Assembly (NCBI RefSeq): GCF_013315695.1
Contig: NZ_CP054353.1
Strand: one strand, 5' to 3'
From: Escherichia coli
GTDB lineage: Bacteria; Pseudomonadota; Gammaproteobacteria; Enterobacterales; Enterobacteriaceae
Length of the DNA: 64,000 nt
In this document: piece by piece, positions 1-64,000 of the stretch
Layout of the letters: the number at the start of each line of letters is the position of its first letter
Position numbering within the stretch: the stretch's first letter is position 1
Notes under the pieces: generated by a model
Database searches by the model: none
The model's input: the letters and a program-made list of their open reading frames with translations, nothing else
Told to the model about the DNA's origin: nothing
Made by a program: the position numbers and the translations under genes

Positions 1-14112: not shown

Positions 14113-14396
14113 TTACATCTTGATAACTCAGTTGAAAATATTATTCAACATACGGCTTTTTTATGGTGAGCTGGCTCACATCTCCCTGACTCTGCGGCAA
14201 TATGGCGTCTTTAGTATCTCCTGCTGAACGCCCTTTTTATCCAGCATAAAATTCCGTTCAGAAGCGGATTAGTGGCACTCTGATAATAAGAAATCGCAAA
14301 GAAAAAAATTCTCCGGCGACGCGGTTTTTAACAGGTGTTCTATGCTTGAAATGAGGTGCTCCACACAGAGAGCGCCGACAACAATGAGGTGCGCGT

Positions 14397-15929
14397 ATGG
14401 CGACGATCGATTCTATGAATAAGGACACCACACGTTTGAGCGATGGACCCGACTGGACGTTCGACCTGCTGGATGTTTATCTGGCAGAGATAGACCGGGT
14501 GGCGAAACTCTACCGGCTGGATACCTACCCGCACCAGATTGAAGTGATAACCTCAGAACAGATGATGGATGCCTACTCCAGCGTCGGCATGCCAATTAAC
14601 TATCCGCACTGGTCATTCGGTAAAAAGTTTATCGAGACTGAACGGCTGTATAAGCACGGTCAGCAAGGACTGGCCTATGAAATCGTCATTAACTCTAACC
14701 CGTGTATCGCTTACCTGATGGAAGAAAACACCATTACCATGCAAGCGCTGGTGATGGCACACGCCTGCTATGGGCATAACTCTTTCTTCAAAAACAATTA
14801 CTTATTCCGTAGCTGGACCGACGCCAGTTCGATTGTCGATTATCTGATTTTTGCCCGTAAATATATTACCGAGTGCGAAGAACGTTATGGCGTTGATGAA
14901 GTAGAACGGCTTCTGGACTCGTGCCACGCGCTGATGAACTACGGCGTGGACCGGTACAAACGCCCGCAAAAAATCTCGCTGCAAGAAGAGAAAGCCCGGC
15001 AGAAAAGTCGCGAAGAGTATCTGCAAAGTCAGGTCAATATGCTCTGGCGTACCCTGCCGAAGCGCGAGGAAGAGAAAACGGTTGCTGAAGCGCGCCGCTA
15101 TCCGTCCGAGCCACAAGAAAACCTGCTCTATTTTATGGAGAAAAATGCGCCACTGCTGGAATCATGGCAGCGTGAAATTCTGCGTATTGTGCGTAAGGTG
15201 AGCCAGTATTTTTATCCGCAAAAACAGACTCAGGTGATGAACGAAGGCTGGGCGACCTTCTGGCACTACACCATCCTTAACCATCTGTATGATGAAGGGA
15301 AAGTAACGGAACGTTTTATGCTGGAGTTTTTGCACAGCCACACCAATGTGGTCTTCCAGCCGCCCTATAACAGCCCGTGGTACAGCGGCATCAACCCGTA
15401 TGCCCTCGGGTTCGCCATGTTCCAGGATATTAAACGGATTTGTCAGTCGCCAACGGAAGAAGACAAATACTGGTTCCCGGATATCGCCGGTTCTGACTGG
15501 CTGGACACATTACATTTTGCGATGCGTGATTTCAAAGATGAGAGCTTTATCAGTCAGTTCCTGTCACCGAAAGTGATGCGTGATTTCCGCTTCTTCACCG
15601 TGCTGGACGACGATCGGCATAATTATCTGGAGATTTCCGCTATTCATAATGAAGAAGGTTATCGGGAGATCCGTAACCGGTTATCGTCGCAATATAATTT
15701 AAGTAATCTGGAGCCGAATATTCAGATCTGGAACGTGGATTTGCGCGGCGACCGTTCGCTGACGCTGCGTTACATTCCACATAATCGCGCACCGCTGGAT
15801 CGGGGGCGCAAAGAAGTACTGAAGCATGTGCATCGCCTGTGGGGATTTGATGTGATGCTGGAACAGCAAAACGAAGACGGCAGCGTCGAGTTGCTGGAAC
15901 GTTGCCCGCCGAGAATGGGAAATCTGTAA
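14397..15929 (+). CDS. ycgB: SpoVR-family protein YcgB
   Basis: 510 aa matching YcgB. Confidence 0.9.
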   Translation: MATIDSMNKDTTRLSDGPDWTFDLLDVYLAEIDRVAKLYRLDTYPHQIEVITSEQMMDAYSSVGMPINYPHWSFGKKFIETERLYKHGQQGLAYEIVINSNPCIAYLMEENTITMQALVMAHACYGHNSFFKNNYLFRSWTDASSIVDYLIFARKYITECEERYGVDEVERLLDSCHALMNYGVDRYKRPQKISLQEEKARQKSREEYLQSQVNMLWRTLPKREEEKTVAEARRYPSEPQENLLYFMEKNAPLLESWQREILRIVRKVSQYFYPQKQTQVMNEGWATFWHYTILNHLYDEGKVTERFMLEFLHSHTNVVFQPPYNSPWYSGINPYALGFAMFQDIKRICQSPTEEDKYWFPDIAGSDWLDTLHFAMRDFKDESFISQFLSPKVMRDFRFFTVLDDDRHNYLEISAIHNEEGYREIRNRLSSQYNLSNLEPNIQIWNVDLRGDRSLTLRYIPHNRAPLDRGRKEVLKHVHRLWGFDVMLEQQNEDGSVELLERCPPRMGNL

Positions 15930-15942
15930 AAACAACAAAAAA

Positions 15943-15969
15943 CCCCTCGTTTGAGGGGTTTGCTTTTTA
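15943..15969. terminator. bidirectional rho-independent terminator between ycgB and fadR
   Basis: cccctc-gttt-gagggg hairpin flanked by A-tract upstream and T-tract downstream. Confidence 0.5.
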
Positions 15970-15980
15970 AACGGAAGGGA

Positions 15981-16700
15981 TTATCGCCCCTGAATGGCTA
16001 AATCACCCGGCAGATTTTTCTGCATCCGGTGCCAAATCTCGCCGCTCTCATGCCCATAGCGACGCACTGTTTCGTATACCTGATCGTGTGCGCCTTCACT
16101 GCACAACGCCGACAGTTTGTGGTAGAAGCCCAGCGCCAGACTGCGCGCTTCCGGATTGGCGAAATAGTGACGACCAATGCGCGTATACAGCCCTTTCATC
16201 CCGTTAAGGATCAGACCGTAAATCGGGTTGCCAGAAGCAAACGCCAGACCGCGGAATATGTTGTAATCCAGCTCGGCAAAGGCATCGGCGTGATCGGCCA
16301 CTTCATTAGCGGTAGCCAGCACTTCCTGCGCTTTATCGGGATGCTGACGAAACGCGGTGCGAATAAAAATAGTGGAAATATTGGTACGCACCGACAGCAA
16401 ATTATCAATAAGCTGCGGCACACTTTCGTGATCCAGTCGCGCCAGCGTTTCAAGGATATTTAAACCGGAGGTTTCCCAGAAATTATTCACCTTCGTCGGC
16501 TTGCCATGTTGAATGGTCAACCAGCCATCTCGTGCCAGACGCTGTAACACTTCACGTAACGTAGTACGCGTTACGCCAATTAATTCTGAAAGTTCACGTT
16601 CTGCGGGCAAAATAGTCCCGGGAGGGAAGCGGTTATTCCAGATACTTTCAATAATGTACTCTTCCGCGAAACCCGCCGGGCTTTGCGCCTTAATGACCAT
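15981..16700 (-). CDS. fadR: fatty acid metabolism regulator (GntR family)
   Basis: 239 aa from [25 protein letters not shown]. Confidence 0.9.
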
Positions 16701-16922
16701 AGTGAGATTTCCATAACACAGCAAAACAAAGTTGGACTCATCATACCAGAGGGCTATCTACGCTGATAGCACACAAAAAGAAGAAAAAAGGGATCAAGGC
16801 TTCATTTTCTACATCTCTTTTCTCCAGACCATCAACACTTGCCTCGATCCCCTCCTGACCGTTAAGCTTTGCGTTCTAAGATAAAAACATCATTGATTAT
16901 TTCTAAGGTAAGGGAAACCATC

Positions 16923-18464
16923 ATGGAGATCTCCTGGGGCCGTGCCCTATGGCGCAACTTTTTGGGCCAGTCCCCCGACTGGTACAAACTCGCCCTCATT
17001 ATTTTCTTAATTCTTAATCCGTTAATTTTCATCATCAGCCCCTTTGTTGCCGGTTGGCTGCTGGTGGCGGAATTTATTTTCACTCTGGCGATGGCCCTCA
17101 AATGCTATCCGCTGCTCCCCGGTGGTCTGTTGGCTATCGAAGCGGTATTCATCGGCATGACCAGCGCGGAACATGTTCGTGAAGAGGTGGCGGCGAATCT
17201 TGAAGTCTTGCTGTTACTGATGTTTATGGTGGCGGGTATCTATTTTATGAAACAGCTGTTGCTGTTCATATTTACCCGTTTGCTGCTAAGCATTCGCTCC
17301 AAAATGCTGCTGTCGCTCTCTTTTTGCATGGCGGCGGCGTTCCTCTCCGCGTTCCTCGATGCCTTAACCGTCGTGGCGGTGGTGATCAGCGTCGCAGTCG
17401 GTTTTTATGGTATTTATCATCGTGTTGCCTCTTCCCGTACCGAAGATACCGACCTGCAAGACGATAGTCATATCGACAAGCATTACAAAGTGGTTCTGGA
17501 ACAGTTCCGTGGCTTTTTGCGCAGCCTGATGATGCATGCAGGTGTCGGCACCGCATTAGGCGGCGTGATGACCATGGTGGGCGAACCACAGAACTTGATC
17601 ATCGCTAAAGCAGCTGGCTGGCATTTTGGCGATTTCTTCCTGCGCATGTCGCCAGTGACCGTTCCGGTTCTGATTTGTGGCCTGTTAACCTGCCTGCTGG
17701 TAGAGAAGCTGCGTTGGTTTGGCTACGGCGAAACGCTGCCGGAGAAAGTCCGCGAAGTACTGCAACAGTTTGACGATCAAAGCCGCCACCAGCGTACCCG
17801 TCAGGATAAAATCCGTCTGATTGTCCAGGCGATTATTGGCGTCTGGCTGGTGACTGCGCTGGCGTTGCATCTGGCGGAAGTTGGCTTGATTGGTTTGTCA
17901 GTCATTATTCTGGCGACATCATTGACCGGTGTCACCGATGAACATGCTATCGGTAAAGCCTTCACCGAATCTCTGCCATTCACCGCACTGTTGACGGTGT
18001 TTTTCTCAGTAGTCGCGGTGATTATCGACCAACAACTGTTTTCGCCGATTATTCAGTTTGTGTTGCAGGCATCGGAACATGCTCAGCTGTCGCTGTTCTA
18101 TATTTTCAACGGTCTGCTGTCATCCATTTCGGATAACGTCTTCGTGGGGACGATTTATATCAACGAAGCGAAAGCGGCAATGGAAAGTGGCGCTATCACG
18201 TTGAAGCAATACGAGCTGCTGGCGGTCGCCATTAATACCGGTACCAATCTGCCCTCTGTCGCTACGCCGAACGGTCAGGCGGCGTTCTTGTTCCTGCTAA
18301 CCTCCGCACTCGCGCCATTGATTCGTCTATCTTATGGTCGCATGGTATGGATGGCTCTTCCCTACACCCTCGTACTAACGGTTGTCGGGTTACTCTGTGT
18401 TGAGTTTACGCTTGCCCCTGTAACCGAATGGTTTATGCAAATGGGCTGGATAGCAACGCTTTGA
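16923..18464 (+). CDS. nhaB: Na+/H+ antiporter NhaB
   Basis: 513 aa from [22 protein letters not shown]. Confidence 0.9.
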
Positions 18465-18609
18465 TAACAACTTACCGGGCATATAAATGCCCGGTTTGCC
18501 TTTTCGCCCGATAATTGTCCAATTGCGTCCTATTTTTGCTGCCTCCTGGTGGCGCAGCGAATGAATTGGTTTAAACTGCGCACTCTATGCATATTGCAGG
18601 GAAATGATT

Positions 18610-19140
18610 ATGTTGCGATTTTTGAACCAATGTTCACAAGGCCGGGGCGCGTGGCTGTTGATGGCGTTTACTGCTCTGGCACTGGAACTGACGGCGCTGT
18701 GGTTCCAGCATGTGATGTTACTGAAACCTTGCGTGCTCTGTATTTATGAACGCTGCGCGTTATTCGGCGTTCTGGGTGCTGCGCTGATTGGCGCGATCGC
18801 CCCGAAAACTCCGCTGCGTTATGTAGCGATGGTTATCTGGTTGTATAGTGCGTTCCGCGGTGTGCAGTTAACTTACGAGCACACCATGCTTCAGCTCTAT
18901 CCTTCGCCGTTTGCGACCTGTGATTTTATGGTTCGTTTCCCGGAATGGCTGCCGCTGGATAAATGGGTGCCGCAAGTGTTTGTCGCCTCTGGCGATTGCG
19001 CCGAGCGTCAGTGGGATTTTTTAGGTCTGGAAATGCCGCAGTGGTTGCTCGGTATTTTTATCGCTTACCTGATTGTCGCGGTGCTGGTGGTGATTTCCCA
19101 GCCGTTTAAAGTGAAAAAACGTGATCTGTTCGGTCGCTAA
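18610..19140 (+). CDS. dsbB: disulfide bond formation protein B
   Basis: 176 aa from [20 protein letters not shown]; Cys pairs CVLC and C..C present. Confidence 0.9.
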
Positions 19141-19147
19141 TCCATTC

Positions 19148-19172
19148 AGCGCTCCTGCGGGAGCGCTTTTTT
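19148..19172 (+). terminator. rho-independent terminator after dsbB
   Basis: agcgctcc-tgcg-ggagcgct hairpin followed by TTTTTT. Confidence 0.45.
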
Positions 19173-19185
19173 CCTGCCACTATGT

Positions 19186-20454
19186 TTATTTGACCCGCAG
19201 TAAATCAGAACTTCGCGTTGTATAACGTGGTGAAAGCATGGCACGCTTCATCTGCCATTGTTGCTGGATCCCCTGCCCGGCAAAATAGAGTGTTCCTCTG
19301 CCCTCTTTAGCATTTAGCGTATCCATTACCGCCATCAATTGCTAACTCCCGGGGCGCGGTGCGTTGTCATCGAATAAATTGAGCTGCGCGACTCCCTGAC
19401 TGAAGAAATCTCCCAGCATCACGCCCGCTTTTTGGTAGCGATGGCCCGCTTGCCAGATGGCATCCAGAGATCGCGTAGCGGCGTTAATGATATCCCTGCT
19501 GTCCTGAGTGGGCGTCAGCAGTTTTACCGACGCGCTATTGCCGTAATAAGGTTCATTGAGCGCAAATGGTGACGTCTTAATAAACGTGGAGATAAACCGA
19601 CAATATTGATGCTCGCTGCGAAGTTTTTCCGCCGCCCGGGCAGCGTAACTACAAATGGCCTGCCGCATCGACGTATAATCCGTGATGCGTTCACCAAACG
19701 AACGGGAACAGATAATTTCCTGCTTCGTCGGTGCAAACTCTTCCAGTTGCAAACAGGGTTCGCCGCGCAGTTCACGCACCGTTCTTTCGAGCACGACATT
19801 AAAATGTTTACGGATAAACCGGATATCTGTATCCGCCAAATCGAGAACGGTTTTGATCCCCATCGCATCCAGTTTTTTGCTGATCCGCCGTCCAATCCCC
19901 CAGACTTCATCCACGGGGAGAGCAGACATTAATTTACGCTGGCGTTCCAGATTTGATAAATCCACCACCCCACCCGTCTGCCGCTGCCATTTTTTTGCCG
20001 CATGATTGGCAAGCTTAGCCAGCGTTTTGGTCTGGGCGATCCCCACACCAACAGTAAGATGGGTACATTGTAGCACCGTTGCGCGAATTTCTCTGCCAAA
20101 ATCAGTCAGATCGCGACAATTACGCACACCGGTCAGATCGCAGAATGCCTCATCAATACTGTAAATCTCGACGCGGGGCGATAGTTCTTCCAGCGTCGAC
20201 ATCACCCGATTGCTCATGTCTGCGTAAAGCTCATAATTGCTGCTAAAGCAAACCACGCCACAGCGACGAAACAGATCTTTTTGTTTGAACCAGGGATCGC
20301 CCATTTTAACACCCAGCGCCTTTGCCTCAGCGTTTCGGGCGATAACGCAACCGTCATTATTCGATAGCACAACCACTGGTTTACCCCATAAATCAGGGCG
20401 AAACACCGTCTCACAGCTGGCATAAAACGCGTTTACATCACAGAGGGCAAACAT
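19186..20454 (-). pseudogene. umuC: umuC (DNA polymerase V catalytic subunit) with in-frame premature TAG at 19342-19344; predicted product 370 aa instead of 422
   Basis: ORF 19342..20454 ends ...DDNAPRPGS*; the same frame continues QLMAVMDTLNAKEGRGTLYFAGQGIQQQWQMKRAMLSPRYTTRSSDLLRVK to a stop at 19186-19188. Confidence 0.8.
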
Positions 20455-20873
20455 CAGCGCATCGCCTTAACGACGTGGATCACCACACCAAAGACATCCA
20501 GCGTATCTTCACTACTGATGGTAATGGGCGAGTACGCGCTGTTCATGGGAATAAGCTGTACCGTCGGGCGTAGTTGCAATTTTTTCACCGTAAACTCGCC
20601 GTCAACAGCAGCGATGACAATATCACCATGGCTGGCGGTAATAGCGCTATCGACAATCAGTAAATCACCGTCACTAATTCCACCATCAATCATAGAATCA
20701 CCACTTGCTTTGACGAAGTAAGTCGCGCTGGGATGCTGGATCAACAGTTGATTCAGATCGATGCGCTGTTCAATGTAATCTGCGGCCGGTGAAGGAAAGC
20801 CACACTGAACAAGATCGCTAAATAGCGGAAAAGTCACAATTTCGCGGAGATCCGCAGGCTTGATAAACAACAT
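20454..20873 (-). CDS. umuD: DNA polymerase V accessory subunit UmuD
   Basis: 139 aa, [36 protein letters not shown]; start/stop overlap with umuC (ATGA). Confidence 0.9.
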
Positions 20874-20901
20874 AATAATCTGCCTGAAGTTATACTGTTT
20901 T

Positions 20902-20921
20902 TATACACAGTAGTCTGTTCT
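20902..20921. promoter_or_regulatory. LexA operator (SOS box) of umuDC
   Basis: TACTGTttttatacACAGTA fits CTGT-N8-ACAG, about 30 bp upstream of the umuD start. Confidence 0.6.
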
Positions 20922-21103
20922 TACCAGCAGATCAATACTGATTCAGGCTATCAATATTTGTCGCTGCATAGACTGCTGATTTTTCGTTCTCTTATCCTGT
21001 GCTCACGCGCCTTCTGGCGACGACGCTCATCCAGCAGAAATGAAAAATATCACCCGGCTAAAAAATAGAATAGAAGCATCAGCCATAATGACATTAAACA
21101 TTG

Positions 21104-21119
21104 TTTGATATTTATCATA
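21104..21119. promoter_or_regulatory. FNR/CRP-type site in hlyE promoter
   Basis: TTTGATATTTATCATA (TTGAT-N4-ATCA half sites) upstream of hlyE; recalled as the documented hlyE FNR/CRP site. Confidence 0.5.
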
Positions 21120-21244
21120 TTAATAGAAATAAAGACATTGACGCATCCCGCCCGGCTAACTATGAATTAGATGAAGTAAAATTCTTTAATAGTTGTAAAA
21201 CAGGAGTTTCATTACAATTTATATATTTAAAGAGGCGAATGATT

Positions 21245-22156
21245 ATGACTGAAATCGTTGCAGATAAAACGGTAGAGGTAGTTAAAAACGCAATCGAAAC
21301 CGCAGATGGAGCATTAGATCTTTATAATAAATATCTCGATCAGGTCATCCCCTGGCAGACCTTTGATGAAACCATAAAAGAGTTAAGTCGCTTTAAACAG
21401 GAGTATTCACAGGCAGCCTCCGTTTTAGTTGGCGATATTAAAACCTTACTTATGGATAGCCAGGATAAGTATTTTGAAGCAACCCAAACAGTGTATGAAT
21501 GGTGTGGTGTTGCGACGCAATTGCTCGCAGCGTATATTTTGCTATTTGATGAGTACAATGAGAAGAAAGCATCCGCCCAGAAAGACATTCTCATTAAGGT
21601 ACTGGATGACGGTATCACGAAGCTGAATGAAGCGCAAAAATCCCTGCTGGTAAGCTCACAAAGTTTCAACAACGCTTCCGGGAAACTGCTGGCGTTAGAT
21701 AGCCAGTTAACCAATGATTTTTCAGAAAAAAGCAGCTATTTCCAGTCACAGGTAGATAAAATCAGGAAGGAAGCGTATGCCGGTGCCGCAGCCGGTGTCG
21801 TCGCCGGTCCATTTGGTTTAATCATTTCCTATTCTATTGCTGCGGGCGTAGTTGAAGGGAAACTGATTCCAGAATTGAAGAACAAGTTAAAATCTGTGCA
21901 GAGTTTCTTTACCACCCTGTCTAACACGGTTAAACAAGCGAATAAAGATATCGATGCCGCCAAATTGAAATTAACCACCGAAATAGCCGCCATCGGGGAG
22001 ATAAAAACGGAAACTGAAACAACCAGATTCTACGTTGATTATGATGATTTAATGCTTTCTTTGCTAAAAGAAGCGGCAAAAAAAATGATTAACACCTGTA
22101 ATGAGTATCAGAAAAGACACGGTAAGAAGACACTCTTTGAGGTACCTGAAGTCTGA
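21245..22156 (+). CDS. hlyE: pore-forming hemolysin E / cytolysin A
   Basis: 303 aa from MTEIVADKTVEVVKNAIETADGALDLYNKYL; start chosen inside the longer ORF 21101..22156. Confidence 0.9.
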   Translation: MTEIVADKTVEVVKNAIETADGALDLYNKYLDQVIPWQTFDETIKELSRFKQEYSQAASVLVGDIKTLLMDSQDKYFEATQTVYEWCGVATQLLAAYILLFDEYNEKKASAQKDILIKVLDDGITKLNEAQKSLLVSSQSFNNASGKLLALDSQLTNDFSEKSSYFQSQVDKIRKEAYAGAAAGVVAGPFGLIISYSIAAGVVEGKLIPELKNKLKSVQSFFTTLSNTVKQANKDIDAAKLKLTTEIAAIGEIKTETETTRFYVDYDDLMLSLLKEAAKKMINTCNEYQKRHGKKTLFEVPEV

Positions 22157-22362
22157 TAAGCGATTATTCTCTCCATGTACTCAAGGTATAAAGTTTATCA
22201 CATTTAAAAATACAGACGTTTTTTAAAGATTGAGAGTTACCTGTTGATAATAAGGTATCGGGTAACTCTCATTATGACAGAGCGCTTTCAAAAACAGGGC
22301 TACGAAATGGCGAGTATCCAGACGTATATTAAGAAAGCCCCCATCAACATCTATTAAATTTA

Positions 22363-22824
22363 TCACTGCGCCCAGTCAGGTTTATTTAAGATATGATCCT
22401 GCCAGTCAATCACTTCTGATTCTTTCACTGCGATATGACGCACAGAGATACGTTCGCCATGCATTGCCGCTTTCGAACCAGTAAGCAGCGGATGCCACGC
22501 AGGTAAATCTTTACCTTCCGCCAGCAAGCGATAAGCGCAGGTCATTGGCAGCCATTCGAATGTTGGCAGATTTTCACGGGTTAATTTAATGCAGTCAGGT
22601 TCAAACTCGAAACGACGTTCGTAGTTCCGACATTGACAGGTTTTAATATTGAGCTGGCGACAGGCGACGTTAGTGAAGTAGATTTCGTCGGTGTCTTCAT
22701 CCATCAGTTTATGCAGGCAACACTGACCGCAACCATCACACAACGACTCCCATTCCGCATCGCTCATTTCGTCCAGGGTTTTACTTTGCCAGAAAGGTAC
22801 ATCGCTCATCAGGTGTTCCGCCAT
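22363..22824 (-). CDS. ycgN: UPF0260 family protein YcgN
   Basis: Cys-rich ORF (CDGCGQCC) matching YcgN; start codon uncertain within 15 nt. Confidence 0.75.
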
Positions 22825-22900
22825 TACGTTAAAACGCACCTTATAACCAGTCTGGCACAGCGATGCAAGTTTTGCCGCCGCTTTCAGGCGGCAAAAAGTA

Positions 22901-23560
22901 TTACAAAACGCGAGTTGTCAAAGAATGCCCATCGAAAGTGACTGTCAGCTCATCACCGCTTTGCAACGGGCCGACGCCATCAGGCGTGCCTGTCAGCACA
23001 ACGTCACCGGCCTTGAGGGTAAAGAACTTGCTCATATAAGCGATCAGCGGAACGATTTTATGGATCATGTCCGCAGTCGTACCTTGCTGGCGTTGTTCGC
23101 CGTTTACGCTCAGGCCCAGCGTTGTATTTTGTGGATCGCCGGTAAATTCCGCCGCGGGAATAAACCCGGAAAGCGGACAAGAGTTATCAAACGCTTTAGC
23201 CTTTTCCCACGGCTGCCCGGCTTTCTTCATTTTTCCCTGAACATCACGCAATGTCAGATCAAGCGCCACGCCGTAACCGGCAATGGCTTTGCGGACATGC
23301 TCTTCCGTTGCCTGACGCAGCGTCGCGCCAATCAACACCGCCAGTTCGACTTCATGATGAACTGAACCGAAATCGGATGGGATCGCCAATGGCTGCCGCA
23401 GATCGCACAGTGCCGTTTCTGGTTTAATAAACAGCACTGGCTCTTCGGGCACTGCGCTGCCCATCTCTTTAATATGTTTGGCATAGTTACTACCAACACA
23501 GACTACTTTACTCACCGGATAATCCAGCAGCGCACCTTGCCAGTTGTGATGTTGATACAT
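22901..23560 (-). CDS. ycgM: fumarylacetoacetate hydrolase-family protein
   Basis: 219 aa matching YcgM. Confidence 0.85.
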
Positions 23561-23631
23561 AACGTTCCCCTCACCTTATCGTGGATATGAAAACCCGCGC
23601 CGACAAAGATAATGCCACCGCCGGATATCGG

Positions 23632-23958
23632 TTATTTGTTCGTGTCGTCTGTTTTCTGCCCCATGACGGAAAGATGTTGCTTCAGCAAATCTTCGGGTGG
23701 TGGCGGTAACTGCAAATAGTAACCTTGCTCGGTTAATGCCTGTTTAACCTTTTCAATATCGGCATTGACCAGTTTCTTCCGCCCATCCAGCGGAAGAATC
23801 ATCGCTAACTGAGGCTGACCAAAACCTTTCATCAGTTCCTCAGGAACACGCGAAAAATCGTCTTTTTTTTCGACATATAAATAGGTCTGATCACGCTTGC
23901 TGCTTCGATAAATCACACAAAACATACTTTTACTCTTTAAGATGCCAGGTTTTGGCAT
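23632..23958 (-). CDS. ycgL: YcgL domain protein
   Basis: 108 aa matching YcgL. Confidence 0.8.
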
Positions 23959-24166
23959 AAGCTAACATCAATGAAACCCGCGCCACAAGCCAGCCAGCTG
24001 TAGATTCCTACGGTTTGTTCAGTCCATGCCCCCTTTATAAGTAATCCCCCCGGCAAAAATGCCGCGCCGGGATTTAACCGAACGCAGGAAAGCCACTGGA
24101 ATTCTCCTGTGATGAATTGTTATATTATAACAGTTCATCGTACTCATTCTGAACAGGAGACTACCA

Positions 24167-24568
24167 ATGAAAATTAAGGGCATTAGTAAGGCTGTATTGT
24201 TGCTTGCACTGCTAACCTCCACGAGCTTTGCTGCGGGTAAGAATGTCAATGTTGAGTTCAGAAAAGGCCATAGCAGCGCTCAGTACTCCGGCGAAATAAA
24301 GGGATACGATTACGATACATATACCTTCTATGCCAAAAAAGGTCAGAAAGTGCATGTGAGTATCTCTAATGAAGGCGCTGATACTTACCTCTTCGGGCCA
24401 GGAATCGATGATTCTGTTGATTTATCCAGATATTCCCCAGAACTCGATAGTCACGGACAATACTCACTCCCTGCTTCTGGCAAATATGAGCTGCGAGTGC
24501 TGCAAACCCGAAACGACGCCCGTAAAAACAAAACTAAAAAATATAACGTCGATATTCAAATTAAGTAA
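24167..24568 (+). CDS. pliG: periplasmic inhibitor of g-type lysozyme
   Basis: 133 aa with signal peptide; matches YcgK/PliG. Confidence 0.8.
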
Positions 24569-24687
24569 ATGTCAACTGACGGGGACTCTCCCCGTCATAA
24601 ACGTTAACGCCCCACTCCTCTCTGTCGCTCAAGAGGTTAATGACGAATAGCAGACAATGCCGAATAGAACATAATGTAAACAAGACA

Positions 24688-25056
24688 TCACTCACGACAC
24701 ATAAATAACATCTTTGTGGTGGTTTGATTGATTTTTCCACTCCGCTTACCATCCACACCAAAATAACGATCATCACGACATAATTTTTCTTTAACATCGC
24801 AAAATACACCGTTAGAGAATGTAAATTCGCTGGGATCGTAACCTTGTACTGATTGTAAGTTTTCAGCGGCTTTTTCGCCGAGATATTTCCTTGTTAACTC
24901 TGGGGAAATGCCATCTGAGTTCACACAAATATACGGGTCGCAAACAACGCCACACGCAGGAGATTGAAGCCCGCCAGCGTCATTTCCAGACGCCATTGAT
25001 GAGAACATCATCCCCACACCTGACAATCCGATATACAAAATACGCATCATATTCAT
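24688..25056 (-). CDS. ycgJ: secreted protein YcgJ
   Basis: 122 aa with signal peptide; matches YcgJ. Confidence 0.75.
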   Translation of the reverse strand: MNMMRILYIGLSGVGMMFSSMASGNDAGGLQSPACGVVCDPYICVNSDGISPELTRKYLGEKAAENLQSVQGYDPSEFTFSNGVFCDVKEKLCRDDRYFGVDGKRSGKINQTTTKMLFMCRE

Positions 25057-25575
25057 AGCACATCCTGATAATCCAACCGTACAACACTTATGCTCATTTC
25101 ATCATCAATCCGTAATCAAAACCGCTGACCTGGACGAGTTACGATGACCTGACAGAAGTATCAGACGTCTTCTGCGGTTTCTATGATAGAGCAATTCTGT
25201 GGCGGATATTAAGATAACGGGTATCTGTTCTTTAATGATGCCGCAAAAAATGGAAAGTTAAGAAAGCCTGGCGTGGTGAAAAAATACACTCGCCTCAATA
25301 CTGGATATTTAAACAGGTCTGAAGATGCTGTTACGATTAGGGTGCGGAAAAAGGAAGCGTAAATAAGAACAATCAAAAGTACGACGGCAATGGGTTGATT
25401 GACAAGGGTATTTTTTAAGCTATGAATCAGCGCCATTTATCACAGAATAGACTTTTACTCTGAATAAATGGGAGGGTGACTTGCCTCAATATAATCCAGA
25501 CTATAACATGCCTTATAGTCTTCGGAACATCATCGCGCGCTGGCGATGATTAATAGCTAATTGAGTAAGGCCAGG

Positions 25576-26271
25576 ATGTCAAACACGCCAATCGAGCTTA
25601 AAGGCAGTAGCTTCACTTTATCTGTGGTTCATCTGCATGAGGCAGAACCTAAGGTTATCCATCAGGCGCTGGAAGACAAAATCGCTCAGGCCCCCGCATT
25701 TTTAAAACATGCCCCCGTTGTACTCAACGTCAGTGCACTGGAAGACCCGGTAAACTGGTCAGCGATGCATAAGGCGGTTTCGGCAACCGGTTTGCGGGTT
25801 ATTGGCGTAAGTGGCTGCAAAGATGCGCAACTTAAAGCCGAAATTGAAAAAATGGGGCTGCCTATCCTGACGGAAGGAAAGGAAAAAGCGCCGCGTCCAG
25901 CTCCCGCACCGCAGGCTCCAGCGCAAAATACAACGCCGGTCACAAAAACGCGTTTAATAGATACCCCGGTGCGTTCCGGTCAGCGTATTTATGCTCCACA
26001 ATGTGATCTGATTGTTACAAGCCACGTTAGCGCTGGGGCCGAATTGATTGCCGATGGTAACATTCATGTCTATGGCATGATGCGCGGTCGTGCGCTGGCA
26101 GGGGCAAGTGGTGACCGGGAAACGCAAATATTTTGTACGAACCTGATGGCGGAACTGGTGTCCATCGCAGGTGAATACTGGCTGAGTGATCAAATCCCAG
26201 CAGAATTTTATGGCAAAGCGGCACGACTGCAGTTAGTTGAAAACGCTTTGACCGTTCAACCGTTAAATTGA
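25576..26271 (+). CDS. minC: septum site-determining protein MinC
   Basis: 231 aa from [20 protein letters not shown]. Confidence 0.9.
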
Positions 26272-26294
26272 TCCCTTTTTAACAAGGAATTTCT

Positions 26295-36632: not shown

Positions 36633-36905
36633 TTAATGTATTCTGTTTATTTTCTTACCATTGAAAATACTTTTATTGTCAGTTATCGCTGTTCTTCTGT
36701 TTGGCCCTCCTGTATCACTGTTACTAAAATCACGAATTATGCTGTCAATTAAATCTCGTCGGAAAGCATTTTCCTCAACAGATTTCATTACGAGTAATTG
36801 CTTAATAAGAGTCTGCAACGAAAAATTTATCTTCATGCGCAGTATCTGGAGCACCGCCTGGCCAGTAATTTCATATTTTGTACTTTCATTATCAGATGTC
36901 TTCAT
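36633..36905 (-). CDS. ymgA: connector protein YmgA
   Basis: 90 aa matching YmgA. Confidence 0.85.
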   Translation of the reverse strand: MKTSDNESTKYEITGQAVLQILRMKINFSLQTLIKQLLVMKSVEENAFRRDLIDSIIRDFSNSDTGGPNRRTAITDNKSIFNGKKINRIH

Positions 36906-36947
36906 AACGACTTCATAGCTAACCTGTTAAATAATCAGGCTGTTGCA

Positions 36948-37184
36948 TTATTCAAAAAGCAACCCAATTAGTGCATTATAATGTTTCTGTTCCTCTTCCC
37001 CTGTCGCTTGTTCCAGTCTGCCTAGAAGTTTGGCACAAAGCGACTTTCGACTCAGATTACGTCCATCTTTCAAAATCTCAGTCACAATTTCCCCGAGAGT
37101 TTCCTGCTGAGTAGGCAAGTTAGCTTTTGCAAAGTAACGAGTGATTGCTCCCGCAGAATCTAAAGTCACTGAATTTTGATGCAT
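36948..37184 (-). CDS. ycgZ: YcgZ protein
   Basis: 78 aa matching YcgZ. Confidence 0.85.
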   Translation of the reverse strand: MHQNSVTLDSAGAITRYFAKANLPTQQETLGEIVTEILKDGRNLSRKSLCAKLLGRLEQATGEEEQKHYNALIGLLFE

Positions 37185-37497
37185 GCTACGCCTCTGTTAA
37201 AAATGTTAATCAATGTTAAGTAAGGTAACAATAGCAAACTTGTACGAAATATGTGTACAAAATGATAAATTAATTTTTTGCATTTAGTGCTAATACATAC
37301 AAAACAACAGGTTATGATAAAAAATATTGCATCATTTAAATAACAACCTATACAAGAATTTTCGCCAACTCATCTTCAACTTTTTCCATTTTTTATCAAT
37401 GTAAAGAAACAGTTATGTTTTGGTATTAAAAGAAAGACACCGGAAGATATGTCTGTTACCGTCTTACTCTCGCCTCTCCCATTACCCTGGACAGTTA

Positions 37498-38709
37498 ATG
37501 CTTACCACCCTTATTTATCGTAGCCATATACGTGACGACGAACCTGTCAAAAAAATCGAAGAAATGGTTTCGATAGCAAATCGCAGGAACATGCAGTCTG
37601 ACGTAACAGGGATCTTACTGTTTAATGGTTCTCATTTTTTCCAGCTTCTGGAAGGTCCGGAAGAACAGGTTAAAATGATATATCGGGCTATATGCCAGGA
37701 TCCACGGCACTATAATATTGTTGAGCTGATGTGCGATTACGCGCCTGCTCGCCGTTTTGGCAAAGCGGGAATGGAATTATTTGATTTGCGCCTGCACGAG
37801 CGAGATGACGTTTTACAGGCCGTATTCGACAAAGGCACATCAAAATTTCAGCTAACTTATGATGACAGAGCGCTACAATTTTTTCGTACTTTTGTCCTTG
37901 CAACCGAACAAGCAACCTATTTCGAGATCCCTGCCGAAGACTCCTGGCTTTTTATCGCTGACGGATCTGATAAAGAACTTGATTCCTGTACCCTTTCACC
38001 AACTATAAACGACCACTTTGCCTTTCATCCTATTGTCGATCCCTTATCGCGGCGGATAATCGCTTTTGAAGCCATTGTGCAAAAAAATGAAGATAGCCCA
38101 TCAGCTATAGCGGTTGGGCAGCGTAAAGACGGGGAAATCTATACAGCGGATCTCAAAAGTAAGGCGCTTGCATTCGCGATGGCACACGCACTTGAGCTCG
38201 GTGATAAAATGATTTCAATCAATCTATTACCTATGACCCTGGTTAACGAACCTGACGCAGTCTCTTTTTTACTTGATGAAATAAAGGCCAATGCTCTGGT
38301 GCCTGAACAAATCATCGTTGAATTTACTGAAAGTGAAGTCATATCTCGGTTTGATGAGTTTGCAGAAGCGATTAAATCGCTTAAGGCTGCCGGTATCAGT
38401 GTAGCAATTGATCATTTTGGCGCAGGTTTTGCCGGTTTGTTACTCCTGTCACGCTTCCAGCCTGACAGAATTAAAATCAGTCAGGAATTGATTACCAATG
38501 TTCATAAAAGCGGGCCACGGCAGGCAATTATTCAAGCGATCATAAAATGCTGTACATCACTTGAAATTCAAGTCTCTGCTATGGGTGTGACAACACCAGA
38601 AGAGTGGATGTGGCTTGAATCTGCAGGAATTGAGATGTTTCAGGGAGATCTGTTTGCGAAAGCTAAATTGAATGGTATCCCTTCAGTTGCGTGGCCGGAG
38701 AAAAAATAA
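37498..38709 (+). CDS. bluF: blue-light sensor BluF (BLUF plus degenerate EAL domain)
   Basis: 403 aa from MLTTLIYRSHIRDDEPVKKIEEMV (BLUF domain). Confidence 0.85.
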   Translation: MLTTLIYRSHIRDDEPVKKIEEMVSIANRRNMQSDVTGILLFNGSHFFQLLEGPEEQVKMIYRAICQDPRHYNIVELMCDYAPARRFGKAGMELFDLRLHERDDVLQAVFDKGTSKFQLTYDDRALQFFRTFVLATEQATYFEIPAEDSWLFIADGSDKELDSCTLSPTINDHFAFHPIVDPLSRRIIAFEAIVQKNEDSPSAIAVGQRKDGEIYTADLKSKALAFAMAHALELGDKMISINLLPMTLVNEPDAVSFLLDEIKANALVPEQIIVEFTESEVISRFDEFAEAIKSLKAAGISVAIDHFGAGFAGLLLLSRFQPDRIKISQELITNVHKSGPRQAIIQAIIKCCTSLEIQVSAMGVTTPEEWMWLESAGIEMFQGDLFAKAKLNGIPSVAWPEKK

Positions 38710-38913
38710 TTTTCAGCACATTATTTCGTATGATTTCTGAAAATCATCGTGAAAATGAATACGTTATGTTTAAATTTAATCCACATTAAAAATAATGTTT
38801 CATTCAATTTAGCTGAAATCTTATTTATACTTTGTACAATTTTAGCGTATATTGTACAAAGTATTATTGGGTCGTGTACAGGCGACGGAGATTTGTGACC
38901 GCAAGGAGGAATT

Positions 38914-39645
38914 GTGGCTTATTACAGCATTGGTGATGTTGCTGAACGTTGCGGGATTAATCCTGTCACTCTCCGGGCCTGGCAACGCCGCTACGGTTTG
39001 TTAAAACCACAGCGCAGTGAAGGCGGACACCGACTCTTTGATGAAGAAGACATACAACGCATCGAAGAGATCAAGCGTTGGATAAGTAATGGCGTCCCTG
39101 TAGGCAAAGTTAAAGCATTACTGGAAACCACCAGCCAGGATACGGAAGATGACTGGAGCCGCCTGCAAGAAGAGATGATGTCAATTCTTCGTATGGCTAA
39201 TCCTGCCAAACTACGCGCGAGAATTATTTCACTGGGTCGAGAGTACCCAGTAGATCAATTGATTAATCATGTTTACCTTCCTGTTCGCCAGCGTCTCGTG
39301 CTTGATCACAACACCTCCCGCATTATGAGCAGTATGTTTGACGGCGCATTAATTGAATACGCAGCAGCCTCGCTTTTCGAAATGCGCCGTAAGCCCGGTA
39401 AAGAAGCCATTCTGATGGCGTGGAATGTTGAAGAGAGAGCACGATTGTGGCTGGAAGCATGGCGTTTATCATTGTCAGGATGGCACATTTCTGTTCTTGC
39501 TGATCCCATTGAATCGCCGCGCCCGGAACTGTTCCCGACGCAAACATTGATTGTCTGGACAGGCATGGCACCAACGAGAAGGCAAAACGAACTTTTACAA
39601 CACTGGGGTGAGCAAGGTTATAAAGTCATCTTCCATGCCCCCTAA
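38914..39645 (+). CDS. bluR: MerR-family repressor BluR
   Basis: 243 aa; N-terminal Mer[34 protein letters not shown]. Confidence 0.85.
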
Positions 39646-39865
39646 TTTCACCTTTATCCCGCCCCTTAGACAGAATGTTATAATCTGAACCCACAACAGC
39701 GTTTGTACCGGAGCTGGTCCATTACAAAATGCTCACCGGGAGAATTCAGGTAATCCCCCTTTCACACTTTGTACATATCACAGCCAAAGGACAGACCAGA
39801 TTGAAGTGGTAAAACCGATCGTGCACACTACGCAGTCTCACAACTAACAAGAGGTTATTATCCTG

Positions 39866-40270
39866 ATGGATCAGGTCGTTGTTTTTCAAAAGATGTTTGA
39901 GCAAGTGAGAAAAGAGCAAAACTTCTCCTGGTTTTATTCAGAATTAAAACATCACCGTATTGCACATTACATTTATTATCTAGCTACGGATAACATCAGA
40001 ATTATTACTCACGATGACACGGTTTTGTTATTAAGAGGAACCAGGAACCTGTTAAAAGTTAGTACGACCAAGAACCCTGCTAAAATAAAAGAGGCCGCAT
40101 TGCTTCATATTTGCGGAAAATCTACATTTCGGGAATACTGTTCAACACTGGCAGACGCGGGCGTTTTCCGGTGGGTTACTGATGTTAATCATAACAAACG
40201 CAGTTACTACGCCATTGATAATACGCTTTTATATATTGAAGATGTAGAAAACAATAAACCATTAATCTAG
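39866..40270 (+). CDS. ycgX: DUF1398-family protein YcgX
   Basis: 134 aa matching YcgX. Confidence 0.8.
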   Translation: MDQVVVFQKMFEQVRKEQNFSWFYSELKHHRIAHYIYYLATDNIRIITHDDTVLLLRGTRNLLKVSTTKNPAKIKEAALLHICGKSTFREYCSTLADAGVFRWVTDVNHNKRSYYAIDNTLLYIEDVENNKPLI

Positions 40271-40481
40271 CTAAAGTTGGATGCTTAAAAAATGCTTCAT
40301 AATTCAGTAAGGCATTAGCATAATGGAAATAAAAGTGCAGAGACTATTCATATGGATGAGTAATACTATCTTTTTATTGCCACCCATAAATAATCACCAG
40401 ATCAATACTATCAACTTGATATTTGAAATGTGATCACTTGACTTTTGATACGTTATTTTATAGCGGTTAACATATTTATAA

Positions 40482-40529
40482 AAAACAATGGGCGTGCCAT
40501 ACGCCCGTTTCAATACTTAACGCACATGT
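40482..40529. repeat. icd-terminator-like direct repeat, copy A (left boundary of iraM cassette)
   Basis: aaaacaaTgggcgtgCCatacgcccgtttcaataCttaacGcacatgt, about 90% identical to the sequence at 41350..41395. Confidence 0.7.
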
Positions 40530-40974
40530 GTTTTGGTTTAGTCATCATCCGGTTATATGTATTTTAGCCAGGAATGGGTTAAACCATTCCTATATAACTA
40601 AAAAATTGAAACCTTATTCTCATGTCATGCTTATATTCGTCATTATCGTTATATAAAAAGGCCAACCATAATGTTTAGCAAATTGGCACAAAGTAGTATA
40701 AAGGCTATGTTTTAATTACAGGATGTTCAGTCATTTGAATGTATAACATTTTAGCTAAACAAATCTAAAACGAAGTGAATAATTTAATGTTTTCACTAAA
40801 TCTCATTTTGTTTAATATCTATTGAGATTTCTTGCTTTAAATTTTGTTTTATATAAACAATGGTTTTAATTTTTAATTAATTTGTTTTTTGAGGGGGTAA
40901 TATACTCATATGCAAAATCAAGAAATAAAAATCCTAATGAACCATATTAAATACCGTGGGATAAGACATAACAA

Positions 40975-41298
40975 ATGAAGTGGATAGTAATTGACACGGT
41001 AATTCAACCTACATGCGGTATATCTTTTTCAGCCATATGGGGTGATATGAAAATGATCATCTGGTATCAATCCACTATATTTCTTCCTCCTGGCAGGATA
41101 TTTACACCGGTTAAGTCTGGTATTATCCTTAAGGATAAAGAATATCCTATTACTATTTATAACATCGCACCATTCAACAAGGATTTATGGAGTTTACTCA
41201 AAAGCAGTCAAGAGTGTCCTCCAGGAGAAAGCAAAATAACAAATAAATGTTTGCATAATAGTTGCATTATAAAAATATGCCCATATGGGCTCAAGTAA
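40975..41298 (+). CDS. iraM: anti-adaptor protein IraM (inhibits RssB-mediated RpoS degradation)
   Basis: 107 aa [23 protein letters not shown]... matching IraM/YcgW; very AT-rich surroundings. Confidence 0.85.
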
Positions 41299-41349
41299 TG
41301 GGCTTCATATAAATATTCTCGACATGCTATTAATAATATCCACATAAAT

Positions 41350-41395
41350 AAAACAACGGGCGTGTTATACGCCCGTTTCAATATTTAACACATGT
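41350..41395 (-). terminator. icd rho-independent terminator (copy B of the repeat)
   Basis: aacgggcgt-ataac-acgcccgtt hairpin plus T-tract on the minus strand, immediately 3' of icd. Confidence 0.6.
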
Positions 41396-41400
41396 AGAGA

Positions 41401-42651
41401 TTACATGTTCTTGATGATTGCATCACCAAACTCTGAACATTTCAGCAGTTTAGCGCCTTCCATCAGACGTTCGAAGTCATAGGTTACGGTCTTGGCATTG
41501 ATTGCGCCTTCCATACCTTTAACAATCAAGTCTGCGGCTTCAGTCCAGCCCATATGGCGTAACATCATCTCAGCGGAGAGAATAATAGAGCCTGGGTTTA
41601 CTTTGTCCTGACCGGCATATTTCGGCGCAGTACCGTGGGTGGCTTCAAACAGGGCGCATTCGTCACCGATGTTTGCGCCAGGGGCGATACCGATACCGCC
41701 AACCTGCGCTGCCAGGGCGTCAGAAATGTAGTCACCGTTCAGGTTCATACAGGCGATAACATCATATTCAGCCGGACGCAGCAGGATCTGTTGCAGGAAT
41801 GCATCAGCAATCACGTCTTTAATGACGATCTCTTTGCCGGTGTTCGGGTTTTTAACTTTCAGCCACGGGCCGCCGTCGATCAGTTCACCGCCAAACTCTT
41901 CACGCGCCAGCTGGTAGCCCCAGTCTTTAAACGCGCCTTCGGTGAACTTCATGATGTTGCCTTTGTGCACCAGGGTCACAGAGTCACGATCGTTAGCAAT
42001 TGCGTATTCGATCGCTGCACGAACCAGACGTTTGGTGCCTTCTTCAGAACACGGCTTAATACCGATACCGCAATGTTCCGGGAAGCGAATTTTCTTCACG
42101 CCCATCTCTTCACGCAGGAATTTAATCACTTTCTCAGCGTCGGCAGAGTCTGCTTTCCATTCGATACCCGCATAAATGTCTTCCGAGTTTTCACGGAAGA
42201 TAACCATATCGGTCAGTTCAGGGTGTTTAACCGGGCTTGGAGTGCCCTGATAGTAACGTACCGGACGCAGGCAGATGTAGAGATCCAGTTCCTGGCGCAG
42301 AGCAACGTTGAGAGAGCGAATACCGCCACCAACCGGAGTGGTCAGCGGGCCTTTGATGGCAACGCGATATTCACGAATCAGATCAAGGGTTTCAGCAGGT
42401 AGCCAGACATCCTGACCATAAACCTGTGTGGATTTTTCACCGGTGTAAATTTCCATCCAGGAGATTTTACGCTCGCCTTTATAGGCTTTCTCGACTGCAG
42501 CGTCGACCACTTTCAGCATGGCTGGGGTTACATCTACACCGATTCCATCACCTTCAATGTAAGGGATAATCGGATTTTCAGGAACGTTGAGTTTGCCGTT
42601 TTGCAGGGTGATCTTCTTGCCTTGTGCCGGAACAACTACTTTACTTTCCAT
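41401..42651 (-). CDS. icd: NADP-dependent isocitrate dehydrogenase
   Basis: 416 aa from [40 protein letters not shown]. Confidence 0.95.
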
Positions 42652-42824
42652 TCACCTCTCCTTCGAGCGCTACTGGTTTGCTCGTCTGCCACCACGTTGC
42701 ATATGCGTTTGCGTCCTGCGATACGGATGCGTTAGAGCAATTTTTTGTTAATGATTTGTAATTGGCTTGTCAATACTACCCTATTGTTTGCCGTCATGAA
42801 AGATGCGCGTTATTAGGCTATAAT

Positions 42825-42896
42825 GCGGCAATTCATAATCTCTGAAAATACCATGCAAAAAACTTCTTTTAGACCAAAGACAGTATTTTTCTGACC
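42825..42896 (+). pseudogene. orphaned ancestral 5' end of rluE (23 codons), separated from the rest of the gene by an islet
   Basis: Encodes MRQFIISENTMQKTSFR then diverges to PKTVFF*; MRQFIISENTMQKTSFRN is the K-12 RluE N-terminus by recall. Confidence 0.55.
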
Positions 42897-43232
42897 TTCA
42901 AATAAGGTATTAAATATCAATAATTTATATCAGATTTTAAGCAATAAAAAAAACCACCAGAGATAACTAACAAGGTGCTATTTGGTCAAAATTTGACATT
43001 ACTCGATTCAGCGACTATCTCACTTTGAGCACTATTGGGAAAATTATCAAAAGTCATAGTTGAAGCGACAAGCAACGAGTAAATTATGGCATCCCCCCTT
43101 TTTGAGGTTCACATGAAACGCTTTGCACTGATAGCTGTGAAACTCGTTGCCTTTACTGGTTCTGCATCTGCTGCAACCGAAGAAATCAACTTCAAGTAAC
43201 AGAAACACTATATAACAATGGAGTGTTGACAA

Positions 43233-43682
43233 ATGGATACTACCGAAGAACGCAATGGAACATATTTCTACAGAGGACACCCGAACCTGTCCAAAATAGA
43301 ACTACTCAACGTCATATTCCTTGAAGAATTCTGTAAGGAATTGGGGATTGATTCGGTATCAGGTGCAGCAATCTTATCTGGTCAACCGTGGCTGGGTACA
43401 AGAGCGAAGCCGCAAGGGGCAACCCTGGGAACAAGTGTTGTCTCAAAGTATGCGCGTATACTGATGAGAGATGCACGCATGCCTTTTGGTATTTCTGTTC
43501 ATACACCAGTGGGTGTAAGGATGCAGAAATCTAATAAGCTTGCTGCAATTATCGCTCGTTGGGTCCCGTGGATTGGTTGGGCTTCACTGTCGATGAGTCT
43601 TTACAGGGTTTCGACTCGTACCCAGGAAAAATACAATCTGATTGCCAAACCTCAAGACCGTATTAAGTGGACTTCCTTCTAA
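43233..43682 (+). CDS. hypothetical protein, first gene of an overlapping two-gene cassette
   Basis: 149 aa ORF; below-genome-average GC by eye; hydrophobic stretch AAIIARWVPWIGWASLSMSL near the C-terminus; 16-nt overlap with the next gene. Confidence 0.5.
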   Translation: MDTTEERNGTYFYRGHPNLSKIELLNVIFLEEFCKELGIDSVSGAAILSGQPWLGTRAKPQGATLGTSVVSKYARILMRDARMPFGISVHTPVGVRMQKSNKLAAIIARWVPWIGWASLSMSLYRVSTRTQEKYNLIAKPQDRIKWTSF

Positions 43683-44017
43683 TGGCGACAACAATCACAG
43701 ACGAAGTTTTAGCACTGTTCCGTGATGAGATTCCAGGTTATCAGGATGACCACGGGAAGGAAATTCCGTTAGAACTGGACTCTGATTTGTTCGACTATCC
43801 ACGAGATGATTTAGAGGACGCTATACGGAAATACAAAGAGAGGTTTGGGATTAACCTGGATAATCTGGACTGGTCTTTGTACCTTCCATGGGAGTCTGCA
43901 CCATTGCTTCAACGATGGTTCAAGCTCAAGCGGGAAGAGGTAGAAACAACACGTTTACCGTTAACTGTACGGATGTTTGCAGAATCAGCAGAAGCGGGAA
44001 AATGGCTGTATCAGTAG
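43667..44017 (+). CDS. hypothetical acidic protein (possibly DUF1493-like), second gene of the cassette
   Basis: 116 aa ORF; acidic LELDSDLFDYPRDDLEDAI segment and C-terminal ...GKWLYQ; family assignment from memory only. Confidence 0.5.
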   Translation: MDFLLMATTITDEVLALFRDEIPGYQDDHGKEIPLELDSDLFDYPRDDLEDAIRKYKERFGINLDNLDWSLYLPWESAPLLQRWFKLKREEVETTRLPLTVRMFAESAEAGKWLYQ

Positions 44018-44337
44018 AATAAAAAAGAAGGCTGCGATGCCCCTCTTATTACTGCTGATGATGGTAGTGGTAAAGCATCATCCTAAACTTGAACAGTGAA
44101 GTGCTGTCACCCATCAGTAATACAGAAACACTATTTTTCATACCAGTATTTATTCAATTCATCAATGTAAAATGTGTTCATTGGGCCATATTTATCACCA
44201 TGCAGCCACACAACCGCTGCTCACTAACCCAGGTATTGATGAAACCGCGCTGAAGAGCCTGAACCCTGAACCTCTAACGAGTACCTTAAAAGTCCAATGC
44301 AATCCGACACTGTGCTACCCTCTGCGTAAAGCTCTAT

Positions 44338-44988
44338 TTGGAATTTACCATGAAATACTTTAGCGATTCTAAATCTTCTTTTAGAAAAAAACAGGTTAGT
44401 CGACTAAACTCGCAACACTCCACTAAGCGTAAACCTGAAAACCAGCCCACGCGTGTGATCCTGTTCAATAAACCCTACGATGTTCTTCCGCAGTTCACCG
44501 ATGAAGCCGGACGCAAAACATTAAAAGAATTCATCCCGGTTCAGGGCGTTTATGCAGCAGGTCGTCTTGACCGCGATAGCGAAGGGTTACTGGTGCTGAC
44601 CAATAACGGCGCGTTGCAGGCGCGTTTAACCCAGCCGGGTAAACGCACCGGAAAAATCTATTATGTGCAGGTGGAAGGTATTCCCACACAAGACGCACTT
44701 GAAGCCTTGCGCAATGGCGTAACCTTAAATGATGGCCCTACCCTGCCCGCAGGCGTAGAGCTGGTTGACGAACCCGCGTGGTTATGGCCGCGGAATCCAC
44801 CAATTCGTGAACGCAAAAGTATTCCCACCAGCTGGCTTAAGATCACCTTATATGAAGGACGTAATCGCCAGGTGCGCCGCATGACCGCCCATGTTGGTTT
44901 CCCCACGCTGCGACTGATTCGCTATGCGATGGGTGATTACTCTTTGGATAATCTTGCCAACGGCGAATGGCGAGAAGCGACAGATTAA
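44338..44988 (+). CDS. rluE: 23S rRNA pseudouridine synthase RluE with a replaced, divergent N-terminus
   Basis: 216 aa; from [19 protein letters not shown] onward matches RluE; first ~35 residues differ from the K-12 N-terminus; alternative start ATG 44350. Confidence 0.8.
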
Positions 44989-44997
44989 GGACGCAAA

Positions 44998-46619
<1,622 letters not shown>

Positions 46620-46654
46620 TTATTATCTTTACTTAAAACAAGGAAGCAGTGAAC

Positions 46655-47296
46655 GTGGCAAAGAATTACTATGACATCACCCTCGCCCTGGCCGGTATTT
46701 GTCAGTCGGCACGCCTGGTGCAACAACTCGCTCACCAGGGGCATTGTGATGGCGATGCGCTACACGTCTCACTCAACAGTATTATCGATATGAACCCCAG
46801 CTCAACGCTGGCGGTTTTTGGCGGCAGCGAAGCCAACCTGCGCGTCGGGCTGGAAACCTTGCTCGGCGTACTCAATGCCAGCAGTCGCCAGGGCTTAAAC
46901 GCCGAATTAACCCGCTACACACTCAGTCTGATGGTGCTTGAGCGCAAACTCTCCTCAGCGAAAGGTGCGCTCGACACTCTGGGCAACCGGATCAACGGCC
47001 TGCAACGCCAGCTCGAACACTTCGATTTACAGTCCGAAACGCTGATGAGCGCGATGGCTGCTATCTATGTTGATGTGATTAGCCCGCTTGGCCCACGCAT
47101 TCAGGTCACCGGTTCCCCTGCTGTACTGCAAAGTCCACAGGTACAGGCGAAAGTCCGCGCTACCCTGCTGGCAGGCATTCGCGCCGCCGTGCTCTGGCAC
47201 CAGGTCGGCGGCGGTCGTCTGCAACTGATGTTTTCTCGTAATCGCCTGACCACTCAGGCAAAACAAATTCTTGCTCATTTAACCCCGGAGTTGTGA
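46655..47296 (+). CDS. hflD: high-frequency lysogenization protein HflD
   Basis: 213 aa from GTG ([25 protein letters not shown]). Confidence 0.85.
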
Positions 47297-48670
<1,374 letters not shown>

Positions 48671-48761
48671 ACTCGTATCAGTGCCGGATAGCGATGCTGT
48701 CCGGCCTGCTTATTAAGATTATCCGCTTTTTATTTTTTCACTTTACCTCCCCTCCCCCGCT

Positions 48762-48778
48762 GGTTTATTTAATGTTTA
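48762..48778 (+). promoter_or_regulatory. PhoP box of the phoPQ promoter
   Basis: GGTTTAtttaaTGTTTA direct repeat about 60 bp upstream of the phoP start. Confidence 0.65.
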
Positions 48779-48838
48779 CCCCCATAACCACATAATCGCG
48801 TTACACTATTTTAATAATTAAGACAGGGAGAAATAAAA

Positions 48839-49510
48839 ATGCGCGTACTGGTTGTTGAAGACAATGCGTTGTTACGTCACCACCTTAAAGTTCAGATTCA
48901 GGATGCTGGTCATCAGGTCGATGACGCAGAAGATGCCAAAGAAGCCGATTATTATCTCAATGAACATTTACCGGATATTGCGATTGTCGATCTCGGATTG
49001 CCTGACGAGGATGGTCTGTCACTGATTCGCCGCTGGCGTAGCAATGATGTTTCACTGCCGATTCTGGTATTAACCGCCCGTGAAAGCTGGCAGGACAAAG
49101 TCGAAGTATTAAGTGCCGGTGCTGATGATTACGTGACTAAACCGTTTCATATTGAAGAGGTGATGGCGCGAATGCAGGCATTAATGCGGCGTAATAGCGG
49201 TCTGGCTTCACAGGTCATTTCGCTACCACCGTTTCAGGTTGATCTCTCCCGCCGTGAATTATCTATTAATGACGAAGTGATCAAACTGACCGCGTTCGAA
49301 TACACCATTATGGAAACGTTGATACGCAATAATGGCAAAGTGGTCAGCAAAGATTCGTTAATGCTACAACTCTACCCGGATGCGGAGCTGCGGGAAAGCC
49401 ATACCATTGATGTACTGATGGGACGTCTGCGCAAAAAAATTCAGGCACAATATCCGCAAGAAGTGATTACCACCGTTCGCGGCCAGGGCTATCTGTTCGA
49501 ATTGCGCTGA
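48839..49510 (+). CDS. phoP: response regulator PhoP
   Basis: 223 aa from [40 protein letters not shown]. Confidence 0.95.

Positions 49511-64000: not shown

Follow-up and report, generated by a model that had tools for sequence, protein, structure and literature searches.

A natural amber codon in umuC deletes the C-terminal domain of the DNA polymerase V catalytic subunit in a clone of Escherichia coli

Results

The umuDC Locus and the Amber Codon

The window, that is, the whole 64-kb stretch of Escherichia coli DNA analysed here, carries the umuDC operon in the chromosomal neighbourhood hlyE-umuD-umuC-dsbB-nhaB. Both umuD and umuC lie on the minus strand, as do all features described below. 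The LexA operator (SOS box) of the umuDC promoter was read at positions 20893..20912 as TACTGTGTATAAAAACAGTA. It differs from the K-12 box by one A->G change, and both half-sites of the CTGT-N8-ACAG structure are kept. The same variant of the box is present in strain AF3, in which umuC is intact. In the ORF listing, umuD occupies positions 20454..20873 and encodes 139 amino acids followed by a stop codon. Its translation contains the Cys24-Gly25 cleavage site, differs from K-12 UmuD only by V34I, and scores 163 bits against the NCBIfam model NF007621, whose cutoff is 110. In RefSeq, the umuD product is WP_000897372.1 both in strain MSB1_4I, which is identical to the window in this region, and in strains with the intact umuC allele. 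The first-pass annotation described the LexA box and umuD as intact, and the comparison agrees with it.

The umuC reading frame starts with the ATG at position 20454, which overlaps the stop codon of umuD. The full frame of 422 codons extends over positions 19186..20454 and contains an internal amber codon, TAG, at codon 371 (positions 19342..19344). The truncated ORF (positions 19342..20454) encodes 370 amino acids ending in APRPGS, followed by the TAG, and includes the IMS palm and fingers, the HHH thumb, the IMS_C little finger, and the clamp motif. Beyond the TAG, the same frame reads QLMAVMDTLNAKEGRGTLYFAGQGIQQQWQMKRAMLSPRYTTRSSDLLRVK*, which is 51 codons ending in SSDLLRVK, with the TAA stop codon at positions 19188..19186. 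The sum of 370, 1, and 51 is 422, the full length of UmuC, and the loss is therefore 52 residues. The remnant downstream of the amber codon (codons 372-422 and the TAA, positions 19186..19341), which would be either untranslated or separately translated, is identical to the intact allele. The earlier claims that the amber codon cuts 52 residues off UmuC and that the downstream sequence still encodes the UmuC C-terminus are thus both correct.

Codon 371 is GAG, encoding Glu, in K-12 MG1655, as the first-pass annotation stated, and also in MS 21-1, AF3, IAI39, and CE10. The base behind the TAG is a G->T change, in the sense of the minus strand, at position 19344. In the 1,688-bp umuDC segment, MS 21-1 differs from the window only by having G instead of T at this base. 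IAI39 and CE10 differ from the window in this segment at the codon-371 base and at one other position. These comparisons indicate that one G->T transversion is the only lesion in the umuC allele, and the single-base cause that had been considered likely is borne out by the related strains. The umuC gene of the window is a bacterial pseudogene generated by a nonsense mutation: the stop codon is in frame, the downstream frame is conserved, and the change is reproducible.

Distribution of the Amber Allele

Of the 5,426 complete RefSeq genomes of E. coli, a single one is matched by a 61-mer and by a 31-mer with the TAG at their centre. This is the genome of MSB1_4I, which originates from a rectal swab in Australia, and these searches showed the TAG on no other umuC background among the complete genomes. 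RefSeq annotates umuC of MSB1_4I (JMX41_RS10670) as "DNA polymerase V catalytic protein", a pseudogene with an "internal stop". There are no mismatches between MSB1_4I and the window over 4,688 bp around umuDC. The end-to-end alignment of the window to MSB1_4I shows three SNPs (positions 16233, 26546, and 38888) and a 14-bp indel at around position 32571. As these differences set it apart from the MSB1_4I record, the window is a second genome of the same clone.

The exact 370-aa product was found on 267 contigs (455 index blocks) in a large protein collection. The carriers include isolates in NCBI from at least two collections (UMEA 3304-1, UMEA 3190-1, and STF37652.1), gut-metagenome assemblies in ENA, and Logan assemblies of SRA data. 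Three of the loci were fetched. One of them (L007) matches the window without a difference over 4.7 kb, with the TAG included. Another (L005) is identical except for a scaffold N gap, and the TAG is present. The third, from a metagenome scaffold, has the same TAG, and its SNPs relative to the window are clustered in two patches.

Among the complete genomes in which umuC is intact, the nearest is that of AF3, which originates from a blood culture in the UK. AF3 and the window differ by four SNPs in 24 kb, and the G->T change in umuC is among them. The window and MSB1_4I jointly differ from AF3 at three positions in these 24 kb. These are the umuC nonsense mutation, a synonymous change in ycgM, and a nonsense mutation on the AF3 side, Q134* in an LRR-domain gene. 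Judged from these sequence comparisons, the G->T change in umuC is recent, yet it predates the divergence of the window strain from MSB1_4I.

The closest relatives of the clone with respect to umuDC include IAI39 and CE10, which presumably belong to phylogroup F. The canonical LexA operator and the upstream promoter region of umuDC were independently lost to an insertion in IAI39 and MS 21-1. CE10 is likely to have the same loss, as judged by its annotation and the missing box.

Domains Removed and Retained

The search of intact UmuC against Pfam detected IMS at residues 5-150, IMS_HHH at 172-200, IMS_C at 245-360, and DUF4113 at 371-421. The DUF4113 match covers all 51 positions of the model (1-51/51) with an E-value of 6e-22. 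Since DUF4113 begins at residue 371 and all other Pfam domains are upstream of it, the amber codon deletes exactly the C-terminal domain. Codon 371 and the remnant together correspond to DUF4113, which contains the RecA N-terminal oligomerisation motif (RecA-NT) and the UmuD'-binding tail.

The beta-clamp-binding motif QLNLF, at codons 357-361, is retained. Its position, computed from the start at 20454, is 19372..19386. The motif is now located nine residues ahead of the new C-terminus, which reads ...GVAQLNLFDDNAPRPGS*. The position of the clamp motif and a crystal structure with the clamp have been published (PMC3716654).

The truncated product scores 786.3 bits against the UmuC model NF002955 of NCBIfam, far above the cutoff of 431, and it aligns to positions 1-370 of the 422 in the profile. 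The intact allele scores 893.5 bits. The operon context is also that of umuC: umuD is located upstream with overlapping stop and start codons, the LexA box is present, and the gene order is hlyE-umuDC-dsbB-nhaB. The model score and the QLNLF motif are those of UmuC, but the set of domains including DUF4113 is not found on one polypeptide. On the basis of its sequence, the umuC product of the window is classified as a truncated member of UmuC encoded by a pseudogene, and not as a functional member.

The layout of the truncated UmuC, with a polymerase core, a little finger, a near-terminal clamp motif, and no C-terminal domain, resembles that of DinB (Pol IV). By sequence it is still UmuC, as the 786 bits against NF002955 contrast with at most 170 bits against the models for Pol IV, all of which are below their cutoffs. 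The activity of UmuC requires UmuD'2 and RecA, whereas DinB works alone. Pol V has no solved structure, and the only structural matches to UmuC are DinB/Dpo4-type cores, up to around residue 332, so that the lost domain is without an experimental structure.

A putative ribosome-binding site is present next to the amber codon. It is the Shine-Dalgarno-like sequence GGGAG (positions 19346..19350) in the native Pro-Gly-Ser codons, 7 nt upstream of TTG373 and 10 nt upstream of ATG374. The predicted duplex of GGGAG with the 3' end of 16S rRNA has an energy of -6.9 kcal/mol, compared with -3.6 kcal/mol at the umuD start and -4.7 kcal/mol at the umuC start. Gene callers report an ORF of 49 aa downstream of the TAG, which matches DUF4113 and positions 374-422 of the NF002955 profile.

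Amber Suppressors and Paralogues

The first-pass annotation had suggested looking for an amber-suppressor tRNA. For this, 31-mers with a CTA anticodon were designed for glnV/X, tyrT/V, serU, and leuX and compared with the complete E. coli genomes. The supE 31-mer matched 157 genomes, and the 60 matches listed consist almost entirely of named laboratory strains of K-12 or their derivatives, which serves as a positive control. The supF 31-mer was found only in OV2 and the supD 31-mer only in DSM 498 among the complete genomes, while the supP 31-mer had no match among them. The anticodons of MSB1_4I read directly are of the wild type: CTG in glnV/X, TTG in glnU/W, and TTT in the lysT cluster. By the 31-mers and the anticodons taken together, supE, supF, supD, supP, supB, and supG are all absent from MSB1_4I. 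No tRNA genes were found within the 64-kb window. The chromosome of MSB1_4I has a large inversion relative to K-12, which shifts the position of the glnV locus.

A plasmid- or island-borne paralogue of Pol V could mask the phenotype of the allele. In a tblastn search with UmuC against the first 50 kb of each of two IncF plasmids of MSB1_4I and around 214 kb of its chromosome, umuC itself was the only match.

Discussion

Loss of the C-Terminal Domain and Its Predicted Consequence

The C-terminus of UmuC has been characterized in several studies. The first ~30 residues of DUF4113 are homologous to RecA-NT, and this motif of UmuC was modelled as docked onto RecA (Timinskas & Venclovas, PMC6511836). 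RecA carrying N113Bpa showed the strongest cross-link to the UmuC peptide 361-376 (Gruber et al., PMC4374754), a peptide that straddles the stop at codon 371. In the model of Pol V published in 2025, residues L418-K422 of UmuC add a beta-strand to UmuD', and the N-terminal arm of UmuD' contacts both the core and the tail of UmuC (PMC11791011).

Published deletions at the UmuC C-terminus, as compiled in PMC11791011, span 1 to 26 residues and were made in K-12 constructs. With 26 residues removed, UmuC no longer bound UmuD' (PMC11791011, citing Jonczyk & Nowicka 1996; Sutton & Walker 2001), and SOS mutagenesis was abolished as well. The removal of one residue reduced Pol V-dependent mutagenesis and made UmuC sensitive to Lon, and the removal of two or three residues rendered the cells essentially non-mutable (PMC11791011, citing Goodman et al. 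2016). These deletions share with the amber allele the loss of the UmuD'-binding C-terminus. The amber allele differs from them in being natural, chromosomal, and larger (52 residues), and in also removing nearly all of RecA-NT. No deletion of exactly 52 residues of UmuC was found in the literature searched.

Classical umuC alleles of K-12, such as the C-terminal truncation umuC122::Tn5 and missense alleles, abolish UV mutability while umuD is intact. Like the amber allele they are chromosomal and leave umuD intact, but they were obtained in laboratory screens, whereas the amber allele comes from a natural, human-associated clone.

The allele is a genuine, recent, and clonally inherited nonsense allele of umuC, and it is very likely to be essentially null for Pol V. 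As the LexA operator, the promoter region, and umuD are kept, SOS induction would still transcribe the operon and yield UmuD and UmuD'. Translation of UmuC would end at residue 370, leaving the polymerase core, the little finger, and the beta-clamp motif. The loss of DUF4113 would remove the RecA-NT-like helix-strand element through which UmuC attaches to RecA within the Pol V mutasome, and also the terminal strand for UmuD' binding. Because the 52-residue cut takes the contacts to both RecA and UmuD', the UmuD'2C-RecA-ATP mutasome should fail to assemble, and the unprotected UmuC would be degraded by Lon. The strain is predicted to show little or no UV- or SOS-induced translesion mutagenesis and to lack UmuD2C-dependent functions, while the UmuC-independent roles of UmuD would persist. 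Judging from the published deletions and cross-linking, the loss of UmuD' and RecA binding, the instability of UmuC, and the non-mutable phenotype very probably apply. The first-pass annotation called the truncated subunit plausibly impaired in translesion synthesis. This wording appears too cautious, if anything, as the whole of DUF4113 is lost and smaller published deletions already abolish mutagenesis.

Alternative Explanations

The TAG could in principle be a sequencing or assembly artefact with G as the true base, and its presence in a single one of the complete genomes may be taken in that direction. The probability of this is negligible, because the 370-aa product is called on 267 contigs from unrelated projects and technologies, two of the fetched loci (L005 and L007) have the TAG on the same sequence, and two distinct genomes, those of the window and of MSB1_4I, share it. 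The change is moreover a substitution and not an indel. Methylation sites, GATC and CCWGG, are prone to base-call errors in long reads, but neither is seen by inspection around the TAG (CCCGGGAGTTAGCAATTG). An assembly error was rejected on the ground that many independent assemblies have the same 370-aa product, and the question of the base call in the raw reads, raised in the first-pass annotation, is thereby answered indirectly. Functional full-length UmuC might instead be produced from a genuine TAG, by a suppressor tRNA or by natural read-through. Lesions of this type, one amber codon in an otherwise intact frame, are the ones that suppressors rescue, and the TAG is followed by C. Read-through of UAG varies with its context, and a following C, which weakens termination, raises it. 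The tRNA genes inspected, those of MSB1_4I, cover part of the set of the clone, and trpT and phage- or plasmid-borne tRNAs are further possible suppressors. On the other side are the absence of the supF, supD, and supP 31-mers from MSB1_4I and the wild-type anticodons read there. A strong amber suppressor, rare among natural isolates, would also misread every gene that ends in TAG. Suppression to functional levels is thus highly improbable, while low natural read-through of UAG could give a trace of full-length UmuC.

Translation could also re-initiate at TTG373 or ATG374, 3-6 nt past the TAG, so that UmuC(1-370) and a DUF4113 peptide of 49-50 aa reassemble into a partly functional Pol V. The pairing of GGGAG is stronger than that at the native starts of umuD and umuC, and the 49-aa ORF is recognised by gene callers. 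The position of the cut coincides with a domain boundary, within the segment after the clamp motif that is described as a linker (PMC3716654), and the UmuD' arm contacts both core and tail in the published model (PMC11791011). These features suggest that re-initiation giving a free DUF4113 peptide is plausible. Complementation by two pieces is unlikely, and such a reassembled polymerase as an explanation of the allele has a very low probability. The intact alleles examined contain both GGGAG and Met374 as part of their ordinary coding sequence, with no sign of selection for re-initiation. UmuC lacking 26 residues has no detectable binding to UmuD' (PMC11791011), which implies that the core alone fails to bind it. 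The separate peptide would bind UmuD' and RecA without tethering them to the polymerase, and the RecA-cross-linked peptide 361-376 would be cut in two. It is equally improbable that the 49-50-aa product acts as a micro-protein, either within a two-piece Pol V or as an SOS-induced binder of UmuD'2 and of the 3' tip of the RecA filament. If it did bind in that way, the mutagenesis or the RecA dynamics of the clone would be changed. The reading as an essentially Pol V-null allele is preferred over all of these. The truncation could have been selected, either through the loss of Pol V, with less SOS mutagenesis or relief from UmuDC toxicity or checkpoint effects, or through a function of the truncated core of its own. 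The allele persisted while its carriers diverged by the three SNPs in the 64-kb window that separate it from MSB1_4I. The intact allele, identical but for this base, is seen on 641 contigs and the amber allele on 267, although contig counts mirror sampling and not fitness. The losses of the operator in IAI39, MS 21-1, and probably CE10 hint that the operon was repeatedly hit in this group, and the clamp motif of the truncated product is in a DinB-like near-terminal position. Against this, the amber codon represents a single mutational event, no parallel ones having been documented in this analysis, and AF3 has a nonsense mutation of its own in an unrelated gene, as expected of tip mutations that are unpurged under drift. 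In the absence of UmuD', UmuC is reported to be labile to Lon (PMC11791011), which argues against an autonomous role. Selection is therefore an unlikely cause. The excess of disruptive changes among the very recent SNPs points to drift at the tips of the clonal tree, and neutral or slightly deleterious decay of the non-essential umuC is favoured. The 51 codons past the TAG show no further change relative to the intact allele.

Relation to Previous Annotation and Significance

The amber allele of umuC is already known, in the sense that RefSeq flags it as a pseudogene in MSB1_4I. That annotation concerns the identical allele and flags the stop, while the lost domain and the sharing of the allele by many assemblies are not stated there. 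The literature searched for MSB1_4I, natural umuC pseudogenes, premature stops in umuC, and natural variation of umuDC contained nothing on the TAG allele. A "premature stop" in PMC4045847 was rejected because it is in dnaN and not in umuC. The allele is an ordinary pseudogene at the tip of the tree in a non-essential gene, and its consequence is predictable from the published deletions of UmuC.

If the predicted loss of Pol V holds, the carriers constitute a clone associated with the human gut and bloodstream that is without Pol V-dependent SOS mutagenesis. At least one of the carriers, MSB1_4I, has a CTX-M-14 plasmid. Such a clone would be a possible natural test, outside the laboratory, of the share of Pol V in stress-induced mutation and in the evolution of antibiotic resistance. 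Its main practical value is that of a natural, predicted Pol V-null strain for which AF3 is available as a near-isogenic relative with an intact umuC.

Loss of the canonical umuDC operator in related strains

The promoter regions of umuDC in IAI39 (L003) and MS 21-1 (L002), two related strains with intact umuC, were aligned at about 1369-1500 with 20860-21110 of the window. In both strains, the homology does not start until halfway through the LexA box (AGACCCATATAAAAACAGTA vs TACTGTATATAAAAACAGTA). The left half-site of the box and all upstream sequence are replaced by an insertion of ~2.7 kb. The replaced upstream stretch presumably includes the -10 and -35 elements, as judged from the K-12 promoter. 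The insertion contains a divergent ClbS/DfsB-family gene and ISEc53, and in MS 21-1 additionally IS1. CE10 (L004), a third strain with intact umuC, was covered by annotation only; the same insertion is annotated there, and neither form of the LexA box was found. As the half-site and the upstream sequence are replaced, umuDC in these strains is without the canonical SOS operator; for CE10 this reading comes from the annotation and the absent box.

In the window, the umuDC LexA box (20893-20912, minus strand) shows an A-to-G substitution compared with K-12 (TACTGTGTAT... vs TACTGTATAT...). We take this substitution to be a change away from the LexA consensus. It is common to AF3, the nearest complete genome with intact umuC, and the other loci carrying the umuC TAG. 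The gene directly adjoining umuD is hlyE (clyA; 21245-22156, plus strand), in the same arrangement as in K-12. It is intact and encodes 303 aa, and the ORF at 21101-22156 is the hlyE frame extended upstream to a TTG start.

Nonsense mutations in sister lineages

A leucine-rich-repeat/hypothetical gene (10085-11521, plus strand, 478 aa) is intact in the window and in MSB1_4I, the complete genome of the same clone. In the near-identical strain AF3, CAA is changed to TAA (Q134*) at window position 10484. Each of the sister lineages thus has a private nonsense mutation within 24 kb. When the 24-kb segment was used as a query, most chromosomes showed a second matching place. In the window, an autotransporter beta-barrel gene survives as a remnant (27743-28087), annotated as incomplete with the N-terminus missing, and there is a full autotransporter adhesin gene of the "ECIAI39_1904 family" (29402-32050).

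Comparison with MSB1_4I

No complete RefSeq genome matches the window exactly. The comparison of window 1-64000 with 2151405-2215404 of the MSB1_4I chromosome (NZ_LR898874.1) revealed three SNPs, at 16233 (synonymous, in fadR), 26546 (within minD), and 38888, and one 14-bp indel. The indel is in the IS2 copy interrupting ymgF (32554-33870; 1317 bp in the window). Compared with the MSB1_4I copy, the window copy is missing a 14-bp stretch (TCCAGACATCTGTT) that covers part of a terminal repeat and the last transposase codons. The window copy may be immobilised by this loss, or the 14 bp may represent a difference between the assemblies.

Gene order at three MSB1_4I loci (L016-L018) implies a large inversion of the chromosome relative to K-12. 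Its centre of symmetry is at K-12 coordinate 1.59 Mb, close to the replication terminus. When the inversion was modelled, the glnV cluster of MSB1_4I was found where the model had placed it. Plasmid 3 of this strain (NZ_LR898876.1, L020) is an IncFII plasmid with ISEcp1-blaCTX-M-14. It also has an integrase-flanked insert, located amid the plasmid leader genes (ssb, psiB), which contains an Avs4 anti-phage nuclease as well as a gene of the AbiGi family.

Follow-up and report, generated by a model that had tools for sequence, protein, structure and literature searches.

The window, that is, the whole 64-kb stretch of Escherichia coli DNA that was analysed, carried the gene order bluF, bluR, ycgX, ymgL, terminator copy A, ymgK, iraM, terminator copy B and icd, and the coordinates of these features are given in Table 1. 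The DNA between the two terminator copies is referred to below as the cassette, and its ORFs were ymgK and iraM only; an integrase or excisionase gene was absent from it. The GC content was 24-36% between copies A and B and about 50% in icd. The ycgX family is also known as a prophage gene, with a match to phrog_413, and ymgL was found with or without the cassette, being annotated in genomes with an empty site too. In this genome the cassette was located outside any recognisable prophage, between chromosomal ycgX/ymgL and icd, and since icd was full length and lay 5 nt from copy B, there is no e14 or other prophage between icd and iraM. The K-12 MG1655 genome showed the same order, but e14 (1196209-1211412) and the icdC pseudogene separated the working icd from copy B, a layout that places iraM and both terminator copies outside e14. 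A scan of 39600-41600 against Rfam produced no match above the gathering thresholds.

Table 1. Coordinates of the features at the iraM locus in the window
Feature	Position	Strand	Basis or remark
bluF	37420-38709	+	
bluR	38914-39645	+	
ycgX (DUF1398), left chromosomal flank gene	39866-40270	+	ORF; annotated as ycgX in identical and related genomes
ymgL, small ORF of the left flank	40323-40433	+	Coordinates transferred from NZ_CP146670 and the K-12 annotation
Terminator copy A (T_A), left boundary of the cassette	40478-40529	-	Hairpin 40490-40506 (GGGCGTGCCATACGCCC), then ATTGTTTTTT on the minus strand
Cassette body: AT-rich iraM upstream region, ymgK and iraM	40530-41343	+	Missing en bloc from 1,037 genomes
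ymgK, 14-aa small ORF in the cassette, upstream of iraM	40671-40715	+	Transferred annotation; ATG and TAA read in the sequence
iraM, 107-aa ORF, anti-adaptor of RssB (PmrD-fold family PF11183)	40975-41298	+	Family match
Terminator copy B (T_B), working icd terminator, between convergent icd and iraM	41344-41395	-	Hairpin 41355-41377, then GTTTTATTTA
Final 165 bp of icd, segment carried and exchanged by icd-integrating phages	41401-41565	-	
icd, intact, 416 aa	41401-42651	-	

Two copies of ATTTTGTTT(A/T)ATAT were present upstream of iraM at 40805-40818 and 40841-40854, 36 nt apart. They look like PhoP-box half-sites (TGTTTA) and would accord with the control by PhoP that has been reported for iraM. 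A 1.5-kb insert was also found between icd and rluE (42873-44371), which was absent from K-12-like strains and from a Citrobacter genome. Its first ORF (43233-43682, 149 aa) matched the NCBIfam STM2901 family and phrog_21993, and the second (43667-44017, 116 aa), which overlaps the first, matched phrog_20802; the adjacent gene in strain IAI39 is annotated as DUF1493. The same pair of genes was carried by IAI39, with the first gene split by an IS3 element.

The duplicated icd terminator

The repeat search returned one 48-nt direct repeat at 40477-40524 and 41345-41392, which was ungapped, 85% identical and spaced by 868, while a gapped local alignment of 40478-40529 with 41344-41395 showed 46 of 54 columns identical, with two 2-nt gaps. 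The two copies aligned with a score of 66, against 20.9±2.6 (maximum 38) for 1,000 dinucleotide shuffles (z = 17). A 35-nt probe from copy B, with up to 3 mismatches allowed, found no further match in the 64-kb window (0 expected), so that the repeat is not a dispersed family. The sequence-only reading of this DNA had described two terminator copies in direct orientation, about 90% identical and enclosing AT-rich DNA, in a genome without e14. Its coordinates and identity hold for the ungapped core, each copy in direct orientation having its hairpin and U-tract, and the similarity withstood the formal alignment. The AT-rich insert agreed with the GC content given above, and the absence of e14 with an intact icd that adjoins copy B.

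Both copies were called as putative intrinsic terminators on the minus (icd) strand, each with a GC-rich hairpin and a U-tract. The stem of copy B (41377-41355) had 9 pairs and was followed by GTTTTATTTA, and that of copy A (40506-40490) had 6 pairs and was followed by ATTGTTTTTT. Predicted folding energies of copy B were -23.3 kcal/mol (z = -4.9) on the minus strand and -17.8 (z = -4.35) on the plus strand; a strong predicted fold on both strands is what a bidirectional terminator serving the convergent icd and iraM would show, and copy B is placed so as to terminate both. Copy A contained a 6-bp GC stem and U6 only, and its 66-nt context folded no better than shuffles (z = -0.2). The K-12-type copy A had a stem mismatch, which indicates that copy A is not uniformly maintained. 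Copy A may insulate the cassette from ycgX and ymgL, although it is decaying in some lineages.

The two copies differed in diagnostic bases. Across 14 strains, the B-type bases (loop TTA, AATATTTAACACATG) occurred without exception in copy B, in single copies and in phage copies, and copy A always had its own bases (loop CCA, AATACTTAACGCACATGT). The A-type bases (loop CCA, AATACTT and AACGCACATGT) were common to the 7 tabulated iraM-positive strains. As expected from the sequence-only reading, copy A was present in all 8 common-type iraM-positive strains examined, namely the 7 tabulated and IAI39, in which it was inferred from coordinates.

Further variation was recorded in single strains. 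In Z142-4 (L036, 1480-2195 and 3060-3773), IS200C was inserted in the A-tract of both copies at an identical position and orientation, between ...TTCTGTGCAC and AAAAACAACGGGCG, and in a Citrobacter genome (L028, about 6650-7155) the remnant of an IS200 lay at the corresponding place in that genome's icd terminator. IS200 appears to favour the icd terminator as a target. Copy B of Z142-4 (L036, 3774-3796) read AACGGGCGTATAACACGCCCGTT, the exact reverse complement of the usual AACGGGCGTGTTATACGCCCGTT, with the hairpin flipped and the flanks unchanged. The single terminator of ST131 (L002, 2184-2215) had paired changes on both sides of the hairpin (AACAACAAC ... GTTACCGTT), which extended the predicted stem to about 15 bp (-23.4 kcal/mol).

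Presence, absence and age of the cassette

A 1.7-kb query spanning both copies was searched in 5,426 complete E. coli genomes, and a genome matching at least 80% of the query was counted as a cassette carrier. The cassette was carried by 3,848 genomes (about 71%), and an uninterrupted empty site was found in 1,037, including ST131, ST95-type and an O2:K1:H7 APEC strain. The empty site passed from the left flank of copy A through one terminator to the right flank of copy B, and was 869 bp shorter with no extra bases. The left flanks of the four empty-site alleles that were read (ST131, SC434, Rb-3 and SCU-176) formed one tight haplotype cluster, 0.3-0.9% apart, and were about 3% from every iraM-positive haplotype. 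The clean junction supported the interpretation that the repeat behaves as the boundary of an accessory insert. Strain GPEC657 was also without iraM and had a different (non-B2) flank, with IS200C at the junction. The junction that the two terminator copies provide can easily be tested by PCR, both to type strains and to measure loss of the cassette.

In the O157:H7 genomes (Xuzhou21), only copy B and icd matched the 1.7-kb query. None of ycgX, ymgL, copy A and iraM was found anywhere in the O157:H7 records, and this interval was apparently lost or exchanged next to the icd prophage.

The presence of iraM in some strains and its absence from others, including CFT073, was already reported by Hryckowian et al. 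2014 (PMC4045071), so that the polymorphism itself is published, and the terminator bracket is apparently undescribed in the literature searched. The same paper places iraM on the e14 prophage; this placement is wrong, being contradicted by the window and by the MG1655 annotation. Because IraM controls RpoS stability, the presence or absence of iraM changes the general stress response between E. coli lineages, with B2/ExPEC-type strains lacking the gene. The exact boundaries of the iraM indel are defined here, and the origin of iraM is tied to the phage-integration hotspot at icd.

A different arrangement was found in 19 E. coli genomes of the EC42405 type, in which an 8-kb degraded island was located between ycgX and icd (L031, 12406-20490). 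On the icd side the island was bounded by a B-type terminator and an e14-like attL sequence. It contained trkG, in K-12 a gene of the Rac prophage, together with IS elements (IS100/IS5 fragments), a gene for a 455-aa hypothetical protein, an ariR/ymgB-like gene and a divergent iraM. This iraM was 80% identical in nucleotides, and its upstream region 74% identical, to those of the cassette. The EC42405 type was without ymgL and copy A, and its iraM adjoined ycgX without an intervening terminator. The flank up to ycgX was about 9% divergent, a degree of sequence divergence that suggests import from a distant Escherichia lineage.

Among iraM-positive haplotypes the cassette alleles were 4-6% apart, against 2-3.4% for the left flank, so the cassette predates the split of those lineages. 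The left flank of the window was identical to that of IAI39, and the two cassettes were 98.9% identical; the IraM protein of IAI39 was the same as that of MS 21-1, which was 100% identical to the window over the 1.7-kb query. IAI39 belongs to phylogroup F. Phylogroup F is usually placed as sister to B2, and with the cassette present in IAI39 this favours a single loss in the B2 lineage. The B2 flank was equidistant (about 3%) from the F, A and E haplotypes, and the B2-type empty site may be an unfilled target or the product of a later deletion.

Other Escherichia species, with one representative genome each, showed no icd-linked iraM, and the only copy found was in an E. albertii prophage. In one Citrobacter genome a ycgX homologue lay beside icd, with the remnant of an IS200 and one unrelated terminator, and iraM was absent there. 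The YcgX homologues of other Escherichia were located elsewhere (fliD region) or in prophages, the ycgX-icd synteny being seen in the one Citrobacter genome only. The lack of an icd-linked iraM in the representatives of other species and in Citrobacter indicates that the cassette was gained within the E. coli lineage.

Phage relatives of IraM and of the terminator

IraM matched the NCBIfam model PRK09919 (anti-adapter protein IraM) with 171.3 bits against a cut-off of 121, and phrog_4407 with E = 4.5e-51; PF11183 was precomputed on all IraM homologues. Homologues with 54-74% amino acid identity were found in lambdoid prophages, where they occupied the interval from the Q antiterminator to the lysis genes. 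These prophage relatives were stand-alone, oppositely oriented cargo, some of them directly beside stx2AB and one set in E. albertii prophages. Their sequence and placement showed the IraM family to be a common prophage moron, and the family provides a concrete example of a phage cargo gene becoming a host regulator. The phage iraM-like genes had no similar flanking terminators or upstream DNA, and the DNA homology of the cassette covered the coding sequence only.

In Stx2 prophages (L014-L016, about 3170-3540), an IraM-family gene with 71-74% identity was located on the opposite strand between stx2B and a nanS-p-like esterase gene, and it was unannotated in several phage records. A 558-bp low-coverage contig of Oceanospirillum linum (NZ_MTSD02000045.1) encoded the first 47 IraM residues at 96% identity and is almost certainly E. 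coli contamination of that assembly.

The terminator was also found in phage attachment DNA. According to the depositor annotation, the attP of phage 21 contained, in order, int, three arm-type sites (annotated consensus YYTTCCCCAAAA), the terminator, a 165-bp ICDH-like icd' pseudogene and the core/crossover end. The attL of the O157:H7 prophage had a phage 21-like layout, with the terminator directly after int/xis and a hairpin and 3' spacer identical to those of copy B, and the attL of e14 contained a diverged terminator homologue with a different stem that bore only a distant resemblance to copies A and B. The terminator stood between the arm sites/int and icd' in phage 21, the O157 prophage, the EC42405 attL and e14. 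Several free lambdoid phages matched copy B at 90-96%, and genomes with a current icd prophage contained 2-4 terminator copies. The crossover of e14 and phage 21 lies 165 bp inside icd, and integration duplicates the icd segment (icdC) together with the terminator; as the terminator is part of attP, each integration at icd makes two direct copies that enclose phage DNA.

The last 165 bp of icd, the counterpart of which is annotated as icdC in K-12, were 3.6-10.3% divergent between strains; the remainder of icd differed by mostly 0-3% (up to 5.1%, in the EC42405 variant). The single chromosomal allele of SCU-176 was the same as the phage 21 allele over the aligned terminator and the start of the icd tail. 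Judging from these alleles, phages evidently keep overwriting the 165-bp tail of icd and the terminator segment, and such overwriting on the icd side would explain the shared B-type bases as against the own bases of copy A. A search of IMG/VR for the A-type terminator on a mobile element returned 4 matches, all of which were host flank of predicted prophages; with the A-type seen there only as host flank, the sequence alone assigns neither copy to a phage. No homology to the icd 3' end was detectable beside copy A, as 40525-40974 scored 18-20 against 18.4±2.2 for shuffles. The arm-type motif YYTTCCCCAAAA had 14 matches with up to 2 mismatches in the whole window (22.6 expected) and none in 40271-41400.

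Origin of the cassette

The preferred though tentative reading, given slightly less than an even chance, makes the iraM cassette the last surviving moron left by an ancient phage 21/e14-type prophage once integrated at icd. An attP of the phage 21/e14 type would have carried the last 165 bp of icd and the icd terminator, and its integration would have set two terminators in direct orientation with phage DNA between. The phage-supplied terminator would have ended beside the working icd, at the present position of copy B, and the chromosome's own terminator would have come to lie beyond the displaced icd tail, at the present position of copy A. Later deletions would then have removed the integrase, the remaining prophage and the displaced icd tail, leaving iraM and its own promoter region bracketed by two terminators. 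Copy B, contiguous with the icd 3' end, would have been overwritten by phage-borne alleles, and copy A, being shielded, would have kept its own allele; the two copies would also be substrates for homologous recombination able to delete the cassette. We infer this history of integration and decay, and with it which copy came from the phage. Integration of icd phages was the only mechanism, of those considered, that is directly observed to duplicate the terminator in direct orientation. Also in favour of the prophage reading are the lambdoid homologues of IraM, the EC42405 island with its own iraM, the lack of an icd-linked iraM in the representatives of other Escherichia species, the B-type bases shared with phage copies, the divergent icd tail and the AT-rich composition of the cassette. 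Since no icd tail, arm motif or integrase lies beside copy A, the prophage model needs at least two later deletions, one of which would end about 10 nt from where the displaced icd stop codon would be. Further points against it are the DNA homology with phage iraM-like genes, which is limited to the coding sequence, and the A-type terminator, which in IMG/VR occurred as host flank only. In the EC42405 island, iraM may belong either to the prophage remnant or to the chromosome.

The main rival, judged possible though rather unlikely, was the direct recombination of a unit of a terminator homologue and iraM, as small circular or linear DNA, into a single icd terminator without a full prophage. 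RecA acting on about 45 nt of homology, or a site-specific recombinase in trans, would produce hybrid left and right copies, and the B2-type empty site would be the unoccupied target. Such a route agrees with empty-site alleles that consist exactly of left flank, one terminator and right flank with no extra bases, and the tight flank cluster of the four B2-type haplotypes is what one would expect of a lineage that the insert never reached. The repeat is moreover the terminator module only and ends short of icd, as if the terminator were the recombination site, and a palindrome (CACATGTG) lies at the right edge of copy A. However, no recombinase gene, terminal inverted repeats or known att motif accompanied the cassette, no mobile terminator-iraM unit was found in phages or in IMG/VR, and formation of a circle presupposes an earlier state with two terminators. 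The presence of the cassette in phylogroup F strain IAI39 also makes loss in B2 at least as parsimonious as an ancestral empty site. An improbable account, well behind direct insertion, treats iraM as old resident DNA of the ycg island, copy A as a local duplication or gene conversion product of the icd terminator, and the absence of iraM as loss by recombination between the copies. The divergence of the cassette alleles relative to the flank (4-6% against 2-3.4%), which makes the cassette as old as the major E. coli lineages, speaks for it, as do the EC42405-type iraM adjoining ycgX without a terminator between, the absence of the cassette from GPEC657 with its non-B2 flank, and the IS200C elements beside both terminators of Z142-4, direct repeats that could mediate loss. 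Against these points, we are aware of no process by which a 50-nt terminator would be copied to a position 870 bp distant, members of the IraM family outside the icd locus are overwhelmingly carried by prophages, and the composition of the cassette is atypical; no iraM was detected in the representatives of other Escherichia species or between ycgX and icd in the Citrobacter genome.

The sequence-only reading had taken the repeat for an attL/attR-type scar at the e14 site and iraM for the domesticated remnant of an integrative element. The mobile-element part of this was broadly right, in view of the empty site, the terminator in attP and the prophage morons, but the attribution to e14 was not. 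That the repeat is the scar left by e14, or by the precise excision of an e14-type element, is very unlikely: the location is indeed the e14 insertion locus and the e14 attL has a related terminator, but K-12 holds e14 and both copies together, the copies lying outside e14 and beyond icdC, and the e14 terminator is only distantly similar. The crossover core is 165 bp inside icd, and no icd', arm sites or integrase lie by copy A. That the two copies are unrelated terminators, alike by chance or convergence because both are short GC hairpins followed by T runs, is scarcely credible and was rejected, since the likeness runs about 25 nt past the hairpin (TTTCAATAYTTAAC...CATGT), with z = 17 and 0 expected matches.

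Two other kinds of element were tried and rejected. A transposon, IS or MITE would not account for cassette ends without terminal inverted repeats, no transposase was present, and target-site duplications, at 2-14 bp, are much shorter than the repeat of about 50 nt. An integron cassette was rejected because there was no integrase and the hairpin flanks (AAACAAC ... GTTTCAA) misfit the attC core RYYYAAC ... GTTRRRY.

A prophage relic with att-associated direct repeats is a well-known kind of object and involves no new mechanism. In the present case the repeat delimits an old accessory islet of phage origin, situated at an established hotspot of integration. The cassette shares with the att sites of phage 21, e14, the O157 prophage and the sit island the same locus, the same terminator in the duplicated segment, the direct orientation and AT-rich foreign DNA between. 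However, the icd phages duplicate about 220 bp (165 bp of icd' and the terminator) and have an integrase and arm sites, whereas the cassette has only the terminator of about 50 nt and a 0.87-kb insert. It resembles prophage morons (lambda bor/lom, stx) in being a single small AT-rich gene with its own promoter region and flanking terminators, with homologues in the moron slot between Q and lysis genes, but it lies outside a recognisable prophage and is fixed as a host regulator in about 71% of complete E. coli genomes. Islets at the 3' ends of tRNA, tmRNA and protein genes likewise have imperfect direct repeats of tens of bp and a clean presence/absence polymorphism; in contrast, the repeat of the cassette is a terminator that lies downstream of the gene and is not part of its 3' end, and no remnant of an integrase is left. 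The iraL gene of UPEC CFT073 encodes a homologous anti-adaptor, with 58.9% amino acid identity to IraM according to the paper, and is likewise horizontally acquired and variably present, but iraL is carried on a potB-associated prophage island and iraM is located at icd (PMC4045071).

A wider and rather doubtful extension of the prophage reading would make the icd 3' end a "terminator-stacking" graveyard, in which each integration would add a terminator beside icd and push the previous one outward. Decay would leave single cargo genes boxed between successive terminator copies. The oldest layer would be iraM with copy A, which would preserve the pre-phage chromosomal terminator allele. If this is true, new cargo would arrive pre-insulated transcriptionally, and each layer could be deleted by recombination between terminators. 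The K-12 arrangement (T_e14, e14, icdC-T_B, iraM, T_A) would be the next layer being laid.

Follow-up and report, generated by a model that had tools for sequence, protein, structure and literature searches.

How did rluE in this Escherichia coli genome come to be preceded by an orphaned copy of its own start, and where did the approximately 1.5 kb of DNA that separates the two come from? The locus lies in a 64,000-nucleotide stretch of contig NZ_CP054353.1 (assembly GCF_013315695.1), referred to here as the window. Alignment to a K-12-type genome (L001) defines both junctions: homology is collinear from icd to position 42873 and resumes at 44431, and the approximately 1.5 kb starting after 42873 has no counterpart. 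The intervening islet is also lower in GC content (0.33-0.47) than icd and rluE (0.50-0.54), as a first-pass annotation of the sequence had judged by eye; GC skew is uninformative at the scale of the islet. The features of the locus are listed in Table 1.

Table 1. Features of the islet and of the rluE gene that it interrupts (window coordinates).
Feature	Position	Strand	Remarks
Promoter-like site of native rluE	42796..42824	+	ATGAAA-17-TATAAT; consensus scan, 10/12 matches; common to K-12
Orphan K-12-type rluE start	42825..42896	+	23-aa ORF; codons 1-17 as in K-12, then PKTVFF and stop
Direct repeat, left copy (putative attL core)	42863..42883	.	exact core CTTCTTTTAGA, then ccAAAgACAG
Conserved left arm of the island family	42874..43172	+	79-81% identical to the left arms of Citrobacter islands L076/L073
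Truncated small secreted-protein gene	43113..43199	+	28 codons (MKRFALIAVKLVAFTGSASAATEEINFK*); nucleotide homology to the 5' end of L076/L073 ORFs
STM2901-family/DUF8209 (PF26636) gene, candidate Hcp-carried type VI secretion effector	43233..43682	+	149 aa
DUF1493 (PF07377) gene, candidate immunity protein, acyl-carrier-protein-like fold	43682..44017	+	111 aa
Frameshifted N-terminal vestige of a large serine recombinase	44214..44301	-	about 30 codons, approximately residues 5-36, with the region of the catalytic R-x-S motif
Conserved right arm, upstream of the substitute start	44247..44349	+	homologous to L076
Functional rluE with chimeric N-terminal tail	44350..44988	+	212 aa
Substitute start and first 12 rluE codons, probably element-supplied	44350..44385	+	contains AAATACT at 44353-44359 and GATTCT
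Direct repeat, right copy (putative attR core)	44375..44395	.	
Patch	44386..44430	+	45 nt of rluE tail coding sequence, 13 mismatches to K-12; travels with the islet

At the left junction, 42825-42875 corresponds to K-12 rluE codons 1-17 (MRQFIISENTMQKTSFR) with identity at 51/51 nt, after which the frame enters unrelated sequence and terminates at 42894-42896, just as the first-pass annotation had described. At the right junction rluE resumes with a new N-terminus, also as proposed there, but its start is at the ATG at 44350 given by RefSeq and not at the TTG at 44338 that had been suggested. The promoter-like site immediately upstream of the orphan start presumably served native rluE and would now point into the islet. 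Because the cargo genes are oriented with rluE and lie downstream of this site, the orphan start, the cargo and rluE probably form a single transcript.

The att-like direct repeat that had been noted at both junctions is an exact 11 bp core, CTTCTTTTAGA, at 42863-42873 and 44375-44385, which can be extended to an imperfect repeat of 21 bp with 18/21 positions identical (CTTCTTTTAGAccAAAgACAG at 42863-42883 and CTTCTTTTAGAaaAAAaACAG at 44375-44395). Repetition of an 11-mer within 1.8 kb is not rare by chance (approximately 0.4 expected), and the repeat is meaningful because both copies sit exactly at the junctions that are set independently by the empty site. The left junction is conserved in Escherichia sp. 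E1V33, in L078, and in the two Citrobacter islands L073 and L076. On the right, the block of non-K-12 sequence extends 45 nt past the repeat to 44430, and this patch encodes 14 residues in the window that differ from NHQVKRFSSQRSTR in K-12. The chimeric protein scores 469.6 bits against the NCBIfam RluE equivalog model (cutoff 284). The crystallised construct (PDB 2OML) starts at residue 24 of the window RluE, and of the replaced residues only 24-26 fall inside it; the new N-terminus is thus presumably tolerated since almost all of the replaced residues precede the crystallised catalytic core.

The islet is present in about 373 of 5,426 complete E. coli genomes, the K-12-type empty site in 4,989, and two genomes have lost the islet cleanly. 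These two, TR01 and HS-02, have hybrid junctions that cross over at different points inside the repeat (reading AGAccAAAaACAGG in TR01 and AGAaaAAAaACAGG in HS-02), and past the junction the patch and rluE match the window allele over all 460 nt compared in HS-02 and over the first approximately 300 nt in TR01. The flanks of HS-02 resemble those of the window at 99.5% on one side and 99.1% on the other. Losses of this form are equally compatible with a recombinase-independent deletion between the repeats.

Such deletions lend some substance to the reverse order of events, in which genomes with the islet represent the ancestral state and a deletion gave rise to the K-12-type locus, but we consider this highly improbable. 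A deletion between the repeats leaves the patch behind, and the patch is absent from the 4,989 genomes with K-12-type empty sites; moreover, the islet has the lower GC content and itself holds an orphaned copy of exactly the K-12-type start. The K-12-type RluE N-terminus (MRQ..ENTMQKTSFR) is common to Salmonella, Citrobacter, Enterobacter and Kluyvera, and because these outgroup proteins have it the insertion is the derived state. With empty sites in 4,991 of about 5,363 informative E. coli genomes and K-12-type outgroups, the earlier reading of the islet as horizontally acquired is upheld.

Islands homologous to the islet occupy the same rluE codon in Citrobacter. L073 and L076 share both the left and right arms, and the right-arm match of the window to L076 (coordinates 9898-10251) is 79.8% identical over 357 nt (E 2.7e-89). 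The small secreted-protein gene that is truncated in the window is intact in both Citrobacter islands and encodes 120 aa. In three RluE proteins of Citrobacter (P0121-P0123) the N-terminus is likewise a substitute, of the KY..DSK.SFR type, and passes straight into host-type sequence; that such an N-terminus recurs at this codon agrees with the suggestion made at first pass that the incoming element supplied a replacement 5' end for rluE.

A further island at this site, L139, has the whole gene for a large serine recombinase. The 555-aa product combines Resolvase and Recombinase domains and matches phrog_95 (integrase) with an E value of 4.5e-64, and the ATG of the gene and the substitute start of rluE are 40 nt apart. 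L073 retains the first 66 codons of this gene at 91% identity, and L076 retains residues 4-23, a match whose score is reached by 0/500 shuffles. The statement made at first pass that no integrase is present needs qualifying, since the islet does have a frameshifted vestige of one, about 30 codons long, which matches the complete L139 gene and the L073 and L076 remnants in both place and direction. It consists of a 16-residue segment matching IGYMRYSSKLQVAGST and a second segment, QRGFINTWVSEQR, matching QKSLINKWVEDQK of the L139 recombinase; the two (residues 5-20 and 24-36) are the top two matches to the first 40 residues of that protein in all six frames of the 64-kb window. The first segment is weak alone, with its score reached by 5/500 shuffles of the right non-coding region and 13/500 over the whole islet, and identification of the vestige leans on synteny and on the homology chain through L076 and L073; a Pfam search with its 33-aa translation returned nothing. 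No copy of the recombinase gene was found in the complete E. coli genomes, and the nearest relatives of the L139 protein in phage and plasmid collections are 26-29% identical. The L139 contig ends in IS-like sequence such that the left end of the element was not recovered, and because of this early end the attL and attP of an active element are reconstructed rather than observed.

The attachment site that can be reconstructed is of a form that may suit such a recombinase. The repeat in L073 is 16 bp and exact, and in the attP reconstructed from this island a 15-bp core is directly flanked by perfect 7-bp inverted arms, TGATTCT/AGAATCA, with a chance of occurrence at a fixed position of about 1e-4. 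The reconstructed attP is about 65 bp and includes ...AAATACTCCAGTGATTCTAAAACTTCTTTTAGAAGAATCATAGTATTTT... An outer inverted pair, AAATACT/AGTATTT, recurs among the islands, and is exact in the window, L073 and L139, with GATACT in L076; in the window AGTATTT lies in the left arm at 42882-42888 and pairs, inverted, with the right-arm AAATACT. The window's element-side arm at attL, ccAAAgAC, does not contain the inner inverted arm that L073 has. The att core repeat in the window and the uninterrupted attB in related genomes are as expected of an element moved by a large serine recombinase.

Across 42555-44455, each 100 nt of L078 has 0-8 mismatches to the window (about 1.5% overall, and lowest over both cargo genes), whereas at this locus divergence is 8-17% for icd and 19-27% for the remainder of rluE. 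Similarly, the islet and patch of E1V33 are 1.6-4.3% diverged compared with 9% for the rest of rluE. The present spread of the islet appears from these comparisons to be better explained by homologous recombination in the flanks than by site-specific transfer. Searches for the donor of the patch with the RluE N-terminus and the full-length protein matched only islet-bearing Escherichia and L078. To find more island variants or an intact element, metagenomes were searched with two patterns: the first gave 0 matches, and the second 59, of which ten are rluE islands, all of the E. coli type, and the rest are chance matches. IMG/VR yielded none, and nothing relevant on rluE islands or on a serine recombinase associated with rluE was found in the literature.

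A plausible scenario, and the one we think is probably correct, is that the islet is what decay has left of an integrative element, one that a large serine recombinase inserted at rluE codon 17. The attachment site would have adjoined the integrase gene, and the integrase-side half-site (...AAATACT..GATTCTAAA-CTTCTTTTAGA) would happen to encode a start codon and about 12 codons, such that integration orphans the native rluE start (42825-42875) at attL and the element sequence re-heads rluE at attR. In E. coli the integrase would then have been deleted down to its frameshifted vestige, which would leave the islet no longer self-mobile, and the small secreted-protein gene truncated too. The islet would since have been inherited vertically and exchanged as a block among Escherichia lineages and neighbouring species through its conserved flanks. 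One such exchange probably brought in the patch, as part of the rluE tail of a donor, and the occasional loss of the islet would reflect recombination between the 21-bp repeats. The two-gene operon may have been kept for immunity, or a resident Hcp may deliver its product.

The patch could also be read as the expected trace of a one-sided homologous anchor, and this raises an alternative that dispenses with site-specific integration altogether. The upstream DNA and rluE 5' end of another enterobacterium would have been captured by homology-facilitated illegitimate recombination, with conserved rluE as the right anchor, microhomology at the left join, and a 'repeat' that is nothing other than the starts of two homologous rluE genes. 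Transfer of the whole block by flanking recombination demonstrably occurs, and no E. coli copy has an intact recombinase. However, the Citrobacter islands share the same junction with no need of an anchor patch, since host-type sequence follows directly after TTTAGA, and a serine recombinase gene or its remnants lie beside the substitute start in four independent islands. The symmetric inverted arms of the reconstructed attP also speak against simple capture, and no genome was found in which the islet sequence is the native DNA upstream of rluE. We therefore regard this alternative as unlikely, and its mechanism probably explains the later spread and not the origin. An integron gene cassette was considered separately and rejected: there is no tyrosine-recombinase ORF in or beside the islet, repeat analysis reveals no attC-like imperfect palindrome at the cassette end, and no RNA or structured element is reported by an Rfam scan of 42500-44600 at E values up to 1.

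The cargo consists of two small genes that are intact in every copy examined, with the start of the second overlapping the stop of the first (TAATG). The 149-aa product scores 156 bits against NCBIfam NF045926 (cutoff 110), and PF26636 is found on all of its homologues; no fold match was obtained and its model is of low confidence. The 111-aa product, a cytoplasmic and acidic protein, matches PF07377 over residues 4-110 (E 1.3e-29). At the nucleotide level, only the two cargo genes of the islet (43233-44027) have homology to modules in other genera. Non-coding parts of the islet seemed to resemble the region of the hcp promoter in Klebsiella-type modules, but the likeness proved not to be significant against shuffled sequences and was dropped. 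Searches of the PDB by sequence with both proteins gave no match, PADLOC reported nothing for both cargo proteins and the small ORF, nor for the L139 proteins, and no function or experiment was found in the literature for DUF1493, STM2901 or DUF8209.

The best indication of a role comes from gene order in related loci of other Enterobacterales. The STM2901/DUF1493 pairing is seen in 44 of 50 such loci, and a full hcp is directly upstream in 26 of the 50, from several families, with gaps of just 12-20 nt; hcp remnants are present in three more, and no hcp is nearby in 13. Remnants of the hcp 3' end are visible in Salmonella and Cronobacter, and the order with hcp in front recurs in other contexts as well. 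Citrobacter island L076, at the same rluE site, has the order hcp, candidate effector, candidate immunity gene. No hcp or hcp remnant was detected in the islet of the window by tblastn. Since the relatives in other species usually follow hcp, this organization suggests that the cargo is a type VI secretion effector/immunity pair that lacks its hcp.

Whether the pair might instead be some other selfish or defensive module of two genes, for instance a toxin-antitoxin system, or a small metabolic pair built on a carrier protein, has to be weighed against this, and we see it as a possibility worth keeping in mind though not one we favour. The overlapping two-gene layout fits toxin-antitoxin systems, a cytoplasmic, acidic protein with a carrier-protein fold is unusual for an immunity protein, and the loci without hcp, including that in the window, and the lack of a published function for either family are all in keeping with it. 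Against it stand the tight linkage to hcp and the hcp remnants in hcp-less copies, and neither Pfam nor PADLOC finds a toxin-antitoxin match in the cargo. The serine that would carry phosphopantetheine is not conserved in DUF1493, which argues that it is not a true carrier protein, and the 149-aa product is within the size of known Hcp cargo. We thus continue to favour the effector/immunity interpretation for these genes.

Several known systems share parts of this organization. SCCmec and related elements enter the end of rlmH (orfX), an rRNA methyltransferase gene, by means of the CcrAB large serine recombinases, and, like the element proposed here, are serine-recombinase elements at the extremity of an rRNA-modification gene that leave the target frame intact, are flanked by short direct repeats, and have degenerate recombinase-less remnants. 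In staphylococci it is the 3' end of the target that is used, whereas the rluE element would use the 5' end and must therefore supply a start codon and N-terminus; additionally, the L139 recombinase has relatives in the phage and plasmid collections at only 26-29% identity and the E. coli copy is an immobile 1.5 kb. Prophage e14 and phage 21 integrate into icd in the same chromosomal neighbourhood, likewise entering a housekeeping gene, substituting the gene end such that the gene stays functional, and displacing a fragment, but e14 replaces the icd 3' end using a tyrosine integrase, compared to the rluE 5' end and a probable serine-type enzyme here. The window itself lacks e14, and icd is followed by iraM, ymgK and ymgL. 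The type VI module Aux3 of Vibrio cholerae derives from a larger element with an integrase, of which it is a truncated and domesticated form, and, as is proposed for the islet, it keeps an effector/immunity pair within an att-flanked remnant, although the organism, recombinase type and target are all different. The 'orphan hcp' modules such as hcp-tae4-tai4 of Salmonella SPI-6 encode Hcp-dependent cargo effectors and, as in the relatives of the islet, combine hcp with a gene for a small (about 17 kDa) protein and an overlapping or adjacent small gene; the E. coli islet differs in having no hcp and in a putative immunity protein with a carrier-protein fold. General background on Hcp-linked type VI effector-immunity modules is available (PMC8262886).

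Taken jointly, the two lines would cast STM2901/DUF8209 as an unrecognised family of Hcp-carried antibacterial toxins with DUF1493 as an antidote that mimics acyl carrier protein (ACP), and the rluE-targeting enzyme as a new serine integrase whose att site doubles as the functional start codon and N-terminus of its target; as a combined proposal this is speculative, and we rate it as rather doubtful. If the antidote does mimic ACP, then the toxin would attack ACP or an ACP-dependent step of lipid synthesis.

The locus would offer a clear natural case of an element that enters a housekeeping gene at its 5' end and leaves it active, the att DNA giving a new start and N-terminal codons, and it would illustrate a route to an immobile 1.5 kb islet that is passed on by homologous recombination and drags a 45-nt piece of a donor gene with it. 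It also suggests an undescribed serine integrase whose target in the Enterobacteriaceae is defined and conserved, and which may serve genome engineering. The uncharacterised gene pair that the islet carries is widespread, occurring in Salmonella (next to SPI-1), Klebsiella, Citrobacter, Enterobacter and about 7% of E. coli, and its consistent linkage to hcp makes STM2901/DUF1493 a testable candidate for a type VI effector/immunity family.

Collinear homology between the window and a K-12-type genome ends at 42873 and restarts at about 44431, and in this alignment the approximately 1.5 kb between has no counterpart. As the first-pass annotation had it, the first 17 codons of K-12 rluE are identical on the left, the frame then reading PKTVFF and a stop, and the segment carries its own genes and has a lower GC content (0.33-0.47 vs 0.50-0.54 in the flanks). 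CTTCTTTTAGA is present at both junctions; the proposed att-like direct repeat is real but longer than this core, an imperfect 21 bp with 18/21 identical. Downstream of the islet a replacement N-terminus restores an intact 212-aa rluE as proposed, but from the RefSeq start ATG at 44350 and not TTG at 44338. The foreign block reaches 45 nt beyond the right repeat, in a patch that differs from K-12 at 13 positions. The replaced RluE residues, 12 from the element and about 14 from the patch, all lie in front of the core of crystallised truncated RluE (2OML), which begins at window residue 24, except residues 24-26.

Features of the islet region in the window and at related loci
Locus	Feature	Position	Strand	Remarks
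Window	icd	41401-42651	minus	
Window	native promoter-like site	42796-42824		
Window	orphan rluE start	42825-42875		
Window	direct repeat copies	42863-42883; 44375-44395		
Window	truncated start of 120-aa secreted-protein gene	43113-43199		only the first 28 codons; homologous to gene of Citrobacter islands
Window	STM2901 family (Pfam DUF8209) gene	43233-43682		
Window	DUF1493 gene	43682-44017		overlaps upstream gene by TAATG
Window	exact 13-bp direct repeat ACAGAAACACTAT	43199-43211; 44122-44134		brackets both cargo genes
Window	putative recombinase vestige	44214-44301		residues 5-20, frameshift, then 24-36 (QRGFINTWVSEQR)
Window	patch	44386-44430		
Window	rluE-nudJ-mnmA-hflD-purB	3' of islet	plus	
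L073	recombinase remnant			first 66 codons, 91% identical, cut by IS110
L076	recombinase remnant			residues 4-23; score reached by 0/500 shuffles
L073	small secreted paralogues	6574-7291		
L076	small secreted paralogue	7516-7878		
L139	two ORFs beside recombinase	188-2257		358 aa + 311 aa (phrog_21267, function unassigned)
L069	tandem DUF1493 genes	1661-1990; 2015-2344		
L004	fused pseudogene	7789-8111		hcp 5' and DUF1493 3' fragments
L078	312-aa ORF	7473-8411		between rluE and nudJ; signal peptide, no family match

Counting matches that cover at least 80% of the query, 373 of 5,426 complete E. coli genomes carry the islet, 340 of them at 99% identity or more, whereas 4,989 have the uninterrupted K-12-type site; no other cargo was seen at this site in the 5,426. 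These empty sites contradict the alternative that the islet is ancestral E. coli sequence, as does the K-12-type RluE N-terminus common to Salmonella, Citrobacter, Enterobacter and Kluyvera, from which the insertion is the derived state. Two genomes (O157:H7 TR01 and HS-02) have an uninterrupted site together with the patch, and their hybrid junctions, TTTAGAccAAAaACAGG and TTTAGAaaAAAaACAGG respectively, represent crossovers at two different points within the repeat. Patch and rluE are the window's allele over all 460 nt compared in HS-02 and the first ~300 nt in TR01, and the HS-02 flanks are nearest the window haplotype on both sides (99.5% and 99.1%). Both genomes are best read as independent clean losses of the islet.

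A search with RluE identifies Citrobacter proteins with similar alternative N-termini (MRYYNDSKSSFR, MSNARKYSSDSKTSFR, MSNARKYYNDSKTSFR), each followed directly by host-type sequence. One Citrobacter-type locus, L076, has the order icd, orphan start, 120-aa secreted ORF, hcp, DUF8209, DUF1493 and rluE; another, L073, has icd, orphan start, 120-aa and 117-aa secreted ORFs, IS110 and rluE. The left arm of the window (to 43172) shares 79-81% identity with those of both loci; from 44247 onwards, the right arm shares 80% with its L076 counterpart. Because the arms are homologous and the 120-aa gene is truncated, we take the E. coli islet to be a cut-down form of a family of islands that share conserved arms and occupy rluE codon 17. 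The secreted paralogues, one or two per Citrobacter island, have a signal peptide (MKRFPLI...) and no family match, and may act as orphan immunity proteins in the periplasm.

A third Citrobacter-type locus, L139, encodes on the minus strand a 555-aa large serine recombinase with Resolvase and Recombinase domains, matching phrog_95 (integrase, E 4.5e-64), whose ATG is 40 nt from the substitute rluE start. Remnants in L073, L076 and the window share its position and orientation, and both window segments are the top two matches to the first 40 recombinase residues in all six frames of the 64 kb. Pfam has no match to this fragment, which is too short to be seen. From synteny and the chain of homology we infer a vestige of the serine recombinase gene; the islet was described as lacking an integrase, which is correct for an intact gene but misses this frameshifted vestige. 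In an attP reconstructed from L073, a 15-bp core, AAAACTTCTTTTAGA, is flanked by perfect 7-bp inverted arms (TGATTCT/AGAATCA); an outer inverted pair, AAATACT/AGTATTT, is exact in the window, L073 and L139, with GATACT in L076. Given these arms and the outer pair in the islands, the conserved substitute peptide KY..DSK.SFR is predicted to be encoded by the attachment-site half adjoining the integrase gene. The two ORFs beside the L139 recombinase have no PADLOC match, and a remnant of the 358-aa gene lies in L076 between the secreted-protein ORF and hcp; they may be the original cargo of the element.

The STM2901/DUF8209 family is found only in Enterobacterales. Among 50 loci surveyed from a one-genome-per-species collection, a full hcp lies 12-20 nt upstream on the same strand in 26, hcp remnants lie upstream in three, and hcp is nearby in another arrangement in eight. 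The order hcp, DUF8209 (candidate effector), DUF1493 (candidate immunity) also occurs in K. pneumoniae beside mutS, in 'Enterobacteriaceae bacterium 89' and in metagenomic relatives, and an hcp 3' remnant is kept in Salmonella (beside SPI-1) and Cronobacter. No hcp trace was found in the window's islet, and both cargo genes are intact in all islet copies examined. No publication was found giving DUF8209/STM2901 or DUF1493 a function, and the candidate effector gives a poor structure model matching nothing. We somewhat favor an hcp-less type VI effector/immunity pair as the most likely role; a toxin-antitoxin-like or other role is possible.

Some hcp modules (L069-L072) have two tandem DUF1493 genes that share only ~30% identity, the pattern to be expected from a build-up of spare immunity genes. 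The module Hcp is 97-99% identical at the protein level across Klebsiella, Pantoea, Erwinia, Rouxiella and Mangrovibacter (L028, L030-L034, L037; hcp at ~5507-5986), and nucleotide homology in several species runs from ~70-85 nt upstream of hcp to just past DUF1493; this identity and these bounds suggest a discrete ~1.35 kb cassette moving between genera. The fused pseudogene of L004 (E. coli AR_0128 and ~40 other genomes) lies in a genomic island beside a His-Xaa-Ser (hxsABCD) radical-SAM system, ParB-like genes and a relaxase. Following the second ACAGAAACACTAT copy, the sequence resembles the islet left end (17/22; 42875-42896 vs 44123-44144). Klebsiella, Pantoea and Mangrovibacter modules have a similar motif, ATAGATACACTAT, ~47 nt ahead of hcp. 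Wider similarity around these motifs is not significant in shuffle tests, and the repeat may mark a past nested insertion or deletion, serve as a promoter element, or have arisen by chance.

All cargo shares the orientation of rluE and follows the native promoter-like site, with no plus-strand terminator predicted between that site and rluE, and co-transcription is plausible. The islet of Escherichia sp. E1V33 sits at the same junction; divergence from the window is 1.6-4.3% in islet and patch, 9% in the rest of rluE and 6.5% in nudJ. In L078, from a non-coli enterobacterium, nudJ-purB is just 84% identical, and mismatches per 100 nt are 8-17 in icd and 19-27 in the rest of rluE, but 0-8 (~1.5% overall) across 42555-44455, which marks whole-block interspecies transfer via recombination in the flanks. 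Whether the comparison is with K-12-type E. coli, E1V33 or L078, the right boundary falls just past the patch, at the point where rluE becomes strongly conserved, which fits a hitch-hiking piece of a donor's poorly conserved RluE tail; protein searches with RluE did not find the donor. Between islet-bearing genomes (the window against L006 and E1V33), rluE past the patch and nudJ (44431-45459) are unusually diverged, by 5-9% and 3-6.5%, compared with 2-3.5% for icd; this resembles a hot spot of recombination or diversity to the right of the islet. No e14 prophage lies downstream of icd, and 39866-41300 is very AT-rich (GC 0.25-0.35), with ycgX, ymgL, ymgK and iraM, as in the identical RefSeq genome AF3.

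Horizontal acquisition, as originally suggested, is supported by the empty sites, the derived state and the island family elsewhere, and the evidence supports reading the islet as a probable att-flanked remnant of a serine-integrase element re-heading rluE. It appears now to be immobile, spreading by homologous recombination and occasionally lost through its repeats. The islet belongs to known kinds, integrative elements that restore a gene end and orphan type VI modules, and points to an undescribed integrase with a defined target as well as a widespread putative effector family.

What the first reader, a model, noticed from the sequence alone, without database searches (positions are those of the whole stretch)
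43113..43199. Small ORF encoding a signal-peptide-like 28-aa peptide inside the rluE islet
MKRFALIAVKLVAFTGSASAATEEINFK is preceded by a good ribosome-binding site (GAGGT, 6 nt upstream). It looks like a signal peptide plus 8 residues, so it may be the remnant N-terminus of a secreted protein or a small exported peptide. A second short hydrophobic ORF (MPLLLLLMMVVVKHHPKLEQ, 44027..44089) lies downstream of the cassette.
Basis: seen in the sequence. Interest (0 to 1): 0.25.

Follow-up and report, generated by a model that had tools for sequence, protein, structure and literature searches.

The report
Unannotated signal-like mini-ORF, probably non-functional
The 28-codon reading frame with a ribosome-binding site and a signal-peptide look is really there, but it sits in orphan leader DNA of a small strain-specific E. 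coli islet, has no longer relative anywhere, shows no sign of selection, and is most likely an ordinary by-product rather than a gene.

Summary
The ORF (43113..43199, MKRFALIAVKLVAFTGSASAATEEINFK) and its Shine-Dalgarno (GAGGT 43104-43108) exist as described. The second ORF is at 44037..44099, 10 nt off the stated coordinates.

The window is the E. coli icd/rluE region. A 1.5-kb islet (42874-~44370), present in 374 of 5426 complete genomes, is inserted in the 5' end of K-12-type rluE. It carries an STM2901-family (DUF8209) gene and a DUF1493 gene. In other Enterobacteriaceae this pair directly follows an hcp gene, so I infer it is an orphan T6SS-type effector/immunity pair. In E. coli, hcp is replaced by 359 nt of orphan leader DNA holding the small ORF.

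No longer homologue turned up in 5.8 billion clustered proteins, 1.84 billion representatives, plasmids, phages or 100,044 species genomes. 'MKRFALIAV' is a generic signal-peptide start.

Among nine alleles there are 0 synonymous and 3 non-synonymous changes. The window allele has a derived Lys in the hydrophobic core. Escherichia sp. E1V33 has a frameshift and a lost stop while both cassette genes stay full-length. Shuffled 64-kb windows yield about 1.7 such ORFs.

Best reading: a non-functional ORF, fortuitous or a relic. A real micropeptide is not excluded (about 0.2). Low interest.

The parts
43113..43199 (+). The small ORF: 28 codons plus TAA, MKRFALIAVKLVAFTGSASAATEEINFK
   Evidence: It is intact in 8 of 9 compared alleles, with +6/-6 nt length variants in a TCTGCA-type hexamer repeat. 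It is frameshifted in Escherichia sp. E1V33 (L038).
43104..43108 (+). Shine-Dalgarno-like GAGGT, 4 nt before the ATG
   Evidence: Read directly from the sequence. Invariant in all aligned alleles.
43086..43112 (+). Upstream in-frame extension (MASPLFEVH) that gives the 37-aa version called by some gene finders. It contains a variable C6T5 homopolymer at 43093-43103.
   Evidence: It has no SD, and it is out of frame in the C5 allele of strain 1428 (L003).
42874..43232 (+). Orphan leader DNA of the islet, 33-39% GC. It takes the place that hcp occupies in related cassettes.
   Evidence: It matches only the same locus in 374 E. coli genomes, one plasmid-labelled record and one over-extended prophage record. 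It has no similarity to the upstream regions of L009-L015 or L050, or to Hcp.
43233..43682 (+). STM2901-family (DUF8209) gene, 149 aa; inferred T6SS-type effector
   Evidence: NCBIfam NF045926 scores 156 bits against a cut-off of 110. PGAP annotates it. hcp lies directly upstream in L009, L014/15, L044/45, L046 and L050.
43682..44017 (+). DUF1493 gene, 111 aa; inferred cognate immunity/partner protein. Its start overlaps the upstream stop (TAATG).
   Evidence: Pfam PF07377 scores 103.6 bits against a cut-off of 21. PGAP annotates it. It follows the DUF8209 gene in every locus fetched.
44037..44099 (+).
   Evidence: It has only a weak AAGG upstream and overlaps a small hairpin. Alleles show K/E, L/F and E/K changes, and E1V33 has a premature stop. 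It lies outside the part shared with other species.
42859..42873 (.). Left copy of the 15-nt direct repeat AAAACTTCTTTTAGA, at the end of the K-12-like sequence (old rluE codons)
   Evidence: family D3. The K-12 alignment breaks after 42873.
44371..44385 (.). Right copy of the direct repeat (AAATCTTCTTTTAGA), inside the new rluE 5' end
43199..43211 (.). Left copy of the perfect 13-nt direct repeat ACAGAAACACTAT; it starts at the last base of the ORF's stop codon
   Evidence: family D4.
44122..44134 (.). Right copy of the 13-nt direct repeat, about 100 nt after the DUF1493 stop
   Evidence: An IS3 element is inserted inside this copy in strain AST85.
42823..42894 (+). Stub of the displaced original rluE start: 17 codons from the K-12-annotated ATG (7 from the internal ATG at 42853), then 6 islet codons and a stop
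44350..44988 (+). rluE with a replacement 5' end supplied by islet DNA
   Evidence: PGAP annotation mapped from L001. The alignment beginning at the right repeat (44371-44486) is only 88% identical to K-12, with the mismatches clustered in its first ~60 nt.

Best explanation
The ORF is a lineage-restricted short reading frame with no selected product. It lies in the 359-nt orphan leader that replaced hcp in front of an orphan hcp-type (T6SS-like) effector/immunity pair (STM2901-family/DUF8209 plus DUF1493). That pair forms a small islet inserted in the 5' end of rluE.

Shown: the islet's boundaries, its content and its 7% prevalence. Shown: related cassettes have hcp exactly where the E. coli leader sits. 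Shown: the ORF has no longer or more distant homologue and no coding-type substitution pattern.

Inferred: the leader is transcribed, either by read-through from the old rluE promoter region (a promoter-like site at 42796-42824) or from an unmapped promoter. Because the SD is good, ribosomes may well translate the frame and produce a 28-30-residue peptide with a Sec-signal-like or membrane-inserting N-terminus. This would be a by-product. I cannot separate two origins: a fortuitous frame in AT-rich DNA (about 0.4) or the dead 5' end of an exported-protein gene captured when the mosaic was assembled (about 0.3).
For: Context. The insertion breaks K-12-type rluE after 42873, and homology resumes at 44371. 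The islet is in 374 of 5426 complete genomes. NF045926 and PF07377 hits identify the two genes.

Cassette comparison. hcp-DUF8209-DUF1493 triplets occur in five unrelated chromosomal neighbourhoods, and a C-terminal hcp relic survives in Cronobacter. DNA homology to all of these starts at 43230-43233, so the leader is not part of the conserved module.

No relatives. Only the same 35-48-aa ORF was recovered from 5.8 billion proteins and from 1.84 billion representatives.

Generic start. The nine-residue start is shared with at least 15 long ORFs with signal- or lipoprotein-like N-termini in unrelated phyla.

No constraint visible. There are 0 synonymous and 3 non-synonymous substitutions. T10K in the hydrophobic core is derived and is on 1000 or more contigs. 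Rare variants lose the start codon (P0076, P0093). Frameshift alleles exist (P0005, P0006/L038), and L038 also has TAA changed to TAC, while both cassette genes remain full-length there. The 136 nt upstream of the ORF are as conserved as the ORF itself (2.9% versus 4.3% variable columns), so the conservation is not ORF-specific.

Other. The length variants sit in a hexamer repeat, where slippage alone gives multiples of 6. The chance rate is 1.7 per shuffled window. PGAP never calls it. No Rfam family or significant RNA structure was found.
Against: The combination of an optimal SD, an n-h-c layout and an AXA motif is rare locally (0.3% of shuffled leaders).

The frame is open in over 99% of more than 2,300 contigs on which it was called, and all common length variants are in frame.

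The compared alleles differ by at most about 7% in the leader. The flanking bona fide genes also show weak synonymous bias at this depth (4:8 and 6:8), so the lack of a coding signature has little power.

Many genuine E. coli small proteins are unannotated, hydrophobic and lineage-specific (general knowledge).
Confidence: 0.7

Rival explanations
1. It is a genuine micropeptide. The ORF is translated into a 28-30-aa peptide that is either Sec-exported and cleaved after ASA, releasing ATEEINFK, or more plausibly retained as a single-pass inner-membrane small protein. It would be co-transcribed with the effector/immunity pair.
For: It has a good SD at optimal spacing and a canonical n/h/c layout with A-S-A. 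The heuristic that flags it otherwise picks mostly ORFs that look like real exported proteins. The frame is open in nearly all of more than 2,300 contigs, with in-frame length variants. The SD and ATG are invariant in nine alleles.
Against: No homologue exists outside this one Escherichia locus. It is absent upstream of every other DUF8209 cassette. All substitutions are non-synonymous, including a derived Lys in the hydrophobic core of the commonest allele. E1V33 has a frameshift plus stop loss while the neighbouring genes stay full-length. An 8-residue mature part is atypical for a Sec substrate.
Confidence: 0.18
2. It is an upstream ORF that controls the toxin-like gene. Ribosomes terminating at 43199 would open the small hairpin AACACU(43204-09)/AGUGUU(43222-27) that partly covers the GGAG of the STM2901-family gene, coupling its translation to that of the uORF.
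For: The stop lies 33 nt before the next ATG. The minimum-free-energy fold of 43185-43250 pairs part of the downstream SD. Toxin genes are often kept under tight translational control (general knowledge).
Against: The hairpin is weak and not significant (-9.8 kcal/mol, z = -1.4; 16 of 200 shuffles fold as well). The whole leader has z = -0.56. There are no compensatory changes, and allele 6EVA simply changes GGAG to GAAG. Other cassettes manage without any such uORF. The arrangement is destroyed in E1V33.
Confidence: 0.07
3. It is specifically a truncated 5' end (promoter, RBS, signal peptide) of an exported-protein gene, cut when the cassette was joined to it. This is a sub-case of the non-functional reading.
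For: The islet is a mosaic with junctions at 42873/4 and about 43230 and short direct repeats. The 240 nt upstream of the ORF look non-coding, like a promoter region. In E1V33 the stop is TAC; with that codon the frame would run to the TGA at 43227-29, exactly at the junction.
Against: No parent gene was found among about 15 billion proteins, although the cassette genes have dozens of 60-90% relatives. All E. coli alleles have TAA 31 nt before the junction. The 13-nt repeat starting at the stop codon suggests leader and trailer may once have been contiguous, in which case the ORF was always 28 codons.
Confidence: 0.3

Closest known systems
Sec-type (signal peptidase I) signal peptides of exported proteins
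   Same: It has a positively charged n-region (MKR), a hydrophobic core of about 11 residues, and small residues at -3/-1 (A-S-A). The first nine residues are identical to those of at least 15 long, signal- or lipoprotein-like ORFs in unrelated phyla.
   Different: Only 8 residues follow the putative cleavage site. The window allele has a Lys in the middle of the core. No homologous full-length protein exists.
Small (<50 aa) hydrophobic inner-membrane proteins of E. coli found by sORF screens (general knowledge of that literature)
   Same: The size, the single hydrophobic helix, the good SD, the absence from automated annotation and the lineage restriction all match.
   Different: Those proteins were validated by tagging or ribosome profiling and are usually conserved across Escherichia and Salmonella. 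This ORF has no expression data, is restricted to 7% of E. coli genomes and is disrupted in a sister species.
Orphan hcp-effector-immunity islands of type VI secretion systems
   Same: The two downstream genes (DUF8209, DUF1493) form a tight pair that directly follows an orphan hcp in Citrobacter, Enterobacter hormaechei, Winslowiella, Enterobacteriaceae bacterium 89 and a metagenomic contig.
   Different: The E. coli islet has no hcp and no hcp relic; the small ORF sits in its place but is unrelated. The effector/immunity roles of DUF8209 and DUF1493 are inferred from gene order only. No literature, no PDB relative and only a low-confidence model (pLDDT 62.6) are available.
Gene-end replacement by integrated elements, as with prophage e14 at the icd 3' end next door
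   Same: The islet interrupts rluE near its 5' end, brings a substitute start and N-terminal codons, and leaves the original start as a stub. Short direct repeats mark the ends.
   Different: No integrase or other mobility gene is present. About 55 nt of rluE to the right of the repeat are also replaced by a diverged version. Import by homologous recombination from another lineage is therefore as likely as site-specific integration.

Membership tests
Sec/SPase I signal peptide | Positively charged n-region within the first 2-5 residues | tested here: met
   K2 and R3 are present. Rare variant P0094 has R3L.
Sec/SPase I signal peptide | Uninterrupted hydrophobic h-region of about 7-15 residues | tested here: inconclusive
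   The T10 alleles have FALIAVTLVAF uninterrupted. The window allele has a derived K10 that splits the core into 6 + 4 residues. No dedicated predictor was available; only my own Kyte-Doolittle heuristic was used.
Sec/SPase I signal peptide | Small neutral residues at -3 and -1 (AXA) followed by a mature domain | tested here: not met
   An A-S-A motif is present, but only 8 residues (ATEEINFK) follow before the stop. There is no mature domain.
Remnant (pseudogene fragment) of an exported-protein gene | A homologue elsewhere with the same N-terminus and a longer reading frame | tested here: not met
   and 41/42 returned only copies of the same short ORF or unrelated proteins sharing the generic nine-residue start. 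Sensitivity is limited to high identity because the query is about 30 aa.
Remnant (pseudogene fragment) of an exported-protein gene | The reading frame runs up to a recombination junction | tested here: inconclusive
   The stop at 43197-99 is 31 nt before the junction at about 43230. E1V33 has TAC instead, which would extend the frame to the TGA at 43227-29. The ancestral state is unresolved.
Hcp (PF05638) remnant | Residual similarity of the leader to Hcp of related cassettes | tested here: not met
   tblastn of three Hcp sequences against the leader gave only noise. The same test recovered a 39-residue Hcp relic in Cronobacter (E = 9e-16).
Protein-coding gene under purifying selection | Excess of synonymous over non-synonymous change; frame kept in diverged orthologues | tested here: not met
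   There are 0 synonymous and 3 non-synonymous changes. E1V33 has a 1-nt deletion and stop loss. Frameshift variants P0005 and P0006 exist. Power is low because divergence is 7% or less and the neighbouring real genes show 4:8 and 6:8.
Leader-peptide attenuator / structured regulatory leader | Stable, conserved alternative RNA structures or a terminator after the leader ORF | tested here: not met
   No Rfam hit at E <= 1. Fold z-scores are -0.56 and -1.42. No terminator-like site on the + strand between 43199 and 43233.
Type I toxin-antitoxin small hydrophobic toxin | A known toxin or antisense-RNA family at the locus | tested here: not met
   No Rfam family on either strand. No Pfam, NCBIfam or PADLOC hit for the peptide.
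STM2901 family (NF045926) / DUF1493 (PF07377) pair (context genes) | Score above the curated cut-off | tested here: met
   156 bits against 110, and 103.6 bits against 21.
T6SS Hcp-dependent effector/immunity module (context genes) | Secretion by a T6SS, toxicity, and neutralisation by the partner | not testable with these tools
   Only gene order supports this: hcp is directly upstream in five loci.

The most novel reading that the evidence does not exclude
The ORF encodes a real 28-30-residue Sec-targeted or membrane-inserted micropeptide. It would have been recruited in place of hcp at the head of an orphan T6SS-type effector/immunity operon. It might act as a small membrane partner of the DUF8209 protein, or as a coupling uORF that gates translation of the toxin-like gene.
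Probability: 0.15. Interest if true: 0.35.

Novelty: not a real feature. Interest (0 to 1): 0.1.

Why it matters
It matters little as it stands. If the peptide were real, it would add one more lineage-specific hydrophobic micropeptide to E. coli, linked to an uncharacterised hcp-associated gene pair.

The more useful outcome is negative. A textbook-looking SD plus signal peptide is not enough to call a small gene, because a shuffled window yields one or two of them and 'MKRFALIAV' is a generic start.

The surrounding islet is the more informative object. It is an hcp-less copy of an hcp-DUF8209-DUF1493 module inserted in the rluE 5' end.

Tried and rejected
1. Hcp remnant. tblastn of Hcp from L009, L014 and L050 against the leader gave noise only, while the same test found a relic in Cronobacter. 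Rejected.

2. Detached N-terminus of a longer STM2901-family protein. The 160-171-aa database versions are just upstream-start miscalls (MEISFSLMHG...), with nothing signal-like. Rejected.

3. A conserved small ORF upstream of hcp-less cassettes in Lelliottia and Cronobacter. There is no DNA similarity and no signal-like ORF.

4. Parent-gene search.

5. The trailer as a gene relic. A 70-aa minus-strand reading of 44131-44350 has no homologue, and the trailer occurs only at this locus.

6. RNA element. There are no Rfam hits and no significant folding.

7. Promoter inside the leader. The consensus scan found only 42796-42824 (the old rluE promoter region) and a weak 42897-42924 site, no more than shuffles give.

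8. Function of the cassette proteins. PADLOC and PDB sequence searches were empty. The AlphaFold model had pLDDT 62.6, too poor for a fold search.

9. Literature. Nothing on the peptide string or DUF8209, and only incidental mentions of STM2901 and DUF1493.

Full report
**1. What is in the sequence**

The window is the E. coli icd/rluE region. icd runs on the minus strand at 41401-42651. rluE, nudJ, mnmA and hflD follow on the plus strand from 44350.

The ORF named in the finding is present exactly as described. ATG is at 43113, there are 28 codons, TAA is at 43197-43199, and the peptide is MKRFALIAVKLVAFTGSASAATEEINFK.

The second ORF (MPLLLLLMMVVVKHHPKLEQ) is at 44037-44099, not 44027-44089. 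Only a weak AAGG precedes it.

**2. Where it sits**

Alignment with K-12 shows near-identity from icd through the intergenic region up to 42873. A K-12-like sequence resumes only at 44371, and that second alignment (44371-44486) is only 88% identical, with the mismatches clustered in its first ~60 nt.

The break lies inside the 5' coding end of K-12-type rluE. That is 17 codons after the K-12-annotated ATG and 7 after the internal ATG at 42853. The old start is left as a stub ORF. A new rluE start at 44350 is supplied by inserted DNA. A 15-nt direct repeat (AAAnCTTCTTTTAGA) marks both ends.

This 1.5-kb islet is present in 374 of 5426 complete E. coli genomes, always at this locus. One further match is a plasmid-labelled record, and another is a 'phage' record that is an over-extended prophage cut including the host genes icd to hflD.

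PGAP annotates two genes in the islet:
- An STM2901-family protein at 43233-43682 (NF045926, 156 bits against a cut-off of 110).
- A DUF1493 protein at 43682-44017 (PF07377, 103.6 bits).

PGAP annotates nothing over the small ORF in any of the 30 records sampled across the ranking.

**3. What the cassette is elsewhere**

Relatives of the STM2901-family protein (Pfam DUF8209) with 42-92% identity occur across Enterobacteriaceae and are always followed by a DUF1493 gene.

An hcp gene (PF05638, 160 aa) lies 12-13 nt upstream of the pair in each of these, in a different chromosomal neighbourhood each time:
- Enterobacteriaceae bacterium 89
- Citrobacter
- Enterobacter hormaechei
- Winslowiella
- the closest non-E. 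coli relative, a metagenomic contig with a 92% identical protein

Cronobacter keeps a 39-residue C-terminal Hcp relic. One Winslowiella contig has a broken hcp.

I therefore infer, from gene order only, that the ancestral module is an orphan hcp-effector-immunity triplet of the type VI secretion kind, and that the hcp-less copies are derived.

DNA homology between the E. coli islet and all these loci begins at 43230-43233, essentially at the start codon. It ends within or just past the 3' end of the DUF1493 gene (43991-44027). Two parts of the islet are orphan DNA found only at this Escherichia locus: the 359-nt leader (42874-43232) that contains the small ORF, and the 330-nt trailer. The leader has no residual similarity to Hcp.

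**4. Is there a longer or more distant homologue?**

No.
- The word-indexed search of 5.8 billion proteins returned six proteins of 35-48 aa. All are the same ORF called from the upstream ATG at 43086, and two carry frameshifted tails.
- An exhaustive HMMER scan of 1.84 billion representatives returned only itself.
- tblastn on plasmids, and blastn on plasmids and phages, gave only the same locus.
- A degenerate pattern for MKRFALIAV scanned over one genome per 100,044 species gave 24 hits. Twenty-three are in unrelated phyla; at least 15 are long ORFs with signal- or lipoprotein-like N-termini, and none resembles the rest of the peptide. The nine-residue start is therefore generic. The remaining hit is the same islet in Escherichia sp. 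E1V33.
- The N-terminally longer database versions of the STM2901-family protein are upstream-start miscalls with nothing signal-like.

A 30-residue query can only detect near-identical relatives, so a diverged parent gene cannot be excluded.

**5. Does it evolve like a gene?**

I compared nine alleles: the window, six E. coli genomes chosen across the identity range, the 'phage' record, and E1V33.

- The ORF has 0 synonymous and 3 non-synonymous substitutions: K10T, V12I and E24G.
- Length variants of +6 and -6 nt lie in a TCTGCA/TCTGCT-type hexamer repeat, where slippage alone would keep the frame.
- The Lys in the hydrophobic core of the window allele is derived. E1V33 and the most divergent E. 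coli alleles have Thr. The Lys allele is nevertheless the commonest, on 1000 or more contigs.
- Rare variants change the start codon (M to L, M to I), R3, and other residues.
- In E1V33 a 1-nt deletion shifts the frame after codon 14 and the stop is TAC, while both cassette genes remain full-length. The same frameshifted product was called independently on two Logan contigs (P0006).
- The 136 nt upstream of the ORF are as conserved as the ORF (2.9% versus 4.3% variable columns). The first 103 nt of the leader are far more variable (15%).

All of this argues against a strongly constrained peptide, but the power is low. Divergence is at most about 7%, and the two bona fide genes show only 4:8 and 6:8 synonymous to non-synonymous changes.

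In favour of a real gene, the frame is open in more than 99% of over 2,300 contigs on which it was called. That count is biased, because alleles with the C5 tract put the upstream ATG out of frame and the 28-codon version is probably too short for most gene callers (my assumption).

**6. Chance**

I wrote a deliberately simple filter: K/R near the N-terminus, no acidic residue in the first 18, a hydrophobic window, an AXA-like site, and a 4-nt SD core.

- In the real window it flags nine starts. Apart from this ORF, most are full-length ORFs that look like genuine exported proteins.
- Dinucleotide shuffles of the whole window give 1.73 +/- 1.32 such ORFs.
- Shuffles of the islet give 0.02, and shuffles of the leader give 0.003.

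The ORF is locally unusual, but it is within what a scan of 64 kb would turn up.

**7. Other readings tested**

- No Rfam family matches either strand.
- The leader has no significant fold (z = -0.56).
- A 6-bp hairpin between the ORF's stop and the next gene partly covers that gene's GGAG. It is weak (z = -1.4) and shows no covariation. A coupling-uORF role is therefore possible but unsupported.
- The consensus promoter scan finds the old rluE promoter region (42796-42824) upstream of the islet and nothing convincing inside the leader. Read-through from there would put the ORF on an mRNA. This is inference.
- A perfect 13-nt direct repeat (ACAGAAACACTAT) begins at the last base of the ORF's stop codon and recurs about 100 nt after the DUF1493 gene. 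If it marks insertion of the cassette into once-contiguous leader and trailer DNA, the ORF was always 28 codons, which speaks against truncation. If instead the junction at 43230 is the relevant one and the E1V33 TAC is ancestral, the frame would have run exactly to the junction, as a relic would. I cannot decide between these.

**8. Verdict**

My best estimates are:
- About 0.7 that the ORF has no selected product. Roughly 0.4 of this is a fortuitous frame and 0.3 is a dead 5' end of an unknown exported-protein gene.
- About 0.18 that it is a genuine small membrane or exported peptide.
- About 0.07 that it acts as a regulatory uORF.

Nothing here would surprise a specialist, and interest is low. 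The surrounding islet and the hcp-DUF8209-DUF1493 module are the more informative features.

Noticed in passing
window 42823-42894 and 44350-44430: The islet is inserted inside the 5' coding end of K-12-type rluE. The original start and 7-17 codons remain as a stub. Islet DNA supplies a new ATG and N-terminus ([15 protein letters not shown]...). The next ~55 nt of rluE are a diverged version of the K-12 sequence (the 116-nt alignment across them is 88% identical). This resembles the way prophage e14 replaces the icd 3' end next door.
   Followed up: partly
L009 2506-3782; L014 2507-3809; L044 2507-3788; L046 2507-3782; L050 666-1947: hcp-DUF8209(STM2901 family)-DUF1493 three-gene orphan modules sit in five unrelated chromosomal neighbourhoods across Enterobacteriaceae. 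This suggests an uncharacterised, mobile, Hcp-linked effector/immunity pair. No literature was found on either family's function.
   Followed up: partly
L012/L013 about 2840-2990; L047 2507-2989: There are stages of hcp decay upstream of the same cassette: a 28-39-residue C-terminal Hcp relic in Cronobacter turicensis, and an hcp split into 73-aa and 57-aa pieces in one Winslowiella-type contig.
   Followed up: partly
window 43199-43211 and 44122-44134; also 42875-42896 vs 44123-44144: A perfect 13-nt direct repeat (ACAGAAACACTAT) brackets the two-gene cassette plus about 100 nt. A third, 77%-similar 22-nt copy lies right after the left islet junction. In strain AST85 an IS3 element is inserted inside the right copy. 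These may be traces of nested insertion events or a recombination site.
   Followed up: no
window 43093-43103: A C6T5 homopolymer run just upstream of the SD varies between alleles (C6, C5, CCACCC). It decides whether the upstream ATG at 43086 is in frame with the small ORF.
   Followed up: partly
window 42989-43001: A perfect 6-1-6 palindrome, GTCAAA-A-TTTGAC, overlaps a TTGACA hexamer in the well-conserved 3' half of the leader and is invariant in all nine alleles. It could be an operator or a -35 element for the cassette.
   Followed up: no
L016 (ON470584.1, 'Escherichia phage vB_EcoM-689R6'): This phage-database record is a partial prophage cut that runs into host DNA (icd, the islet, rluE, nudJ, mnmA, hflD). 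It annotates the 37-aa ORF as a hypothetical protein and a 43-aa minus-strand ORF in the leader as 'alpha-amylase', an evident mis-annotation.
   Followed up: yes
window 44131-44350, minus strand: The trailer has a minus-strand reading (...WLHGDKYGPMNTFYIDELNKYWYEK*) that looks protein-like and is interrupted by two stops. It has no homologue in the 5.8-billion-protein search.
   Followed up: yes
window 40975-41298 and upstream, 39866-40270: Just beyond the icd 3' end lie iraM, ymgK/L and ycgX-type genes in AT-rich (about 34% GC) DNA instead of an e14 prophage, so this strain's icd-flanking region differs from K-12's on both sides.
   Followed up: no

Follow-up and report, generated by a model that had tools for sequence, protein, structure and literature searches.

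The two overlapping genes at positions 43233 to 44017 of the window (the whole 64-kb stretch of Escherichia coli DNA analyzed here) are probably an effector-immunity pair of the type known from polymorphic toxins. Gene 1 (43233 to 43682, + strand) encodes the predicted toxin, a 149-aa protein of the STM2901 family (DUF8209, PF26636), and gene 2 (43682 to 44017, + strand) encodes the predicted immunity protein, a DUF1493 (PF07377) protein of 111 aa. This kind of system is well known, and the DUF8209/STM2901 and DUF1493 families are uncharacterized. Openly searchable full texts contained no functional statement on DUF1493, STM2901, STM2902, PF07377, DUF8209, or PF26636. [quoted passage not shown]

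Gene products and gene junction

The product of gene 1 is read from an ATG that follows, at a distance of 10 nt, a candidate ribosome-binding site visible in the sequence (GGAG, 43219 to 43222, + strand). It matched the NCBIfam model NF045926 (“STM2901 family”) with 156 bits (cutoff of 110), residues 8 to 142 aligning to profile positions 1 to 140, and its homologues carry PF26636. The protein is small (16.8 kDa) and basic (pI 10.0), and residues T67, S68, S71, R109, and P112 are invariant throughout the family, in which no conserved acidic, His, or Cys residue was found. An earlier note, made from the DNA letters and a list of open reading frames, had described a hydrophobic, Trp-rich segment near the C terminus. 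We located it at residues 103 to 123 (LAAIIARWVPWIGWASLSMSLY), which are the peak hydrophobic stretch of the protein and contain three of its five Trp residues; the Kyte-Doolittle maximum over 19 residues is 1.24, under the typical transmembrane value. With hydrophobicity this moderate, the membrane insertion that had been suggested may or may not occur, and the cytoplasmic immunity protein speaks for an action in the cytoplasm. Searches of Pfam with gene 1 and 41 family members returned no toxin family, only noise. When PDB sequences were searched with the single proteins and with profiles, gene 1 matched no solved toxin chain and gene 2 was unmatched, and no fold match was found for gene 1.

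The C-terminal motif GRxVPxxGWxxLAYDxGxxxY of the predicted toxin (profile positions 110 to 142, ca. 43554 to 43655 in the window) matches residues 764 to 796 of a phage tape measure protein (8vjh_Q; 33-residue segment LTRLIPIVGWALLAYDIGAIMY, E value of 5e-4). A tape measure protein and the toxin would both travel in the lumen of a tube, that of the tail or that of Hcp. Since the toxin matched no tape-measure PHROG, we treat the similarity as a curiosity.

Gene 2 falls in Pfam DUF1493, the family that had been suggested as a check (E value of 1.6e-29, residues 9 to 115 on model positions 3 to 107 of 108). As had been described, its product is small and acidic (pI 4.5) and ends in GKWLYQ; it has neither a signal peptide nor a membrane segment. 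By structure comparison, the predicted DUF1493 model has an acyl-carrier-protein (ACP)-like fold, and no DNA-binding fold appeared among its top structural matches. The ACP relationship of gene 2 is based on this predicted fold together with a Bacteroidota homologue; hhalign gave no match between the E. coli-type DUF1493 profile and AcpP. Ser36 of AcpP aligns to Gly in the Bacteroidota homologue and to Arg41 in gene 2, in a column that is occupied by Gly, Ser, His, or Thr in other DUF1493 proteins. Because the column that corresponds to the phosphopantetheine Ser of the DSL motif is variable, DUF1493 cannot generally be a carrier. The dN/dS values of both genes against orthologues in other genera are ca. 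0.04 to 0.2, with dS saturated. Both are real genes under purifying selection, not chance open reading frames.

The open reading frames that had been reported, of 149 aa (43233 to 43682, + strand) and 116 aa (43667 to 44017, + strand, GTG start), are present as claimed, but the 16-nt overlap between them needs the GTG at 43667, and the comparative data point to another start. In loci of other species with toxins ending in ...WTSF*, the ATG within the stop/start junction T[AG]ATG is invariant. The codon 15 nt upstream of this ATG is ATG or GTG, but CTG in one locus (L039), and it reads ATG or GTG only because it overlaps the conserved Lys/Gln-Trp of gene 1. Toxins of a second class, which end in ...KLW, have the junction ATGGTAA or ATGGTAG. 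PGAP, which annotates both genes, also places the start of gene 2 at ATG 43682. The junction comparison therefore gives a gene 2 of 111 aa (43682 to 44017) with a 1-nt overlap, located in the TAATG at 43680 to 43684 (+ strand), where the stop of gene 1 and the conserved ATG of gene 2 share one base. The translational coupling that had been read into the longer overlap is still the likely arrangement, by way of this junction instead.

Rhs fusions, DUF1493 pairing, and linkage to hcp

To place gene 1 among its relatives, we drew on a phmmer search of 1.84 billion representative proteins, which gave 179 matches. In many of the longer ones the DUF8209 domain is found at the extreme C terminus, and the motif that ends the Rhs core (YDPxxGRFxxxDP...NxYxYxxNNPxxxxDPxG) lies just upstream of it. 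TIGR03696 (Rhs_assc_core) scored above its cutoff in 8 of the 10 long homologues tested, always N-terminal to the STM2901-like domain, and the AFDB50 Foldseek neighbors of gene 1 include RHS-named proteins, one of them with 1,128 aa. The position of the domain in these proteins therefore suggests that it acts as a swappable toxic tip. A variable tip after the core end is what defines a polymorphic toxin, and the family has this arrangement; the E. coli gene is free-standing. A Bacteroidota-type contig of 1 Mb (L002) has, after a complete Rhs gene, an orphan Rhs tip that carries the DUF8209 domain. Two tandem DUF1493-like genes (hhalign, 86%) come behind this tip, the first of them joined to it through another TAATG overlap. 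DUF1493 was not detectable in the gene downstream of the DUF8209-tipped Rhs on another contig (L003).

The N terminus of the free-standing enterobacterial toxins, MDTxEExNGTYFY (residues 1 to 13, window 43233 to 43271), is nearly invariant down to ca. 40% identity, whereas the Rhs-fused forms vary at these residues; the free-standing toxin may use this stretch as a signal for loading or recognition. Some metagenomic DUF8209 proteins (P0254, P0275, P0198, P0227, P0221, and P0255) have non-Rhs N-terminal regions. One of this subgroup has a lipoprotein-like signal, and several have a W(E/T)DLD...C...Y.G-type motif before the domain and a Cys near the C terminus, which suggests a possible second delivery context beside Rhs.

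A locus scan with one genome per species yielded 66 loci, mostly from Enterobacterales, plus Burkholderia, a set biased to free-standing Enterobacterales copies because the search alignment consisted of enterobacterial sequences only. With a narrow HMM, DUF1493 was directly downstream in ca. 60 loci; with a broadened HMM, it was directly downstream and on the same strand in all 65 species-level loci (65/65). The Burkholderia downstream partner was independently identified as DUF1493 by hhalign (92%). The identities of toxin and partner co-vary (Spearman coefficient of 0.62, a value reached by none of 500 permutations), although linkage alone could account for this. DUF1493 diverges faster, with ca. 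30% identity where the toxins share 40 to 60%. The downstream gene is thus placed, and diversifies with the toxin, in the way an immunity gene does. Extra DUF1493 copies or arrays of several pairs were found in several genomes (L035, L037, L041, and L067), and Erwinia typographi has four loci. Constant pairing, co-variation, and extra copies are the usual behavior of effector-immunity pairs.

When the neighboring open reading frames at the 66 loci were clustered, a single recurrent third gene emerged. Its 160-aa product is TssD/Hcp, the T6SS tube protein (TIGR03344, 128 to 150 bits, cutoff of 58.9). Of the 65 loci, 26 have hcp immediately upstream of the toxin gene in the same orientation, typically with its end 11 nt before the toxin ATG, and 40 have it no more than 1 kb away. 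Among the loci with adjacent hcp are those of three of the closer non-Escherichia relatives of the E. coli gene (L005, L006, and L008, 78 to 88% identity). A gene for a small protein behind hcp is what one classically expects of an Hcp-lumen cargo. In size, the gene 1 protein (16.8 kDa) is comparable to cargoes of Hcp1, which range from Tse2 (17.7 kDa) and Tse4 (19.2 kDa) up to Tse3 (44.4 kDa) (PMC8262886). The 64-kb window itself contains neither hcp, vgrG, PAAR, nor any other T6SS gene, intact or as a remnant. At the DNA level, the similarity to other genera starts exactly at the ATG of gene 1 and stops at the end of gene 2, and when E. coli genomes were searched for an hcp that could serve the pair, only ca. 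67% DNA identity to generic hcp genes was seen.

Occurrence and insertion site

The cassette is present in 374 of 5,426 complete E. coli genomes, among them strains labeled ST648 and ST38. In these carriers it is highly uniform, with at least 99% identity in 373 and full length in 371, and an Escherichia sp. genome has a like arrangement at 96.7% identity. Disrupted E. coli copies also occur, by IS1 or IS3 insertions (H7 and H8) and in IAI39, as do toxin variants with a truncation or frameshift. In Salmonella, the namesake pair adjoins invH at the edge of SPI-1, without hcp. Homologues are found on 153 plasmid records (63 from Serratia and 54 from Pantoea), many of the plasmid copies being without hcp; in one Serratia IncFII plasmid the pair sits beside the partition genes. 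Both families have PHROG entries, and the P2-like temperate Erwinia phage EtG (L075, positions 3501 to 4261) carries a DUF8209 gene with an overlapping 104-aa gene (EtG_24/EtG_23), the latter probably DUF1493. This pair is a moron on the opposite strand between the tail fiber assembly and tail sheath genes, a position that we take to be a hotspot for accessory and defense genes in P2-like phages. We rejected a phage origin of the E. coli copy: the sole “phage” record from E. coli is a prophage call reaching into the chromosomal flank.

The window is part of the E. coli chromosome, and its gene order is bluF-bluR-ycgX-iraM-icd, the cassette, and then rluE-nudJ-mnmA-hflD-purB-phoPQ. Relative to cassette-free E. 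coli such as ATCC 8739, blastn delimits an insert of 1,497 bp (42874 to 44370) that contains both genes and AT-rich spacers and has a GC content of 42.1%, versus 48.5% for the whole window. Against a cassette-free locus (L070), window positions 41152 to 42873 align to 1 to 1722 and positions 44371 to 45500 to 1708 to 2837, so that the two segments overlap by 15 bp. A query spanning 42652 to 44337 is 100% identical to NZ_OZ547117.1, and in cassette-free genomes the matched part is its positions 1 to 222 only. The insert is flanked by an imperfect direct repeat, of which the left copy (AAAACTTCTTTTAGACCAAA, 42859 to 42878) belongs to the original 5′ end of rluE and the right copy (AAATCTTCTTTTAGAAAAAA, 44371 to 44390) is within the rluE reading frame now used. 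The copies are 85% identical (repeat search, family D3), with the common core (A)AAxCTTCTTTTAGA. The first 17 codons of the original rluE (MRQFIISENTMQKTSFR, 42823 to 42873, + strand) are left severed beside icd; their coordinates were mapped through L070, in which rluE starts at position 1672. As annotated in this lineage, rluE (44350 to 44988, + strand) begins with insert-derived codons (MKYFSDSK...), and the remainder is the ordinary gene. RluE therefore has a different N terminus here, the insertion having split the gene start and supplied new first codons. For annotation, this means that the rewritten rluE start in ca. 7% of complete E. coli genomes is explained by a small accessory insert.

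Other features of the surroundings are given as observations. Upstream of gene 1, a short open reading frame (43114 to 43200, + strand, or from the ATG at 43086) encodes a signal-peptide-like sequence of 28 aa (MKRFALIAVKLVAFTGSASA followed by ATEEINFK); one record (L071, 5854 to 5967) lists it as a hypothetical protein, and it may be what is left of a gene for an exported protein. A 13-nt direct repeat (ACAGAAACACTAT) has two exact copies, just before gene 1 (43199 to 43211) and 105 nt past gene 2 (44122 to 44134), and a looser third copy at 42875 to 42896. These repeats may be module boundaries of a former array. In the region downstream of icd (41298 to 41401) there is no e14-type prophage, and iraM directly adjoins icd; another E. 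coli with the cassette (ON470584) has a lambdoid integrase and excisionase downstream of icd. Farther away, an IS2 element (IS3 family, 32436 to 33990) interrupts ymgF, according to the annotation of the identical RefSeq record, and a leucine-rich-repeat domain gene (10071 to 11507) is annotated as a pseudogene with an internal stop.

Proposed mechanism and alternatives

In the model that we favor, gene 1 would be a free-standing copy of a toxin domain that elsewhere is found as the C-terminal end of Rhs proteins or as a small protein after hcp, the latter being the usual signature of a cargo in the type VI tube lumen, and from these contexts we infer toxicity and delivery by a T6SS. Gene 2 would be the cognate immunity protein, translated by coupling at the TAATG junction. 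Its product would remain in the cytoplasm of the producer and neutralize the basic toxin, most likely by direct binding; the charges of the two proteins are complementary (pI 10.0 versus 4.5). Immunity proteins against T6SS effectors that act in the periplasm or membrane are normally exported or membrane bound. The soluble, cytoplasmic nature of this one makes the target cell's cytoplasm the most likely site of toxin action, and since the toxin family conserves no acidic, His, or Cys residue, the toxin may bind its target rather than catalyze a reaction in the classical way. In the E. coli lineage, the pair would have entered the 5′ end of rluE without hcp, and delivery, if it continues, would need an Hcp/T6SS encoded elsewhere in the genome. 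A secretion-independent role is possible because the Salmonella locus and many plasmid copies are also without hcp.

The ACP-like fold predicted for the immunity protein is the most suggestive lead and could point to the target of the toxin. DUF1493 could be an ACP decoy, with ACP itself, or a step of lipid synthesis at which ACP docks, being bound or modified by the DUF8209 toxin, an idea that we consider a long shot. Protection would then come from an ACP-shaped, nonmodifiable surface of the immunity protein. The idea would fit a basic toxin without a catalytic acid, His, or Cys, in which the invariant T-S..S / R set could grip phosphate, and if true it would give T6SS/Rhs effectors a target and a principle of immunity that are both new.

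The earlier note had left two main readings side by side, an orphan toxin/immunity pair and a small antiphage pair. The former has gained from the Rhs C-terminal, toxin-type position of the domain, the constant DUF1493 partner, and the hcp gene often adjacent in other genera. The latter found no direct support: PADLOC-DB v2 has no family that matches either protein at an E value of ≤1, the 64-kb window shows no defense-island context, and the only link to phages is the moron of the P2-like Erwinia phage. A broader version of it, a self-contained toxin-antitoxin-like module that works inside the producer without secretion, for plasmid or island addiction or abortive infection against phages, and in which loss of a labile partner or a phage trigger frees the toxin, seems to us unlikely. 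It would accommodate the pair standing alone without hcp in E. coli and Salmonella, the 153 plasmid records with the copy beside the partition genes of the Serratia IncFII plasmid, the phage moron, and the PHROG entries of both families. Besides the PADLOC result, however, the toxin gene comes first, the start of gene 2 is embedded in the stop of gene 1, the ACP-like DUF1493 has no recognizable DNA-binding domain, and the E. coli “phage” record runs as a prophage call into the chromosomal flank. Such a module would also leave unexplained why the domain is a Rhs tip and why 40 of 65 loci have hcp at a distance of 1 kb or less.

It is likewise improbable that the E. coli pair is a stranded remnant, with a toxin that is no longer delivered and a pair kept as immunity against neighboring Enterobacteriaceae that fire the same toxin, both genes being retained together because their translation is coupled. 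The absence of hcp here, when it lies beside the closest relatives in other genera, would agree with this, as would the orphan DUF1493 copies without toxin elsewhere (L067 and L041), the E. coli copies disrupted by IS1/IS3 in H7 and H8 and in IAI39, and the truncated or frameshifted toxin variants. Yet 371 of 374 genomes have an intact toxin gene of essentially unchanged sequence, which is not what a functionless gene would show, although the lineage may be young. We give very little credence to gene 1 being an ordinary small membrane or phage protein and gene 2 an unrelated neighbor. Automatic UniProt names such as “phage membrane protein,” the moderately hydrophobic C-terminal segment, and the weak local match to a tape measure protein speak for it, but the hydropathy is under the transmembrane level, no tape-measure PHROG was matched, and neither the strict pairing with DUF1493 across phyla nor the Rhs fusion and hcp linkage would be expected.

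With the effector-immunity reading, DUF8209/STM2901 and DUF1493, two domains that lack an assigned function, acquire a role that can be tested. The two are common across Enterobacterales, with examples in the SPI-1-adjacent pair of Salmonella, the plasmids of Serratia and Pantoea, and E. coli ST38 and ST648. If confirmed, it would add an effector family to the T6SS/Rhs arsenal, together with an immunity protein built on the acyl-carrier-protein fold.

Comparison with known systems

Like type II toxin-antitoxin systems, the cassette pairs a basic toxin with an acidic neutralizer through coupled translation, and it is found on plasmids and in one prophage. Most type II antitoxins, however, have a DNA-binding domain, are usually encoded first, and autoregulate the operon. 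Here the toxin gene is first, the second protein has no DNA-binding fold, and the toxin domain is common to secreted Rhs proteins and linked to hcp. Compared with acyl and peptidyl carrier proteins, gene 2 has an extra conserved C-terminal helix (MFAESAEAGKW), and the position aligned to the conserved Ser of D-S-L is occupied by Arg41.

Among T6SS effectors, the small Tse1 to Tse4 and in particular Tse2/Tsi2 of Pseudomonas aeruginosa are close in kind. The gene 1 protein is of similar size to Tse2 (16.8 versus 17.7 kDa), the hcp linkage of its family would imply dependence on Hcp, and the immunity protein, like Tsi2, is small, acidic, helical, and cytoplasmic, which would imply a cytoplasmic target. 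The ACP-like immunity fold and the lack of hcp at the E. coli locus set the cassette apart from Tse2/Tsi2. With respect to the Rhs-CT/RhsI systems of Enterobacteriaceae, the E. coli gene differs in having no Rhs shell, PAAR, or delivery domain, so that the whole 149-aa protein is the toxin domain, and DUF8209 belongs to none of the toxin families described in Pfam. As in those systems, however, the toxin domain of the family adjoins the core-end domain of Rhs proteins on its C-terminal side in other phyla, the immunity gene is immediately downstream, often with overlapping stop and start codons, and orphan arrays and extra immunity copies occur.
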